Below are positions 1-64,000 of a stretch of DNA of 64,000 bases, one piece after another. How positions within the stretch are numbered: position 1 is the first letter of the stretch; the number at the start of each line of letters is the position of its first letter. The position numbers and the translations under genes were made by a program. The notes beneath the pieces were generated by a model. It saw only the letters and a list, made by a program, of their open reading frames with translations. It was not told the DNA's origin and ran no database searches. Origin of the DNA: a virus; IMG/VR virus record IMGVR_UViG_3300023174_000056, positions 104,145 to 168,144 of that record; one strand, 5' to 3'.

Positions 1-2557
1 CAATTCTAACAACAGCAGAGTTTAATTTTTCTGATATTGTCTCTTCACTTCCTATAGGTCTTGTTTCTTTGGCGGCTTTTTTGCCAGCATTGTCAGGTAA
101 AACGGCAGTTGCGCCATTTAATATAGTTCTTGCGCCAATTTTCATAGAAAAATTAATATCTATTTTACGTCCTGTTTGTTTTGAAGTTAAGCGAATTTTA
201 TATTTTTTATCCCATACTGTTGGACCAACACCAAAAGAAGGATTAATTGGAGCAGTTGATGGATCTTCTACTTTGTTTAGTAGAGTTTGAGTATATGATG
301 GCGTTAGATATAGGTATTTTTTAAGACTTTTGCTTCCAACTACACCAGCATCATCTTTGAATTCATGTACAGATATTATTGGATAATAAACACCGCTATT
401 ATAGACTATTTCAATTTTGTACACAACAGTTGGGTTTGATTTTAAATTATTTTCGCCAACTTGTCTAAAAATATAATAATATTTTTTATTGTATTCTAAA
501 GTATCAATAAATGATTCTGCTTGGATTGTTGTATATAATTGATTTTTAAAATCTTCGTATTTATATGGTTCTTTATCTATTCTAAATATTTCATACACTG
601 ATGGCGTTTTATTATAAATTGTAGGATCTGTATTTTGCATACCTGCTAAATCGCCATTATAATCTATGGAATTCTTAAAGCCAAATTCAATACGTCCGTC
701 TGGGAACCTTAGAGAATTAGCTTCTACAAATCGAATTGTGTCTCCATCGCTATCTAATAATGGTACAAAATAATCTTTATAAAAATCAATCGTAGGTTGG
801 AAATTAAATTTAATTTTATTTTTTAAGTCTTTATATGGGATTGGAGTTACAATTGGGGAAGTCGGAGGTCTTACTGGCTCCGGTACAAAAGAGTTCATTA
901 CAAGATCATCTTCTCCAAGTACTGGTATTTCAAAGACGTAAAGTAATTGTTTTGTAGTGACTTCTAAAATTGTTGGTTGTATTGCAGCAGCTTTTATGCC
1001 TAAATTAGTATCTTGTGTTTGTTTTGCCGTTGATGGTACTAATCTAGATAATTTATTTAAGCCAACTTGCTCTAAAGTTTTTAAAGTTTCTAAAGAAGAA
1101 GGACTAGTATTTTGCTGTATTACCGTAAATTGTGAAGTTGTTTGTAATTGATTATTAGATTGAATAACTATTTGTGGAGGATTAATTGTATCTTGCAAAG
1201 TAGCTTGATTATTTTTTTGTTTTTTACCTTTGTTATCGATAGAGCCTAGGGAATACTTATACTGATTTCCTATTGCTAAAACATAATAATATGTGTTATA
1301 CTGGTACTCCTCAGCGTCAATTATTTGCGTGTCAATAAATTTTAGTAAATCCTCTTTTGTATTTTCAAAATAGTATGTTTGTACTACTCCAACTCCTTTT
1401 TTTTCTTTCTCTATTTTTATACCTACAACTTCCGTATAGCAATCTTTACCGGACAATATTTCATACCAATTTCTAGTATTTTTAGAAGTAATAAAAGTAG
1501 ATTTACCTAATAATATTCTTGATAGCAAGTTAGATAAAAAAACATTATCTCCAGTTGCTGGTAGCGAATCGTTTGTCTTATTTCCTATATAAAATGCATT
1601 TGAATTTTGGCTAAAATCAAAATATCTATTATTATTTATATCTGCGCTATTTTTTAATATGTTTTCAAGCCATTCTGTGTAATCAAAGTATTTTATGCTA
1701 TTATTTGTTGTTAATGACGCAACGATATCTACAGACCCAGTAGCACTTTCTACATCAAAATAAGGATGAATGTATCTTTTTAATTTATTAAACGGTAAAG
1801 CAGGAGACGAATCAGAACTACCAATTTCAACCATCTTAGATAAGAAATTTAATCCATAATAAGTTTCATCAATTGCGCTAATAAAATCACCAGATGCATA
1901 TTTATAAAAATCTACAGATGTATAATTTGGAAATAACTCTGCTGTAACTTCGCTATATGGAACATCTTTTGGATTAAAAGCAATTGTTTTTAATTTATCT
2001 TTATATTTTTTATCAAAAACATCTTTCCATTTTTCAAATGTTTTAACATAATTGCTATAAAACGTATTAATGGTTTTTTTATCAAACAAAAAATCATCAA
2101 TTTGATAGCCATTTGTAACGATATTTTCAATATCAGGGTTGTCTCTAATGTCTTTAGAAATAAGCAGATAATAGTTTAATAAATTTAATTCATCATTATA
2201 GTCTTTAGCTAATTTATTATATTCACTATTATAAAAATTAATTTTGTTAGTTATTTCTAATTTTGATGCTGGACCTACATTTGAGAATGTGCTCAACTCT
2301 TTATTTTTAATAACAAACGGAGATGATATTTCAAAAATAAAATCTTTGTATGTCTTGGTTAAATCAATATCTTGAATCAAGCTAGCATCTGGAACAAGCA
2401 AATAATACTTGCCGTCTTTATCTTTGGAAAATTTTTTTACATTCGATGAATCAATTGAAATACTGTTATTACCCTGAACCCATTCATTCTTGTATAATTT
2501 TCTAATTTGATCTTCATCTGTAAAAAAATAAAAATTTGAATCACCGACTTTTTTCAT
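1..2557 (-). CDS. large hypothetical virion protein, 3'-truncated by window edge (>850 aa); absent from ORF track
   Basis: ATG at 2557 just after the stop of the 1129-aa gene. Manual reading gives MKKVGDSNFYFF... still in frame at the edge (...KETRPIGSEETISEKLNSAVVRI). Same composition as neighbouring structural genes. Confidence 0.8.
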   Translation of the reverse strand, partial: MKKVGDSNFYFFTDEDQIRKLYKNEWVQGNNSISIDSSNVKKFSKDKDGKYYLLVPDASLIQDIDLTKTYKDFIFEISSPFVIKNKELSTFSNVGPASKLEITNKINFYNSEYNKLAKDYNDELNLLNYYLLISKDIRDNPDIENIVTNGYQIDDFLFDKKTINTFYSNYVKTFEKWKDVFDKKYKDKLKTIAFNPKDVPYSEVTAELFPNYTSVDFYKYASGDFISAIDETYYGLNFLSKMVEIGSSDSSPALPFNKLKRYIHPYFDVESATGSVDIVASLTTNNSIKYFDYTEWLENILKNSADINNNRYFDFSQNSNAFYIGNKTNDSLPATGDNVFLSNLLSRILLGKSTFITSKNTRNWYEILSGKDCYTEVVGIKIEKEKKGVGVVQTYYFENTKEDLLKFIDTQIIDAEEYQYNTYYYVLAIGNQYKYSLGSIDNKGKKQKNNQATLQDTINPPQIVIQSNNQLQTTSQFTVIQQNTSPSSLETLKTLEQVGLNKLSRLVPSTAKQTQDTNLGIKAAAIQPTILEVTTKQLLYVFEIPVLGEDDLVMNSFVPEPVRPPTSPIVTPIPYKDLKNKIKFNFQPTIDFYKDYFVPLLDSDGDTIRFVEANSLRFPDGRIEFGFKNSIDYNGDLAGMQNTDPTIYNKTPSVYEIFRIDKEPYKYEDFKNQLYTTIQAESFIDTLEYNKKYYYIFRQVGENNLKSNPTVVYKIEIVYNSGVYYPIISVHEFKDDAGVVGSKSLKKYLYLTPSYTQTLLNKVEDPSTAPINPSFGVGPTVWDKKYKIRLTSKQTGRKIDINFSMKIGARTILNGATAVLPDNAGKKAAKETRPIGSEETISEKLNSAVVRI

Positions 2558-2569
2558 TTTATTTTCTCT

Positions 2570-5500
2570 TTATTGTGTTTTATAGCTTACTATTAATACA
2601 TTCTCGTTTTGTGTTCCTCTAAAACCTTTTACACCAACACGGTCTAAAACGCTTGGAACCTTATAAAATCTAGCGTCAGTGTATTGATCTGCTTGATCGC
2701 CTAATTCATATCTTATATCAATTTCTTCAAAAATTTTGTCTGGGTTCGTAAATATATCTGTCACTTCCCCATCAGATTCGGCTCTTATTGTTAACCAAGC
2801 ACCTGGTTCTAGTTTTCCTTTAGAATTTTTAAAATAATCAATTTTACTAAAATCCCCAACATTTGCCAATTGTGACTGTGGCATTGTTGGAACTAAATAT
2901 AGATAAACTAATGGATCGCCCTTTTTAAACTTAGTACCAAGGAATGGGGCTGTTATATTTCCGTCTTTTTCAAAAGTAAGATATATTGCATTTTCAAATT
3001 GTTGTTTAAGCAAACCAAGCATTGATGGAGTGTAACCAGACGAATCTTTTGTTTCGTCCGCAATTTGTCCGTACTCTGGGACGCCCGTGAAGCTTAAAAA
3101 GTTATTTAACTTTACATTCCTTGTTATAGCGGTATTGAGTACTGGTACAAGATATGGTTTTGAAGGCTCTACTGCATAAAATGTAATACTTGGCTTTTCT
3201 ACTATTGCCACAATATCAATTGGAGTAGTCTGGTCTACAACTGCACCCTTTGAATGTGAATAAATAAAATGCTGATTATGTACGGGCACATTACCATAAG
3301 TTGGCGAAGTCAAAAATGCCTTATCATTTACATATGGTCTAAGGAAGCATAGATAATTGCCGTTTTTTTCATCGTTTGAAAATCTCGTATATACAGGATC
3401 TTTTAATATATAAACGCCTTTATGTTTTTTAAAAGAAATTTTCTCAACTTCTCTAACAGTTTCGTACATTAATTTAAATTTGCTGGTTTTCCTTAGATTG
3501 ATAGTAGAAAATTCTGAATTTGCTGGTAAAAACAGCGGACTTTCACCAGAAGAAAAATTTTCTTGATTAGAATAATAGCTTAATTTTGCTTCAAAAATTG
3601 TCTTAACACTTTTATTTGTCTCATCCCCTATGGTAGTTGAATCGTTTAGAATTCCTGCTGTTAGCTTATAAAGCACACCAGAATCAATAAAATATAAAAG
3701 CTCTGATAAAATAGCTTCTGCTCTGTCTTCTCCATAAAGATTTTTTGTTTTTTCGTCAATAGCGTTTTGAATAAAAAATTCATCAAATAAGGTGCTTGTA
3801 GATATATCGTTAAGCTGTAAAATAGTTAAATCTGATGCTATTTTTTTAAGAGCAGCAACACCTTTTGTAGAAATAAGGTTCTCTTCTTTTAAGCTGTATA
3901 AATAAGCTTCAAATTCTTTTTTACCGTACAAGCTTAATAAGAAATCAACAGAAGCGTATGCAGAGTATTTAACTTCGTTTGACTGCTTAACGGCTTCTAA
4001 TTCGTTTATTTTTTGTAGATCAAGCTTATAAAGTTGTTTATTGAAATCTTTGTAAGTAATATATTTTAAAAATTGATTAAATTTTGTATTCTGTATCTCT
4101 GAATCGAGGACACTAGAAAGCCCGTAACTCTTACTTTGGTTTTTATTAAAAAAATCAAGTCCAAAGCAATTTGTAGTTGTGGCATCTGCGATAAAATTAT
4201 TGAAAACAACTTCTGTTTTAATTGTTTGTATGAAATTTGGTACAGAATTTAGAGATGGGCTAGAAGAATTATATGATGCTGGTAATTCTGATAAACCATT
4301 ATTTGGATTTATGCTTTTAGTGGATAAAATTTTATTTATATTTTCAAATAATTGTTCATAAAGTTTTAAAAATCCTTCTACACCTTCTGGATTACCTGTT
4401 TCTGGCTTTATTCCATAATAAATACTTGAGGCTAAACGTTCAATATGCTCTTGTAAATCTATTTTATCTTTTTTAATTTTATCAGTATCTAGAAAAATTA
4501 CATAAGTTCTTAAAAATCCAAGAATATTTTTAACTGCTTCTTCGCTAGAAAATATATCTTGCAAGCCACTAGAAAAACGGTTTTCCGAAGCTATGTAAAA
4601 GCCCTCTTTTAAGTTTGCTAGATTTGTTTCTTTAAAAATATATTCACTTGCAACATCAATATGTGGGTTTTCATCATATACATTTTCTGCTTGCAAATAA
4701 GGAATTGATGATATTTTTTGGTAAGCTTTTAAATAATTGTAACTTTTTAATAAGTAATCATTTATTTTTTGTAAAATAGCATATGCAGGATCTACTATTT
4801 CTATTGAAAATTTGTACTTATATCTACCATTTGTAATATTTTTGAATGTTGTATCCATTCCACTGAAAAATACAAGCTCGGGAGCATTATTTATAATGCT
4901 TGCGTGCAATTGATTATAATTTACTTCTTTTGCCGTAACTCCCTCTAAAATTACTTTTTCTTCATAATCGCCATATTTGTTTGGAACTTCATTTATTCTA
5001 GATAATTTTGCATTTAGGATAAAGCTAGAATTTGTTATGCTTGTATTATTAACAGTTGCTAGTTCGGCTAACTTACCAATTATTGAATTTTCTTTTAAAA
5101 ATCTTTTTATATCAAAAAAGAATCCAAATTTAACAACATTTGAAACTTCTTGGTCTGCAATTTCATAGTATTCTACTTCTTTGCTTTTCTTACGTCTCTT
5201 TAATAATAAATTTTCATTGTCGTATGCAGCAAAAAAATCAGAAAAATAATCTAAATTTGCTTTTTTTGTTTCTGATAAATTTGAATCATAAATATATTCT
5301 GGGATGTTTGTTAAAATTGTTGTATCGACTACGGTATTTGCAATGTCTCTTTCAATTTTTCTATTGTTTATAATTCTTTGTATTTCTGGGGTGCCTACAA
5401 AATACTCCTCTGTGCCCAAAGAATTATTTAGATCTAAACCGTATTCTTTACAAATTTCTAAAGAATCGTAATACGATAAAAATACTACAGACAAATGTAA

Positions 5501-5959
5501 AATATCTTCAATTTTTTCTTTGTAGATATTATTTTCAAATTCAATTACAAATTTAGTTAAGTTAGCCTTTTTATCTTCAATCACTTTTTTAAAGTTTTGA
5601 AAAGAAAACGTATGTGTTCTATAGTTTTCTAATGCCACTGCCGATAAAGGGTCTTCAGATAATCTTTTTGCCTCTTGTTCATCTAAACAAATAATTGTTT
5701 TAAATTTTAAAAATTTATTTAAAATTTCATTGTTGAACCATGTTCCGCTATTTTGTATTTTTTTATAATTGTCAAATAAGTGGAATTTGAATTTAAAATT
5801 TAATATGTTTTTGGGGTTTGATGAACCTTTTACTGGTTTTATTAAAGATTCAACCTCAAAAGAAACATCATTTACTTTTTTTGAAATAACACAGCTATCA
5901 TAAGTTAACTGTGGAACAGTAGCGGTTGATATTTCGTTTATTAAACTTGTCATTAACAA
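2570..5959 (-). CDS. hypothetical virion-associated protein (1129 aa)
   Basis: Long ORF coupled to neighbours in the structural operon; no motif recognised. Confidence 0.7.
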   Translation of the reverse strand: MLMTSLINEISTATVPQLTYDSCVISKKVNDVSFEVESLIKPVKGSSNPKNILNFKFKFHLFDNYKKIQNSGTWFNNEILNKFLKFKTIICLDEQEAKRLSEDPLSAVALENYRTHTFSFQNFKKVIEDKKANLTKFVIEFENNIYKEKIEDILHLSVVFLSYYDSLEICKEYGLDLNNSLGTEEYFVGTPEIQRIINNRKIERDIANTVVDTTILTNIPEYIYDSNLSETKKANLDYFSDFFAAYDNENLLLKRRKKSKEVEYYEIADQEVSNVVKFGFFFDIKRFLKENSIIGKLAELATVNNTSITNSSFILNAKLSRINEVPNKYGDYEEKVILEGVTAKEVNYNQLHASIINNAPELVFFSGMDTTFKNITNGRYKYKFSIEIVDPAYAILQKINDYLLKSYNYLKAYQKISSIPYLQAENVYDENPHIDVASEYIFKETNLANLKEGFYIASENRFSSGLQDIFSSEEAVKNILGFLRTYVIFLDTDKIKKDKIDLQEHIERLASSIYYGIKPETGNPEGVEGFLKLYEQLFENINKILSTKSINPNNGLSELPASYNSSSPSLNSVPNFIQTIKTEVVFNNFIADATTTNCFGLDFFNKNQSKSYGLSSVLDSEIQNTKFNQFLKYITYKDFNKQLYKLDLQKINELEAVKQSNEVKYSAYASVDFLLSLYGKKEFEAYLYSLKEENLISTKGVAALKKIASDLTILQLNDISTSTLFDEFFIQNAIDEKTKNLYGEDRAEAILSELLYFIDSGVLYKLTAGILNDSTTIGDETNKSVKTIFEAKLSYYSNQENFSSGESPLFLPANSEFSTINLRKTSKFKLMYETVREVEKISFKKHKGVYILKDPVYTRFSNDEKNGNYLCFLRPYVNDKAFLTSPTYGNVPVHNQHFIYSHSKGAVVDQTTPIDIVAIVEKPSITFYAVEPSKPYLVPVLNTAITRNVKLNNFLSFTGVPEYGQIADETKDSSGYTPSMLGLLKQQFENAIYLTFEKDGNITAPFLGTKFKKGDPLVYLYLVPTMPQSQLANVGDFSKIDYFKNSKGKLEPGAWLTIRAESDGEVTDIFTNPDKIFEEIDIRYELGDQADQYTDARFYKVPSVLDRVGVKGFRGTQNENVLIVSYKTQ

Positions 5960-6807
5960 TCCTCACCAAATGGTGGTTTAACTGTTTTTGTAGGTATAGA
6001 TGAAATTTCTTTTGATAACTCTTCAAGGCTTATTTCATCATCTACTAAAATGTTAAAATAATTATCAGCAAGTGTTAAATTTTCATCAATTCTTTCTTCC
6101 GGTACTTCACTTTCATCTAATAAGATATTATTAACAACATACTCTTTTGGTTTCCTGAACTTTATTTGTTCTAAAAATTCTTCATTATTCTGATCTTCTT
6201 TTACTTCATAAAGCTCCATATCAAATGATTCTTTTTCAAAATCAACATTAAGCTCGGAAATGTCTAGTAAAACATACGTATTTTCTATTCTCAAAGCAGA
6301 CTTATCATTAAAAAAGATGTCTGTACCCTTTTTTTCTTCTTCTGGTTTTATTGTTTTCACCTCATATTGAACTTTTTTTAAGTTAATTTGAGGAATATCT
6401 AAATCATTATTATTTTTAGTATATTTTTGCTCAAAACTCTCCGCTTCGCCACTTAAGATATTAATCTTCCACGCTGGTTTATAATCTTTATTCAGAGAAG
6501 AGTTACCCAATAAATTATTAATAAGACCACTATCCGATTTTTGGTCTAACGGAGAAATTTTTTTATTTGTATTATCTACAGAAGTAAATCTTGTTTGAGG
6601 TTTAACATATAAACTTTCTTCAAGAATTCTCAAAGAAGACGAAAGCTGTATCTCATCGTTAGACTCAGCGTATTTTATATCATAAATAATATCATCATCA
6701 TGAAAAGTATAATAAGCTGGCTTAAATTTGCCTTCTAGGAGAAGCTTTTTTCCATAAGGTGTTAATTCTATATTGATTACTTCTTCCTTGCTATCAAAAA
6801 AAGACAT
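5953..6807 (-). CDS. putative virion/baseplate structural protein
   Basis: N-terminus 'IELTPYGKKLL...FKPAYYTFHDDDIIYD' resembles phage baseplate/fiber-base 'LTxxG...YF.F.DDxIxY' segments; operon context. Confidence 0.6.
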   Translation of the reverse strand: MSFFDSKEEVINIELTPYGKKLLLEGKFKPAYYTFHDDDIIYDIKYAESNDEIQLSSSLRILEESLYVKPQTRFTSVDNTNKKISPLDQKSDSGLINNLLGNSSLNKDYKPAWKINILSGEAESFEQKYTKNNNDLDIPQINLKKVQYEVKTIKPEEEKKGTDIFFNDKSALRIENTYVLLDISELNVDFEKESFDMELYEVKEDQNNEEFLEQIKFRKPKEYVVNNILLDESEVPEERIDENLTLADNYFNILVDDEISLEELSKEISSIPTKTVKPPFGEDC

Positions 6808-6818
6808 ATTTTATCCTC

Positions 6819-9800
6819 TTATTTTTTTATTTTTCTTGAAAATGACGCTTTTATGTTTTTTACTGCTGCTTGAGCTGTTGATGAATTTATTGTTTTTAAT
6901 GCACTATTTTGTTGGTTTATTAATTGACTTGTAGTTGCGGTTACATTCAAATTAGTAGCATTTATATTTTGAATTTGCGCTTGTGCAACAGGGGTAAGCG
7001 AATTTACATTAATTGCTTGCAATGAAGAAGTCGGAGATCCGTTTAATGCTGACACCGTATTTATCTGTGGAACAAATTGAGTCTGAACAAGCGTTGGATT
7101 TGCTATCGTTGTCGTTAATTGCGTTGTTCCAATATTTGTATTATTTGTTTCTTGTGCATTTGTTACTACTGGTGTTGAAGTGTCTGCGTTGGAAGTTACT
7201 CTTCTTTGCGTTACAAATGTTTCTCCTGCCGTTTTTGATTTCAAATTAATATCTGTTTTACCATTTTTTAATTCTACTGTGGCATTAGCCATCTCAATAA
7301 CAGAACAAAAATCGTAAGGCCAGTTATAAGAATATTCTGGTACTGCTTCTGATGAGGTAAACTTAAACTTAAAACGCTTTAGCGCCGACTCTTTTGAGTC
7401 TTCGACTAATTCATAGTAATTTACATTTGCTTTTTGTTTAATTTTGAAAACTTTAAATTTAACATCTTTTGGCAATCTTTTACCGTGGAATAATTCATCC
7501 GAATTAAATGGATGTGAGATATTCTTGTTTTCTATATGTGATTCCATAGATTTTGATGGCATGACACCTTGCCAGATATCAGATAAATCTGTATAATTAC
7601 TGTCTTGCTGTAATTCTATATCAAATGGAATAACATACATTACGAAAGGATCAATATTTTTGTTTCTTAACCAATCTAGATGAGGTGGCAAAACGAATCT
7701 TGTCATTTGTCTAACGGTATCTACTATGCTTGTATTTTTTAAAGAACTATTATTGTCAATAATTGTTTTTATTTCTTCAAAAGATATTTTTGATTCCTTA
7801 CCAAAAGAAACCCCAAATGTTTCTTTTAGGATATCTCTATTGATCTTGAAATAATATGGTCCTCTTCCTCTTTGATTTGGTTTTAAAATATTGTTTTCAC
7901 CAAGAATCTCTGGTAATGTTTCTGCAAATTCTTGATTTATTTTTTTCTTTCCATCGACATGGTTTTTATTATATGTGTATGGAATCAAAACCAAAGCTTC
8001 GCTGACAGTTTTTTCGGATCCTAGAACACCTAAAGTTGGCTTAACGTCAGTTTTAAATCCACACATTTGAATTAAAGAACCAGTGTTAGGACCAGTTGGT
8101 GATTCTTGCAAATATAGTTTTATACCGCTGCCTTCTTGAACAGGGGAGCCATAAGTTGTCCAAATTCCTTTAAATAAGTTCTTATAAACGCCCTTAACAG
8201 TTCCTGGAATGCTTTTATCACCATCAATAAATTGTAGACCGATGTTATCTGTTAAATCTGCATCATTAAAATTAATGCTTGGTGTTTCAAATTTTGTTTG
8301 AATTACCCATTTAAATTTTGGAACAAAAGATTTAGTGCCTTTATCTGCTTTTGAAGTTGCAACATCCACAGATAAATCTAGGTCTTCTGACTTTAATGTC
8401 AAATTGATGCTTGATGACAAGTTCATCATTGACTTATATGCTGGAGAATTTTTATAATTATCCGCATACGAACTTGAAAAATCATTCAATAGGAAGTTTG
8501 ATCTTTGCTTGAATAATGCTTCGGCCTCTGAGTTTAGGAATTCAATATTAATAGAATCTTGAATTTCCTGTAGGCTGTAGGCTCTTGTTTTTGTATCGCT
8601 AGCTAAGAATGAAATTCTTGCAATTGCTTTTCCATAATAATATGGAGGTACATAAGGAGCATACGAAGGAGTATCTAGTAATTTAGAGTACAAATTATAT
8701 GGGCCTTTTTGGTATAATAGGCTAGCAGAACCGGCGCTATCCCAGTATCTAACTGGAGGTCCGTATAATGAATCGGGTGAAGGAATCATAAATGTTCCTT
8801 CGCTATGCTTCGCTGGGTCGCTCTTTAGATTCTCGTAGTATGGATCTGTTATAAATTCTTTGTAAGCTCCGTCTTTCTCAAGAACAACGTCCATGTAATA
8901 ACGTGTGCCAGGAATTGCAGCAGCAAACTCGTTTTCTGGCTTGGAAGTTATTGATGTTAATTTACCTTTAAGGAAGAAATTAGGAATTTCTGCCAAGAAG
9001 TTATGCATAGCTAATTTATAGTTTGCATCCAAGAATGTAAATGACTTCAAAGAGCCAGTACCCATATTGTATGAAGGGTATGCAATATTATTAAAATCAG
9101 AACCTGTAATTGTATCTGTTGTATAATGTGTTGGGTTTAAGTAGTACAGATTATTTGCAGATACTTTTAAGTCATCTGGTATCTTTGTATCAAAATCAAT
9201 TAAAGCTTCAAATGGTAATCTATAGTTTGGATTTAAATCAATGTAATTTGAAGCAGTGTAGTTTCTTTGAATATTATTAATGTAATCAAATAGATAATTT
9301 GTTGTTAGAGAACTTCCTGTGTTACCGTAAAATACGGGTGGCGTTCTTGAATCATAGCTAACACTTGATGTAATAAATACAGGGAAATCCACAGCAACTG
9401 ATGATTTAATAGTATTTAAAAGAATACCTGGCGCAAATAGTGGCTGTAATAAAGCCAAAACTTGTTGATTTAGTGGCGTTCCATTTGAAAGTGCTGAGTA
9501 ATATACCTCTTTTGGATTTTTACTTGAAACAAGAGTTCTTTTTAAAGGTAAAAATGAATTTATGAAATAGCTGCTTAATTGTTCTATTCTTTCACTTGGA
9601 TAAAATCCTTTATATGGTAACAATTTTTTAATAGCAGAAATATTAATTGTTAATTTAAAATCATTATCTATGGGTAGACTTTCATCATACAAGAATGTTG
9701 TATCAAAGTTTTGCGAAATATTTGTAGAGCTGCTAAGATTATTAAATGAAGATTCCTGTAAAGCGCCTTGTAGGGTTAAATAATCGCTTGTTAAAATTGA

Positions 9801-12800
9801 ATTAAAATTACCATTAACTTTTTTAACATAACTTTCCACAAAATTGCTAATTTTATACTCTGGTACTATAGAATACTTTTGAGAGTGTGGTTTAATGTCT
9901 TCTATAAATTTTGTATAAGAATCATAAAATGCGCCACGGCCTGCCTTTTGGTCTGTTTCATAAACATATCCTTGGTTTAAAACAAAGATTGAATTATTGC
10001 TAGAAGAATAAACCGTTGTGGTCAAATCTGTATTTGTTGCGTATGTGTTCTCGGCAATTTTTAAATTTGAATTTGCATTTGGTGGTATAAAGTTATTAAA
10101 AATTAATTGAGGTTTTGGCATAACAATATCTACTGAAGCCGAATATGCTTCAAATTGATATTTAAAATCTTTTGTTTTAATAGTTGGACCCGATCTTGTG
10201 CCAGCAAAACGTCCACCAATAAAAATTTTATTTCCATCAGATACCAAGCTATAAATTTCATCATCAGTTGTAAGATTAAAACCATTTCTAATACCGTTCG
10301 TACCAACTTGATTCCAATTTGTACCATCCCAGCAAGCTATATTATTTAAAATTGTGCCATCTGATGCAGAAGTGAAATTTCCAGCGGCATAAATTTTATT
10401 GTTTAAAGCTGTGAAAGACCAAATAAGCCCATTTAAAGTTTTAGAAATATCACTCCAACTTGTTCCATTCCATTTTTTAATAAATGGAGAAGTTACAGCA
10501 TTACCAGCGTTACCAATAGTGTAGCCATCAGCACCATATACGTATAAACCATCAGATGCGGACGCCATAGTAATTACTGTATTGTTTGGCCTTGATGGCG
10601 AAGACCCTCCGACTGAGTTCCACTTTACTCCATCCCACCTTGCAATGTTTGCAGTGTCGCTAATTCCCGTATCGGTAAATCCACCTCCGACATAAATGCC
10701 TTCGGAAGATGAAAGCATACAAAATACGCCACTTCCTAAACCGAACGATCCTGTTCCGAGAGAATTCCAACTTGTCCCATCCCATCTTGCAATACCATCA
10801 GCAGCTGCGATTCCCGCAGCATTAGTGAATTTGCCACCGACATAGATTCCTTCAGACGCCGAAATTATAGATGAAATTTGATTATTGAAAGAATTCGTAG
10901 GTCCAACAATCTGGAAGGAACCACTACTTTTACATAAAACTAAGTTTTTGGCACCAGAGACACCGCCCCCATTAGTAAATTTACCACCAACATAAACACC
11001 AGCGGAGCTAGAGCATAAAGCAAATACAGAATCTCCAAACGTTGATGGAGTAATATTTCCTATTGTAACCCAATCATTTTCTTTAGTCCATTTTTTTAGA
11101 AAACCTGTTAGGTTACCTATGCTGTTATAATCATTAACAGCCCTTAAACCTGCATATACACCGTCAGAGCCGCTTACTAAGCATAAAATATCTCTATCTA
11201 AATTGTTTGTATAATCCTGGGTTGTTCCGTATAGAGAATATATATTTCCATTACCATATTGGTTTGTATCTAGAATTGCTACATTTTTTATTGGATAGTA
11301 AATTTGTTCTAGATCAAAATATTTTTCTAGCAGTATGTCTTTGTTTGAAAGATAGCCAGAAGTATTTTTTTCATAAAAGATTTTCTGTAATTTATCTGGT
11401 ACGAATTGTGTAACACTTCCACCAAAAATTATCCCAGACGAACCAGATGTAATTGTATTTATTACAGAATAAGAATTTAATGGTAAATATATACTGCCAC
11501 CAATCGTTCCCCAGCTTGCTCCATCCCATTTTGCTAATCCAATATTTTTATAAGAAGTATTACCAAAATTTCCAACTTTAGAAAATAACCCACCAATATA
11601 TACACCATCGGAAGAAGAAAACAGAGAATTTATTCCAGAATTTACAAATGTTGCAGATTTGTCTAGAGCATTGTAGGTAACTGTTGATAAAACAGAACCA
11701 AAACCTTTCCATTTTGATAAAATAGTATCCCATTTAGCAACGTTAGATACGCTATCGCTACCAGTTAAAGGAGAAGCTATAGAAAAACTACCGCCGACAT
11801 AAATACCGTCAGAGCCGGATGAGATTGAAGCAACACGGTCATAATAAGAATTGCCTCCAACTCCATCACCAATAGTATTTCCAAACGCCGTCCAATTAGT
11901 GCCATTCCACACTGCTATATTTTTTGCATTTAGGTTGTTTGAAGCTGCAATAGCAAAAGCCCCTCCAACATAAAGACCATATGAAGAACTAGCCAAAGAA
12001 AATACTGTCGCAGAACTATACAATGAAGACCAGTCAGGGTCTGCGAGTGGTGGCGAGCCAGGAGAACCAGTGCCAACATTAGTCCAAGTTGAGCCATTCC
12101 ATAGTGCTATTGTATCGGCATTAGAGACACCGCCAGCGTCTGTAAATACTCCTCCAACATAAAGACCTTGAGAAGAGCTGACCATAGAATAAACAATAGT
12201 TTTAGAACCATTTGGAGAAAGTGGGGCGCTCCCAGCTGAAGACCCTGTTCCTAAACTAACCCAATCTGTTCCATCCCATTTTATAATTGCATTTTTTGAT
12301 GTAGTAGAATCCAAATTACTAAACTTGCCACCAACGTATAAACCGTCAGCGCCAGACACTATTGAATAAACTACGGCATCAGTGACGTTTATTCCATTTT
12401 TGAATGTAGTAACTCTTTGTCCATCCCATTTAAGAATACAATTTGCTTTAGAATTACCGCCAGCATTTGTAAAATCGCCGCCTATATAAATACCATCAGA
12501 AGTAGACAAAGAAGTATTTATATTACTTGCGAATATACCAGTATAAGCTCCAAAGTTTGTAACAATATTTGTATCCTTATTAAAAGAAAAAATATTATTT
12601 ACTGGTAACTTAATATTATCAATATTATTTTGTAAAGAATAAGATTCACTATACTGCAAGTCTTGAGCAAAAATAGAATTTTTTAGTTTATTATTAGGAT
12701 CAAAAATAAAATTATCGTAAGACCCATAGGAAGAAAATAATTTTGAGCCAATAGTATTATATGAACTTGTAGCAAATCCAAACATATCAACAGTCGATGA

Positions 12801-15800
12801 AGGTCTTTCACGGTCTACGGCAGAATCCCTCCAGAATGTTTTTGTTTTTACTATGCTGTCTGTACTACCATTATCTTCATAATTTGGCTTTGTTCTAATG
12901 TCGCCTAAACCAATTTTATCTTTTCTTGGGAAAACAAGCTCAGAATAAGCAATACCAGCCGCCACAGGTTCGTCTATATCTTGTACTTTTGAGGTCAATA
13001 GATTATAAATCTTCTTATAGGAAGTTTTATTTCTATCTGGCTGCACTGGTGCAATTTCATTTTTTAATAATTGATTGGCAATTGTGTCTAAAACGTTTGA
13101 ATATTCTGTTCTTAAAATTGTGTATACATCATTAATTTTTGTTAATTCTGTATTTAATGTTACTCCAAATGTAATTGGTAAATTCCACTCTACAGGTGGT
13201 TCAATATAAGGCTTTGTTATGGATTTTACTTCTAATTTTGAAGGCTTTGTTAAGGGAGGAGACACAGAATCTGCGGCATAGGTTCTTGTTTCCGTTACAA
13301 AGTTTGAAGTATTTTTTTGAATAATAAACTTATTATTTTTAAATAATAAATTGGCAAGTTTATTATTATCTTTTTGTCTTATTTGCTTCCAAGAAGTATA
13401 TCCAAAAGGTCCATCTTTTTTTAATAAATATTTATGTAAACTTCCGTTCTCATTAAAAGAAATAGTTGAAGTATCTTGGTTGACAGATGTTGTAATATTT
13501 GAATTATTTAAACCAACAAAGTCAATAACTTCGCCAGATTCTGTAGATGCAGATAAAACAGCAAGTGTACCAATATCAGTATTTGGATATATCGATGAGT
13601 AGGGACCACTTGAAGTTATTAAGTTTGTAGCAGACGCTGATATCCAAGCATAACCATAATCACTTCTTGGAATTTGATGCGATACGAAGCCGTTATCATA
13701 CTCATTGCTATTTGCTGTTTTTAAATGATTTTTATTAATCTTATGAAACGATGGGTTGTTTGAATCTATTGAAGCCGTTTCTCTCATCCAATCGTTTAAA
13801 GCTTTTCTTACTAATGGATTTCTATAATTAACTGTATTGTAAACCGAAAATGTTTCTGACTCTCTATCTAAAGCACCTCTTGATAGCGACTCAGGACCAC
13901 CTGGGGCTGAGAACCGATTGACCATTATTCCTTCGTATTTCTTACGGGTTGGTAATGGATAATCATAAGCGCCACTAATAAATGCGCTTGCAGTAGCAGA
14001 AGATAGAACACCTTCTACATCGACTAAATGTTTGTTATTGATTTCTCTACCAGCTGCTTGAACTATATTATATTGTTTAGAATAGTTTGCTCTTGGTTGG
14101 TTAAATAGGGAAGTTCTAGCAGATCCAGAGTCTGCAAACAAAGGTCTTAGTTCTACTGAATTTGTTAAACTATTAAGCACATTTACAACTGCAAATGTTT
14201 CGATGCCATCAACCAAAGAGTAAGGCTTATCAGCTGCTAAATCATATAATCTTGCCAAGCGTCTATCATAATATGCAGTTTTTTCATAAACTGTGCTTGT
14301 GGCAGCATTATAAGATTTGTATTTTTTCTTATTTGTTTCATTTACAATCGAATCTAATAATTTTTGCTTATCAGCATCTGCATCGCCTGATGAAACTATT
14401 ACTGGCGAGTTAATTCGTTCGGCTCTTTCTTTCAGCCATAACGCACTATCTTCCTGCGAGAAGCTTGTTAAATCTTCTGGTGCATGGCCTTTCTTCCAAT
14501 TATATTTTAACTCTTTAATGCCTTTTGCTTGTGCATAATCTACCGTAGTCTTTTTTACTTGTGGAAGCTTATAATCGTATTTTGGTCTTTCCAATACGTG
14601 GCTTTCAATCATATTTCTAATATTTTGTGAAAATTCAGAACCAGCTGGTGCTAATTGATATAACATTTCTCCAATAGCTGAATCTATCCATTTATAGAAT
14701 TCAATATATTTCTCTACAGATGGTTCATTTTCTACTTTTTCAAAAAACTTTCTTCTTAGGGCGTTTAAGTCTCTATACTCTTGGCGATATTTATTTATTG
14801 GATCGCCAATAAGATTATTAAAATCAACAATACCAGCAAACATATTTAACATTTCTTCTGATATTGTTTGGTACATACTTTTTTCAAAAGCCCAAAACAA
14901 ACTAACTGGTTTAGTATCTTTTGTAAAAGCGTAGTCCGAATCGCCATAGATATTAATTGTGTCTGATGTGTACAGATTCTCTGGGACTGTTTGCTTTGAG
15001 GCCAAAGTATAGTGTTTTTTAACTATATCTTTTGAATTTGCCAGAGTTTCTGATGCTTTGGCTGCATAAGTTTTTTCTACGTTGTAAGAAAATAAGCTGT
15101 CAAGACCACTTACAGCCCCTTTGGTATCCTTGACTAAAACTTCACCATTGCTATCGCTTGATGTTACTTCATCAAAATCCCAGTTAAAAGCTAAAAGATT
15201 TATTCTTTCGATCTTTTCATCTAAATTTTCATATGGTTTTGCAATAGGATTTTTTACACCAAAATTAGCAGAATCTTTCGCATGTTCTTGAATTTCTTCG
15301 TTAGATAGATAATCATACCAGAATCTGGCGTTTGACACTAAGATATCTGTATAATTCAACACAGAGCCAGTAAAATTGTTTTTTCTAGCGCCTACATAAA
15401 ATTTCTTAAAATCACCATGAATGTTTTGAACCTGCTCAAGAGTCAATGCAGAGCTTGTTACTGTGAATTCATTTTTTATATTACCTTCTACTGTGTTTAC
15501 GCCATAAAATTCTAGATAATAATCTTTCCCAACGGGTAGGGTATTAAAAGCATTAATATCATAATTTAACTTGTCTAAGTTATCATATGGAGTTTTTAGT
15601 CTAACCGCAAAATTCCATTTTTCTCCCTCGTAAATATCAGAAAAATATTGGCTTCTTAGATTATTATCAGCGGTAGCAATACAATTAAATTTAAAATATC
15701 CGCCCCTATCGTCCTTTTTATTTTTAACTAAAAATGTTTCAAAGTTATAGTGCGAAGTGACGATATTAGCTTCATCGGTTAAGTTATTTATAGAATAACC

Positions 15801-17909
15801 ACCAAACAAAGATATATTTGTTTCTTCTGGCACTGAGTAATTTACGTCTGACGTTTCTAGTTTTTTTGGAAAGAAAATTTCTGTTTCAAACGTTAATGGG
15901 ATTAAATAATAAGGTACTTTTGCAGTGTCTAAATTTATTGTAGGTAATAGAGACGAATAAGAAGTTGTTGAATCGGAGGTTTCATTTGTGTTAAAAATAT
16001 TTGTTCCGTAGCTATCTGGGGTTGAGAAGTTAAGAACTTTCTTTTTTTCTACGATACTCTTCTTGTTGTTTTCAATAGTAAATTCTGTATTATTTGCATA
16101 GATATTTAATTTAATCAACTCATCATCTATACCAAATGATCTTATAAGATTTCTAAAGGATTTTTCTGTACCTTTTGTTTTATAAATATATGTTAAGTTA
16201 TTTAAGATATTTTTATAAATTAAATTCTTTAAATCTGTTAATTTTTCTTCAAATAGTCTTTGTTCATCTCTAGATTTTAGATCTTCTATAATTTTAGAAT
16301 CAACAAAAATATCAGGAGCTAGAAACCCGTTAGATTCTAGAATTGAATTAATAAATGGAGCTGGCTTTCTATCTTGCTCGTAATATTCTCCAAAACCAAA
16401 TGTAGGTAATTCTTTTATTTGAAGATAAATTTTATCAAAATAACTTGCAATTATTTGAGTAACTTTTTTTAGTTCTTCTGTCGCTACTTCTTCGTCTTCT
16501 GTGGTTATCCATTCTGGGAGGCTTCGGTAAATTGAATTACCATTCCGCAAATCCCATTCTTGCCCTTTTTCTTTTAATTCTGAACTTTTATTTATAACCA
16601 AATAATGGTCTGGGTATAAGATTGGGTCTTTGACTTCTTGGCTTTCAAATAGACCGCTATCATCAATTGCTGACGATGTTGAGCGGACGCCAGCCGTATA
16701 ATTTACGATAGTTCCGTTAGAAACACGCCCAGAATAATCTAATATTATAGAATCTCTCTGGTCTATAGACTCTTCGTTTAAAACGCCTTCATTAAATCTA
16801 TAGTAAACTCCAAGATCTGTATTTGATAAATCTGTATTTGAACCACCATAAACTCTATCGAATAAATAACGTTTTATATCTTTTTGAGTTTTTTCTGTTT
16901 TCCAAAATCTAAATTCATCAAAACTTCCAGGTGCTGCACCTAAATTATAATTGCCTGCGCTATAGAATCTATAAGATCCTAAGTTTGCTAAGAGATTTTT
17001 ATTATCAAATGATAATGCAGATGCGTACTCGCCGTCTGATTTCCAAACTAATTCGCCGTCAATATATAATTTTGCAATTAATGTTCCATCATTTTCTTCT
17101 CTATTAACAAATGAGAATGCGTAATGATGCCAAGAGTTTAAATCAGTTAAATTATAATCTATAGAGACATTTTGTAGAGCGCCATACCCTGAGAGAGGGT
17201 CTGTATTACCTTTATAAGTTATAGTAAACTTTTTTTGCGATGCTAAAAGACCTATTGACAATCTAGCATAATTTGAAGAATTGGTGTCCTCGATGCCGTT
17301 CCATAAATCAAATAAACCAAAAGAAGAAGAAAGGACATTTTGTGAAAGCCCTTCTTCCAACTTAAACCAAAATTCTACAGTATTTCCTTTTTGTGAACTT
17401 AAACCAAAATTGGCTTCTTGATTATTATTTACGTTATAGATGTTTCCATCTTTATACAAATTTCCTTTTGCATTTGGGCCACTGTATGCCTTAACATATT
17501 GTGCGTTATTGCTTACTAAAACTTTAGTATCACCACTTCCTACTGAAGTGTATGCGGAATCATACGTATCAGAATTTAAAGTAATAAAGCCGGTTGTTTT
17601 TGGATATTCACTATCAAAAACATACTTTTCCAAGTAAGTTAATTTATTTCGCCAGTCAGTTATTTCTGACTCGGAACCATCATATGGATAAGAGCTATAG
17701 ATATGTTGAATCGCTGAAGAATAATATTCATCAGCTAAACCAAATCTTGCAAAAGATTTTGGATCAGAAAAATCTAAATTTGGTATAAATTCTTGGTTCT
17801 CTTCATTCTTTTTTTGAATGAAAGTTCTAGATTCTACTTCATTGTAAATTTCTTCTGGTTTTTCATTTGCTACTTGCTTGGTATCTTTAAATAAGTCTTT
17901 TATGGACAT
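6819..17909 (-). CDS. giant virion protein (3696 aa) with LamG/concanavalin-like domain and 14 beta-propeller blades; putative baseplate/receptor-binding protein
   Basis: LamG motifs TVEFWFK, WHHYAF, LYIDG, FDEFRFW. Fourteen G[IL]YVGGxFT...WDG..W repeats at ~10200-12500. Confidence 0.75.
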   Translation of the reverse strand: MSIKDLFKDTKQVANEKPEEIYNEVESRTFIQKKNEENQEFIPNLDFSDPKSFARFGLADEYYSSAIQHIYSSYPYDGSESEITDWRNKLTYLEKYVFDSEYPKTTGFITLNSDTYDSAYTSVGSGDTKVLVSNNAQYVKAYSGPNAKGNLYKDGNIYNVNNNQEANFGLSSQKGNTVEFWFKLEEGLSQNVLSSSFGLFDLWNGIEDTNSSNYARLSIGLLASQKKFTITYKGNTDPLSGYGALQNVSIDYNLTDLNSWHHYAFSFVNREENDGTLIAKLYIDGELVWKSDGEYASALSFDNKNLLANLGSYRFYSAGNYNLGAAPGSFDEFRFWKTEKTQKDIKRYLFDRVYGGSNTDLSNTDLGVYYRFNEGVLNEESIDQRDSIILDYSGRVSNGTIVNYTAGVRSTSSAIDDSGLFESQEVKDPILYPDHYLVINKSSELKEKGQEWDLRNGNSIYRSLPEWITTEDEEVATEELKKVTQIIASYFDKIYLQIKELPTFGFGEYYEQDRKPAPFINSILESNGFLAPDIFVDSKIIEDLKSRDEQRLFEEKLTDLKNLIYKNILNNLTYIYKTKGTEKSFRNLIRSFGIDDELIKLNIYANNTEFTIENNKKSIVEKKKVLNFSTPDSYGTNIFNTNETSDSTTSYSSLLPTINLDTAKVPYYLIPLTFETEIFFPKKLETSDVNYSVPEETNISLFGGYSINNLTDEANIVTSHYNFETFLVKNKKDDRGGYFKFNCIATADNNLRSQYFSDIYEGEKWNFAVRLKTPYDNLDKLNYDINAFNTLPVGKDYYLEFYGVNTVEGNIKNEFTVTSSALTLEQVQNIHGDFKKFYVGARKNNFTGSVLNYTDILVSNARFWYDYLSNEEIQEHAKDSANFGVKNPIAKPYENLDEKIERINLLAFNWDFDEVTSSDSNGEVLVKDTKGAVSGLDSLFSYNVEKTYAAKASETLANSKDIVKKHYTLASKQTVPENLYTSDTINIYGDSDYAFTKDTKPVSLFWAFEKSMYQTISEEMLNMFAGIVDFNNLIGDPINKYRQEYRDLNALRRKFFEKVENEPSVEKYIEFYKWIDSAIGEMLYQLAPAGSEFSQNIRNMIESHVLERPKYDYKLPQVKKTTVDYAQAKGIKELKYNWKKGHAPEDLTSFSQEDSALWLKERAERINSPVIVSSGDADADKQKLLDSIVNETNKKKYKSYNAATSTVYEKTAYYDRRLARLYDLAADKPYSLVDGIETFAVVNVLNSLTNSVELRPLFADSGSARTSLFNQPRANYSKQYNIVQAAGREINNKHLVDVEGVLSSATASAFISGAYDYPLPTRKKYEGIMVNRFSAPGGPESLSRGALDRESETFSVYNTVNYRNPLVRKALNDWMRETASIDSNNPSFHKINKNHLKTANSNEYDNGFVSHQIPRSDYGYAWISASATNLITSSGPYSSIYPNTDIGTLAVLSASTESGEVIDFVGLNNSNITTSVNQDTSTISFNENGSLHKYLLKKDGPFGYTSWKQIRQKDNNKLANLLFKNNKFIIQKNTSNFVTETRTYAADSVSPPLTKPSKLEVKSITKPYIEPPVEWNLPITFGVTLNTELTKINDVYTILRTEYSNVLDTIANQLLKNEIAPVQPDRNKTSYKKIYNLLTSKVQDIDEPVAAGIAYSELVFPRKDKIGLGDIRTKPNYEDNGSTDSIVKTKTFWRDSAVDRERPSSTVDMFGFATSSYNTIGSKLFSSYGSYDNFIFDPNNKLKNSIFAQDLQYSESYSLQNNIDNIKLPVNNIFSFNKDTNIVTNFGAYTGIFASNINTSLSTSDGIYIGGDFTNAGGNSKANCILKWDGQRVTTFKNGINVTDAVVYSIVSGADGLYVGGKFSNLDSTTSKNAIIKWDGTDWVSLGTGSSAGSAPLSPNGSKTIVYSMVSSSQGLYVGGVFTDAGGVSNADTIALWNGSTWTNVGTGSPGSPPLADPDWSSLYSSATVFSLASSSYGLYVGGAFAIAASNNLNAKNIAVWNGTNWTAFGNTIGDGVGGNSYYDRVASISSGSDGIYVGGSFSIASPLTGSDSVSNVAKWDTILSKWKGFGSVLSTVTYNALDKSATFVNSGINSLFSSSDGVYIGGLFSKVGNFGNTSYKNIGLAKWDGASWGTIGGSIYLPLNSYSVINTITSGSSGIIFGGSVTQFVPDKLQKIFYEKNTSGYLSNKDILLEKYFDLEQIYYPIKNVAILDTNQYGNGNIYSLYGTTQDYTNNLDRDILCLVSGSDGVYAGLRAVNDYNSIGNLTGFLKKWTKENDWVTIGNITPSTFGDSVFALCSSSAGVYVGGKFTNGGGVSGAKNLVLCKSSGSFQIVGPTNSFNNQISSIISASEGIYVGGKFTNAAGIAAADGIARWDGTSWNSLGTGSFGLGSGVFCMLSSSEGIYVGGGFTDTGISDTANIARWDGVKWNSVGGSSPSRPNNTVITMASASDGLYVYGADGYTIGNAGNAVTSPFIKKWNGTSWSDISKTLNGLIWSFTALNNKIYAAGNFTSASDGTILNNIACWDGTNWNQVGTNGIRNGFNLTTDDEIYSLVSDGNKIFIGGRFAGTRSGPTIKTKDFKYQFEAYSASVDIVMPKPQLIFNNFIPPNANSNLKIAENTYATNTDLTTTVYSSSNNSIFVLNQGYVYETDQKAGRGAFYDSYTKFIEDIKPHSQKYSIVPEYKISNFVESYVKKVNGNFNSILTSDYLTLQGALQESSFNNLSSSTNISQNFDTTFLYDESLPIDNDFKLTINISAIKKLLPYKGFYPSERIEQLSSYFINSFLPLKRTLVSSKNPKEVYYSALSNGTPLNQQVLALLQPLFAPGILLNTIKSSVAVDFPVFITSSVSYDSRTPPVFYGNTGSSLTTNYLFDYINNIQRNYTASNYIDLNPNYRLPFEALIDFDTKIPDDLKVSANNLYYLNPTHYTTDTITGSDFNNIAYPSYNMGTGSLKSFTFLDANYKLAMHNFLAEIPNFFLKGKLTSITSKPENEFAAAIPGTRYYMDVVLEKDGAYKEFITDPYYENLKSDPAKHSEGTFMIPSPDSLYGPPVRYWDSAGSASLLYQKGPYNLYSKLLDTPSYAPYVPPYYYGKAIARISFLASDTKTRAYSLQEIQDSINIEFLNSEAEALFKQRSNFLLNDFSSSYADNYKNSPAYKSMMNLSSSINLTLKSEDLDLSVDVATSKADKGTKSFVPKFKWVIQTKFETPSINFNDADLTDNIGLQFIDGDKSIPGTVKGVYKNLFKGIWTTYGSPVQEGSGIKLYLQESPTGPNTGSLIQMCGFKTDVKPTLGVLGSEKTVSEALVLIPYTYNKNHVDGKKKINQEFAETLPEILGENNILKPNQRGRGPYYFKINRDILKETFGVSFGKESKISFEEIKTIIDNNSSLKNTSIVDTVRQMTRFVLPPHLDWLRNKNIDPFVMYVIPFDIELQQDSNYTDLSDIWQGVMPSKSMESHIENKNISHPFNSDELFHGKRLPKDVKFKVFKIKQKANVNYYELVEDSKESALKRFKFKFTSSEAVPEYSYNWPYDFCSVIEMANATVELKNGKTDINLKSKTAGETFVTQRRVTSNADTSTPVVTNAQETNNTNIGTTQLTTTIANPTLVQTQFVPQINTVSALNGSPTSSLQAINVNSLTPVAQAQIQNINATNLNVTATTSQLINQQNSALKTINSSTAQAAVKNIKASFSRKIKK
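10200..12500 (-). repeat. protein-level tandem repeats, two blocks of 7 propeller blades
   Basis: Block 1: GIYIGGDFT, GLYVGGKFS, GLYVGGVFT, GLYVGGAFA, GIYVGGSFS, GVYIGGLFS, GIIFGGSVT. Block 2: GVYAGL, GVYVGGKFT, GIYVGGKFT, GIYVGGGFT, GLYVYG, KIYAAGNFT, KIFIGGRFA. Confidence 0.8.
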
Positions 17910-17911
17910 TT

Positions 17912-19339
17912 TTACTGGACCTTAAATTTAAAAGTATTTTTTATTTCATTCAATTGCGACCCATCGTAAGTTGCAAGTCGTATACCATATGTATAGCCAG
18001 GTTCTAAAAACGTTAAATCTAAATCAAAATAATTTCCGTTGGAATCATAAGATGTTTTAGAGAAAGCGATAGAACCAGTTGAATAATCTATTATAGTATA
18101 ATTATCGCTTAATCTTAAAATTTTATAGTATAAATTATTTGAAATTGTGTTTTCTACAAGATTTGTAGCATTTGTATAAATTGTTGGTTTCCAATCACGA
18201 TCTCTTATAAAAATTTTAAATCTTGCGTTTTCAGATCCAGTGTAATTTACTTTTAAATTTACTATATTTACAACATACTCTGGCGTGCTATCATAATCAT
18301 AACCATTTGGTTGATTAATATCAAAAGCGCTTGAAAAATATCTTCCAAGAGATGAGCTATTAATCCATACGTCGTATCCAACGCTCGCTGTTGTGTCCAA
18401 TGAAACCCTAGCTTTATAAATACCTTCGCTTGGGTTAGAAATCGACAAATAAGAAGGAGCAATTTCGTTCAACAGAGTTGAATCGCTGTAAAATTTAACA
18501 TTTAGCTGCGGATCTCCAGCGATGTTTTTTAAGACTCCTCTTGGTTTATTAAAATAATATAAGTTCATTATATTATCTTCTGTATCGAAAGCACTGCTAG
18601 AAGCAAAGAAATTAGTCCTATCATCAGTTACAACTGCTGCCCATCGTGCTTCAATGGATGGTCTTTTATAGAAAAACTCACTACCTCTAGCAGAGAATTT
18701 TTTTGTATAAAAGCTTCTACCCTCTGTGCCGTCTTCAAAAGAACCAGAAAGTTTTACTAAAACACCATTATTTGGAATTGTTGAAGTTATCCAATCTTCT
18801 ACTAAATTTGTTATATCTAAATCAATATCTTCTAAACCGCTTGAGAATGTTTGAGTAAAATCATAGCCAGAGCCAGTAATATATGAAGATCCTGTGCCGC
18901 TCCAGACCGTTCCACTTTGTGCGTATTCCCAAGTACAGCCAGAACCTTTTAATACAGGGTGCCAACCAATATCGGAATATGTCTCCATGTCTAAGCCATA
19001 GCCTTCATCCCAAGACTGGCTAACAGGATTGATAGAAACACTAAAATCTCTTGGTACGCTAAACGGATGTTCAACGTTATATAATTTCAAAAAAAATTTA
19101 ACGCTCCCAGAGGCCGGAATTTTTGAAGATGTTCTATCTTCTATAATTTGCTCTATTGGAAATTGAACTAAAATTCTGCTTTTTTCAACTGAATTATCCG
19201 TCGCCTGAGCAAATATAGAAAATATCTCTAACGAGTCGGAAGCTCCCATATTTGCATTTACGGCCCTAGTAATTAGATCTGGCTTGAATGCGTCCGTAAT
19301 TGTTGTATCTTTGCTCGCTACATATTTTTTTATTGGCAT
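17912..19339 (-). CDS. DNRLRE/CBM96-like domain virion protein
   Basis: 'ASKDTTI...N.G....LEI...KSRILVQF...L.L...WDEG.G...W...DITNLVEDW...NNGVLVK...F.A......P.IE' pattern. Confidence 0.6.
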   Translation of the reverse strand: MPIKKYVASKDTTITDAFKPDLITRAVNANMGASDSLEIFSIFAQATDNSVEKSRILVQFPIEQIIEDRTSSKIPASGSVKFFLKLYNVEHPFSVPRDFSVSINPVSQSWDEGYGLDMETYSDIGWHPVLKGSGCTWEYAQSGTVWSGTGSSYITGSGYDFTQTFSSGLEDIDLDITNLVEDWITSTIPNNGVLVKLSGSFEDGTEGRSFYTKKFSARGSEFFYKRPSIEARWAAVVTDDRTNFFASSSAFDTEDNIMNLYYFNKPRGVLKNIAGDPQLNVKFYSDSTLLNEIAPSYLSISNPSEGIYKARVSLDTTASVGYDVWINSSSLGRYFSSAFDINQPNGYDYDSTPEYVVNIVNLKVNYTGSENARFKIFIRDRDWKPTIYTNATNLVENTISNNLYYKILRLSDNYTIIDYSTGSIAFSKTSYDSNGNYFDLDLTFLEPGYTYGIRLATYDGSQLNEIKNTFKFKVQ

Positions 19340-21159
19340 TATACTATTGTTCCATGAATGTCAACATCTGGATATTTTACTTCCCAGATAACGTTTGAAG
19401 GCATATTTATAATATTATCGTACAATGAGCTATTTGTGCTACTGTTTATATTTAAATTGGTTCTAGCATAGTTTGAGCCATTTTTTGTCTTTATTGTAAC
19501 TTCTCTTACGTCTAGAACGCTATCTACCCTTTTTAAAACAGCTAAAACGTCATTTATCATAAATGGTTCACCAATTTCTGGTATTCTAGAGAAATACTTT
19601 TTTAAGGCTGTTAGAGCATCGTCTAGAACATCAGATTTTTGTTTTCCTGAAACTCCAATTGCAGTAAAATCTATTGATAAATTAACTATTTTTGCATCAA
19701 TCATATCGATTGTATCTGATAAAACTCTATTTTTATCTATCCAAGTTTTTAAATTTTTCTTAATATTAACTGAAGACTTTATTAAATGTCCCTCATTGTC
19801 CTCAGATATTATATAAAGATTTAAGTTTCTTTTAAAAGAGTCTTGATCTTTTATTAATCTGACTCTTTTAACTGATCCAAATTTTCCTGGCATTGAATAT
19901 GCTAATGCTTCGTAATCTTTTTCAGTTACTGCTCTGTTTTGAGCCGCAAAATTATCGCCTATTCTTATTTTTAATTCATTTGAGTCTGGGATTTTAATAT
20001 ATCCAACAACTGGGTCTTCATTTTCTACTACAAAGCTGCTTCTTACATCATCAACGTCAAGTGCATTTAATGTTTGCTCATCTGTAAATTCAACAACTAA
20101 TCTTGTTATAGAATTTATAGCTCCAACGGCGGCATTCACGTTTTCCGTAGTATTGACTCTATATGTTATTGTAATATCGGTGTTTGAAGGAGCTATTCCA
20201 AATTTATCGCTATTTATCAATTTTTTTGGATCAAAGGAAGTGTCAGTAACGTATCTTTTTCCATACATCTTCATTACAAATTTGTTTGGATCTTCTAACA
20301 TATTATCATTTTCTACATCAATTAAATTAGCAGCGCCAAAAGTAAGATAAGTGGACTCATTATCTTTTTGGACAACATATCTTCTTGGAATAGCAAATGG
20401 AACTAAAATATTTGGCGCAGAAGCCGCATCTTCTGAATTATTTGGTATTTCTCTATAGCTGATATTTTGGGATAAAAAGTCAGCTTCGTAATATTCATTT
20501 CCTTCTGCATCTACGACAGAAACAATATCTGTCACATTTGGTTCATTAATCTGTACTTTTAGAAATCTTTTAAAAGAACCTATTGTGCTTACTTGATTTT
20601 TGTATATACCAGAAACTACCGTTCCAAATCCTTTTATAGCATAATACGTAGGAGAACCTGTATCTGGATCTGTTTTTGCAACTCTTACTGTAAAGTTTGA
20701 ATTTGACATGTTCACATTTTCAATTAATGAAAATGTGTTAGGTCCAGCTGCAAATGTAGTACCTTTTTTTATAATAGGCGCATAAGAAAGATTTGGCCCC
20801 AAACCATCAACTTTAGCAGGCACTAAACAATAAATTGAAACAGTGCCGTAAGAAGAAGGAAATGGATCATATCTATAGCCTAATTTATAGCCATGTTTTA
20901 ATACGTTGTTAAACTCTATAGATGTCTTTAAATGGCTTTCATTAGCGCTGTAATCCACATAAAAAGACAAAACATCGCCAACATACGCAACAGTATCAAG
21001 CATTAAAGCGCCAAAGCTTGCCTCATTAAAGTCTTTAAAAGTATCAGGATAATACTTTTTTGCATATTCGACCAACTCAGTTTTTATTGAATTAAAGTCT
21101 CTGGCTGTATATTTTATTGGTACTAATTTTTTACTATTCATGGTTTTGTTCTCTAACAA
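19339..21159 (-). CDS. baseplate wedge subunit (T4 gp6 / BaseplateJ-like)
   Basis: 'YTARDFNSIKTEL...FKDFNEAS.G..LD..AY..D.LSFY.D' and 'AQNRAVTEKDY' motifs. Confidence 0.88.
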   Translation of the reverse strand: MLENKTMNSKKLVPIKYTARDFNSIKTELVEYAKKYYPDTFKDFNEASFGALMLDTVAYVGDVLSFYVDYSANESHLKTSIEFNNVLKHGYKLGYRYDPFPSSYGTVSIYCLVPAKVDGLGPNLSYAPIIKKGTTFAAGPNTFSLIENVNMSNSNFTVRVAKTDPDTGSPTYYAIKGFGTVVSGIYKNQVSTIGSFKRFLKVQINEPNVTDIVSVVDAEGNEYYEADFLSQNISYREIPNNSEDAASAPNILVPFAIPRRYVVQKDNESTYLTFGAANLIDVENDNMLEDPNKFVMKMYGKRYVTDTSFDPKKLINSDKFGIAPSNTDITITYRVNTTENVNAAVGAINSITRLVVEFTDEQTLNALDVDDVRSSFVVENEDPVVGYIKIPDSNELKIRIGDNFAAQNRAVTEKDYEALAYSMPGKFGSVKRVRLIKDQDSFKRNLNLYIISEDNEGHLIKSSVNIKKNLKTWIDKNRVLSDTIDMIDAKIVNLSIDFTAIGVSGKQKSDVLDDALTALKKYFSRIPEIGEPFMINDVLAVLKRVDSVLDVREVTIKTKNGSNYARTNLNINSSTNSSLYDNIINMPSNVIWEVKYPDVDIHGTIV

Positions 21160-21168
21160 ATAAGTAGT

Positions 21169-21546
21169 CTATCTAGTAAGATTTTCAAGCGATAAATAAT
21201 CCGTAACAGAAAGAGAAGGAACAGAATAAGAAATTGTTATACTAATACTATTATAATCATCTTTTCTTAATATTTTTATAGAGTTAACGCTTAAAAACGA
21301 CATATATTTTGATATTTGGTTTCCAATTCTGGAAATAATGTCGGCGTCTACTGCCTCTGACATATTCTCAAATAGAAATCTTTTAATACCTACGCCAAAA
21401 TTTGCGTCATAAACTCTTTCACCTGGGTTTGTCAAAACTAAATTTTTTAAATTTTGTTTTATCGTATCTTTAATGTTTTTGTTTAATGTATGACCTATAT
21501 CATTTCTATCTAATGATAACGGTAGTCTTGGTGAAATACCTGCCAT
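21169..21546 (-). CDS. baseplate wedge gp25/GPW-like protein
   Basis: 'IKQNLKNLVLTNPGER..D.NFGVG...FLFE' signature. Confidence 0.9.
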   Translation of the reverse strand: MAGISPRLPLSLDRNDIGHTLNKNIKDTIKQNLKNLVLTNPGERVYDANFGVGIKRFLFENMSEAVDADIISRIGNQISKYMSFLSVNSIKILRKDDYNSISITISYSVPSLSVTDYLSLENLTR

Positions 21547-21555
21547 TTTTATCTC

Positions 21556-24500
21556 CTAACAAACATCATCATCGTTTGTTGTACTATCAGTTTCCATACC
21601 AAAATCATCTTCTGCCAATGAAATTGCAAAAGCCGCTTGTCCTTGTGGTGTGATAGGAGGAAGTAGAGCTGCTGACAATCCTAAACTTGGTATATACATA
21701 GGAAGGTTTTTAACGGAGATTTGTACTCCAGCAGCTTCTGCTTGCGCTACTCCAAGGCCGTAAGCCGTTGATACGGCAGAAGCAATAGAGATGTTTGGAT
21801 CAGTTATTTGAGCAAAACTCCTAACAATTGTTTTTGGTAATGCAGCAAGCACTTTTAATTTAGATATACTTGCCGTAACTCCATTATCTTCTATTTTTTT
21901 CGTATAATCACTGGCTAGATCTATAATATCTATTATAGACTTAATTTCTTGTTTAGAAGCATCAAAAGAGGAATTTAAAACGTCAAGGCTGTTTAATGAC
22001 AATAGCATTGTTGAACAATATCCAGAAAACATTTCGTCAAATGGATAATATAATTTAAAGTAGGTATAGAATAAATCTTTAAATGTAAGATCTTTTTTAT
22101 AAGACTCATTAGATGTTATAGCGAATGTATATAAACTTTCAATATCGCTAGTAAAAAAGTCTGTATATTTTTTGGTTTCTTTTGCAACCATTGAAAAATA
22201 TGAACGTCCATTGTTAGTAATAATGCAAAATGGAGGGTTTGTTGCAGCCAGTTTATCTAAATCTACATCTACTTTTTCTATTAATTGCTGTTTTTCTTTA
22301 ATACGATCAGAAAAAGTTTTTATCTGAGTAACGACTTCTAACCCTTCTTTAGTTACAAGTGATAAATTGTCGTCATTATCACTCTCAATTAAAAGATCAT
22401 TTATCCTATCGTAGCTGGGCTTTAACGAGTACTCATTATTTTCATAAAATTTATCAACATTAGAAAAATAATTACTATTACTATCTCCATATTCTTTCAA
22501 TAAATTAATAATATAATTTAAGATGTTTTTTAGGTCTTCTTCGGTCATGCTATCGGAGGAGACAAGAGCCGCTAAAAATATTCTTACTTGATCTAGCGAC
22601 CATCCCGGTGGCTTTATTTTATTATCATACTCTTTTAATAAAATTTCTAATGACGGTTTTGATATCAAGAAATCAAATATATTTTTTATTCTAGCCATAA
22701 TGTCATTATTAGTTATTAAAGAAATTTCTTTATTTAAAGAATTTTTTACGTTTGAAATGCTTGCTGGATCTGGTATTAATGTGATATTATCATATGCATA
22801 ATCTACAAATGATTTATAATTCTTCTCTTGTATTATTTCTTCCGATTTAGTTATTTTTACTATATTTTTATTTTTTTCATTTTTATAAATTTCGTGAATT
22901 TGAGTGCTGACCGACGAGAAATCTTTCTTAAAATGCATTTTAAACGCATTTAAAATATCTGCTTTTGAATTTAATAAGTCTTCTATTTTTATATCTTTTA
23001 GATTTTGTTCTCTCTTATACTTCTCCATCATTATTTTATTAATTTTAGATGCATAAGAGGAGCCAAAAAGTCTCTTTATGTCTTTCATTATAAAATCATA
23101 GCAAATCACATAAAAAACTTCTGAGTCTAGTAGCGATAAGTAATTGCCGAATGGTAGCAATTTTAAATTAAAATCAATAGAATAAATTCTAAAAAATAAT
23201 GCCAATCCTGCTTCATAATTTGCTGTATCCGCAGCAGATGGAACCTTCTTTTTACCATCTAGTGACATTATAGGAGGTAAACAAGCTGATTTAGCAGCGG
23301 CCTTTTGAACACTATTTTTTATTTCATCTAGATTAATCAGTCTTTTATCTTTAACACCACACTTTTTTTCTTTTTTAGTTAGCAGCGGATTGAGATCTAG
23401 TGATAAAGCTTTTTGTATATTTGGTGTTTGTAAATTTCCATTTTTATCTGTTTTATATTCAAAAAGAAAATTATTAAAAAATTGCTTTTGAAATAAGTAA
23501 TTTACAATCTTTTTGTCGTAAGCATCCTGCTTTGACTGGATTTCTGTATTTATGCCGCCAATTAAAGAAAGTAAATTTTGATTAGCTTGTACCGAATAAG
23601 AACTAGTAGAAAAATTATAATTATTTGAAAGACTTTTATTTAAGTTTATTATTCTATTTTCCTGATCGGATATTGTGCTAATTCTTGTTGCATTTAAGCT
23701 GTTATACGAAAGATCAAGACCAGTACCGCTTATTGAAGAAGTTGAAGCATTTATGCGTATTTTTGTATTTATATTAATATTGTTAGTTTCAACCAATAAT
23801 TTTGAAAATTGGCTATCTGGGTCTTCGTTAATTAATTTTGCATTTTCTTCTGTTGCAAATAAGTATTCAGGTATTTTAAAGTTAAGATCGATAACATCAG
23901 GAAATGGAGAGCTAACTATTCCTCTGAAACTGCTGGTTCTTTTCACAGTTGTTGGGTACACTACTGAAGCGTAAAATGTGTTTGCGCTTCCAGAGGTTAG
24001 GAAGAGTTTTTTAATAACATTCCCGCTTTTATCTTGTATTGTAATAGATGAATTTCTAAACCAATTTTTAATATCTTGGTTATAGGACTCATCAAACTTA
24101 GAATATAATTTATCTAAAATATCCTCATTTGAGATTTTGAAAGCTTCAGGAATTCCAATTTTATCAGAAATTCCAGGTGTTATTGTTCCGTCTTCATTTT
24201 GAACACAATTGATTGGCTTTAATTCAATTGATGTCTTATTTAACATATTTAAAGCTAAAGACAATTTTGAAATAGTATTTTTTAAATTCTGGTCTTTTCT
24301 CTCAACTTCAACCTGTGCCTGTTCTTCAGTTAAGCCTTTTTCTTTTAAGGCTTTTTTTAAATTTTCATTAAAAGTATTGTTATCTATGCACAATATATCT
24401 GGATCATTTGATAATATTTGCTCTGTGAGAAAATTTAATTTTTCTTGATTCATTAATGGCGCAAATCTTGCAAAAAATTCCTTAACTTTATTATCGGCTA

Positions 24501-27192
24501 GGATCGTCACATCGTAATTGTTAAATTTTTTGGTTGAGCTGCCTAATTTTTTAGGAATATATTTGATACCCTGTGGGGTGCCTTGTTTTGATTCAAGTAA
24601 ATTAATTTCATTTTTTACTATTCTAATAATTTCGTTATCAGCGGTTCCTAAAAATAACTTAATAAGTTCTGATTTCGTCAAAGATTTTGATACAGAATCT
24701 AAAATTTTCTTAACTTCGTCTTTTGATTCTTCCTTATTTTCTTCGTCGTTTCTAACAATCCCGGCGTTTTCCAACGCATCGCCAGTTTGTCCAAGAGCCT
24801 GTCCAGAATTGCTGTAGTCGCCTAATAAATCTTCTGGCGAAGTATCCCCTACTGTATCTGGGTCTATGCTATCCTTACAGCTGCTAATAACATCGTTCAT
24901 CATTCTTAGGAGCGTTAGAATAGCATCTGTTCTCTCTTCTGCCAATGCTTCTCCAAAAGAGTTATAATAAACTGTCATCATCCCAGGTATATTTGGGAAT
25001 GTTGGTATTTTTATAACTGGAAAACTTGGAATTGGTAGTTGTGGTATCTGGCACGCAAGTGGGACATCGTTTACAAGGAAGTTTTTTATCGCATTCAACA
25101 AAAATCTTGTTGCATCTCTTAATTGTTGGTTTGCTATACACTTTGTAACTTCATCTATGATTAATTCCCATTGGATTGTTTTTGGATCTATAAATTCTTC
25201 CCAATTTTGTTTTGTAATTTCTCCAAGCTGTTTACCAAGTTCTTCCCATTCTTTTTCACTAAAAGTTTGTTGAAAATTTTTTATACTTTCGCCAGATACA
25301 ATATTATTTATAAATTCATTTGTGCTTTGCTTTAGTTGATCTTTTGTATTGTCAACGTAAGTTCGTAAACACTCTAGCTCTCTTTGTTCAAAACGATCAG
25401 CAGTACCTGGTGCGTATTTTATTTGCGCCAATTCGCCTGGAATTACGTAATCAGATAGAAATGATGTTATTGATTTTTTACCGTCTTCTTTTGCTAGTGC
25501 ATTTGTATTTGCTAGTAAAAATGCAAAAGTAGAATCTGTTATTGGTTCATTTATTAATAAACTGTTTACTCCATCTAATTCAATTATATTTTTTCCACCG
25601 TTATATGAAATATAAATTGCTTTTACGACCATTATGTCATTTATGGATATAAACTTAAAAGTTAATGCTGTATTTAATGTAAGACCATTTTCGTCATATA
25701 ATCCAAGAAGTTTCCCAGCGTTTTGATTTAAAAGACCAATAATTGTATTTGTAAAATTGTTATATGAATCTTCATATAAAGAAAGATCTATAAAAACCTC
25801 TGGGGGTGGGTCTTTTTCTAATTCTCCTCTTAATTTTGATGCGTAGTCTTTAAGAGTCTTATAGACGTTATCAAAAGTTTTTAATAAAACTAAATCACCA
25901 TTTGGCTGGGCTGAGTAGGGTATGAAAACAAAACGGTTTACTTGATTAGGATTTTCTTTTGTTGGATCATTTTCGTCTAAAGAAGGCAGTTCTTTAAAAG
26001 TAGGTATATCTGATGGTGATATGTAATCACGTAATGATGGCTCACCATTAATAGCAGAATCCAATCCATCAGAAATCGCTGCTGAATAATCATAATTTGC
26101 AGCATTTGATGATCCCGCAGATAAAACAGAAGAAAGATTTGGTGCTAATTTATTAAAATTAAAAATTTCAGTATTTGAAATTGTTTCCGATGCTCTATTA
26201 ACAAGGTCTGGGAGATCTAAAAGTGACTGACCAGCCGCCTGAAGATAGTTGTCGGTCTTACAAACGGCTTCTACATTTCTATATGGCAATACTACAAGTA
26301 TCGCTGGCGGTTGGTTTCTTCTTGGATTTATAACATAACTTTCTATTTTTGCAAAACAATAATATTGTTCTTCAAAATTTCTTCCATCTTTTGTTTGTAA
26401 TTTATTTACATCTTTTAAAATAGCTTTTATTGCGCTTGAAAAAGCACTTTTAAATGAATCAGTAATTATTTCTTCAGTTAGATTATTAAAATCTACTATA
26501 TTAAGTTGCGTTATGACATAGTATGATGCAATTTCATCGCTATAATTAACTTTATCAAAATCATCCGATGGGAACACAGTAAAATTAACGCTTTTTGCAT
26601 ATAATTTGGGATTTATCGTTGGAGATTTTGCCACATCAGAATAATCTATCAATCTTCTACTATCTGGGTAGGTTCCTTCTGCTATATCGCTTTTTAAGCA
26701 AAAACCAGTTTGTTCTTTAATGCCGGAATCGGTAAGAACTTGGAATAAAACTTTACACCAAAGAAGGTCTTTTCCTATACCAGTTTCAATAACTCTAATT
26801 TTTAGTGCAGTTCTAAAGCTTACAACATTAAAAAAAGAATTTTGTGTTTTTACAATAGAAATACTGCTAACATTTTCTTTTGAATTTTTTACATAATCAT
26901 AAATAAAAGTTGGCGATGAAAAATCTCTTAATGCATTAATATATTCGCCAATTTGAGCGTCAGTTGCATTTAATGCTACAGAGAAGCGATCAACAAGATT
27001 AAAAAAGTCTCCGTCGCCTCTGGTATCAAATCCCTTATAAGAAGAAATATGCTGAATTATCGTTACTTCATCAGATCCCTCTGTTACTATCAGATACTTT
27101 TCTGGCGTTAACGCAAAAACTGGTGCTAACTGATAATTTTCTTGTCCATAAGAAATATCTTCTATAAGTTTTTGAAAGTCGATGTCTGCCAT
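21556..27192 (-). CDS. large hypothetical virion protein (1878 aa)
   Basis: Long, largely helical-looking ORF between the spike and gp25 genes. Confidence 0.65.
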   Translation of the reverse strand: MADIDFQKLIEDISYGQENYQLAPVFALTPEKYLIVTEGSDEVTIIQHISSYKGFDTRGDGDFFNLVDRFSVALNATDAQIGEYINALRDFSSPTFIYDYVKNSKENVSSISIVKTQNSFFNVVSFRTALKIRVIETGIGKDLLWCKVLFQVLTDSGIKEQTGFCLKSDIAEGTYPDSRRLIDYSDVAKSPTINPKLYAKSVNFTVFPSDDFDKVNYSDEIASYYVITQLNIVDFNNLTEEIITDSFKSAFSSAIKAILKDVNKLQTKDGRNFEEQYYCFAKIESYVINPRRNQPPAILVVLPYRNVEAVCKTDNYLQAAGQSLLDLPDLVNRASETISNTEIFNFNKLAPNLSSVLSAGSSNAANYDYSAAISDGLDSAINGEPSLRDYISPSDIPTFKELPSLDENDPTKENPNQVNRFVFIPYSAQPNGDLVLLKTFDNVYKTLKDYASKLRGELEKDPPPEVFIDLSLYEDSYNNFTNTIIGLLNQNAGKLLGLYDENGLTLNTALTFKFISINDIMVVKAIYISYNGGKNIIELDGVNSLLINEPITDSTFAFLLANTNALAKEDGKKSITSFLSDYVIPGELAQIKYAPGTADRFEQRELECLRTYVDNTKDQLKQSTNEFINNIVSGESIKNFQQTFSEKEWEELGKQLGEITKQNWEEFIDPKTIQWELIIDEVTKCIANQQLRDATRFLLNAIKNFLVNDVPLACQIPQLPIPSFPVIKIPTFPNIPGMMTVYYNSFGEALAEERTDAILTLLRMMNDVISSCKDSIDPDTVGDTSPEDLLGDYSNSGQALGQTGDALENAGIVRNDEENKEESKDEVKKILDSVSKSLTKSELIKLFLGTADNEIIRIVKNEINLLESKQGTPQGIKYIPKKLGSSTKKFNNYDVTILADNKVKEFFARFAPLMNQEKLNFLTEQILSNDPDILCIDNNTFNENLKKALKEKGLTEEQAQVEVERKDQNLKNTISKLSLALNMLNKTSIELKPINCVQNEDGTITPGISDKIGIPEAFKISNEDILDKLYSKFDESYNQDIKNWFRNSSITIQDKSGNVIKKLFLTSGSANTFYASVVYPTTVKRTSSFRGIVSSPFPDVIDLNFKIPEYLFATEENAKLINEDPDSQFSKLLVETNNININTKIRINASTSSISGTGLDLSYNSLNATRISTISDQENRIINLNKSLSNNYNFSTSSYSVQANQNLLSLIGGINTEIQSKQDAYDKKIVNYLFQKQFFNNFLFEYKTDKNGNLQTPNIQKALSLDLNPLLTKKEKKCGVKDKRLINLDEIKNSVQKAAAKSACLPPIMSLDGKKKVPSAADTANYEAGLALFFRIYSIDFNLKLLPFGNYLSLLDSEVFYVICYDFIMKDIKRLFGSSYASKINKIMMEKYKREQNLKDIKIEDLLNSKADILNAFKMHFKKDFSSVSTQIHEIYKNEKNKNIVKITKSEEIIQEKNYKSFVDYAYDNITLIPDPASISNVKNSLNKEISLITNNDIMARIKNIFDFLISKPSLEILLKEYDNKIKPPGWSLDQVRIFLAALVSSDSMTEEDLKNILNYIINLLKEYGDSNSNYFSNVDKFYENNEYSLKPSYDRINDLLIESDNDDNLSLVTKEGLEVVTQIKTFSDRIKEKQQLIEKVDVDLDKLAATNPPFCIITNNGRSYFSMVAKETKKYTDFFTSDIESLYTFAITSNESYKKDLTFKDLFYTYFKLYYPFDEMFSGYCSTMLLSLNSLDVLNSSFDASKQEIKSIIDIIDLASDYTKKIEDNGVTASISKLKVLAALPKTIVRSFAQITDPNISIASAVSTAYGLGVAQAEAAGVQISVKNLPMYIPSLGLSAALLPPITPQGQAAFAISLAEDDFGMETDSTTNDDDVC

Positions 27193-27194
27193 GA

Positions 27195-28136
27195 TTAATT
27201 TGTGTTGTTAAATCTACTAGCTATATATAGCTCGCCAGTTTTTTCTAAATATGTTTTTTTAAACACGCCAAGAGATTTTCTAATTTGATCTAATTTTATA
27301 TTTGAAACTTGACTAAAAATATAACTAGCTGTTAGTGATTTAGTTGGTAAATCTGTGTCTAATGGTAATGTAGGACTGCCAGGGACTCCTGTTGCGTGTT
27401 GATGGGTTGCAAGTGATGAATCAACTTTTTCTTGATAATGAATTATTTCTAGAATTGAATCAACTGTTAATTCCATTAAATTTATCATTTCTGCAAAAGC
27501 TTTATTAGTATTTATTCCTTTTAACATAGGTTGCAAATCGCTATCATCATTACCAGCAATAAGATCAATACCTTTAATTTTAATAATTTTTTGTCTTTTG
27601 GAATCTTCAGAGTATCTTCGTGTTACAAGCTTTATGCCTCTTTCGCCAACAATTCTAACTGCATCTGCTTTAATACCAATTGCACTTTGTTTAATAGATT
27701 TACCGATTGTTCCATCTTTTAAATTTAAATAATCATCTATATCTGCGGTCTGCGATAAGTAAATATATGAAGAATCTAACATAAAATCTGGATTTGACAC
27801 GGAGGGATTTTTAGCATCTTCTTTATATAATCCGATTCCAGCCCCAAAATGTCCAGCTACAATATGAACCATCCCAGATTTTGGATGTCCTTTGCCTCCA
27901 TACCCAGAAGTTATTTTATCTTTTCTATCTTTACCCAAAATTATATGAGAGTTATTATAGCCACTATAAATTTTTTCAGCTACAGAATTAATTCTTTTTG
28001 GGAACGCCTCTCTTTTTACGCTGTCACCAACGCCATTTTGAGATAATTTTGTGCCTTCAGAAGAGTTTTCTTGCGCTATCTTATTTTCTTTTGAAAGCCC
28101 TTCACTATTTAAATAATTTCCTGCTGCCATTTTCAT
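27195..28136 (-). CDS. putative baseplate central spike protein
   Basis: Beta-strand repeats (IGIKADAVRIVGERGIKLVT) and a C-terminal HxH (HQH) followed by 'TGVPGSPT', typical of spike tips; baseplate context. Confidence 0.55.
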   Translation of the reverse strand: MKMAAGNYLNSEGLSKENKIAQENSSEGTKLSQNGVGDSVKREAFPKRINSVAEKIYSGYNNSHIILGKDRKDKITSGYGGKGHPKSGMVHIVAGHFGAGIGLYKEDAKNPSVSNPDFMLDSSYIYLSQTADIDDYLNLKDGTIGKSIKQSAIGIKADAVRIVGERGIKLVTRRYSEDSKRQKIIKIKGIDLIAGNDDSDLQPMLKGINTNKAFAEMINLMELTVDSILEIIHYQEKVDSSLATHQHATGVPGSPTLPLDTDLPTKSLTASYIFSQVSNIKLDQIRKSLGVFKKTYLEKTGELYIASRFNNTN

Positions 28137-28137
28137 T

Positions 28138-29397
28138 TTATGCTAACCTTGTAAATTGTACACCACTTAACTGTCTGTATAGCTCTATCCCATTTCTATT
28201 ATAGGAAGCATAGGTTTTTTTACCAGAAGAATCGGAATTCCAATGTCCGTAGCTTAGAACTTCTAAGCGGTTTCTTGTGAAATTTGGTGTTTTTGGATGT
28301 GCTATAGAAATATGAAACCAAAAACTTCCAGGACCAGAGCTTTCAAAAATTAATTGATCGTATTGATTTATTACTTTTTTTGATTTTATTTCATCAAAAA
28401 TGTCTAATAATCTCGTATCATTAACGTTTACAAAGCTTAGGTCTGCCGCTGTTCCAAGTCTGTGCTGACTATTTGGCGCACCGCCTACTGCATTATTTAA
28501 TTCTTGCCCTCTAAAAACACTATTTATAACAAAAGAACCGACGCCATAATAATCTACTAATTTATCTAAAACAGTTCTAGCTAAAAAGGCCAATCTTTCA
28601 ATTTCGTCTGGGCTTGGCTGATTGCTTATTCCTCTTTGTTTTGCTGTTTCAGAATATGTTAGCTGCGATAAGGTAAAATATTTTGAGATTAATTCATCGC
28701 TGCTTGGTGGGTTATATAGGCTTAATCTTTCTTCTGGGGCGGTGCATACACTTGTTGAAAAATTAGGTACTGGTGCTTCGTCTTGGTTTATAGATTCTTG
28801 CGACGAATTTATTGAATCAGAATTAGGCTTGATATTAGAATTATCAGAGCATGGAGGCTCCGTAAAAGTGTCTTTCGCTGTTTTCTTTTCTTTAGAATTA
28901 TCTTCGATAATTATAGGAGGATAATCATCGTATTTTGCAGAAATACTTGCTTCTTCTTTTGTACTATTTGCATATTCAAATTCAACAATTGTGCCAGTTG
29001 GTAGTTTATCTTTTATTTTAGAACTACACCTGACCATCGTAGTGCTTTTTAAAATATCAGATTTTGTTTGAAACTTTGTAGCTATTGAAGCGTGCGCCAA
29101 ATCAATCGGTAAAACAAGGTACTCTATAAAAATATTGTTTGTCGCTGATGTGGTTGACGCAAGCAATTTGTTGATATTTGTTCTTGGAGACGTTGTTTCT
29201 ATGACATCCATGATGACGCCATAGTTTCTATAATTTTCAATCGTATTAAGCTGTTGCATAAGTTGCGACAGCATTTTTCTAGAAACAACTTGAGGATTTG
29301 TTGACATTTCCTCAATTGTTGGAGTATATTTAAATTTTGGACCTTGTTCGGTTGTTGTCTGGATACGGCCAGAGCCATAAAGAGCCAAATTAGGCAT
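28138..29397 (-). CDS. virion-associated peptidase M15A (D-Ala-D-Ala carboxypeptidase family) with unknown N-terminal domain
   Basis: 'YFTLSQLTYSETA..RGISNQP...INSVFR..LN.AVGGA.NSQH..G.AAD...YDQLIFE...WFHIS'. Confidence 0.85.
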   Translation of the reverse strand: MPNLALYGSGRIQTTTEQGPKFKYTPTIEEMSTNPQVVSRKMLSQLMQQLNTIENYRNYGVIMDVIETTSPRTNINKLLASTTSATNNIFIEYLVLPIDLAHASIATKFQTKSDILKSTTMVRCSSKIKDKLPTGTIVEFEYANSTKEEASISAKYDDYPPIIIEDNSKEKKTAKDTFTEPPCSDNSNIKPNSDSINSSQESINQDEAPVPNFSTSVCTAPEERLSLYNPPSSDELISKYFTLSQLTYSETAKQRGISNQPSPDEIERLAFLARTVLDKLVDYYGVGSFVINSVFRGQELNNAVGGAPNSQHRLGTAADLSFVNVNDTRLLDIFDEIKSKKVINQYDQLIFESSGPGSFWFHISIAHPKTPNFTRNRLEVLSYGHWNSDSSGKKTYASYNRNGIELYRQLSGVQFTRLA

Positions 29398-29697
29398 TTA
29401 TTTTTTTTCCTTGATCAAGTCAAAAATTTCATCTTTCTCCTTAGATGATAAAGAGTCTTGGACGCCCTCCTTTCTTTGAAGGATTGCGGCGATCTTAACA
29501 AGTTGTTCATTACTTCTTTGCAGAGTCTCTAAATATTTACTTGCCACTTCTCCGAAGTCTTTATGCTTATACTTATCAGTTGTTTGAGACATTTCATTGA
29601 CTAAATCCAATAAAAGCTTATTAGCAATAGCTCTATCATTTAAAATATTTTGTGTTGCGTCCTCTATATAATCATTTAGAGCTTTTTGCTTGGACAT
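29398..29697 (-). CDS. hypothetical protein (probable start MSKQKAL)
   Basis: The ATG at 29697 follows the stop of the sigma-like gene; the track start at 29736 overlaps it. Confidence 0.6.
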   Translation of the reverse strand: MSKQKALNDYIEDATQNILNDRAIANKLLLDLVNEMSQTTDKYKHKDFGEVASKYLETLQRSNEQLVKIAAILQRKEGVQDSLSSKEKDEIFDLIKEKK

Positions 29698-29698
29698 A

Positions 29699-30403
29699 TT
29701 ATAAGTTTCCGTTTTCCCATTCTTTCTTAAAAGCAACGTATCTTACTTTAAATTTCTTTAAGTTGCTTACGACTTGTTTAGTGTTTAAACCAGTCATTTC
29801 TCTAATATATAAATAAATAGCTTTTTTATTAAAAATTTCTATATTATCACTTTCTTTAAATAATATCTGGATAGCTTTGTAAACTTTTTCTTCATTGGAT
29901 TTCATTTTTTTATTATTCCAACTACCCATCTCTTTTTCAAAAAAAGCCCAAAATTCTTGTTGTTGCCTGTCTATTTCGTAGCTATGCTCATAGATAAGTT
30001 GCTCTTCATCTTTTGTATTAACAATATCCTCTAAATAAACTTCTTTTTTGTTGTTGTTTTTCTTTACTTTATAAATAAACCAGTTTTTGGTTATCACTGA
30101 AAAATAAGAAAATGCTTTACTGCCTTTTGAAACATCGAACTTATCTAAAATTGTTGTTAACCAAATTTTACATTCGTCTTTTAGATCTTCAATATTTGGC
30201 AAATTATTGAATTTATAGGTAAAAACTATCTTATCAACCATTTCATCAAAGGCTGGTTGGATCCACAATTTATATAATTCATTTTTTCTTTTATGATCAA
30301 TAATTGAAGCATACTCTAAAATTGCTTCTTCATGATCTTTTGTAAAATACTGATTGCTAGGTTTACTGTTGTTGGTCAATGCTAGTTTCCTCTTCTTCAC
30401 CAA
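29699..30403 (-). CDS. phage RNA polymerase sigma factor, T4 gp55-like (late transcription)
   Basis: 'YFTKDHEEAILEY' and 'KFDVSKGSKAFSYFSVITKNWFI' resemble the gp55 region-2 'FD..K...F.YF..I' motif. Confidence 0.65.
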   Translation of the reverse strand: MVKKRKLALTNNSKPSNQYFTKDHEEAILEYASIIDHKRKNELYKLWIQPAFDEMVDKIVFTYKFNNLPNIEDLKDECKIWLTTILDKFDVSKGSKAFSYFSVITKNWFIYKVKKNNNKKEVYLEDIVNTKDEEQLIYEHSYEIDRQQQEFWAFFEKEMGSWNNKKMKSNEEKVYKAIQILFKESDNIEIFNKKAIYLYIREMTGLNTKQVVSNLKKFKVRYVAFKKEWENGNL

Positions 30404-30665
30404 TAATTGATTTTTTATAAAATTTACTAGCTTCTATAACCATTTTTGTATTTTTTATAGCGGCAGCAACGGTTTCATCACCATAATATTGCTCTAATTC
30501 AAACATGCTTGTCAAATTTTCTGCATACTGCTCTAAAAGTTCTTGGAATTGAGTTACGCCATCAATTCCAACATTCAAATTTTTTATTAATTTTCTAGTA
30601 TACCAAATAAAAATACCATTTACGGTTAATGATAAAATTAAAAATAATATTAAAGCTACAATCAT
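30363..30665 (-). CDS. membrane-anchored hypothetical protein
   Basis: Hydrophobic N-terminal helix. Confidence 0.6.
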   Translation of the reverse strand: MIVALILFLILSLTVNGIFIWYTRKLIKNLNVGIDGVTQFQELLEQYAENLTSMFELEQYYGDETVAAAIKNTKMVIEASKFYKKSIIGEEEETSIDQQQ

Positions 30666-30922
30666 GGTTTGTACTCTCGTTTTCTTAGTTCAGTTTGATG
30701 ATCTAGCAATAATTTTCTATTATCCTCGATAGCTCTTTCGACTCTTTCTCCAGCCAAATCTCGTTCCGTTTTTTGTTTTGAATAAGAAGTTAAAAGTGAA
30801 GGAATTTTTTCTAAAGTGTCTTTTCCGCTACAATATTCACAATCATGTAGCTGTTCAGTGATACTATGCATAGTCTTAAACTGTTTTTCGCAAAACTTGC
30901 ATTTGTATTCATACATTGGCAT
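30662..30922 (-). CDS. FmdB-family zinc-ribbon protein
   Basis: MPMYEYKCxxC...CxxCxG. Confidence 0.85.
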   Translation of the reverse strand: MPMYEYKCKFCEKQFKTMHSITEQLHDCEYCSGKDTLEKIPSLLTSYSKQKTERDLAGERVERAIEDNRKLLLDHQTELRKREYKP

Positions 30923-30924
30923 TT

Positions 30925-31107
30925 TTATTCACCCGCTGGTTCATCACTAAATAAAATTTGAGTTGGGGGATTCATAACAACCAACTCTTCATTTGGGTCA
31001 GTTTCAAAATCAAATCCTTTTAACACTGGTACGATGTCGGTTTGTTCCATGAGTGATTTTTGTAGTGCAACCATTACGCATGATAATGCTTGATCTGATA
31101 GTTTCAT
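30925..31107 (-). CDS. hypothetical protein
   Basis: 60-aa ORF, ATGA-coupled to upstream gene. Confidence 0.65.
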   Translation of the reverse strand: MKLSDQALSCVMVALQKSLMEQTDIVPVLKGFDFETDPNEELVVMNPPTQILFSDEPAGE

Positions 31108-31517
31108 TTGTTTTCTCCGTTTAGCGATTGTGCTATTAATTGTTTATATTTTGTAGTAGACCAGCCATGTGCCCGATCTACATATACAACTTCATTGCTA
31201 TATTCTTGCCCTGTTGCATACCTGTCTTTGTAATCATCTCCAAGTATCCTAACATGATATTGATTACTTTTTAAAATATTAACTAAATCTTTTTCTGTCG
31301 TATATTTTATAATTTCATCAATAAATTTTATTGAATTTAGTATTTCTTTTCTTTCTTCCCATAATAAAACTGGTTTAATTTTATTAGAACGTTCTATGGT
31401 CGGGTCTGTTTGTAAAGCTACTACAAGGTAGTCGCAATGCTCCTTGGCTTTACGGAACATATACACATAACCGGGATGTATTACATCAAAAGATCCAGCT
31501 ATAATTCCTAATTTCAT
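31104..31517 (-). CDS. glycerol-3-phosphate cytidylyltransferase-like (TagD family)
   Basis: 'GSFDVIHPGY', 'LVVALQTD', 'GDDY', 'WSTT' motifs. Confidence 0.85.
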   Translation of the reverse strand: MKLGIIAGSFDVIHPGYVYMFRKAKEHCDYLVVALQTDPTIERSNKIKPVLLWEERKEILNSIKFIDEIIKYTTEKDLVNILKSNQYHVRILGDDYKDRYATGQEYSNEVVYVDRAHGWSTTKYKQLIAQSLNGENK

Positions 31518-32227
31518 TTTAATATAGAAGCCTCATCAAACTTTCTGACTGTTATTAAGGGAATGTGCATAATTTTTAAATTTTCTCTTGCACAAAAGTC
31601 TGTTACTCTTTCCCACATGTCAGCATCAGAAGGATAAATCCTTTTTTGGTCATTTATGTTTCTATATCTTAAATTTATTTTTTCAAGATTCCAAGAAACA
31701 GAAGCATGGACAATATTACCACATCTAGGTAACAAATTATTATACATCAATGGAACATTATTTTCTAGTGGTAGGATTGTATTTAAATAATATGATTTAG
31801 TATATAAAAAACAGCTATCAGGGAAACTTTTGTAGGAGTCTGCTAAAACTTGTAAATGATTCGGCAACCATTCATCATCATCGTCTATGCATGAATAAAA
31901 TTTAATATTTTCGCTATACATCATATCCATAGATGTATTTGAAGCAAAAACTCCTCCACAACTCCAGAGTTTTGTGCCTGACAATTTTAAAATATCTCTT
32001 TCGTGCCCAAACCGTAAATTTATTGAAGTAATTTTTTCTTTATCAACTAAATTACAAATCCTATTAAACTCTTCATGATTAGTATAGCCATCTCCAACTA
32101 AAAATATTTTCCAATTTTTATAAGTTTGAGATTTTATAGAATTAATACATCTTTCTATTTTTTCATATGTACTACCATCTTTTCTAAAGTAAGTTGCAAG
32201 TTTTATACCAAAAAATATATCAGACAT
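31514..32227 (-). CDS. glycosyltransferase family 2
   Basis: 'SIKSQTYKNW.IFLVGD', 'IDDDDEWLPNHL', 'D.DMW'. Confidence 0.85.
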   Translation of the reverse strand: MSDIFFGIKLATYFRKDGSTYEKIERCINSIKSQTYKNWKIFLVGDGYTNHEEFNRICNLVDKEKITSINLRFGHERDILKLSGTKLWSCGGVFASNTSMDMMYSENIKFYSCIDDDDEWLPNHLQVLADSYKSFPDSCFLYTKSYYLNTILPLENNVPLMYNNLLPRCGNIVHASVSWNLEKINLRYRNINDQKRIYPSDADMWERVTDFCARENLKIMHIPLITVRKFDEASILK

Positions 32228-32809
32228 TTATTTAATCGCCTCTAATATTAAATCGCAAATTTGTTCTCTTGTTTCTAAATTTTTTAATTCTTCAAATTCG
32301 CTAATATTTTTATCTTTGAATGATATCACTTTAAAGCCTATATCTTTTAGTTTTTTTGTTATATCTTCTTTTGAATAGATAAATTTATGTCCGTCATTAG
32401 TGCTTGTTATATTGCTTAGGAACTTAATACTCTGTGATGTGCTGCTTTCGCCAAAGAAAGCAAAATTTAAGAACTGATCTTTTGATTTAAATCTTGAGAG
32501 ATAAAGATGATTGTTCTTTTTTACATCCCAATTGTAATAAGTATTTAGAATTTCATCAAGATATGGCATTGAAATTCTTAAAACACCCCCAACGCATAAT
32601 TTATCGTAAAGATGTTTTAATAGATTAAAGCCGTCTACTTCGTCTAGATGCTCAAAAAAATGTTCAGAGAAAAAGAAAGATATAGAGTTATTTTCAAATG
32701 GCAGTGGCTTTCTTAAATCATGTTTGAAAATACCGGGAGAATCAATGTCATCAATATTTATCCAGCCTTGATATATGTTTTTGCCACATCCTAAGTTTAT
32801 CTTTAACAT
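32228..32809 (-). CDS. class I SAM-dependent methyltransferase
   Basis: 'INLGCG', 'DLRKPLPF', 'SEHFFEHL', 'GGVLRISMP'. Confidence 0.85.
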   Translation of the reverse strand: MLKINLGCGKNIYQGWINIDDIDSPGIFKHDLRKPLPFENNSISFFFSEHFFEHLDEVDGFNLLKHLYDKLCVGGVLRISMPYLDEILNTYYNWDVKKNNHLYLSRFKSKDQFLNFAFFGESSTSQSIKFLSNITSTNDGHKFIYSKEDITKKLKDIGFKVISFKDKNISEFEELKNLETREQICDLILEAIK

Positions 32810-33421
32810 TTATTTTTTCCTTACTGCTGGACTCCCGACGTATAAACCGCTTTCTATAATATTTTTCGTTATAACGGAATTAGCGCCAATTACGCTCTTT
32901 GCGGATACTCTAATTTTTGGTATGGTAAGTGATGATGTACCAAAGAATACTTCTTCTTCAAGGATAGTGTGTCCAGAGAGAGACACGTTGGGGGATAAAA
33001 CTACTCCGTCTTCTAGAACTGAATCGTGACCAATTGTGCAGCTTATGTTTACTACACATAACTTTCCAACTTTAATATCACAAGTTAAAATACTTTTAGG
33101 GCAAATAATAGATCCACGATCTATGTTTACTGTTTCACCAACATAAGAATCTACAATCAATGGATCGGCTAGGATTAGCCCTTTTTCAGACAACGTATTT
33201 AAAAATTTTTTATTAACGCTAGGGTTTCCCGTACCGGCTATATAACTTTGCTGCCTATAGCCAGGGATATCATCTAGTTTATTATAAACTGGTAAAGAAC
33301 GTAAAGTGTTGGTTTGAGAAAACTCATCAAAAAAACCCACTACTTTAATATTAGAATACTTGTGATATTCATATATCTCTCTAGCAAAATCACCAGCACC
33401 CATTATAACTGTGCCGATCAT
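32810..33421 (-). CDS. sugar acetyltransferase, NeuD/PglD hexapeptide family
   Basis: 'GAGDFAREI', hexapeptide repeats, 'IGHD', 'VGSPA'. Confidence 0.88.
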   Translation of the reverse strand: MIGTVIMGAGDFAREIYEYHKYSNIKVVGFFDEFSQTNTLRSLPVYNKLDDIPGYRQQSYIAGTGNPSVNKKFLNTLSEKGLILADPLIVDSYVGETVNIDRGSIICPKSILTCDIKVGKLCVVNISCTIGHDSVLEDGVVLSPNVSLSGHTILEEEVFFGTSSLTIPKIRVSAKSVIGANSVITKNIIESGLYVGSPAVRKK

Positions 33422-34461
33422 TTAGATCCTCCAGCGGCTATCTTAACGCTTGCTTGCAGAACATCTATTTCATATTCTGAAAGCTCGGCATGTAATGGTA
33501 GATTTATTATATGCTCGTATAATTTAAGAGAATTGGGATCTTCTTTTAGAGGATAATAGTATTTATTTGCCTCTATGCCAAGATCTCTAAATGATAGATG
33601 AGAAACTGGTTTATTAAATAATATTGGTAAATTACCGTAGACAACTGATTCACTATAGTTAAATATCTTTAAGTTCTCTTGCTTCTCAATAAATTTGAGA
33701 AAACTATCCTGTATCTTAATATGATTAGCTATATCGTATGATTCAATATGTTGTAATATAAAGGCCGCTGAAACGTCCGACATTTTAAAATTTGAGCTAA
33801 ATTTATTATATCTTCGTTTTACTTCAGTTGGGTTAAAACCAAAGCATAGAATATTATTGATCTCATCGTAATACTTTGAATCAATTACAATAAACCCACC
33901 CTCACCAAAACCTAAATATTTTGTATGGTGCAAAGAGCCAAATGCAGCATCTCCGAAGGCACAAATATTTTTTCCATTTATAGTAGTTAGCGGGGAAGAT
34001 GCGTTATCAAATATTAGTATTTTATTTTCATCTTTGCATCTTTTAACCCACTCCATAAAGTTATTTGGATATGTACCAAATAAATTAGTTATTATAAAAC
34101 CATCGTACTTGCTCAAGTTTTCATCTGTAAGCGGCATAGAATATGTTTCATCTATGTCAAGAATATCTGATTCAAAATTGCCAACTACGGAAGATGGAAA
34201 GGTAAACGATGGCGTAACCCACTTAAGCTCCTTCTTGCTAATTTTGTTATAAAATAGCATAAGTGCATGTAGAGCCAAAGTTCCATTCCCAACGCAAATT
34301 ACTCTCTTATCAGAATCTAAATTAAATAACTTTTCTAATTTCTTTTCTAATAAAAATTTACAAGGACCACGATTAGTCATTTGATTAGAAGAAATACTTT
34401 GGTTTAGTAGATCTTCAACTTTTTTAAAGTTTACTTTCTTTTGCTGAACGAATTTTATCAT
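33418..34461 (-). CDS. DegT/DnrJ/EryC1/StrS PLP sugar aminotransferase
   Basis: 'NGTLAL', 'PSFTF', 'SLHHTKYLGFGEGG' (PLP Lys), 'LPLH'. Confidence 0.9.
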   Translation of the reverse strand: MIKFVQQKKVNFKKVEDLLNQSISSNQMTNRGPCKFLLEKKLEKLFNLDSDKRVICVGNGTLALHALMLFYNKISKKELKWVTPSFTFPSSVVGNFESDILDIDETYSMPLTDENLSKYDGFIITNLFGTYPNNFMEWVKRCKDENKILIFDNASSPLTTINGKNICAFGDAAFGSLHHTKYLGFGEGGFIVIDSKYYDEINNILCFGFNPTEVKRRYNKFSSNFKMSDVSAAFILQHIESYDIANHIKIQDSFLKFIEKQENLKIFNYSESVVYGNLPILFNKPVSHLSFRDLGIEANKYYYPLKEDPNSLKLYEHIINLPLHAELSEYEIDVLQASVKIAAGGSK

Positions 34462-34473
34462 AATAATTTCCTG

Positions 34474-35154
34474 CTAATTTAAACTAGTATCTTTCGGAGT
34501 AGGAAAATTTATATCACTTCTACTAATTCCTTGAACTTCTGGTCTTCTATCTTTTGCTATTTCAAACAAAGTTCTACGGCTGCCAACACAATGTACAATA
34601 CCAATTTTATCAGATAAGGCCGCTTCTAATACTTTAGGAGCTATAATATCGACATAATCTTTTGAAGACCACTGATCAATAAAAGCTTTTTCATAAGGGA
34701 AAGTATGACCAAAAAAAGAAGTTCTAATAATTAAAGCATTATTATACATCCTTGCCGCTAGTTCGGCTGCACCTTTACTCTTGGCATAATTTGTTATTGG
34801 ATTTATAGGATCAGCTATAGAATAGCTACCTTTTTCACCATCAAAAACATGATCTGTTGATATATGTACTAATTTTATATTTTGTTCTTCACAGCAAGCA
34901 ACAATATTGCATGTCCCAATTATATTTACATTTATAGCAGGAATTGCATTTCCTTCAGTTTTTTTTACATCAGTGATGGCCGCAGAGTGAATTACTAAAT
35001 CTGGTTTATGAGATCTAAAATACTCTCTCAAACAAACAAAATCTACTATATCTAATTGTTTTGAATTTGGAGATAAAATTTCGTGTTTATCATTTATTAG
35101 TCTGATTAGCTCTTTACCTAAAGTGCCACCACCGCCAGTAATTAAAATTTTCAT
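34474..35154 (-). CDS. rmlD: dTDP-4-dehydrorhamnose reductase (short form)
   Basis: 'ILITGGGGTLG', 'HSAAITDV', 'HISTDHVFDG', YxxxK (YAKSK). Confidence 0.82.
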   Translation of the reverse strand: MKILITGGGGTLGKELIRLINDKHEILSPNSKQLDIVDFVCLREYFRSHKPDLVIHSAAITDVKKTEGNAIPAINVNIIGTCNIVACCEEQNIKLVHISTDHVFDGEKGSYSIADPINPITNYAKSKGAAELAARMYNNALIIRTSFFGHTFPYEKAFIDQWSSKDYVDIIAPKVLEAALSDKIGIVHCVGSRRTLFEIAKDRRPEVQGISRSDINFPTPKDTSLN

Positions 35155-35156
35155 AT

Positions 35157-35816
35157 TTATTCTAACCTTGAGTAATAACTTCCTACTTCAAATTTCATAC
35201 CTGTATTTATTGATGAATAAGAATTTGGCTTAAATTGTTCTTCTGGGATTACTCTAAAATCTATCGATACTCTTGTTTTATCAGTTTCATTCATCTTATT
35301 GCCGTGCTTGAGTAGACCTCCTCTAAAAACTAATACTTGTCCATATTTAAGATTAACCGGCTTATAATCACCTAAGTTAGGTACACTCTCGACCCAAATA
35401 GTTGATGTTTCTTCTGCGTCTGTAAACGGAACCAAAAAATTAATTTCTTCTAAAGGGTGGTTGTAGTCGCTATCTTTATGAAACTCTCCAACACCAACGT
35501 TATTAGGCATATGTACTCTAAATGTTGGTTTTGTTTGATTAACAACCTTTGACTCTAAAACATCAGTACAAAATTCTTTAATAAAGCTTTCATATACTTC
35601 TTTAAACCCGCAATTATTGTAGTTTTCATAAAAAGCTTTATGAAACGCTGTACTTTGATCTTTATTTCTTTCTAATAAATAATAGTCAAATTTTTTATGT
35701 AAATTTTCTAAATCATCATCATTCAAACTTTTACAAATTGTTTTTCTAAAATCGTATTTTGATGTATCGTAAGAAAATACATTAACTAATTTTAAATTTT
35801 TGTAACCCTTGAGCAT
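35157..35816 (-). CDS. StrG-like 2OG-Fe(II) oxygenase-fold protein
   Basis: 'PTFRVH', HxD (HKD), 'INFLVP', distal His (HGN), 'RVSIDFR'. Confidence 0.65.
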   Translation of the reverse strand: MLKGYKNLKLVNVFSYDTSKYDFRKTICKSLNDDDLENLHKKFDYYLLERNKDQSTAFHKAFYENYNNCGFKEVYESFIKEFCTDVLESKVVNQTKPTFRVHMPNNVGVGEFHKDSDYNHPLEEINFLVPFTDAEETSTIWVESVPNLGDYKPVNLKYGQVLVFRGGLLKHGNKMNETDKTRVSIDFRVIPEEQFKPNSYSSINTGMKFEVGSYYSRLE

Positions 35817-36681
35817 ATTTTGGACTCCATCCAGTTATAGATTTTATTTTTTCGCTAGAAACTGCATATCTTATGTCCTGCCCCCAGCGATTCTCAACAA
35901 ATTTTATGCCATCTTCATTTTTATTATACCAAGATAAAATTTCTTTTGCTACGTTTAAATTGGTTAAATAATTTTCTGCTGCGACGTTAAATATGTCATT
36001 TTTAATACCTTTTTCTATTAAAAGGATTAAAGCTTCAACGTTATCTTTAACGTAAGTCCAGTCTCTTACGTAGCTTCCATCACCATGTATCGGTATTTGT
36101 TTATTTTCTTTTATACATTGTATACATTTTGGAATTAATTTTTCTTCAAACTGTCTCTCACCGTAGTTATTGCTGCTTCTTGTAATTAAATAATCAATAC
36201 CGTAAGTTCTATGGTATGAGAGAACTAGCATTTCCGCCGCTGCCTTTGTTGCAGAGTATGGATTACTTGGTTTTAATTTATCTTCCTCTGTGAATTTACC
36301 ATTATTTCTGTCGCCATAAACTTCGTCTGTACTTATATGAAAAAACAATGGCCGATCATAGGATGGTTTTCCTCTAATCAGCTCCAGAAGGTTATGAACT
36401 CCCAAAATATTACTTTTTACAAACACATCGGAACTTTTTATTGAATTATCGACATGGCTCTCAGCTGCAAAATTTACAATCACATCACACGAAGGAAGAT
36501 GATCAATTTCACTTATATCGGCTTTAATAAATGTGTAATTTTTATCATTATCCCAAGGTAAGCTTTTGCTTGAAGCGTAAGTTAGTTTATCTATGTCAAT
36601 AATAGACCAACCTTTTTTAAGAGTTTCCTCAACAAAATGACTGCCTATAAAACCTCTACCACCAGTAACTAAAATTTTCAT
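35782..36681 (-). CDS. rmlB: dTDP-glucose 4,6-dehydratase
   Basis: 'VTGGRGFIGS', 'FAAESHVD', 'HISTDEVYG', 'NPYSATKA', 'RDWTYV'. Confidence 0.93.
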   Translation of the reverse strand: MKILVTGGRGFIGSHFVEETLKKGWSIIDIDKLTYASSKSLPWDNDKNYTFIKADISEIDHLPSCDVIVNFAAESHVDNSIKSSDVFVKSNILGVHNLLELIRGKPSYDRPLFFHISTDEVYGDRNNGKFTEEDKLKPSNPYSATKAAAEMLVLSYHRTYGIDYLITRSSNNYGERQFEEKLIPKCIQCIKENKQIPIHGDGSYVRDWTYVKDNVEALILLIEKGIKNDIFNVAAENYLTNLNVAKEILSWYNKNEDGIKFVENRWGQDIRYAVSSEKIKSITGWSPKYAQGLQKFKIS

Positions 36682-36690
36682 TTTTTCACC

Positions 36691-37221
36691 TTAAAATTTT
36701 GTATCTAAACAATATTGATCAAAAGATTTTGAATTTCTATCTTTATCCGACAAAATTGCAGATAGTATATCAATCTTCCAATCAATGTTTAAATATTTAT
36801 CAAGAGGATTAATGCCGGATTCCCCATCTTTATTATATTTGCAAGAGCATTTATACTGAACATGCGCAGTATCCGTTAAAGCTACAAATCCATGAGCAAA
36901 CCCTGCTGGCACAAACAACTGGTTGCATTCCTCAGAATCGAGTTCATAGGAATATGCTTGACCAAATTTTTTAGAATTTCTTCTTATGTCTACAACTACA
37001 TCTAAAATTTTTCCATAAGAAACTCTTACTAATTTTGCCATTGGCTCATCCCATTGGTAATGAAGCCCACGTATTACATTTTTATGCGATATTGAATGAT
37101 TATCTTGAACAAAATCAACATCTATATTATATTCTTTTTTCAAAAATTCTTTTTTGTAGCTTTCATAAAAAACGCCACGGTCGTCAGAAAATTTTTTAAT
37201 CTTTATTAGTATCGGTTCCAT
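36691..37221 (-). CDS. rmlC: dTDP-4-dehydrorhamnose 3,5-epimerase
   Basis: 'DDRGVF', 'VQDNHS', 'RGLHYQ', 'DVVVDIR', 'GFAHGF', 'LSDKD'. Confidence 0.95.
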   Translation of the reverse strand: MEPILIKIKKFSDDRGVFYESYKKEFLKKEYNIDVDFVQDNHSISHKNVIRGLHYQWDEPMAKLVRVSYGKILDVVVDIRRNSKKFGQAYSYELDSEECNQLFVPAGFAHGFVALTDTAHVQYKCSCKYNKDGESGINPLDKYLNIDWKIDILSAILSDKDRNSKSFDQYCLDTKF

Positions 37222-37224
37222 AAT

Positions 37225-38259
37225 TTATCCAAATTTTTGTATATATTTTGTATAATTTACATAATTCCAAATCTTAGCAAAAAGAATATGGTCAGACCTA
37301 AATTGATTATCAATTTTATTTTCATTTGTTGAAACTGACTCATCGTGGTACAGATAGCAATCTTTGCCAAAATAAAACACTTTTTTGTCTTGCGATACAG
37401 CCATTAAACAAATATCAACATCTTGAAATATCTTTGACATGCTTGGATTTAGACCGCCGCAATCTATAAACCATTTTAAATTTATAATCTGAAAGGCACC
37501 AGTAACAAATTGCTCTAATTTATCAGAAGATACTAAATAATAGTCTTTTTCTTTAAACCTACAAAAATGATTTGGAAAATAGCTTTTTAATTGAGGATTA
37601 AAAGTAAAAACAGAGCCTCCAAATTGGATCGTACCTCTATAAGAGTCTTTTTTACCTGGAAAGGCGGACATAATATTCTCCGACACATCTTTATTATTCC
37701 AAGAAAACGTGGGATATAAAAGCTTTGTACCAGATATTGTAGAGTCATTTTCCTTATGAAGTTTTAGCAGTTTTGGAACCATATGCTCGTCTGGAACCCA
37801 CAAATCGCTATTCCATAAAATTATTTCTTCAACCCCTGCATCATAAGCGATCTTAGCCGCTATGTTGTTTATGGAAGAAAAGTTAAAACTTCTTTCATAA
37901 TCAATTCTTAAATAATTTACTGGGAAACCACTACAGATTTTTTTAATATCATTCGTAGATCTATCATCTACTATTATAAAATCAATATAATCAAATACCT
38001 TAAAATTTAAAAGATTATTAAGAGTAAATAATAAAAGTTCTGTATTATCTTTAATGGGTAAAATACCTACTGGTTTCCCAGTAGTAAATTTTATTTTCTC
38101 TTCGTATCTACATTTATATTCTATTTTTTTAATATCAAAAATAGAATTATCTAATGCAAAATTTTTTGATATAACTTCGTCTTGAATAAAAGAAAAATTT
38201 GTCTTTTCTTTTATTGTTTGATCAAATAAAGAACATTTATAATATGATTGTTGTCTCAT
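37225..38259 (-). CDS. glycosyltransferase family 2
   Basis: 'IVDDRS', 'FNFSSINN', 'NSD', 'VTGA', 'QDVDIC', 'HDES'. Confidence 0.82.
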   Translation of the reverse strand: MRQQSYYKCSLFDQTIKEKTNFSFIQDEVISKNFALDNSIFDIKKIEYKCRYEEKIKFTTGKPVGILPIKDNTELLLFTLNNLLNFKVFDYIDFIIVDDRSTNDIKKICSGFPVNYLRIDYERSFNFSSINNIAAKIAYDAGVEEIILWNSDLWVPDEHMVPKLLKLHKENDSTISGTKLLYPTFSWNNKDVSENIMSAFPGKKDSYRGTIQFGGSVFTFNPQLKSYFPNHFCRFKEKDYYLVSSDKLEQFVTGAFQIINLKWFIDCGGLNPSMSKIFQDVDICLMAVSQDKKVFYFGKDCYLYHDESVSTNENKIDNQFRSDHILFAKIWNYVNYTKYIQKFG

Positions 38260-39448
38260 CTTTAACTTCCAATGTATTTATAAATTTAGCATACATGTTC
38301 TCTTCTGTAAACTCTTGACGAATCCATTTACTTAATTTCTTTGCCCAACTCTTAAAACGTGGATAATCTTTGTATACTTCTCTCATCTTATTTTTTAAAG
38401 AAGAGTGTGTTGGATATGCCCAGCTTGTTCCTGCCTCAAGAACACCCTGCCAAGTATGTTCTTGAGCAATAGGTTTTAATTCATAATCAACTTTGGCAAA
38501 CATCTTTTTTTCATCGCCATTTTCGTCTTTCATGACCAGAAAGTCTAAATGTCCACTCCAATCTGTTGCAATCACTGGGAGTTCATTATAGCTTGCTTCA
38601 AATAATGGGAACCCAAAACCCTCTCCGTGAGTAGAAGAAACAATTGCTTTAATTTTTGGGTGCTTATAAAGCGAATTAATTTCTTGTTCGCTCATGTGAC
38701 CATGCAATAAATAAACAGAACATTTAGTGTTATCATCTTTTGCAATAAGATGCTTTAATCTTTCCTCTGTAAACTCCTTGTCAAGTAATGAATCATTGGA
38801 CGTGTTAATTTTTAACACTAATCCGACCTCTTCATTTTTAAATTCTTCCATGAAAGCTTTAACTGCTTGTTCTAAATTTTTTCTTGGACCCCATTGACAG
38901 ACTGCCAAAAAATTAAAATCATGTTTTAAACTAAGCGGTACATCAGTTGTTTCATAAGAGCGTACTGGAAAGTGACAAACATCTACTGGTCTTGCAACTT
39001 TATATGAATTTCCATTACCATCCGAGAATACGGAATTTAAAAAACCAGATTTTGCATGTTCGCTAATTACAATAATTTTATCCATTTGTTGCGATGGTTG
39101 AAACCATGCTGGTGAAATTAAGTTTGTTTCAATTCCTGCTGTGTAGCCAATATTATAAGCAGCAATTTTTTTCCATTCATTTGGAATTGTTACTTGAATT
39201 GAAATATCAAAATTTGGTTGATTTTTTGTCTGTTGAAGATATAGTTGTGTTTTTACTGCTAAAGTATCGATATTTTTCTTTTCTTCATTTACTTCAAACA
39301 AATTTCCAGTATTCCCCCAGCTCGAAGGTAATAGATAAATGTCGAATAAATCTTGTTTTTGCAAAAGCGCTCGTAAAGCAAAACGAGCCATTTCGCCATA
39401 TCCACTTCGACTTAAAATTGGACCACTAATAACGATTTTCTTTTTCAT
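38237..39448 (-). CDS. glycosyltransferase family 4 (GT-B)
   Basis: 'SGYG', 'RKN', 'HGEGFGFPLFEA', 'PVIATDWSGHLDF'. Confidence 0.88.
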   Translation of the reverse strand: MKKKIVISGPILSRSGYGEMARFALRALLQKQDLFDIYLLPSSWGNTGNLFEVNEEKKNIDTLAVKTQLYLQQTKNQPNFDISIQVTIPNEWKKIAAYNIGYTAGIETNLISPAWFQPSQQMDKIIVISEHAKSGFLNSVFSDGNGNSYKVARPVDVCHFPVRSYETTDVPLSLKHDFNFLAVCQWGPRKNLEQAVKAFMEEFKNEEVGLVLKINTSNDSLLDKEFTEERLKHLIAKDDNTKCSVYLLHGHMSEQEINSLYKHPKIKAIVSSTHGEGFGFPLFEASYNELPVIATDWSGHLDFLVMKDENGDEKKMFAKVDYELKPIAQEHTWQGVLEAGTSWAYPTHSSLKNKMREVYKDYPRFKSWAKKLSKWIRQEFTEENMYAKFINTLEVKDETTIIL

Positions 39449-39449
39449 C

Positions 39450-40694
39450 TTATATTTCCTTTAATGACCATGATTGGTAATTTTTACGTGTTTCCCAAGA
39501 ACCATTTTTTTCATGAACTTCTTTTAGGATTCTATCCCAGCTCTTTCCATATTGTTCAAAATTAAAATTCTTTTGAACATGCTCAACGGCTTTTTTACCA
39601 ATAGTCTTTCTTTCTTCTCTGGTCATGTTGTGAATCTTTACCATAGCTTCTACAACATCGTCGCCAGATACACGATCCTCATAAATATATGGAACATCCT
39701 GTGAACCGATTACTGCTTTTGAAGCCGGGTCGATCACTACTCCAAAATGGGTTCCATCTTCACCAATTGCTTGATCTTGCATACCACCAGTTTTATTTAC
39801 AATAACTGGGGTTCCACAGGACAATGATTCCAGAACAGAAAGACCAAATCCTTCGGCATCAGATAAATTGATAGTGCAGTCAGCTGCGTTATAAAATTGC
39901 GCCATGACAGTTGGAGGCACTTTGCCATTTGAAATAGCAAAATTCTCTCTAGTCAATCCACACTCTCTTGCAATCACTTCTAGATCTTGTCCGTGCGGAT
40001 CTTTTGGATCAGTGTGCATCATTAAAAATGCTTTGTCGTGTCCAACACGGTCTAGAAATTGTTTATACCACCAAATAACTGAACCGCTCATCTTGCGGCG
40101 GGCGTTTCGATTTGTCCAGAAGAAAAAAGTTCTATCTTTTTGAACAAAATTGGCATAATCTTTTTCTGGTAGTTGCTTAAACCATTCTGGGTTTACTGCG
40201 TGTGGTAAATACTCTTCATCTACTTCTGGCGCTACTGTTTTAACGATGTCGCTAGTTAACTTACTAATCGTAACAATTTTATCATTTGATACATAAAACT
40301 TCTTATTAAATTTTGGATATGGATAGTTATCCCAAACATGGTAATACACCATCGGTACATTTGGTCTAATTTCTTGAGCAAAGCTCCATAACCAAACCCA
40401 AAAACGTGGATCTGTCATAAACCAAAGAATATCTGGTTTGAAGTCTCTCAGATACGCTCTAATTTGATCTTGATTACCATAGCCATCAACAGGTATAATG
40501 ATTAGATCGTCTCCCCATTCTTGGGTTTTGACTGGTCTATAATCTTGGTGTTTAATTGCTCCACCTAAACACAAAAACTGATAATCTCCAGTTTTTAATA
40601 AACTTTCAATCATATATTTAGTTTGAGTTCCAACACCGCTTGGACTAAACGGATGGTCGCTCAAAACAAGAACTTTTAATTTTTTATCTGACAT
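39450..40694 (-). CDS. glycosyltransferase family 4 (GT-B)
   Basis: 'SGVG', 'NRNARRK', 'EGFGLSVLESLSCGTPVI...GGM'. Confidence 0.88.
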   Translation of the reverse strand: MSDKKLKVLVLSDHPFSPSGVGTQTKYMIESLLKTGDYQFLCLGGAIKHQDYRPVKTQEWGDDLIIIPVDGYGNQDQIRAYLRDFKPDILWFMTDPRFWVWLWSFAQEIRPNVPMVYYHVWDNYPYPKFNKKFYVSNDKIVTISKLTSDIVKTVAPEVDEEYLPHAVNPEWFKQLPEKDYANFVQKDRTFFFWTNRNARRKMSGSVIWWYKQFLDRVGHDKAFLMMHTDPKDPHGQDLEVIARECGLTRENFAISNGKVPPTVMAQFYNAADCTINLSDAEGFGLSVLESLSCGTPVIVNKTGGMQDQAIGEDGTHFGVVIDPASKAVIGSQDVPYIYEDRVSGDDVVEAMVKIHNMTREERKTIGKKAVEHVQKNFNFEQYGKSWDRILKEVHEKNGSWETRKNYQSWSLKEI

Positions 40695-41664
40695 TTTGTT
40701 TTTCCTTTTCTAAATCAGAATTATACATAATTTTTGCTAATTCTTTCAGATCAATTTTTGGACTCCATCCAAGTACATTTTTAGCCTTTTCAGCATTTGC
40801 TTGTAATAAGGGTACTTCGCTTGGACGCTTAAAACTATCGTCTATGATTACGTAATCCATTATATTATAACCAGCAATTTCAGAAACGCAAGTTATAAAA
40901 TCACTAATTGTGTAAGTTTGACCTGTTCCAATAACATAATCATCTGGTGTATGGTGTTGCATCATCATCCACATAACTTCAACATACTCTTTTGCATAGC
41001 CCCAATCACGTTTTGCATCTAAGTTTCCTAGACGCAGCTCTTTTTGAAGGCCCAATCTAATTCTTGCAGCGGCTTTAGTGATTTTTCTTGTGACAAACTG
41101 CTCTCCACGACGTTCACTTTCATGATTAAAAAGTATTCCAGAACAAGTAAAAAGACCATAAGCTTTACGGTAGTTAACAACAAGATTATGTGCTGCAACT
41201 TTGGCGCAAGCATATGGAGAAACTGGCGAAAATATTGTTTGTTCGTTCTGTGGAGCGCTTTTATTATCTCCAAACATTTCAGATGTTGAAGCTTGATAAA
41301 ATTTAGTTTCTGGATTTACTACTCTTATGGCTTCAAGACAATTAAGAACACCCGTTGCATTAATTTGAAAAGTACTTTCTGGACTTGTGAACGAAGCACC
41401 GACATGAGACTGTGCTGCTAAATTATAGAATTCGTCTGGTTTGTGATTTTTTACTGTTCTCCAGATCGATGAGGAATCAGTTAAATCACCATTTTCTAAA
41501 ATTAAATTTTTATTTTCTAGCAAATGTTGTATATTGTGAAATTTTTTATCTTCAAGAGATATTCTTCTAGTAAGTCCAACTACTTTATAATCTTTTTTTA
41601 AGAGATGCTCGGCTAAAAAACTTCCATCTTGTCCAGTAATACCAGTTATTACAGCGGTTTTCAT
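40684..41664 (-). CDS. gmd: GDP-mannose 4,6-dehydratase
   Basis: 'ITGITGQDGSFLA', 'YNLAAQSHV', 'YQASTSE', 'GILFNHES', 'LGNLDAKRDWG'. Confidence 0.96.
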   Translation of the reverse strand: MKTAVITGITGQDGSFLAEHLLKKDYKVVGLTRRISLEDKKFHNIQHLLENKNLILENGDLTDSSSIWRTVKNHKPDEFYNLAAQSHVGASFTSPESTFQINATGVLNCLEAIRVVNPETKFYQASTSEMFGDNKSAPQNEQTIFSPVSPYACAKVAAHNLVVNYRKAYGLFTCSGILFNHESERRGEQFVTRKITKAAARIRLGLQKELRLGNLDAKRDWGYAKEYVEVMWMMMQHHTPDDYVIGTGQTYTISDFITCVSEIAGYNIMDYVIIDDSFKRPSEVPLLQANAEKAKNVLGWSPKIDLKELAKIMYNSDLEKEKQNVR

Positions 41665-41819
41665 TCAGTCTCCCTAGAACTTATGAATACTTTTTTCATA
41701 AAGTATTTTTGACTTAGATAATTTATCAAATCATTAATTTGATTTTCACAAGAAATGATCTCAAGATGAAGGTCACAGTCCTTATCATCCAGAATTATTG
41801 ATACTATTCGTTTTTTCAT
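41661..41819 (-). CDS. hypothetical protein (52 aa, below ORF-track cutoff)
   Basis: MKKRIVSIILDD...SSRETE; ATGA overlaps with both neighbours. Confidence 0.6.
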   Translation of the reverse strand: MKKRIVSIILDDKDCDLHLEIISCENQINDLINYLSQKYFMKKVFISSRETE

Positions 41820-42589
41820 GGGCAATGCTCTGTTTTCTTAAATTCACAATAAGTGCAGCTCATGCGATTTTTTGGAAAGTTCTTTTTTTCAATATTATAA
41901 ATTGCCTTTTTTAATAAGTTAAATGCATTTTGTGTTTTTCTTGGACCACTTGTTACACGAAAAATTTCAACATGATCTTTTTTTGCTGTTCTTTTCAATA
42001 GAGCAAAATAAGTTTCAATGTTTTTTGGATCAATCCCGTGTTTTTGTGAATAAAAATGCTTATAAAATGTTAACTGATAAGTTACCATTGGATCACTTTT
42101 TTTCTTTTGATCCCATCCCCAAGCACAGCTTTTCCAGTCGATGATATGTATCATACCGTCTTCTGTTTGAATAATTAAATCGATGAAGCCTTTAAAAGAA
42201 GTTTGGCATTCCGGAATTTCTCTAATCGTTTCATAGATATCTTCTTCGGCGGCAAGAACTTTAAAAGTTCCAAATTGTTTTTGTAAGGCTGGTACAATTT
42301 TAGGTGCAAGCATCTCTCCTTGCAAGTACATTTCAGAAATTAATTTTTCATCAACTTTAGAATTATTCTCTCTAAGCAGCTTTACTTCGCTATCAAATTT
42401 ATTTCTAAACGCTTCTACTTCATTTATGCTTGTGTCTTGAACTTTTAACTCAGCAGCTTCGTGAAGTGCAGTACCAAATGAAGTATATTCAGTGGAATTA
42501 AATTGCTTAATTCTATCTTCATAGGATAGTTTATACTTAAATGGACACTCTTGAAATGTTTTTAACGCAGAAAAAGAAATATGTGACAT
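41816..42589 (-). CDS. Cas4-like PD-(D/E)XK exonuclease
   Basis: 'FQECP', 'GTALH', 'GFIDL', 'IIDWKS', 'QL.FY', C-terminal CxxC...C (Fe-S ligands). Confidence 0.85.
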   Translation of the reverse strand: MSHISFSALKTFQECPFKYKLSYEDRIKQFNSTEYTSFGTALHEAAELKVQDTSINEVEAFRNKFDSEVKLLRENNSKVDEKLISEMYLQGEMLAPKIVPALQKQFGTFKVLAAEEDIYETIREIPECQTSFKGFIDLIIQTEDGMIHIIDWKSCAWGWDQKKKSDPMVTYQLTFYKHFYSQKHGIDPKNIETYFALLKRTAKKDHVEIFRVTSGPRKTQNAFNLLKKAIYNIEKKNFPKNRMSCTYCEFKKTEHCP

Positions 42590-42609
42590 AATTTTACCCT
42601 CTACAGAAG

Positions 42610-42638
42610 ATTATAAGGGAAAATTATTTGCTTGTCAA
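42610..42638 (-). promoter_or_regulatory. perfect sigma70 promoter upstream of Cas4-like gene and sugar operon
   Basis: TTGACA(42638-42633), 17 nt, TATAAT(42615-42610). Confidence 0.85.
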
Positions 42639-43304
42639 GAGAAGAATTTTTTTATATAATTTTGGCGATATTTTCTCAAGATACTGTGAGTCTTTTAAGA
42701 AGTAGTGTTCAAAGCCATTAGCAAAATATTCTCTTAAAGACGTAGCGCCATAAGGTGAAATAAATATACCAACACAAAGTTGATTTAATAAATCATATCC
42801 AACGTCTTGGTATAAAAACTTGTCAAACTCAGGGCTAAACTCTTGTCTTAAAAATATCGCTGTATCTTTGATCGATACATTGTTTGTTTTTAACACTTCT
42901 CTTAGTTTTTTTCTTTTACTTATGAACTCTACTGCGACTGTATCATCGCCATAAATAAAATCTCCATAAGTTAATTCGACAGAATGTGCTAATTCATGTA
43001 TTATTGAAGCAAAAAGTTCTTCTTCGCTTTCAATGCGGTTTGTTATATAAATCGCTCCACGAAAATAAACTGATTCGACTTCTCGCACCTTTAACTCTGG
43101 AAATTCTCCAACATAAATCCAATCTAATTCTTTAAACAAACGCCTTGGAATTGTTTTTTCAATTCTTTTTTTAACATTATCTATATTTATCGCTTCTGGT
43201 AATTTGTCCTGCACAAGCAACAAAGTATTACCATGTATGAAATACTCTTTTTTAAGTTCTTTAGATTTTTTATGTGATTTAATCACTGTGCTTATGTCTG
43301 CCAT
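42624..43304 (-). CDS. zincin-like metallopeptidase
   Basis: HEXXH (HELAH) plus downstream 'REYFA'. Confidence 0.6.
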   Translation of the reverse strand: MADISTVIKSHKKSKELKKEYFIHGNTLLLVQDKLPEAINIDNVKKRIEKTIPRRLFKELDWIYVGEFPELKVREVESVYFRGAIYITNRIESEEELFASIIHELAHSVELTYGDFIYGDDTVAVEFISKRKKLREVLKTNNVSIKDTAIFLRQEFSPEFDKFLYQDVGYDLLNQLCVGIFISPYGATSLREYFANGFEHYFLKDSQYLEKISPKLYKKILLLTSK

Positions 43305-43307
43305 TTT

Positions 43308-44618
43308 TTATAATACTTGTGCTGCCAAAGTTGCAACTGCTGAACGCTCGCCCTTTTGCAAGGAAATATGACCAGCTAATTCAAATGGTTTAAACTTTTC
43401 TACTGCGTAAGTTAGGCCGTTGTTTGTTGCGTCTAGAAATGCACTATCAATTTGTTCAATATCGCCAGTCAATACAATTTTTGTGTCTTCACCGACTCTT
43501 GTAATTATAGTTTTTAACTCATGCATGGTTAAATTTTGCGCTTCGTCTATGATTATAAATGCTTTTGAGATTGAACGTCCACGGATAAATGTAAGAGCCT
43601 CAATTTCAATTGTGCCTTGCTCTTGTAGCATCTTCATATGCTCTTTATCATCACCCATTAAAAATTCTAGATTGTCTTGGATTGGAGCAATCCAAGGCAT
43701 CATTTTTTCTTCTAGAGTGCCAGGAAGAAAACCAATATCTCTACCCATCGGTTGGACTGGGCGGCTTACGATTAGTTTCTTATAGGTGCCGTCGTCAAGA
43801 ATTTGCTTCAGACCAGCCGCCAATGCAATGAGAGTTTTCCCACATCCAGCCTTGCCAACTAGTGAAACGATCTTAACATCTTGATCCATAAGCAAATCTA
43901 GAGCAAATTGCTGTTCTTTATTTTTGGCTCTTACGTCCCAAATGCCTTCTTTATAATCACGAACTTTTGATAATGGATGATTATAGTTCTTAAACTTAGC
44001 AAGTGCAGTCTTTTTTTCATTTGCATTTGAAACAAGCATTACATACTGATTTGGAAATAATTTAATGTCCTTTTCTTCAAGAAACATTTTTTCTCCACCA
44101 TAAAAACGATCTATCATCGCATCATCAACTAAATGATGGATAAAACCAGTATAAACTTCTTCTGCTTTTTCAACAATTTGGTTGGTTGTATAGTCTTCCG
44201 CTTTGATACCAAGAGCATCCGCCTTGACACGAACATTAATATCTTGTGATACAAGAATTACTGTATCTTGAAGATTATTAGAAGCACAATTTAATACAGT
44301 AGCAAGGATTTGATTATCTGGGTCTTCCATGCTCATATCTGCTGGTAGCATGGCATTACCATAACCACGAACAGTCAACACTCCCTTGCGGCCACCAAGT
44401 TTTGCACCTTCGACCAAGGAACCCTTTTCTCTTAGTTTATCTAGTTCACGGATAACTTGTCGAGCGTTCGCTCCTACTCCGTCTTGACGTTTTTTATGCT
44501 TATCAATCTCCTCTAAGACTTTTAGAGGAATCACAAGATCGTTTGCTTTAAAAGCATAAAGTGCGTTAAAATCGCTAAGTAGAACATTTGTATCTAGAAC
44601 ATAGATTTTTTTTGACAT
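43308..44618 (-). CDS. phoH: PIN-domain PhoH family ATPase
   Basis: PIN 'VLDTNVL', Walker A 'GKAGCGKT', 'IGFLPG', 'RGRS', 'DEAQN', 'GDIEQID'. Confidence 0.93.
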   Translation of the reverse strand: MSKKIYVLDTNVLLSDFNALYAFKANDLVIPLKVLEEIDKHKKRQDGVGANARQVIRELDKLREKGSLVEGAKLGGRKGVLTVRGYGNAMLPADMSMEDPDNQILATVLNCASNNLQDTVILVSQDINVRVKADALGIKAEDYTTNQIVEKAEEVYTGFIHHLVDDAMIDRFYGGEKMFLEEKDIKLFPNQYVMLVSNANEKKTALAKFKNYNHPLSKVRDYKEGIWDVRAKNKEQQFALDLLMDQDVKIVSLVGKAGCGKTLIALAAGLKQILDDGTYKKLIVSRPVQPMGRDIGFLPGTLEEKMMPWIAPIQDNLEFLMGDDKEHMKMLQEQGTIEIEALTFIRGRSISKAFIIIDEAQNLTMHELKTIITRVGEDTKIVLTGDIEQIDSAFLDATNNGLTYAVEKFKPFELAGHISLQKGERSAVATLAAQVL

Positions 44619-45898
44619 TAAGTTGTGTCCCCAATATGATTTACGTAATCATATACTGTAATAGATTTTAACTTATTTTTTAATTCTTGTGAAACATTTA
44701 AGTCATCTATTTTTAGCCCTTGCCGTTCCATGCCCTTAATTAGTTCGTAGCCATCTTTAATATTTTCTTTCTTTAAGAGAATTTGATAAGCTTCAGCTAG
44801 AAGCCCCGTGTTGGAAAGATCCCTATCAACTGCCGTCTGGTTAATGGAAAGCGTTTCTAGACCCGCTAGCGTCGATTTATAGGCCACTACTGAATGTCCC
44901 AGAGCGACACCAATGTTACGCATTACTGTTGAGTCTGTAAGGTCACGTTGCATTCTTGAAATTTGTAACTTATCTGACATAAAAGACAGCAAACAGTTTG
45001 CCAATTCAAGATTGCCTTCTGCATTCTCAAAATGAATTGGATTCACTTTTTGAGGCATTGTAGAAGAACCAACTTCATCAGCAGTTACAGTTTGTTTGAA
45101 ATAACCATAAGAATTATACATCCAGATATCACGGCAAAGATCAATTAAAATGTTATTGATCATGCGAATACGATCAAAATATTCGCTGATACATTTGTTA
45201 TTTGCAACTTGTGTTGTGTATGATTCTGGGTCTATATCGTATTTACGAAGAAACAGATCGGCAAAATTTAGCCAATCATGGTCTGGATAAGCAATATAGT
45301 GTGCTGAGAGATTACCTACTGCTCCACCGAACTTAGCCTCAAACGGATGATCCTTTGTTTCCGACCAGACTTCTTGTAAGCGAGACATATAGACATACAT
45401 CTCTTTATCAAAGAGAGTTGGAACTGCAAGTTGTCCATGTGTTCTAGCGGGGAACACACAAGCATTTTTCTCTGCAAATGTGACAATAGAATTAATTAAA
45501 TCAGTCATATAGTACGACATTTCGCTTTGATTAAAGCGATCAAGCATCGTACTGGTTGCAAGACTGTTAATGTCTTGGCTGGTCAAGCCAAAATGAATCA
45601 TGTGATCGTGTGGGATATTAAAATGTTTGAATCTTTCACGAAGATAATATTCAATCGCTTTAATATCGTGACGAGTTTTTTCTTCAATAACTTTAATATG
45701 TACTGGTTGGATATCATCCCAAATATGTGTGATCCAAAAACGGTCTGTGTCGTTTAGCGGTAGCTTTAATTCTTCACAAAGAGCAACAAAATAATCAAGT
45801 TCAATACGTGCTTTTAATTTAAGCATCGCATCTTCGCTAAAGTAATCATTCAGTTCACGAACTTTTTGGAAGTACCGATCATCAAGCGGAGATAACAT
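44618..45898 (-). CDS. purB: adenylosuccinate lyase
   Basis: 'SPLDDRY', 'HDIKAIEY', 'HFGLTSQDIN', 'ARTHGQ', 'GSSTMPQKVNPIHFENAEGN', 'SRMQRDLTDS'. Confidence 0.95.
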   Translation of the reverse strand: MLSPLDDRYFQKVRELNDYFSEDAMLKLKARIELDYFVALCEELKLPLNDTDRFWITHIWDDIQPVHIKVIEEKTRHDIKAIEYYLRERFKHFNIPHDHMIHFGLTSQDINSLATSTMLDRFNQSEMSYYMTDLINSIVTFAEKNACVFPARTHGQLAVPTLFDKEMYVYMSRLQEVWSETKDHPFEAKFGGAVGNLSAHYIAYPDHDWLNFADLFLRKYDIDPESYTTQVANNKCISEYFDRIRMINNILIDLCRDIWMYNSYGYFKQTVTADEVGSSTMPQKVNPIHFENAEGNLELANCLLSFMSDKLQISRMQRDLTDSTVMRNIGVALGHSVVAYKSTLAGLETLSINQTAVDRDLSNTGLLAEAYQILLKKENIKDGYELIKGMERQGLKIDDLNVSQELKNKLKSITVYDYVNHIGDTT

Positions 45899-46065
45899 TA
45901 TTCACCCCAATATTCTTCTTGCATATCAGTTCCAACTTCGCTCCAATGCATATACATTTCAAACCACTCTGGAAATGATTTTGTTTCTACTCCAAGATTT
46001 TTCATGTTTTGTATAAACGTTGGGAGTGATGTTTTAATTTGTTCTTCAAATTCTTTAAGCGTCAT
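45898..46065 (-). CDS. hypothetical protein (55 aa)
   Basis: MTLKEFEEQIK...EEYWGE; stop overlaps the purB start. Confidence 0.6.
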   Translation of the reverse strand: MTLKEFEEQIKTSLPTFIQNMKNLGVETKSFPEWFEMYMHWSEVGTDMQEEYWGE

Positions 46066-46069
46066 TTAT

Positions 46070-46762
46070 TTACTCATTTTCTTTATAAAATCTATTTTTA
46101 GATAGGTTTTCTTCTGCTAACAACGGTTGAAGATTTTTATAGTTAAAGCATTCTAGCCTTTGCTCTTTAATAGTCATATCAAATAAGCAACAAGGTTTTA
46201 TATGGTCTACATGCCATTTAGTACCATAGTTATCCCAAGACATATCAGAAGAAAATTTAGATTCTAAATATTTTTTTAGTTCTTCAATAGAACAACCAAT
46301 AAGTTCTTGAAAGTTTTCTTTTTTGTTTCCATTCTTTAAAGCGTGCCAAATTCTACTTCTTAAGTTTTGTTGCAGCCGAAGATTTATATTATTTTTCTTT
46401 TTATTAATAAGCTTTTGATTAATACGTTTTTTATTGGCTTGATAATATTTTTTCTTAGACTCTTTTAATTTTTCTTTATTTTCTTCTCTATATTTGCGAG
46501 AGCGTTCTTTTTCTTTAGATAAAAATTTTTCATCTTCTTTTCTTCTTTGTTTTCTCTCAGAAGAAATTTTATCTTTATTTTTAAGATATCTTTCTTTATT
46601 AGATTTATTATATTTTTGTTTATTTAAAGAATAATTTTTATTATCAGATTTTTTTTTACAATCTTTGCAATATGAAGACAGACCATCAGAAGTATTTTTA
46701 TTTTTATGAAAATTTTCTATAGACTTCTCAGTTAAACAGTGACCACATTTTTTTTGTTCCAT
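46070..46762 (-). CDS. HNH-type homing endonuclease
   Basis: N-terminal CxxC...CxxC, Lys-rich linker, 'WHVDHIKP...NLQPL.AEEN.SK'. Confidence 0.82.
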   Translation of the reverse strand: MEQKKCGHCLTEKSIENFHKNKNTSDGLSSYCKDCKKKSDNKNYSLNKQKYNKSNKERYLKNKDKISSERKQRRKEDEKFLSKEKERSRKYREENKEKLKESKKKYYQANKKRINQKLINKKKNNINLRLQQNLRSRIWHALKNGNKKENFQELIGCSIEELKKYLESKFSSDMSWDNYGTKWHVDHIKPCCLFDMTIKEQRLECFNYKNLQPLLAEENLSKNRFYKENE

Positions 46763-46794
46763 AATAATATATAGTCTATTCCGAAAAAATGTTC

Positions 46795-47349
46795 CTAAAA
46801 ATTTAAATTATTATTGGTATATTTAGTGACAAAATCGTTCATTATAATGCTACCAGCAACGGCAGCATTTAAAGAGCGTACAGAGCCATACTGCTGAATA
46901 AACACAAATCTATCACAAATTTCTATCGCTTCTTGTGTAAGTCCGACGCCTTCTTCGCCAAGAAGAAAAAGGACAGGCTTAGTATATTCAATCCTATCCA
47001 AACGGATAGCACCAGCAATAGTATTTTCAACACCAACAATTTCGTATTTTTCCTTCAACTCTAAAAGTTGTTCGTGTTTTTTTAGATGTATTACATCCGT
47101 ATAATGGTGTGTGCCAACTGTGCCTCTACGGTCATAGTGTTTATTGCCAATGTAATAAACTTCTTTCGCATTAAAACCATTTGCTGATCTTATCACAGAT
47201 GATAAATTAAAATCACCAAGAAGATTCTCCATCGCAACTGCGTAAGGAAAGGCTTTAGACTGGAGATCTTTTTTAATTAATTCTGTTGTCCACTTAGTCA
47301 AACGATCATACTTGTACTTGTCTGAAATGTTACGGTTGTCTGTGTCCAT
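46795..47349 (-). CDS. SpoU/TrmH family RNA 2'-O-methyltransferase
   Basis: 'FNLSSVIRSA', 'LGEEGVGL', 'SLNAAVAGSI' SPOUT motifs. Confidence 0.9.
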   Translation of the reverse strand: MDTDNRNISDKYKYDRLTKWTTELIKKDLQSKAFPYAVAMENLLGDFNLSSVIRSANGFNAKEVYYIGNKHYDRRGTVGTHHYTDVIHLKKHEQLLELKEKYEIVGVENTIAGAIRLDRIEYTKPVLFLLGEEGVGLTQEAIEICDRFVFIQQYGSVRSLNAAVAGSIIMNDFVTKYTNNNLNF

Positions 47350-47355
47350 GCACCT

Positions 47356-47384
47356 ACTATATCATCACAAATATCTGGTGTCAA
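47356..47384 (-). promoter_or_regulatory. sigma70 promoter for SpoU gene
   Basis: TTGACA, 17 nt, TATAGT with TGn extension. Confidence 0.7.
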
Positions 47385-47649
47385 CAGAGCCTTGCGGGCC
47401 TTCTTCAAAAAAAGGTTTCAAACAATTAAATAATTCTTCTTTAGACGAATCTCCAACGCATAACCAGCCAGCAGCAAACGTCTCTGAATACAATTCCCAC
47501 AGTTCAGCACATTGTTCTGCCGTGGCATAAAATCCTCTATCAAATAGGGCGTCTTGAATTTTGCTTATATCACTTTTAAATTGTAAATGAAAATTTTCTT
47601 TTTTAACTTTAATTGTCCTCAGTGCCATGAGCTTTTTCATTCCTTTCAA
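47365..47649 (-). CDS. hypothetical protein
   Basis: ORF in operon; start uncertain. Confidence 0.55.
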   Translation of the reverse strand: MKGMKKLMALRTIKVKKENFHLQFKSDISKIQDALFDRGFYATAEQCAELWELYSETFAAGWLCVGDSSKEELFNCLKPFFEEGPQGSVDTRYL

Positions 47650-47869
47650 TTTGAGCTTTGTAAAATTTTATAGAAGATTCAATTGCTTCGTTCATAAATT
47701 TATTAAATCTTTTTTGCGACCAACGCTTTAAATTATGATAGTCTTTAAAGCCTTGTTTAAATTCATCATCAGCTTCAAAAACTATTTGAGCGGACCCGTC
47801 TGGGTTATCAATTATTTCTTTTACTTTTAGTAATCCTCCAAATAATTTAGTTTGGTTTGCTGTTTCCAT
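47609..47869 (-). CDS. hypothetical protein
   Basis: ORF in operon. Confidence 0.6.
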   Translation of the reverse strand: METANQTKLFGGLLKVKEIIDNPDGSAQIVFEADDEFKQGFKDYHNLKRWSQKRFNKFMNEAIESSIKFYKAQIERNEKAHGTEDN

Positions 47870-48032
47870 TTTTTACAACTTTTCCTATTATTTCTATCAA
47901 TACTTCACCAATTTTATTAGCTGCTTCAATATCTTCAGCGGACCAATCACACTCATTACATAAGAAAAAAGCTTCGTCTACAATTTTTCTTTCGTAGACG
48001 AAGCCTTGTTTTTGGCAGCTTTCACATTTCAT
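47847..48032 (-). CDS. small zinc-finger-like hypothetical protein
   Basis: CxxC...CxxC. Confidence 0.55.
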   Translation of the reverse strand: MKCESCQKQGFVYERKIVDEAFFLCNECDWSAEDIEAANKIGEVLIEIIGKVVKNGNSKPN

Positions 48033-48099
48033 TTTGCTACCTATTTTGTTGGTGGAGAATACTTTATTTGGTGCGAATCAAGTAGTCTACACTATTTAG

Positions 48100-48177
48100 T
48101 GGTGGAGCTTCAGGGTACCGCCCCCTGCTGGTTCCTGCTTGCAAAGCAGGCGATCACACTATGCAATCCCAAGCCCC
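48100..48177 (-). tRNA. tRNA-Ala(UGC), non-canonical D/T loops
   Basis: Acceptor GGGGCTT/AAGCTCC with G3:U70, A73, encoded CCA. Anticodon arm CCTGC-TTTGCAA-GCAGG. T arm CAGGG-GGCGGTA-CCCTG. Confidence 0.85.
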
Positions 48178-48191
48178 ACTAAGGAGTATAT

Positions 48192-48746
48192 ATGAAAACT
48201 ATAACACAACCATGCCAGAATTGTAAAGAACTTTTTGAAGCACAATTGCGTGAAGTAAATAGAGGCAATGCAAAATATTGTTCAAAAAAATGTAGTGCCG
48301 AAGGTGTAAAAAATAAACTTTTAGAACGAAACGCAAAAATAAATATTCCAAATACAGAATGTTCTTACTGCAAAAAAATATTTTATAAAAATAATTCTCA
48401 AAAGCAAAATTCTAAAAAAAACTTAAATTTTTGTTGTAGGGAGCACAAAGATCTTGCACAAAGAATAGAATTTGGTTTAAAAGATTTACAGCCATTACAT
48501 TATGGATCTGGCGATTCGCATTACAGAGAGATCGCATTCCGTAGCAAAGAACGTAAATGTGAACGTTGTGAATACAATAAACACCCAGAAGTCCTAGAAG
48601 TTCATCATAAAGACAGAAATAGAGAAAATAATACTATTGAAAATTTATTAGTTCTTTGTCCAACTTGCCACATGGAAGAACATTTTTTAAATAAAGATGG
48701 TAAGTGGAAAACAAAAACGGCAACCCCCGAAGAGATTACCGTCTAA
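48192..48746 (+). CDS. HNH homing endonuclease, inverted, between two tRNAs
   Basis: AAGGAG RBS; repeated Cys motifs; 'LEVHHKDRNRENN..ENL.VLCPTCH..EH'. Confidence 0.85.
   Translation: MKTITQPCQNCKELFEAQLREVNRGNAKYCSKKCSAEGVKNKLLERNAKINIPNTECSYCKKIFYKNNSQKQNSKKNLNFCCREHKDLAQRIEFGLKDLQPLHYGSGDSHYREIAFRSKERKCERCEYNKHPEVLEVHHKDRNRENNTIENLLVLCPTCHMEEHFLNKDGKWKTKTATPEEITV
48707..48742 (-). terminator. rho-independent terminator after tRNA-Gly
   Basis: ACGGTAATCTC-TTCG-GGGGTTGCCGT followed by TTTTGTTTT. Confidence 0.75.
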
Positions 48747-48749
48747 GTT

Positions 48750-48823
48750 TGGAGCAGCTAGTCGGATTCGAACCGACGAAACGAACTTGGAAGGATCGTG
48801 TGTTACCACTACACCATAGCTGC
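48750..48823 (-). tRNA. tRNA-Gly(UCC)
   Basis: GCAGCTA/TAGCTGC acceptor, U73, CCA; anticodon loop CTTCCAA; GTTCGAATC T loop. Confidence 0.95.
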
Positions 48824-48870
48824 AATAAATAGGTTGTTTTTAACGAGAACAACCAAAAACTCTTTTTATT

Positions 48871-49065
48871 TTATTTTACTGGTGAAACTGTTGGTGCTGG
48901 TGTTACCGATTGTAGTACAGCTCCTGCGTCTACAGTTTCTGTGGTTGTAGTAGTTTGTGTCACTGCATCAGTAATTTGAGGATTTACTGGTGTAGGAACC
49001 GCTTCTACTTTTTTACCACAAGCTGTGGTAGTAATTAGGGCTACGACTGCAAATAGTACCTTCAT
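48871..49065 (-). CDS. putative lipoprotein
   Basis: Signal-like N-terminus ending TTAC; Thr/Pro-rich tail; GGAG RBS. Confidence 0.65.
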   Translation of the reverse strand: MKVLFAVVALITTTACGKKVEAVPTPVNPQITDAVTQTTTTTETVDAGAVLQSVTPAPTVSPVK

Positions 49066-49074
49066 TTTATTCTC

Positions 49075-49686
49075 CTATTCAATAATTTTGTCTACAAGAC
49101 CATACTTGAGACAAGTTTTAGCATCAAAATATATATCACGTTTCAAGATATCTTTTAAGGTGTTTTTTGGAATTTTTGTATATTGACCATAAATTTCATA
49201 AATTTTATCCATAAAAACATTGCAATTTTGCATATCATCTTTCATGTCTTCAAATTTACCCCACATACCACCTGATAATTGGTGAATTAGCATAAAAGAA
49301 TTTTTTGTGATACTTCTCTTTGGAGCCACAACACTTATAATAGTTCCAGCGCTGGCAGCACTGCCTTCAACGATAGAATGCACTGGGGCGTTGCTATTAC
49401 GAATTACATCAACAGCAGCAAAACAATCAAGTAGAGAACCGCCTGGACTATTGATGTAAAGTTTAATGTCTGGCGGTGTGGGCCATTCAAAATGATTTTG
49501 AACAAAAATCAATTCTTTGCTTACACTACGCAATTGTTTATTAAGGTTTAAAATTGATTTCTTAGTAACAGAAGAGTAAAAATAGATTGAATTATCTACT
49601 GTTTCAATTTCATTTAAATCTTCATCATCTTCGTCTGCGGACGGTTTTGTGGCTAAATAAAAAGCATTTTTTGGTAATTTAGTCAT
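49075..49686 (-). CDS. clpP: ClpP-like serine protease
   Basis: 'YINSPGGS', 'AASAG' (Ser), 'MLIHQ' (His), 'RDIYF' (Asp), 'YGLVD'. Confidence 0.88.
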   Translation of the reverse strand: MTKLPKNAFYLATKPSADEDDEDLNEIETVDNSIYFYSSVTKKSILNLNKQLRSVSKELIFVQNHFEWPTPPDIKLYINSPGGSLLDCFAAVDVIRNSNAPVHSIVEGSAASAGTIISVVAPKRSITKNSFMLIHQLSGGMWGKFEDMKDDMQNCNVFMDKIYEIYGQYTKIPKNTLKDILKRDIYFDAKTCLKYGLVDKIIE

Positions 49687-49700
49687 GGCAAGGCTCCAAT

Positions 49701-49988
49701 CTATGCCTTCATCTTACCCTTCTTATTTTTGCTTGTCAAGAGCTTTTCTTCAATTTCCTCAAGAGCAGCTTTTAATGATGGATCTACACGGCTTTTTACA
49801 ACATACTGTTGACCACCTACACCTGATCGCTTAATTTTAACTTGATAAGTACCAGTCTTGTCTTGCGCTTTTACAGACTTCCGAAACGTATCCGCTTCTT
49901 CAAACGAAGCAAAATAACGTTCATTTTTCCAAGGCTCACCTTGAACTTGCTTTGTTGTCTCTTCCATTTTCCTACCCTCCTTCGTCAT
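49701..49988 (-). CDS. hypothetical protein
   Basis: ORF with GGAGGG RBS before the internal MEETTK start. Confidence 0.65.
   Translation of the reverse strand: MTKEGRKMEETTKQVQGEPWKNERYFASFEEADTFRKSVKAQDKTGTYQVKIKRSGVGGQQYVVKSRVDPSLKAALEEIEEKLLTSKNKKGKMKA
49711..49739 (-). promoter_or_regulatory. sigma70-like promoter for clpP, inside upstream gene end
   Basis: TTGACA, 17 nt, TAAGAT. Confidence 0.6.
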
Positions 49989-50007
49989 TCCAGACGGCTA
50001 TAAGAAC

Positions 50008-50036
50008 ACTCTATCAGACCTAAAATTTCTTGTAAA
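50008..50036 (-). promoter_or_regulatory. sigma70-like promoter
   Basis: TTTACA, 17 nt, TAGAGT. Confidence 0.5.
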
Positions 50037-50374
50037 GAACAAAATAACAGGCGTGTTATTACACTAAAGCGGAATCTCATTGCATCGCAGAATTCACCTT
50101 TTTATCGGTTACTCCACGTCTTCTGGATCTCCACGCCGATACGTTTCTCCTATTCCCTAACCACCCCGACCTATGATAGATTGCGCCTTACCTAATACGA
50201 GGATCTTATGGAGATCGCTCAAATATTACACTTAGTTATTTAAGGGTTTCGTATAATATTATTCGGGCTTTTAGCATAGACGCCTTTTCACAAGATTTCT
50301 ATCTGCACTAGTGGATTTTGCCGCACTCTTTAAAAGATGGCTACCTTTAAGCCAACTTCCCGATTATTTTGTTC
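50037..50374 (-). ncRNA. structured ncRNA containing a split 23S rRNA H43-H44 (L11-binding, GTPase-associated centre) mimic with a 260-nt insert
   Basis: 11-bp closing helix GAACAAAATAA/TTATTTTGTTC. 5' half TCGGGAAGTTGGCTTAAAGGTAGCCATCTTTTAAAGAGT (50363-50325). 3' half GTGTAATAACACGCCTG (50064-50048). Dedicated promoter; no ORF in the track. Confidence 0.8.
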
Positions 50375-50383
50375 GTAGATACA

Positions 50384-50426
50384 AGTATGCCACAGAGACT
50401 CGGTGTTGTCAAGTCTTCTGTGGCAT
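50384..50426 (-). promoter_or_regulatory. promoter of the ncRNA embedded in an inverted repeat
   Basis: TTGACA(50412-50407), 17 nt, CATACT(50389-50384) with TGn. Inverted repeat ATGCCACAGA/TCTGTGGCAT. Predicted start falls at the closing helix. Confidence 0.7.
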
Positions 50427-50431
50427 TTAGT

Positions 50432-50721
50432 TGGTGGAGGATTTGGGTATCGAACCCAAGTCTTACAGTCTTTTGTACAAAGTCATTCACAGGATTAGTA
50501 GAGTCGTCTACACGTATTACATTTTATTACAGTCTATTACAATTTGCAACTTTCTGTTTCTAGGCAGTTGCCGCCCAAGAATTACGCTGCTAGAGCGTAG
50601 GATTCAAACTCAACGTCTTCGTTGGCTTTTATTGTTTTGTAACATTTATTAGAGTCTGTTGTGTTACGCAGACTTCCCGCACTTTATATTTCTCTACCGT
50701 AATCGAATCCAGTTATCCCCC
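50432..50721 (-). ncRNA. ssrA: tmRNA, 290 nt, tag ANEDVEFESYALAA* (50626-50582)
   Basis: 5' GGGGGATAACTGGATTCGA; 3' GACTTGGGTTCGATACCCAAATCCTCCACCA; G3:U acceptor pair; resume codon GCC after ATAAAA; tag ends YALAA. Confidence 0.95.
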
Positions 50722-50738
50722 TTAGAAGCCTAAATAAA

Positions 50739-50780
50739 AAGATACCACAGGTGCAAGCTCTTGTCAAGACACCTGTGGTA
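50739..50780 (-). promoter_or_regulatory. tmRNA promoter overlapping a terminator-like hairpin of the endolysin transcript
   Basis: TTGACA(50767-50762), 17 nt, TATCTT(50744-50739). Inverted repeat TACCACAGGTG/CACCTGTGGTA followed by TCTTTTT. Confidence 0.7.
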
Positions 50781-50803
50781 AATTTTAGGAGGATTAAAGC
50801 TTT

Positions 50804-51382
50804 TTAAACGTTTCCTTCTAAAATCTTAAGTGCTTTTTCTGAATAAGCTACACGTTGATCGTGATGTAGTTTTCCAGTTCCATTAACTCTTAATGTAATT
50901 GTATCTAGATCCCATTTATCAGCAGCTTCATCTAATTTACGATCTTTGAAGTATTGGCAAGCAATCTTGACTGAAACTTCTGGAGTGCAAGCTAATTCTG
51001 GTTTGTTGGCTAAATCTAAGCCCAGCTTCTTGCCGTATAGCTCATAGTTAGCACGTCCAGTTAACTGGAGAACGCCACGACCAATAAACTTAGGACCGTC
51101 ACCAGCTTGGGTGTTACCTAAATTTTTACGACCTTCGTAAAGCGTTCCTGTCGGTTCAGCAGCGTCTTTTGGGTCTTTCTTGTTGTATTTAGATGGTAGT
51201 TCTTTATCGTAGCGCAATTCGCCACTTTCAACACCAATTTGTCCTAATAGTGCTGCAATACGTTTTGGAGTATTGAATCCCATTTCTTCACAGGCTTTTC
51301 CAAAAATTGGACCATAGGCTTTGATCTTGTCTGCTGGTGCTTTTGGAAAAATTGCTTTTAGTTTTTCTTCAGTTAATATCAT
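50804..51382 (-). CDS. endolysin, glycoside hydrolase family 19
   Basis: 'AALLGQIGVESG', 'LGN...GDG..F.GRG.LQLTGRANY', 'T..VNG'. Confidence 0.9.
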   Translation of the reverse strand: MILTEEKLKAIFPKAPADKIKAYGPIFGKACEEMGFNTPKRIAALLGQIGVESGELRYDKELPSKYNKKDPKDAAEPTGTLYEGRKNLGNTQAGDGPKFIGRGVLQLTGRANYELYGKKLGLDLANKPELACTPEVSVKIACQYFKDRKLDEAADKWDLDTITLRVNGTGKLHHDQRVAYSEKALKILEGNV

Positions 51383-51722
51383 CTCCCTTCTCCTTATAGT
51401 AGGTTAAAATGTCGAGCTTATTTAAATAGTTTTTAAATTGTTTTCCGTTCATTCCTAAAATACGCATAGCACCTTTTTTTGTTCCAGCAATACCCAATGC
51501 AGCTTTAAACATGGCATCACGAACAAATTTTGGAGTTGATTTCCAGATAGGGAGTCCAAGAACAGCTATTGGATTTTTATGCAATGCTAATTCTAATTTT
51601 AAAGCAATCATTTCTTCCATAGTTAAATTAGATAGCAATGTCTCAAAATACTCGTTACTCTTCTTTTTCTCTCTTAGAATTTTTATCATTGAGTAACGAT
51701 TTACTATTAATTTCTTGGTCAT
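51369..51722 (-). CDS. hypothetical protein, possible Fis-like HTH at C-terminus
   Basis: 'AL...GTKKGAMRILGM'. Confidence 0.5.
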   Translation of the reverse strand: MTKKLIVNRYSMIKILREKKKSNEYFETLLSNLTMEEMIALKLELALHKNPIAVLGLPIWKSTPKFVRDAMFKAALGIAGTKKGAMRILGMNGKQFKNYLNKLDILTYYKEKGDDIN

Positions 51723-52005
51723 TATGTAATCCTAATAAAGCATACCCAGCAATATCACGCCAAGGGCTTTCTCCAAAAGCATCTTTTTTATTTGCTATAC
51801 GGAATAATTTATCTATTACTCTAATAATAGCAAGAGCGTCCGTATACTGTTCTGGTTTAATACCATTAGGGTATAGGACGCTCAAAATTTTATGGCATTC
51901 AGCAAATGAACTACCATAGGCTGAATTTTTTTCATCTACCAAACTTCCAACTGACAAACCTAAATTTTTATATGTGTTTTCCATAAAAAAAACTATATCA
52001 TACAA
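51655..52005 (-). CDS. nucleotide-modification-associated domain (Nmad1/DUF1599-like) protein
   Basis: 'KNSAYGSSF', 'RVIDKL.RI', 'E...DIAGYALL'. True start is probably the internal MENTYK. Confidence 0.6.
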   Translation of the reverse strand: MYDIVFFMENTYKNLGLSVGSLVDEKNSAYGSSFAECHKILSVLYPNGIKPEQYTDALAIIRVIDKLFRIANKKDAFGESPWRDIAGYALLGLHNDQEINSKSLLNDKNSKREKEE

Positions 52006-52015
52006 AAATTATCTA

Positions 52016-52237
52016 TTAAACAGTTTTCTTTTTCTTGGTAGTTTTAATTTGCTCAACAGCTGGGGCTTCCTGTATGGCTTCTACTTCTTGTTCTACTACA
52101 ACAGGCTCTACAGCTTTTTCTACAACTTCTTCTACTTTTGTTTCTTGTACAGAAGACATTTCTTCTGGTTTTACAAGTTCTGCTTTTTTTAAGACAGACT
52201 CTATCTTCATTAATTTGTATCTTTTATGTGCGTTCAT
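52016..52237 (-). CDS. hypothetical Glu/Val-rich protein
   Basis: ORF with AAGGA RBS. Confidence 0.6.
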   Translation of the reverse strand: MNAHKRYKLMKIESVLKKAELVKPEEMSSVQETKVEEVVEKAVEPVVVEQEVEAIQEAPAVEQIKTTKKKKTV

Positions 52238-52248
52238 GGTTTTTTCCT

Positions 52249-53091
52249 TTATACCGGCTCCTCTTCTGGGGTTTCTGGTGCTTGACCAGCGCCTGTTAGT
52301 TCAGATTCTTTTCTGCTTTTCTCTTCTTCATATTCTGGGGTTGTTGGTTCTGGAACTGAAGTCTGCAACTCGTCTTCGAATTTATCAAAATATAATTTTA
52401 AATTTGTAATTAAATATTTATAAAATAAATCACGATCAGTCTCGTTAGCTAAAATTGAGTAAGCTTCACGGATTTGTTTTTCAACACGCTTAAAAGATTG
52501 TAGAGCTATATTTCTGCCAGTTTCATCTTCACCCTCAATACTAACAAAGGCGTCTTCTGGGGCTGCTTCTTTTGGTTTTTCTTGATCTTTTTCCTTCTTA
52601 TCAGATTTTAGAGGTATAAAGGATGGATCTGCTTCTGGCGAATTTGGATCCTTGATGTCAATCTTAACTTTTTCTTCTAGATCTGAATCTTCAGAAACAT
52701 TTTTTTGTGACCCAGCTGCTGGATCGCCTTTTGTTGTTTCTGGGTTTCCAACTGTTCCACCAGCCTTAAACATTACTGATACTGGCACTAGAAGGTTCTG
52801 CACGCTTTTAATAATATGTGCTCTAAACGATTTACGTTGTTCAATATCGGTTCCAAGTTTTTTATAGAAAGACTTAAGAATTGGAACAATTGTTTCAAGA
52901 AGATCTGCTAAAACGTTAATACCAGTTGATTCGTGTGTAACAATATCTTCTGCTTCACGAAGAATTTTACGAATATTTTTTCTAAGTCTATATTCATTAA
53001 TTCTTTCTTGAATTAAATTTGTTTTTTGTGTTTTTTTAATATCTCTAAGAGTTGCTTGAATATATTCTCTTAATAGTTTTAATTCACTCAT
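52249..53091 (-). CDS. hypothetical, possible internal head protein
   Basis: Repeated 'LLREYI', 'ILREAE' segments; acidic tail. Confidence 0.55.
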   Translation of the reverse strand: MSELKLLREYIQATLRDIKKTQKTNLIQERINEYRLRKNIRKILREAEDIVTHESTGINVLADLLETIVPILKSFYKKLGTDIEQRKSFRAHIIKSVQNLLVPVSVMFKAGGTVGNPETTKGDPAAGSQKNVSEDSDLEEKVKIDIKDPNSPEADPSFIPLKSDKKEKDQEKPKEAAPEDAFVSIEGEDETGRNIALQSFKRVEKQIREAYSILANETDRDLFYKYLITNLKLYFDKFEDELQTSVPEPTTPEYEEEKSRKESELTGAGQAPETPEEEPV

Positions 53092-53094
53092 TTA

Positions 53095-56000
53095 TTATGT
53101 TTCCTCTTCTGTTTCGTGCGATTTAAAAGTACGCATTCCACCAGCAACATCACCAGAACCCATCGCTGACATTTCTTTTAATTTTTTAAAATAACGAACT
53201 TGGGTTTCTTCAGATTGCTGTTTTTTATTAAATCTAAAATATCCGATTTTATTTCCAGTCTTTTTTGAAATTAAACGATACTTGCTTTCGTTAACTAATG
53301 AAAGAATTATTTCTTGTAACTCGCCTGGCATTCTTTCTTTCATAATATTATATACTATTTCATATTGTTTTTTAGCAGAAGAAGAAATTTTTGCTGGTGA
53401 GATTTCTTTAAGCCATTGTTCAAATGTAACATTTGGATCTTTAATCATAGCTCTAGATTTTTTACCACTAAATATTCTTGGAGTCTCTATAAATTCAAGA
53501 TTTATTTGACCAGTTTTTTTATCTAAATCAAGTGGAAGAAAATCGTGATCTGTCATAAATTTTTCTATATTAAATCTTTTAACAATATCTTGATAGCCAG
53601 CAATTCTGTCGTCTCCAGCTAACCATCCAACTATTATAAATTTTTTCTTTGAACAAATATCTATAACGCTAAAAGCATTTAATGGATTTTGTTCTACAAT
53701 TTCAATTTGTGGATCAGAGCCATAAAGAGAATTTATAAGGTTTAATTGTTCTTTTTCATTTAAAGGATTTTCAGCTAAATCTTTACTTGATTTTCCGCCC
53801 TTAACTACCATAATAACAATTTTTTCTGCCTTTAAGGTTGATAATTTCTTTTTACCCAATTGAATCATTGCATCATGGCCTTTGTGCCAAGGCTGGGCTC
53901 TGCCATTCCAAACAATAACTCTTGTACCTTTAGTTGTATCCATTTCTTTTTTCTCTGGCTCTTGAGATGTATTCAATAATGGCTCTAATTTAGCGCCATA
54001 ATATTTCTGCAATACCAATAAATACTTTTTATCGTTTGAAGATCTTGAAGTACCTATTATTTCGTAGTCATTCAACAAAATAGTTAAATTATTAACATAA
54101 TCAATAGATTTTCGTTCTGAATCTCTATCTAAAATACTTTTTTTAGATTTAATAGATTTTGTTATACTTTTAACTTCTTCTCTTGCTTTACCTATAGCGA
54201 TATTAAGATTTTTTTCTAAATTATTTAAAGCTTGTTCATAATTTGGGACAAGAGATGCAACGGCTTGCTGTAGGGTCGCATTATTTTGCTTAATACTGTT
54301 TTCAAGAGTTGTTAATATATTTTTATCTGTTGTACTTGGTAAAGATAAAATAACTTTTTTTACAGAAGTTAAAAATTCATCTTTTACATTTTCAGAATTT
54401 TTTCTATCTTCCCAAACCACTTTAGCATTTTCAGCAAATTTTTGTGAAGTTCCTTTTACTTCAAACACTTCACCATCTTTAGCTTTTATTCTTAAAACAA
54501 CTCCCTCTACGTTTGAATCTTTATCACCAAGCTTAGAAGAAACAGCATCTGCATATTTATTTAATATATTCTGTAGTTTTGTTCGTACAGAATTCATTTT
54601 TTCTATTAATTTATCTTTTTCAGAATTTTGTTTTCTACTTTTTAATATATTAATAGCTTCTTCAAATTTTTCTGGTTTTAAATATTCAGCCAAATCTCCT
54701 AGTTCAAATGGTATAACTCCTGGAAGTCTCATGTCGTCGTCATTTGAATAAATTTTCCATTCCTGCTCAAAACCAGAAGAAAGCTTTTTAAAATTAGATA
54801 TTATTTCAGAGCTAACGGCTGGTTCTGGCCTTACCCAATCATTTTTTTCTTCGCTCCACTTTGAGCATTTAAAAATAACTGACCCTCCAAATTTTCCAAA
54901 CTTGTCTTTTTTGTATCTTGTAGAAGCAAATACAACATCTCCAGATTTGCTTCCTTGATGCGTAAATACTGGAAACATTTCTGAATCAAATCTTACTGGT
55001 CCATACGTTTTATAAATTTGTTGGAGGGCTGATTGAAATTTTTTATTATCATGCAAATAAGTAAAAGAGTCGATTGATTCTTTTCTAAAACCAAAAACTT
55101 GTTGTGCATTATCAGCAGTAACTTCTCCGCTGTAGTTTGATTCCATAAAAAACTTTCCATCTTTATTGATGCCAAAATGAATAAATGAGGCATCCATTTT
55201 TTCAACCATATCAACCGATGGATCGCTCAACAAATCAATTTTAAAACTTTCTTTTTTTGTATTTCCAGTTTCTTCTCTTAATTTTTTTAATAAAGTTAAA
55301 AATTCAACTGGGCTAAATTCATTTTTTCCACTAAAACGGCCAATAGACTCTCTGCCTTCGTTAAGCATGGATTCTTTAAATAATTCTTGATATTCGCCTG
55401 ATTGTAACATCTCTAGTTGTTCTGGGGTTAGTGTTTCTTTTACTTTTTTAATAATGTCTTCTCTATATTTTGCATACTTGTTATTGTAATATTTATTATT
55501 AAGAAAAGCATCCATAACTTTTTCAAAAGAGTTTACTTTTTCCCAAGTATAACCTGGGCCAAATAACCAAGCAGCCATCTCATCTTGATTTTCTAAGAAA
55601 TGTTCTCTTTTTACGGATATTTTTTTAGGATTTTTTTGTCTTTTGTTTAATGGATCTGGGTTTGCAATTCTTGTTACAACTTTCTCGACACCAGATTTAA
55701 AATTTAAAACATATTTATGCTCTTCAAATTCACCTTGTGGAAATTCTTCAGTAGCTATAGGTTTTGTATTTTTTCTATCAACTGTTGAAATAATTGAACC
55801 GAGAAGAACATTTCTAAAAGCCGCCTTAAAATTACTACCTTCTGGTTTTCCAGAAAGTACATCTTTCATCCAATTTTGTGAACCAACGAAAAAATCAACT
55901 TGAGCTACGCCAATAGTATTTGCAATTGGCTTTCCATCTTTATACATTGGTTGTTTTTTACCTTTTGCATCAACCAATTCAAAAGGTACATGGAACTCGT

Positions 56001-56298
56001 TTAATCCAGGTTGAAATTTTGCACCGGGAATTTGAGATACTTTTTCTTTAATAGCATTCCAAAATTCATCAGAATAAAATGGCTTTGGAAGATTCCATTT
56101 ATTTGCTAAATCTTCTACAGAAATACTTAAATCAATATCATTAGATATTTGTGCGGAAATATTTCCGACAGGTTTATAGGCAACATCCTCAAGACCTATT
56201 TTTTTCATACCATTTTCTATGGTTGAAACAACAAATTCTTTAGGGATCTGTGATGAATCTTTTCCTAAAGCTTTGCCGCCTTCTAATAGTAATGACAT
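53095..56298 (-). CDS. multidomain nucleotidyltransferase: Pol-beta-like NTase + ligase-like adenylation domain + HxGH cytidylyltransferase
   Basis: 'VGN.....SNDIDL...QVDF'; 'VEKMDAS...EGVVLR...FEVKG'; 'NGRAQPWHKGH...NPL...GDDR...R..SG'. Confidence 0.65.
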   Translation of the reverse strand: MSLLLEGGKALGKDSSQIPKEFVVSTIENGMKKIGLEDVAYKPVGNISAQISNDIDLSISVEDLANKWNLPKPFYSDEFWNAIKEKVSQIPGAKFQPGLNEFHVPFELVDAKGKKQPMYKDGKPIANTIGVAQVDFFVGSQNWMKDVLSGKPEGSNFKAAFRNVLLGSIISTVDRKNTKPIATEEFPQGEFEEHKYVLNFKSGVEKVVTRIANPDPLNKRQKNPKKISVKREHFLENQDEMAAWLFGPGYTWEKVNSFEKVMDAFLNNKYYNNKYAKYREDIIKKVKETLTPEQLEMLQSGEYQELFKESMLNEGRESIGRFSGKNEFSPVEFLTLLKKLREETGNTKKESFKIDLLSDPSVDMVEKMDASFIHFGINKDGKFFMESNYSGEVTADNAQQVFGFRKESIDSFTYLHDNKKFQSALQQIYKTYGPVRFDSEMFPVFTHQGSKSGDVVFASTRYKKDKFGKFGGSVIFKCSKWSEEKNDWVRPEPAVSSEIISNFKKLSSGFEQEWKIYSNDDDMRLPGVIPFELGDLAEYLKPEKFEEAINILKSRKQNSEKDKLIEKMNSVRTKLQNILNKYADAVSSKLGDKDSNVEGVVLRIKAKDGEVFEVKGTSQKFAENAKVVWEDRKNSENVKDEFLTSVKKVILSLPSTTDKNILTTLENSIKQNNATLQQAVASLVPNYEQALNNLEKNLNIAIGKAREEVKSITKSIKSKKSILDRDSERKSIDYVNNLTILLNDYEIIGTSRSSNDKKYLLVLQKYYGAKLEPLLNTSQEPEKKEMDTTKGTRVIVWNGRAQPWHKGHDAMIQLGKKKLSTLKAEKIVIMVVKGGKSSKDLAENPLNEKEQLNLINSLYGSDPQIEIVEQNPLNAFSVIDICSKKKFIIVGWLAGDDRIAGYQDIVKRFNIEKFMTDHDFLPLDLDKKTGQINLEFIETPRIFSGKKSRAMIKDPNVTFEQWLKEISPAKISSSAKKQYEIVYNIMKERMPGELQEIILSLVNESKYRLISKKTGNKIGYFRFNKKQQSEETQVRYFKKLKEMSAMGSGDVAGGMRTFKSHETEEET

Positions 56299-56301
56299 AT
56301 T

Positions 56302-56445
56302 TTATCCCTTTTTCTCTGTATATGGTTGAGCTATTCTTAAAGAAGAAACACCAGGAACTGATAAAATAAGTGGTATATATGGACCAGATTTATCATGCTG
56401 GGCGTTTGATGAACTTATGGCTGTAATAGTAAAGTCTCTGCTCAT
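56302..56445 (-). CDS. hypothetical protein (47 aa)
   Basis: MSRDFTITAISS...EKKG fills the gap between two genes. Confidence 0.55.
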   Translation of the reverse strand: MSRDFTITAISSSNAQHDKSGPYIPLILSVPGVSSLRIAQPYTEKKG

Positions 56446-56450
56446 TTTAG

Positions 56451-57470
56451 TTATTTAATGAATTTTTTCATCAATTCTTGAAAAATAATTTCTTCGTGAT
56501 TATTAAATCTTTCTTTAAATAATCTTTCTTTTTGTTGGAATAGTTCTGGGTATGGCATTGATTTTGATTCATTTTTTGATTCTTTGCAAGCGTGTTGCTT
56601 TCCTTCTTCATACATAGAACCACATGCTTCACATTTCATTTTTTTAACCTCTTCTAGGGCTTCAATATATTCTGCACCATCACCAAAATTAGCAGATCCT
56701 TCTTTTTTTGGTTGTTTTTTTAATTTATTCATAATATCTTTTTGCTTTTCCAATTCTTTTTTATTTCCAGTGTTTTTTGAAATAGCAATTTTTTTAGCTG
56801 TTACTGCAAAATCTCCACCTGTAACCTTAGAGCCATCACCTGCTGGATCTGGTTTCTCCTCAGTCATTTTTTTACCTTTTCCATGAGCAACTTTTCCTTT
56901 TTCAATATTAGCTTTGATAGCATGTGCCGTAGCAGTTGCTTCTTTTTTGCTTTTTCCTGGATAGGTTTTCTCAACGCTCTTTTTTATATGGGACAAAGTT
57001 TGCTTTTGCTTTTTTGTAGCCTCATTAATTTTTTCACTCATAATGTTCCCCTCTCTTTCCATTTTTTTCATATCGCACCAGTCTCTAAATATCATATTAC
57101 CACGTTCAAAGGCTTCTCTCTCCATTTCTCTAAGTCCTTCATCGTGAGAAGCATAAGCTGGATCTGTTGCAGTTTTACTAAGATCTACGCTTTTATCTGA
57201 TCCTCTGCATTTTTGTTCATGGTGTATCAATTCATGAGCAAACGATCTTAAAATATCTTTTGCGTGTCGATTTGTTGTAAATAATACTATCTTTTCCTCT
57301 TCTGGGTCGTAATATCCAGTTTTACCGAACATATCTTCTGCATTAGTTTTATCTGCTCTTAAAGATAATTTTGGCGTGCGGTCTAAATTTAATTTGCTTA
57401 AAGCATAATTATAAAATTCTTTTATGAATTTTTTAAGATCATCGTGACTAATATTTTCTAGTATTAACAT
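56451..57470 (-). CDS. zincin metallopeptidase domain with charged C-terminal region
   Basis: 'GYYDP', 'RSFAHELIHHEQ', 'MEREA'. Confidence 0.7.
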   Translation of the reverse strand: MLILENISHDDLKKFIKEFYNYALSKLNLDRTPKLSLRADKTNAEDMFGKTGYYDPEEEKIVLFTTNRHAKDILRSFAHELIHHEQKCRGSDKSVDLSKTATDPAYASHDEGLREMEREAFERGNMIFRDWCDMKKMEREGNIMSEKINEATKKQKQTLSHIKKSVEKTYPGKSKKEATATAHAIKANIEKGKVAHGKGKKMTEEKPDPAGDGSKVTGGDFAVTAKKIAISKNTGNKKELEKQKDIMNKLKKQPKKEGSANFGDGAEYIEALEEVKKMKCEACGSMYEEGKQHACKESKNESKSMPYPELFQQKERLFKERFNNHEEIIFQELMKKFIK

Positions 57471-57484
57471 GTTATATAATAAAA

Positions 57485-57513
57485 AACTACCTATGTCTAT
57501 GACATAAGTAGTT
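57485..57513. promoter_or_regulatory. inverted repeat containing ACTACTTA motif (candidate late promoter)
   Basis: AACTACCTATGTC-TAT-GACATAAGTAGTT. Confidence 0.45.
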
Positions 57514-57536
57514 CTTAGAACAATTAAATGTATTAA

Positions 57537-57680
57537 TTAGTAAATATCTATAATAACTACGCCTTCTTCTTTTTTAGTTTCCTGTTCTTTCTTTTTTAGA
57601 TACTGCTCATATTCATAGGAATAATCCGGTAGCTCTAGTTGAATTTGAACAGGCTGTTCTTGAGGTTTATATTTTTTCAT
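57537..57680 (-). CDS. hypothetical protein (47 aa)
   Basis: MKKYKPQEQP...IIDIY with AGGAGG RBS. Confidence 0.65.
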   Translation of the reverse strand: MKKYKPQEQPVQIQLELPDYSYEYEQYLKKKEQETKKEEGVVIIDIY

Positions 57681-57713
57681 GTAAAATACCTCCTATATTA
57701 TCTAGTAAGTATT

Positions 57714-57941
57714 TTATGAAATAGAAGAGACAACAGTTAAAAAATTTTCTTGAGTGAACTCAGTATACATATCCCCACCATTAAATGGAATATCTGGGTG
57801 AGGAAGATACCTGACCTTAAAGTATTTTATTGTTTGCCTTGAATCTATAATGATATATTGAGTATCGCCGTTATCTAACAATACTCCATAACGCTCAATT
57901 TCATCAGTAAAATTATTTTTTACCATATCTCCAATTTTCAT
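57714..57941 (-). CDS. hypothetical protein (SH3/KOW-like MKIGD start)
   Basis: ORF coupled in operon. Confidence 0.6.
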   Translation of the reverse strand: MKIGDMVKNNFTDEIERYGVLLDNGDTQYIIIDSRQTIKYFKVRYLPHPDIPFNGGDMYTEFTQENFLTVVSSIS

Positions 57942-58126
57942 GCTTGACCTACAACTTTCTTATAAGTTCTTTGATCAATGTAAGATATAAATTCTAAATA
58001 GTATTCTGGTGTTTCAACCATAAGCTGACTTAAAAATTGGGCTTTACCAGTTTGCGAAAGATCTTTAAAGGCTCTCAAAAGAATTCTTGCCGCAATTTTA
58101 TTTATTTCTTGTGATGTATGGGTCAT
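57938..58126 (-). CDS. hypothetical protein
   Basis: ORF coupled in operon. Confidence 0.6.
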   Translation of the reverse strand: MTHTSQEINKIAARILLRAFKDLSQTGKAQFLSQLMVETPEYYLEFISYIDQRTYKKVVGQA

Positions 58127-58694
58127 AAGAATTCACAAAAGTAAACGCTGGTACGTCTTCTATTTTTTTAGAAAGAATATCCCATACAGCTAAAGTTCTT
58201 TTACAATCAACAAGAGCGGTGTGAGCCTTACCTTCAACTTTAATATTAAAGTGAGCGCACATTTTATCCATAGATGTACTTTTTAAAGAACCTTCATTCA
58301 ATAATTGAGTTGCCATCCATTTTGTATCCATATATGGAGGAAATTTAGGAGGATCTTCGTTCCAGTTTGCAAAAGATTGTTTAATAAATTTCAAATCAAA
58401 AATAAGATTTTGTCCTAGCATAATATCACAATTTTCAATTTTTTCTTTTATAAGTTTAAAATGTTTATTAATTGGTTTTGTATTTTTCCATTTAATTTGG
58501 GTAAAACCATTTATAGCTAAAGCCACCTCTTCTGCTGTTTCTAGATGAAGAGGTTTTATATTTATTTCTGTTTCATCTAAAACTTTGTATGACTGGTTCA
58601 CAGACATTTCAATAAGCAAAAATCCAATTTGAATTATTTCGTGGCGGGTTATATCTAGCCCAGTTGTTTCAGTATCGAGTACTAATATTTTCAT
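58098..58694 (-). CDS. DEDDh 3'-5' exonuclease (DnaQ-like)
   Basis: 'LDTETTGL', 'EIIQIG', 'N..FD', 'AHTALVD'. Confidence 0.92.
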   Translation of the reverse strand: MKILVLDTETTGLDITRHEIIQIGFLLIEMSVNQSYKVLDETEINIKPLHLETAEEVALAINGFTQIKWKNTKPINKHFKLIKEKIENCDIMLGQNLIFDLKFIKQSFANWNEDPPKFPPYMDTKWMATQLLNEGSLKSTSMDKMCAHFNIKVEGKAHTALVDCKRTLAVWDILSKKIEDVPAFTFVNSYDPYITRNK

Positions 58695-58701
58695 ATAATT
58701 G

Positions 58702-59220
58702 TTACCTATTTAACCAAAATTTCCAAGTTGGATGTAAATAATTTTCATTATAAAATCCAACAATTTCATTCACAAAAGGAAGAGAAGGTGGTTTTTTTGG
58801 CTGTTTTTTTAATTTTATATTACAATCTTTAAGTAGTTTCTCACCCTTCTTTTGGTTGCAATCATAACAAGAAACAACTACATTTTCCCAAGAAGTTTTA
58901 CCACCAGCAGCTTTGGGATGAACATGATCAATAGTAAAAGTATTAATATTTACATGTTTATTGCAATACTGGCACATCCCCTCATCACGTAACCAAATAT
59001 TTCTACGAGAAAAACGTACTGAATTAACACGCTTCATCTTGCCAGACTTCATAACAATAACTGAAGGAATCTTCATAGAAAAATTTATAGAACGAATTTC
59101 TTCGTCATATTCTTCAAGTGTTGTAACTTTATCTAGAAAAACTAGCGCAACTGCTTTTTTCCAAGAAATAGTACCAATTGGTTCATAATTTGGTGAAAGT
59201 GCAAGTACCCTCATGTTCAT
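58702..59220 (-). CDS. HNH endonuclease
   Basis: 'RD...CQYC...TIDHVHP...GG..SWENVV.SC..CN..K'. Confidence 0.92.
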   Translation of the reverse strand: MNMRVLALSPNYEPIGTISWKKAVALVFLDKVTTLEEYDEEIRSINFSMKIPSVIVMKSGKMKRVNSVRFSRRNIWLRDEGMCQYCNKHVNINTFTIDHVHPKAAGGKTSWENVVVSCYDCNQKKGEKLLKDCNIKLKKQPKKPPSLPFVNEIVGFYNENYLHPTWKFWLNR

Positions 59221-59235
59221 CCCTCTCTAGCTTCT

Positions 59236-59264
59236 AAGCTAACCTATATTTATTCTAGTGTCAA
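59236..59264 (-). promoter_or_regulatory. sigma70-like promoter
   Basis: TTGACA, 17 nt, TAGCTT. Confidence 0.5.
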
Positions 59265-59482
59265 GCGCCAAGTTCTGGTAGAAAATCTTTATTAACGTGC
59301 TGACATTTTAAGCAAGCGAATGTCTGAACTGGTGCATTAATTTCTTGACCGATTGGCGAGACTAGTGCTGAAATATGTTTAATAATTACTGCTGGAATAA
59401 ATACATTACACTCACACTTTTCACATTTTAAATCTTTTGCATTAGCTAGATCTTGTGGTCTTAAACGTGGTCCATTTTCCAT
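59261..59482 (-). CDS. zinc-ribbon hypothetical protein
   Basis: CxxC...CxxC; GGAG RBS. Confidence 0.7.
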   Translation of the reverse strand: MENGPRLRPQDLANAKDLKCEKCECNVFIPAVIIKHISALVSPIGQEINAPVQTFACLKCQHVNKDFLPELGA

Positions 59483-59492
59483 TTTTGTTCTC

Positions 59493-59819
59493 CTATTTGA
59501 TACTCATCAGTATCATACCACCAAATACTAAAAACAAACCTAACAGGCGGTGTATTGCTAGGTCTTCACCTATCCAAAATATAACTGTGCAGTACCAAGC
59601 TGCATGAAAGAAAAAAGTTTGAAACACAGAAGTATATGTTAAAGAAAATATATTCTGCTTTGTAATATACATATATACTGTAGCACTTATAAAGCTAAAA
59701 ATATATCCCGTCCATAAAGGACTTATGCCATCACGAATCCATTTTGAATTATGTGCAGCAAGAATTCCGTTAATTACTAATAGTGTAGCAACACTAAAGA
59801 TCTTGAAATTATTGTTCAA
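59493..59819 (-). CDS. small multi-pass membrane protein (DMT/SMR-like)
   Basis: About four hydrophobic helices ending 'GE.L...RLLGLFLVFGG.IL'. Probable TTG start at 59819 after GGAG. Confidence 0.55.
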   Translation of the reverse strand: MNNNFKIFSVATLLVINGILAAHNSKWIRDGISPLWTGYIFSFISATVYMYITKQNIFSLTYTSVFQTFFFHAAWYCTVIFWIGEDLAIHRLLGLFLVFGGMILMSIK

Positions 59820-59944
59820 AAAAGTACTCCATTCTTTAGTGGGGCATAAAACTAACACGTTCAGAACACTTAACAACAAAAAAACCAAACCCTAAGATAA
59901 GAACTGCAAACCAACCTGCTACCTTCATCCTGACCTCTACAGAC

Positions 59945-59973
59945 ACTATAGCACAGAAGGCACGACCTGTCAA
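59945..59973 (-). promoter_or_regulatory. sigma70 promoter
   Basis: TTGACA, 17 nt, TATAGT with TGn. Confidence 0.75.
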
Positions 59974-60054
59974 AATTTTTTATTTTTGACTAGATATTTA
60001 ACTGGCTTAACAAGTTATATGGGCTGGGTTACATTGAAGAAGGAGACAAGAACC

Positions 60055-60675
60055 ATGAAGTATACATTATTTATAATGTTATTGTTAACTGCAAAACTAA
60101 CAAATGCAGAAGTTAAATTAGGCTGGGAAGACAAGAACCCAAAAAATATCGAGTGGACAAAAATTACAATGGCTGCTGTGGATAGACACTTCCAAAATTT
60201 GGACGCAGCTCTGGATGCAGAATTATTCTGCCCAGAATATACTTTTTTAGATGTTCCAACAAAAAAACATTTTTGGGGAGAATTTATTTCTGCTATGGCT
60301 TTTTTTGAAAGTGGATGGAGTTCTGTTTCGCAACTAACAGAAGTTACTCTTGGAAATGACTCGGTTACAGGAAAAACCGTAACGTCAGAAGGCTTATTAC
60401 AATTAAGCTATGGTGATATTAAATGGGCTAAATGGTGCCGATTTGATTGGGAAAAAGATCAAGAAAATAATCCCCTTATAACATCAATCTTAAACCCCAA
60501 AAATAATTTAGAATGTGGGATTGGAATTCTTGCCAATCAAATACGCAAGCAACACAAGATAGTGTTAGAGAAAAAAGCCTATTGGTCGATTTTAAAAATA
60601 AATCATAAGTTTCAGCGCATCGATAAAATGCGTGATATGATTGTTGGTAGAATTCCAACTTGCATCAAAGGATAA
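60055..60675 (+). CDS. secreted lytic transglycosylase (SLT-like)
   Basis: AAGGAG RBS then ATG 60055; signal peptide; 'MAFFES' catalytic Glu, 'GLLQL', 'NP.NNL.CG..IL'. Confidence 0.75.
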   Translation: MKYTLFIMLLLTAKLTNAEVKLGWEDKNPKNIEWTKITMAAVDRHFQNLDAALDAELFCPEYTFLDVPTKKHFWGEFISAMAFFESGWSSVSQLTEVTLGNDSVTGKTVTSEGLLQLSYGDIKWAKWCRFDWEKDQENNPLITSILNPKNNLECGIGILANQIRKQHKIVLEKKAYWSILKINHKFQRIDKMRDMIVGRIPTCIKG

Positions 60676-60677
60676 AA

Positions 60678-60696
60678 TGTCGGGCGAAGCCCGACA
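60678..60696. terminator. hairpin between convergent genes
   Basis: TGTCGGGC-GAA-GCCCGACA; followed by TTTT on the minus strand. Confidence 0.7.
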
Positions 60697-60726
60697 AGGT
60701 ATAATTTACCTTTTATAGTTGCAAAT

Positions 60727-61131
60727 TTATTTGATTGCAGCACCAAGCGCACGATAGCCGTTGTATGTTGGGTGAACACGATCAGGCGAAAGTTGTTTTA
60801 ATTCAATTACGTTGTCCCCGTACTCATAAGCAACTTCCCAAATTAAGTCTTGAACCCAAGGTTTAATTGCGGGCAAAACCCAGATAACATTTTTTCCATA
60901 GCCAATCTGTCCACGAATTTCGTAAAGAGCATCCGCAACTTCTTCAAAGTGTCGATAAAGATCATTGCTACCAAGAGAAATAAAAACAGTGTCGGCAACA
61001 TAATCAACACTCTTCAACCATTTTTTGGACCAACCAATAGTTGAAATACCAACTTGGGTATAGGATCGGCAATCTTTACGAACTTGTGAAGTTCCATATG
61101 CAATTGAATCACCAATTATAAGACAACTCAT
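60727..61131 (-). CDS. SGNH/GDSL hydrolase
   Basis: 'IGDSI', 'SLGSND', 'DRVHP..GY'. Confidence 0.85.
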   Translation of the reverse strand: MSCLIIGDSIAYGTSQVRKDCRSYTQVGISTIGWSKKWLKSVDYVADTVFISLGSNDLYRHFEEVADALYEIRGQIGYGKNVIWVLPAIKPWVQDLIWEVAYEYGDNVIELKQLSPDRVHPTYNGYRALGAAIK

Positions 61132-61332
61132 TCATCCCTCCTTGGGGTCTTTGACCCACCCAGACTTTACATCAAAGTAGCCAGCGATGCAAGCACAAGT
61201 TATTGAGCAAAATGTTTTGCCCACAAAATCATCTGGTACTTCTATCATTCTGTGTGGTCGCTTAATATCTTGATATTCGTGATGAATACGTCTTTGATCA
61301 CAACTTGGATTACCGCATGGTATCTTTTTCAT
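61132..61332 (-). CDS. Cys-rich hypothetical protein
   Basis: Coupled small ORF. Confidence 0.55.
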   Translation of the reverse strand: MKKIPCGNPSCDQRRIHHEYQDIKRPHRMIEVPDDFVGKTFCSITCACIAGYFDVKSGWVKDPKEG

Positions 61333-61540
61333 TTGCTTTCCTCATGCATTCTTCGGAACAATATTGTTCCATTTCGCCGCACATAATAAAAGTATCGGGT
61401 ATGACTTGCGAACAGATATGTGATACTTGTAGTGGAGTGAACGGCGCATAAATACCAAGCGGGCTTACGCTATCAAAAGCGCCACAATTACAAGCCGACC
61501 AATCTTGATGCCAAAGGCATTCCTTTTTATGTTCGCTCAT
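61310..61540 (-). CDS. Cys-rich hypothetical protein
   Basis: Coupled small ORF. Confidence 0.55.
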   Translation of the reverse strand: MSEHKKECLWHQDWSACNCGAFDSVSPLGIYAPFTPLQVSHICSQVIPDTFIMCGEMEQYCSEECMRKANEKDTMR

Positions 61541-61805
61541 ACTTTACTACCTTTTCCAGCATGGCGATCATCGCTTGGGCTTCGTCTTTACGAACAATAA
61601 AAGAGTCATAGCAGCAATCTTTATTGTCCCTATTAAAAAGATATTTGTATGCCGCTTTTAATCTACTCCAAAAACTCTTGTAGTTATTTATACGGAACTC
61701 AAAATTGAGATCGCCGTATTCCCTATCGTATGTAAAACGAACAGCATGATGGGCGTCGGAGCAATCACAATTAAACCATTTTGTTTCAAATAAATGATCA
61801 CTCAT
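61527..61805 (-). CDS. hypothetical protein (probable start MSDHLF)
   Basis: ATG 61805 overlaps the end of the upstream ORF. Confidence 0.55.
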   Translation of the reverse strand: MSDHLFETKWFNCDCSDAHHAVRFTYDREYGDLNFEFRINNYKSFWSRLKAAYKYLFNRDNKDCCYDSFIVRKDEAQAMIAMLEKVVKYERT

Positions 61806-61968
61806 TTTGTGCCACCCATTCCTTTGCCGCTTCTTCCGTATCAAATAGCATTTCAAATTCTATATCAATATCGTGGGTCACAACCCATTTACCAGTTGGT
61901 TCCCAACAAGATAAGCAACGGCAACCTTTTTCTAACTCGTAATGTGGTTCTATTTGGTATTTAGACAT
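61798..61968 (-). CDS. hypothetical protein (56 aa)
   Basis: MSKYQIEPHYE...WVAQNE; not in track. Confidence 0.5.
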   Translation of the reverse strand: MSKYQIEPHYELEKGCRCLSCWEPTGKWVVTHDIDIEFEMLFDTEEAAKEWVAQNE

Positions 61969-62285
61969 TTTAATTCTCTAATACGGAGTAAAAGTGCTTC
62001 TCTTTTCAGAGATGTCCATCCATATGCTTTAGCATACGGTTCTTCTTCTATGCCCCATATTTCATTTAAATATTTTTCGTGCTGAACAAATAAATTTTCT
62101 ACTTCTATAAGCAATTCTCGTAATTGCTGTTTTTCTTTATTAGCGTCAGCAAGCATCTTATTTAAGACATCAAATTGATTTAGGATGCCCGCTCTACCAA
62201 GAAACGAATCTAAATCTTCTGGATTATCGTATCCAGTTGCTCGCTTCCAAAGCGATATTTCTTTTTCTAATTCTTCATTTGTCAT
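61950..62285 (-). CDS. hypothetical protein
   Basis: Coupled ORF. Confidence 0.6.
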   Translation of the reverse strand: MTNEELEKEISLWKRATGYDNPEDLDSFLGRAGILNQFDVLNKMLADANKEKQQLRELLIEVENLFVQHEKYLNEIWGIEEEPYAKAYGWTSLKREALLLRIRELKCLNTK

Positions 62286-62503
62286 CGTAATTCCTCTAAC
62301 ATTTTATCAATTTCATCACACACTTCTTCTTGTTCCCATTTTGCTTTTAGTGATTGTGGCTCATTTCCTATTTGGGAACGAGCCTTAACCAGCAACCTTC
62401 TTAAATGGAAGATTAGTTGGTCTTTTTCTTCTTGTTGCCTTTTATGTTCTAGTAATGCTTTTTCACCAATTGATTGGTCATCATGCCATTGACTATTGCT
62501 CAT
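62282..62503 (-). CDS. hypothetical protein
   Basis: ATGA-coupled ORF. Confidence 0.6.
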   Translation of the reverse strand: MSNSQWHDDQSIGEKALLEHKRQQEEKDQLIFHLRRLLVKARSQIGNEPQSLKAKWEQEEVCDEIDKMLEELR

Positions 62504-62724
62504 TTTATCTCCCTGTATTCTTTTCTCATATCACAAACGCATTTATTTTCTTTGATAGAATACCCAAAAGTATCGTTAGGATAGCATTTTTGTTTACACA
62601 AATCAAGAGGTTGAATGTCCGAAACCTGAACCAAAAGATAAATAACACCAGCAATACAAGCCGCTGGAATAAATACAGCAAACAGAATAAAAAGTTCTGG
62701 TCTGTTTCTAATAACTTCTTTCAT
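62500..62724 (-). CDS. membrane-anchored hypothetical protein
   Basis: One TM helix plus Cys-rich tail. Confidence 0.6.
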   Translation of the reverse strand: MKEVIRNRPELFILFAVFIPAACIAGVIYLLVQVSDIQPLDLCKQKCYPNDTFGYSIKENKCVCDMRKEYREIK

Positions 62725-62732
62725 CCCATCCT

Positions 62733-62996
62733 CTATTCATGTGCCTTGCAGCACGCACTTTCGCTACCATCATGGCAATCATACCACGACGCTTCCCAAG
62801 AAGCAAGCGCATCCCGTAGCCTGTTATTATCCGCTAGTAGCGCTTCTACCCGCTTCAACGCACCTGTTAGGTTTAGGTGAAGTTTATCATGTGGATCAAG
62901 TATCTTTCGTAGTTCGGCGGCAACATCGGCATTACCTTCTGCTCGCCCCCTATTGTATTCTTCGGTGTCTGTTGAAATATATGTGTAGGTACTCAT
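62733..62996 (-). CDS. hypothetical protein
   Basis: Coupled ORF. Confidence 0.6.
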   Translation of the reverse strand: MSTYTYISTDTEEYNRGRAEGNADVAAELRKILDPHDKLHLNLTGALKRVEALLADNNRLRDALASWEASWYDCHDGSESACCKAHE

Positions 62997-63166
62997 CGCA
63001 TCCTCTTTAAAATTTCCTCACGAAGTCTTTGTACCACGTTACGGTTATCATACTCGTTGTTATAACCAGACTCACGGATAAGCTCGTCTACTAGCTGTTC
63101 ATTTTGCTTTGATTTCTTATTGTGTTCCTCTTTTAATTTTACCATATTGACACATTTATCGCACAT
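62993..63166 (-). CDS. hypothetical protein (57 aa)
   Basis: MCDKCVNMVK...LKRMR; overlaps with both neighbours. Confidence 0.55.
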   Translation of the reverse strand: MCDKCVNMVKLKEEHNKKSKQNEQLVDELIRESGYNNEYDNRNVVQRLREEILKRMR

Positions 63167-63420
63167 CACAATACCTCAAAATCTTCTTCTTTAATGTTAG
63201 TTGTAAACACGCCACGATCATCCATTAGGACAGCATTATCGCCAAATTCGGGGTTGTTGCTAATCCAACCCATAAAAAGATAGCGCTGTCTATTAACTAT
63301 TTTATCGCTCCACATACCTCCACGGGTACACCTGATCCAAGTGTACGGTTGGAATGTGCGAACTTCGGGCTTCTCTACTGCTGCTTCAACAACTTTTTGT
63401 AGTTTAGATTTACGGGGCAT
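63166..63420 (-). CDS. hypothetical protein (probable start MPRKSK)
   Basis: ATG 63420 near the stop of the upstream ORF. Confidence 0.55.
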   Translation of the reverse strand: MPRKSKLQKVVEAAVEKPEVRTFQPYTWIRCTRGGMWSDKIVNRQRYLFMGWISNNPEFGDNAVLMDDRGVFTTNIKEEDFEVL

Positions 63421-63646
63421 CGGTGTACTCTGGAATTTGTAGGGCATTGATATTATCCGCCAACTCTGATCGGGAAACCATTGGAATACAAGCAACCAAC
63501 ATTGGACGACAAGCCGCTGACGCCGCTTTACGCATCGCTTCCGCTCCACGCCTAAATGCCGCTCTTTCGTATTCTTTACGGAGAGCGATCATTTCGTTGG
63601 TCATAATATTTACTTCATTTTGTGAATATTCTTTTTCGTCAGTCAT
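63410..63646 (-). CDS. hypothetical protein (probable start MTDEKE)
   Basis: ATG 63646 follows the upstream stop. Confidence 0.55.
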   Translation of the reverse strand: MTDEKEYSQNEVNIMTNEMIALRKEYERAAFRRGAEAMRKAASAACRPMLVACIPMVSRSELADNINALQIPEYTDAP

Positions 63647-63647
63647 T

Positions 63648-63941
63648 TTATTTATCCTTCTGTAATATATCATACGCTGCGTGTTGTTCCCTTGTCCATT
63701 GTGCATAAGGAATACCGCCGCCATTACCAAAGAAGTGGCGTAGCAATTTACGTAGTTCTTTATTTTCTTTTAATAGTTCTTCACAGCGTACTTTCCAAGT
63801 TAGGCCTGGAAAGTGATGTTCGCCAAAATAAGCAAGTTTGCGAAGTTCTTTTACTTCACCAGCCAAACGCTCTTGTGACTCCATAAGCGCTTTATTTGTA
63901 GCGGTCAACCACTCAATCTTTTCGGCGTCAGTCATCCTCAA
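63648..63941 (-). CDS. coiled-coil hypothetical protein
   Basis: ORF with GAGG RBS. Confidence 0.6.
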   Translation of the reverse strand: MRMTDAEKIEWLTATNKALMESQERLAGEVKELRKLAYFGEHHFPGLTWKVRCEELLKENKELRKLLRHFFGNGGGIPYAQWTREQHAAYDILQKDK

Positions 63942-64000
63942 CCTCCATGCCTAATACTACCATAGCCCTACGCTTGCCGTCAAGCCACTCTTTATCTATT

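Follow-up and report, generated by a model that had tools for sequence, protein, structure and literature searches.

An uncultured 168-kb T4-like freshwater phage carries, on the minus strand at 50037-50374 of the window (the whole stretch of 64,000 nucleotides that was analysed), a 338-nt element that rebuilds the GTPase-associated centre (GAC) of 23S rRNA around a structured insert of 260 nt. The element belongs to a large phage family that shares this architecture, that sits in arrays of RNA genes and whose secondary and tertiary fold is under purifying selection. About half of our confidence goes to the reading that it is a stable noncoding RNA gene of this family that would act in trans as an uL11-binding imitation of the ribosomal stalk base.

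The GAC copy in the window

The predicted RNA is closed by an 11-bp helix standing in place of H42, in which the 5' strand (50364-50374, on the minus strand as is the whole element) is a perfect complement of the 3' strand (50037-50047); this helix covaries in relatives. Enclosed by it are a 5' half at 50325-50363, equivalent to E. coli 1052-1090, the insert at 50065-50324, which follows U1090, and a 3' half at 50048-50064, equivalent to E. coli 1091-1107. The 5' half covers the top of H42, H43 with its 1067 loop, the 1082-1086 pair and G1087-U1090, while the 3' half consists of the H44 hairpin GUGUAAUAAC, A1101, C1102 and the 3' strand of the H42 top. Read across the junctions, the element runs ...AAAGAGU / 260 nt ...CCGCUUUA / GUGUAAUAACAC.

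A preliminary description, made from the sequence alone, had matched the two halves to 23S rRNA, and alignment to the actual E. coli rrlH sequence bore this out: both halves align without gaps, with 30/39 positions identical in the 5' half and 11/17 in the 3' half (41/56 summed). That description had also called the differences largely compensatory. The set it named (1054/1105, 1058/1080, 1090/1101, 1092/1099 and 1072) accounts for 9 of the 15 differences, all compensatory or covarying, and a tenth, U1052, retains a wobble with G1107; the other five, at 1068, 1070, 1089, 1103 and 1106, are unpaired changes that it had not listed. A1067, A1095, U1060 and A1088 are all present in the window element, as had been claimed. 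The base triple 1072/(1092-1099) is in the UUA state (U1072 with U1092-A1099), and A1101 pairs Watson-Crick with U1090. The minimum free energy fold of the whole element returns the closing helix, H43 and the H44 hairpin, with an overall z-score of only -1.9.

The Rfam LSU model (RF02541) matches the 5' half at 25.2 bits (E 7.8e-6, model positions 1086-1152), below its gathering score of 50, and Rfam 15 gave no family on the element beyond this partial match, the outcome expected when the search was first proposed. The 168-kb genome holds no rRNA operon or further rRNA, and a contiguous LSU match of ~2.9 kb is absent from it.

Selection on the fold across a phage RNA family

Relatives were gathered by blastn of cultured phages with the H43 copy of the window, followed by a second query that extended the phage list. 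The same 40-nt H43 copy lies in gaps between annotated genes of phages that are not related to one another, namely Aeromonas phage 4_4572, Pseudomonas phages Astolliot and Milchi, Ralstonia phage RSP15 and Acinetobacter phage ME3, and the second query added Pseudomonas phages pf16 and UNO-G1W1, Cronobacter phage GAP32, Pectobacterium phage CBB, Serratia phage BF, several Erwinia phages, Xanthomonas phages XacN1 and XbC2, and a Vibrio phage. The GenBank records of these cultured carriers leave the GAC-mimic RNA gene unannotated. Scanning IMG/VR with a 5'-half pattern gave 96 contigs, all of which resume with an H44-like loop after 45-340 nt and none of which continues as true 23S rRNA. A family-specific 3'-half pattern was found in at least 120 IMG/VR contigs, and the pooled set comprises about 150 distinct elements, a minimum since the 3'-pattern matches are those listed. 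When 596 Gb of prokaryotic genomes were searched with the 3' pattern, only 36 matches appeared, ~20 of them real and nearly all of these on contigs of metagenome-assembled genomes from many phyla, without firm host assignment; given how few they are, the RNA is essentially virus-borne. Many short phage-named records in the collection are plain rRNA, and the record of Paenibacillus phage Pd_22F (MZ092003.1 82474-85512, L005) holds a genuine 23S rRNA stretch that is probably host contamination or a chimeric assembly.

All members follow a common order: a closing helix of free sequence, 1054-1090, the insert, a YUUU(G/A) linker, G-Y-G-U-A-R-N-A-R-C, A1101 and C1102. Every listed member has an insert, which ranges from 29 to 425 nt and always lies exactly after G1089-U1090. 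The window element shares the closing helix, U1060/A1088, the triple, the insert site, the linker and the setting among RNA genes on the same strand. The preliminary description had proposed a covariance model of the two halves with a variable insert and a search of phage metagenomes; relatives were indeed found in phage contigs, and a model (R1) built from 39 family members, the window excluded, has its sole match in the 64-kb window at 50370-50041, full length over model positions 1-141, with 72.2 bits and an E-value of 1.4e-15. Genuine 23S rRNA scores 54-60 bits with R1, and the family is set apart from it by the insert and the closing helix.

The strictest covariation set consists of 102 distinct sequences among the 3'-half matches listed, whose 5' halves lie outside the search pattern. 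In these sequences, pair 1058-1080 is A-U in 33, U-A in 30 and G-C in 28; pair 1082-1086 is U-A in 57, C-G in 21 and A-U in 13; pair 1064-1074 is C-G in 92 and A-U in 10; and pair 1054-1105 is G-C in 62 and A-U in 39. For each of the four, the observed pairing was matched in 0 of 2000 shuffles. The outer pairs 1051-1053/1106-1108 are formed in 81-90% of the members among the matches listed, using all four pair types. Tertiary contacts behave in the same way within these 102 sequences: U1060-A1088 is kept in 96, and the triple 1072/(1092-1099), which bridges the insert to connect both halves, takes the CCG form in 77 and the UUA form in 22, 3 sequences being exceptions, its state having switched separately within at least three insert classes. 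By phage, GAP32 has the E. coli-type U-A at 1058-1080, and other Proteobacteria phages have A-U or G-C. A MAFFT alignment of 39 short members, evaluated with the named structure, had 95.7% of cells paired compared to 76% when shuffled and 40-55% when slid; doubly changed cells numbered 193 versus 57 in this alignment, and in 14 of 22 pairs both partners change.

The strong similarity of the 5' half to rRNA sequence could also be explained by capture of a piece of host 23S rRNA, as a pseudogene or chimera, maybe interrupted by a group I intron or mobile insert; the 5' junction base is U and the insert ends in G in most relatives, which would suit an intron. The element has no flanking rRNA and is closed by a helix of its own, however, and none of the 96 contigs from the first pattern continues as rRNA. 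Elsewhere in E. coli 23S rRNA the inserts have no counterpart, and the ~150 distinct versions covary. With compensatory changes in every helix of the relatives and a co-switching triple, the element is an rRNA mimic shaped by selection, as the preliminary description had concluded, and does not represent a captured fragment; both capture and intron are practically excluded. A group I intron was searched for separately with RF00028, which had no match at E-values up to 10; the insert in the window ends in A, and inserts of 29 nt exist. The possibility that the insert copies other rRNA was also discarded, as blastn-short of all elements against E. coli 23S rRNA gave only four scattered chance matches of 12-16 nt outside the GAC; a likeness of the class-B module to 23S ~1125-1145, noticed by eye, found no support in the blast comparison.

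Not all of the rRNA sequence is held equally. Among the 3'-half matches listed, position 1067 is A in 74% and G in 22%, position 1070 is A in 77% and G in 23%, and 1061, 1068 and 1097 vary too, while the fold-forming positions are fixed. The H44 loop has G1093, U1094 and A1098 fixed and A at 1095 in 92%. In rRNA, binding of L11 requires the tertiary fold of this domain, positions 1061, A1067 and A1069 contribute no hydrogen bonds to the tertiary structure, and A1070 and A1095 never vary yet take no part in tertiary contacts (PMC6239185). Since its fold-forming positions are fixed, the family keeps what is needed for the fold, and hence for the C-terminal domain of uL11; judged from the aligned members, some of what rRNA conserves on other grounds is relaxed. 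The idea that the face contacting translation factors and thiostrepton is copied strictly does not fit with the variation at 1067 and 1070 among these matches. Titration of uL10-bL12, suggested initially, fares no better: past 1054/1105 no sequence is conserved in the closing helix across the family, and for this reason the family does not copy the uL10-bL12 site on H42.

RNA-gene arrays and the structured insert

Among the matches listed, a tRNA gene lies within 50 nt of 62 of the 150 elements and within 1 kb of 100, and in all 100 of the latter the nearest tRNA is on the strand of the element. The gaps between element and tRNA, at 4-20 nt, are similar to those between tRNAs; in pf16, for example, the element occupies the gap between tRNA-Asn and tRNA-Pro. 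This same-strand proximity and tRNA-like spacing suggest that the family RNAs are probably cut out of tRNA transcripts. A conserved neighbouring protein gene was sought across the family loci and none was found, the best cluster being an HNH endonuclease at 13 of 151 loci, and this absence suggests a partner supplied by the host. Pseudomonas phage Astolliot carries two tandem copies (L002:1156-1483 and L002:1492-1674) ahead of tRNA-Met; in the first of these H43 has diverged, and its score with the family model is only 27 bits.

Besides a single copy of the GAC-mimic RNA, the 168-kb genome encodes ten tRNAs and one tmRNA. In the window, the phage tmRNA gene lies 57 nt upstream of the element (50432-50721, minus strand; RF00023 at 73.9 bits, also found by ARAGORN, which reads the tag peptide as ANEDVEFESYALAA), and a tRNA-Gly(UCC) gene lies 1.2 kb downstream (48750-48823, minus strand; Rfam and ARAGORN). 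A gene for an HNH homing endonuclease, related to those near the RNA at the 13 loci, stands between the RNA genes on the opposite strand (48192-48746, plus). Family-wide, tmRNA genes occur within the fetched locus at 9 of the 150 loci among the matches listed.

The clade of the window, in its turn, has a conserved promoter-like site. The promoter noted in the preliminary description was found again as a promoter-like site at 50384-50412 on the minus strand (TTGACA, 17 nt, (TG)CATACT), and it predicts a start ~3 nt ahead of the closing helix. An inverted repeat, GCCACAGAAGAC ... GUCUCUGUGGC (50389-50424, minus strand, with arms at 50424-50413 and 50399-50389), has the -35-like TTGACA in its loop, and both promoter-like hexamers and the repeat are kept in the syntenic relatives L020, L111, L159 and L167. 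The repeat could be a processing or termination hairpin instead of, or besides, a promoter.

Directly downstream of the element are a conserved 95-aa ORF without family matches (49701-49988, minus strand) and then a gene for a ClpP-like protease (49075-49686, minus strand). The element is directly upstream of this same gene pair both in the window and in the syntenic relatives, as would be expected of a cis-acting leader that controls the ORF and the protease through uL11 in the manner of ribosomal-protein operon leaders. Four observations make this explanation very improbable and, in practice, exclude cis-regulation: tRNA genes flank most family elements on one or both sides; in L050 an element with the same insert class comes directly after tRNA-Leu, a few bases apart; no downstream gene is conserved; and a second promoter-like site separates the RNA from the ORF. 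The ClpP-like gene and the 95-aa ORF lie far from the head gene cluster and are syntenic in L020, L111, L159, L167 and L173. Farther downstream, a SpoU/TrmH-type 2'-O-methyltransferase of 184 aa is encoded at 46795-47349 on the minus strand (Pfam 1.8e-24) and is syntenic in close relatives only (L159 and L167). It was considered as an A1067 thiostrepton-resistance methylase and rejected, its nearest characterised relatives being tRNA Gm18 TrmH enzymes.

Inserts homologous to that of the window were found only in L020, L050, L111, L159 and L167, of which L020 is a near-twin and L050 more distant. Patterns derived from the insert returned only L020 and L050, plus a chance match (L103); of ten stretches from a single metagenome scan, one (L111) is a real relative and seven are chance matches; and L159 and L167 were reached through synteny. 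The insert begins with a basal stem in which GCGG (50324-50321) pairs with CCGC (50072-50069), the latter followed by the linker UUUA (50068-50065). Within this insert class the basal stem covaries (GCGG/CCGC versus GAGA/UCUC), as do a long-range CCACN/NGUGG stem and a small hairpin, ACC-GAUAAAAA-GGU, and two RNAalifold runs on the six-sequence class differ over parts of the insert fold.

The basal stem (helix 7) is supported family-wide in the 39-member alignment, and minimal members have inserts of 29 nt that form only a 6-bp hairpin, which together indicate that the branch at H44 is obligatory and its size free. All-vs-all blastn sorted the inserts into classes of 20 and 7 and otherwise mostly singletons. 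The largest insert class carries a module, RNC-ACC-CCG[tetraloop]YGG-UAAG-GNY with AAGUR before it, that occurs in 25 of 151 elements (L001:1700-1760, for example) and shows covariation in both its small hairpin and the 3-bp stem that flanks it.

Inserts that are long, structured and of many unrelated classes, and the retention in Astolliot of two tandem copies with different insert classes, would be in keeping with a scaffold for a phage protein or a ribosome-docking RNA, in which the GAC fold is reused as a stable structural part and the function resides in the variable insert. We consider this quite unlikely, since the GAC copy, tertiary contacts included, is the only part common to all members, the minimal inserts hold so little, and the search for a conserved neighbouring protein across loci came up empty.

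A sister class points to what the family imitates. Five members with long inserts (~310 nt) have, at the same relative place, a hairpin of the form [A/G]GUA-C-NNRA-G-GAA on a 7-bp stem that resembles the sarcin-ricin loop (L025:3776-3812(-), L046:11941-11977(+), L137:7826-7862(-), L178:8411-8447(+) and L251:6706-6742(+)). Under a strict criterion the hairpin occurs in 4 of 151 elements versus 0.63 expected from shuffles, and compared to E. coli H95 all pairs hold and both partners change in 7 of 7 stem pairs. No enrichment was seen for a generic AGUA-hairpin-GAA arrangement (5 elements versus 2.3 in shuffles). The RNAs of this sister class thus reproduce the site on the ribosome where GTPases dock in both its halves, and the hairpin indicates the factor-docking site as the thing imitated by the family. 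A sarcin-ricin-like hairpin was also sought in the window and its insert class and was absent.

Candidate function and relation to known RNAs

We infer that the element is expressed as a discrete RNA, that this RNA binds uL11 and that its binding has a downstream effect. The RNA would be made from its own promoter-like site, or cut from a tmRNA/tRNA transcript, and its two ends would zip into the closing helix and rebuild the GAC fold (H42 top, H43 and H44), with the 260-nt structured domain leaving H44 at its 5' strand by way of a three-way junction. Away from the ribosome, it would most likely bind host uL11, whose C-terminal domain recognises exactly the GAC fold. The resulting RNA-uL11 particle would imitate the L11 stalk base and compete with ribosomes for a RelA-type stringent factor or for translational GTPases, and this competition would shift host translation control in favour of the phage. 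The 168-kb phage genome was searched for uL11, RelA/SpoT and MazG, and none is encoded.

Some features count against uL11 as the target, namely the obligatory H44 insert, the YUUU(G/A) linker and the A1101 change, absent from rRNA, as well as an insert class in the window without a recognisable sarcin-ricin mimic. Ribosomes already present hold uL11 tightly, and a uL11 sponge would consequently need high copy number or exchange of uL11. The great diversity of the inserts suggests that specificity may lie outside the copied centre. For the large phages of many host phyla that carry the family, we lean neither towards nor away from a broader form of the proposal, in which the RNA together with host uL11 would be a free copy of the factor-docking site that intercepts host proteins. 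The sensors or attackers intercepted would be RelA-type alarmone synthetases, translational GTPases or ribosome-directed toxins, and the sarcin-ricin hairpin would complete the copy in some classes.

A different possibility is that, in abortive infection or in warfare between bacteria, the RNA is a decoy or sink for an enzyme or toxin directed at the GAC, or at the GAC and the sarcin-ricin loop. It would take the attack upon itself, in a way comparable to the phage tRNAs that stand in for host tRNAs after cleavage. Phage tRNA arrays are a site of counter-measures to RNA-directed defences, and the RNA is placed in such arrays; moreover, the H44 loop is held at G1093, U1094, A1098 and largely at A1095, and one class adds a hairpin like the sarcin-ricin loop, the classic ribotoxin target. 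To our knowledge no anti-phage system targets the GAC, though, and a stoichiometric RNA would be set against a catalytic enzyme and host ribosomes numbering in the tens of thousands. There is variation at 1096-1097 and 1067, and overall we regard a decoy role as unlikely, if worth weighing. There is a precedent for a toxin aimed at the GAC domain in Tre23, which ADP-ribosylates H44 around 1095-1098 and blocks EF-G (PMC8661411).

The closest known structure to the phage RNA is the bacterial GAC itself (E. coli 1051-1108, the 58-60-nt uL11- and thiostrepton-binding domain), with which it shares the secondary structure, U1060-A1088, the 1082-1086 pair, the G1093...A1098 loop frame and the 1072/(1092-1099) triple, for which both allow the same two states. 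Unlike the GAC, the phage RNA is free-standing, has its own helix of arbitrary sequence, an obligatory insert after U1090, the YUUU(G/A) linker and a Watson-Crick A1101-U1090 pair, is relaxed at 1067 and 1070, and is encoded among tRNA genes and not within an rRNA operon. Ribosomal-protein leaders, such as the L10 leader (RF00557) and the L1-binding site of the L11 operon, are likewise extra-ribosomal copies of rRNA protein sites. Such leaders regulate in cis, as parts of mRNAs lying ahead of ribosomal-protein genes, and mimic rRNA only in part, whereas the phage RNA is a separate gene with the whole tertiary domain and no ribosomal-protein gene nearby. The Rfam leader families, the L10 leader and others, do not match the window, where the 95-aa ORF and ClpP-like gene lie downstream.

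Phage tRNA operons are known to encode other structured, non-decoding RNAs. The species 1 and 2 RNAs of T4 and RNA1-3 of T5 are of this kind, have no known function and are presumably released by tRNA-processing enzymes; these small RNAs are also encoded in tRNA arrays but are tRNA-shaped, while the GAC-mimic RNA is rRNA-shaped. ROOL and GOLLD are likewise long structured phage noncoding RNAs of unknown function, often beside tRNA genes, but they do not mimic rRNA, and by Rfam comparison the phage GAC mimic matches neither in sequence or structure. A phage RNA that imitates a host RNA to capture a protein partner is also found in phage phiTE, whose pseudo-ToxI decoy RNA imitates an antitoxin RNA repeat, as shown experimentally (PMC3475682). 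In the present case it is a ribosomal domain that is copied, and a decoy role would be deduced from the sequences.

The preliminary description had not recognised a named family, and a search of Rfam 15 and of the full-text literature for the GAC-mimic family likewise found no description. If the proposed role is true, takeover or counter-defence through mimicry of an rRNA domain would be a mechanism without prior description. The GAC is among the most conserved and best-studied sites of the ribosome, and a widespread, selected copy of it implies a phage-host interaction at this site that has not been described before. An rRNA mimic would join the tRNAs and tmRNA that large phages are already known to bring with them. 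Because the RNA occurs in the cultured phages pf16, GAP32, CBB, BF, 4_4572 and ME3, whose hosts are easy to handle in the laboratory, the hypothesis can be tested directly. The family also provides ~150 natural variants of a classic model system for RNA folding, including independent switches of the base triple. Two members (L189:4630-4799 and L209:1309-1479) have an extra 20-nt hairpin inserted in H43 directly after A1077.
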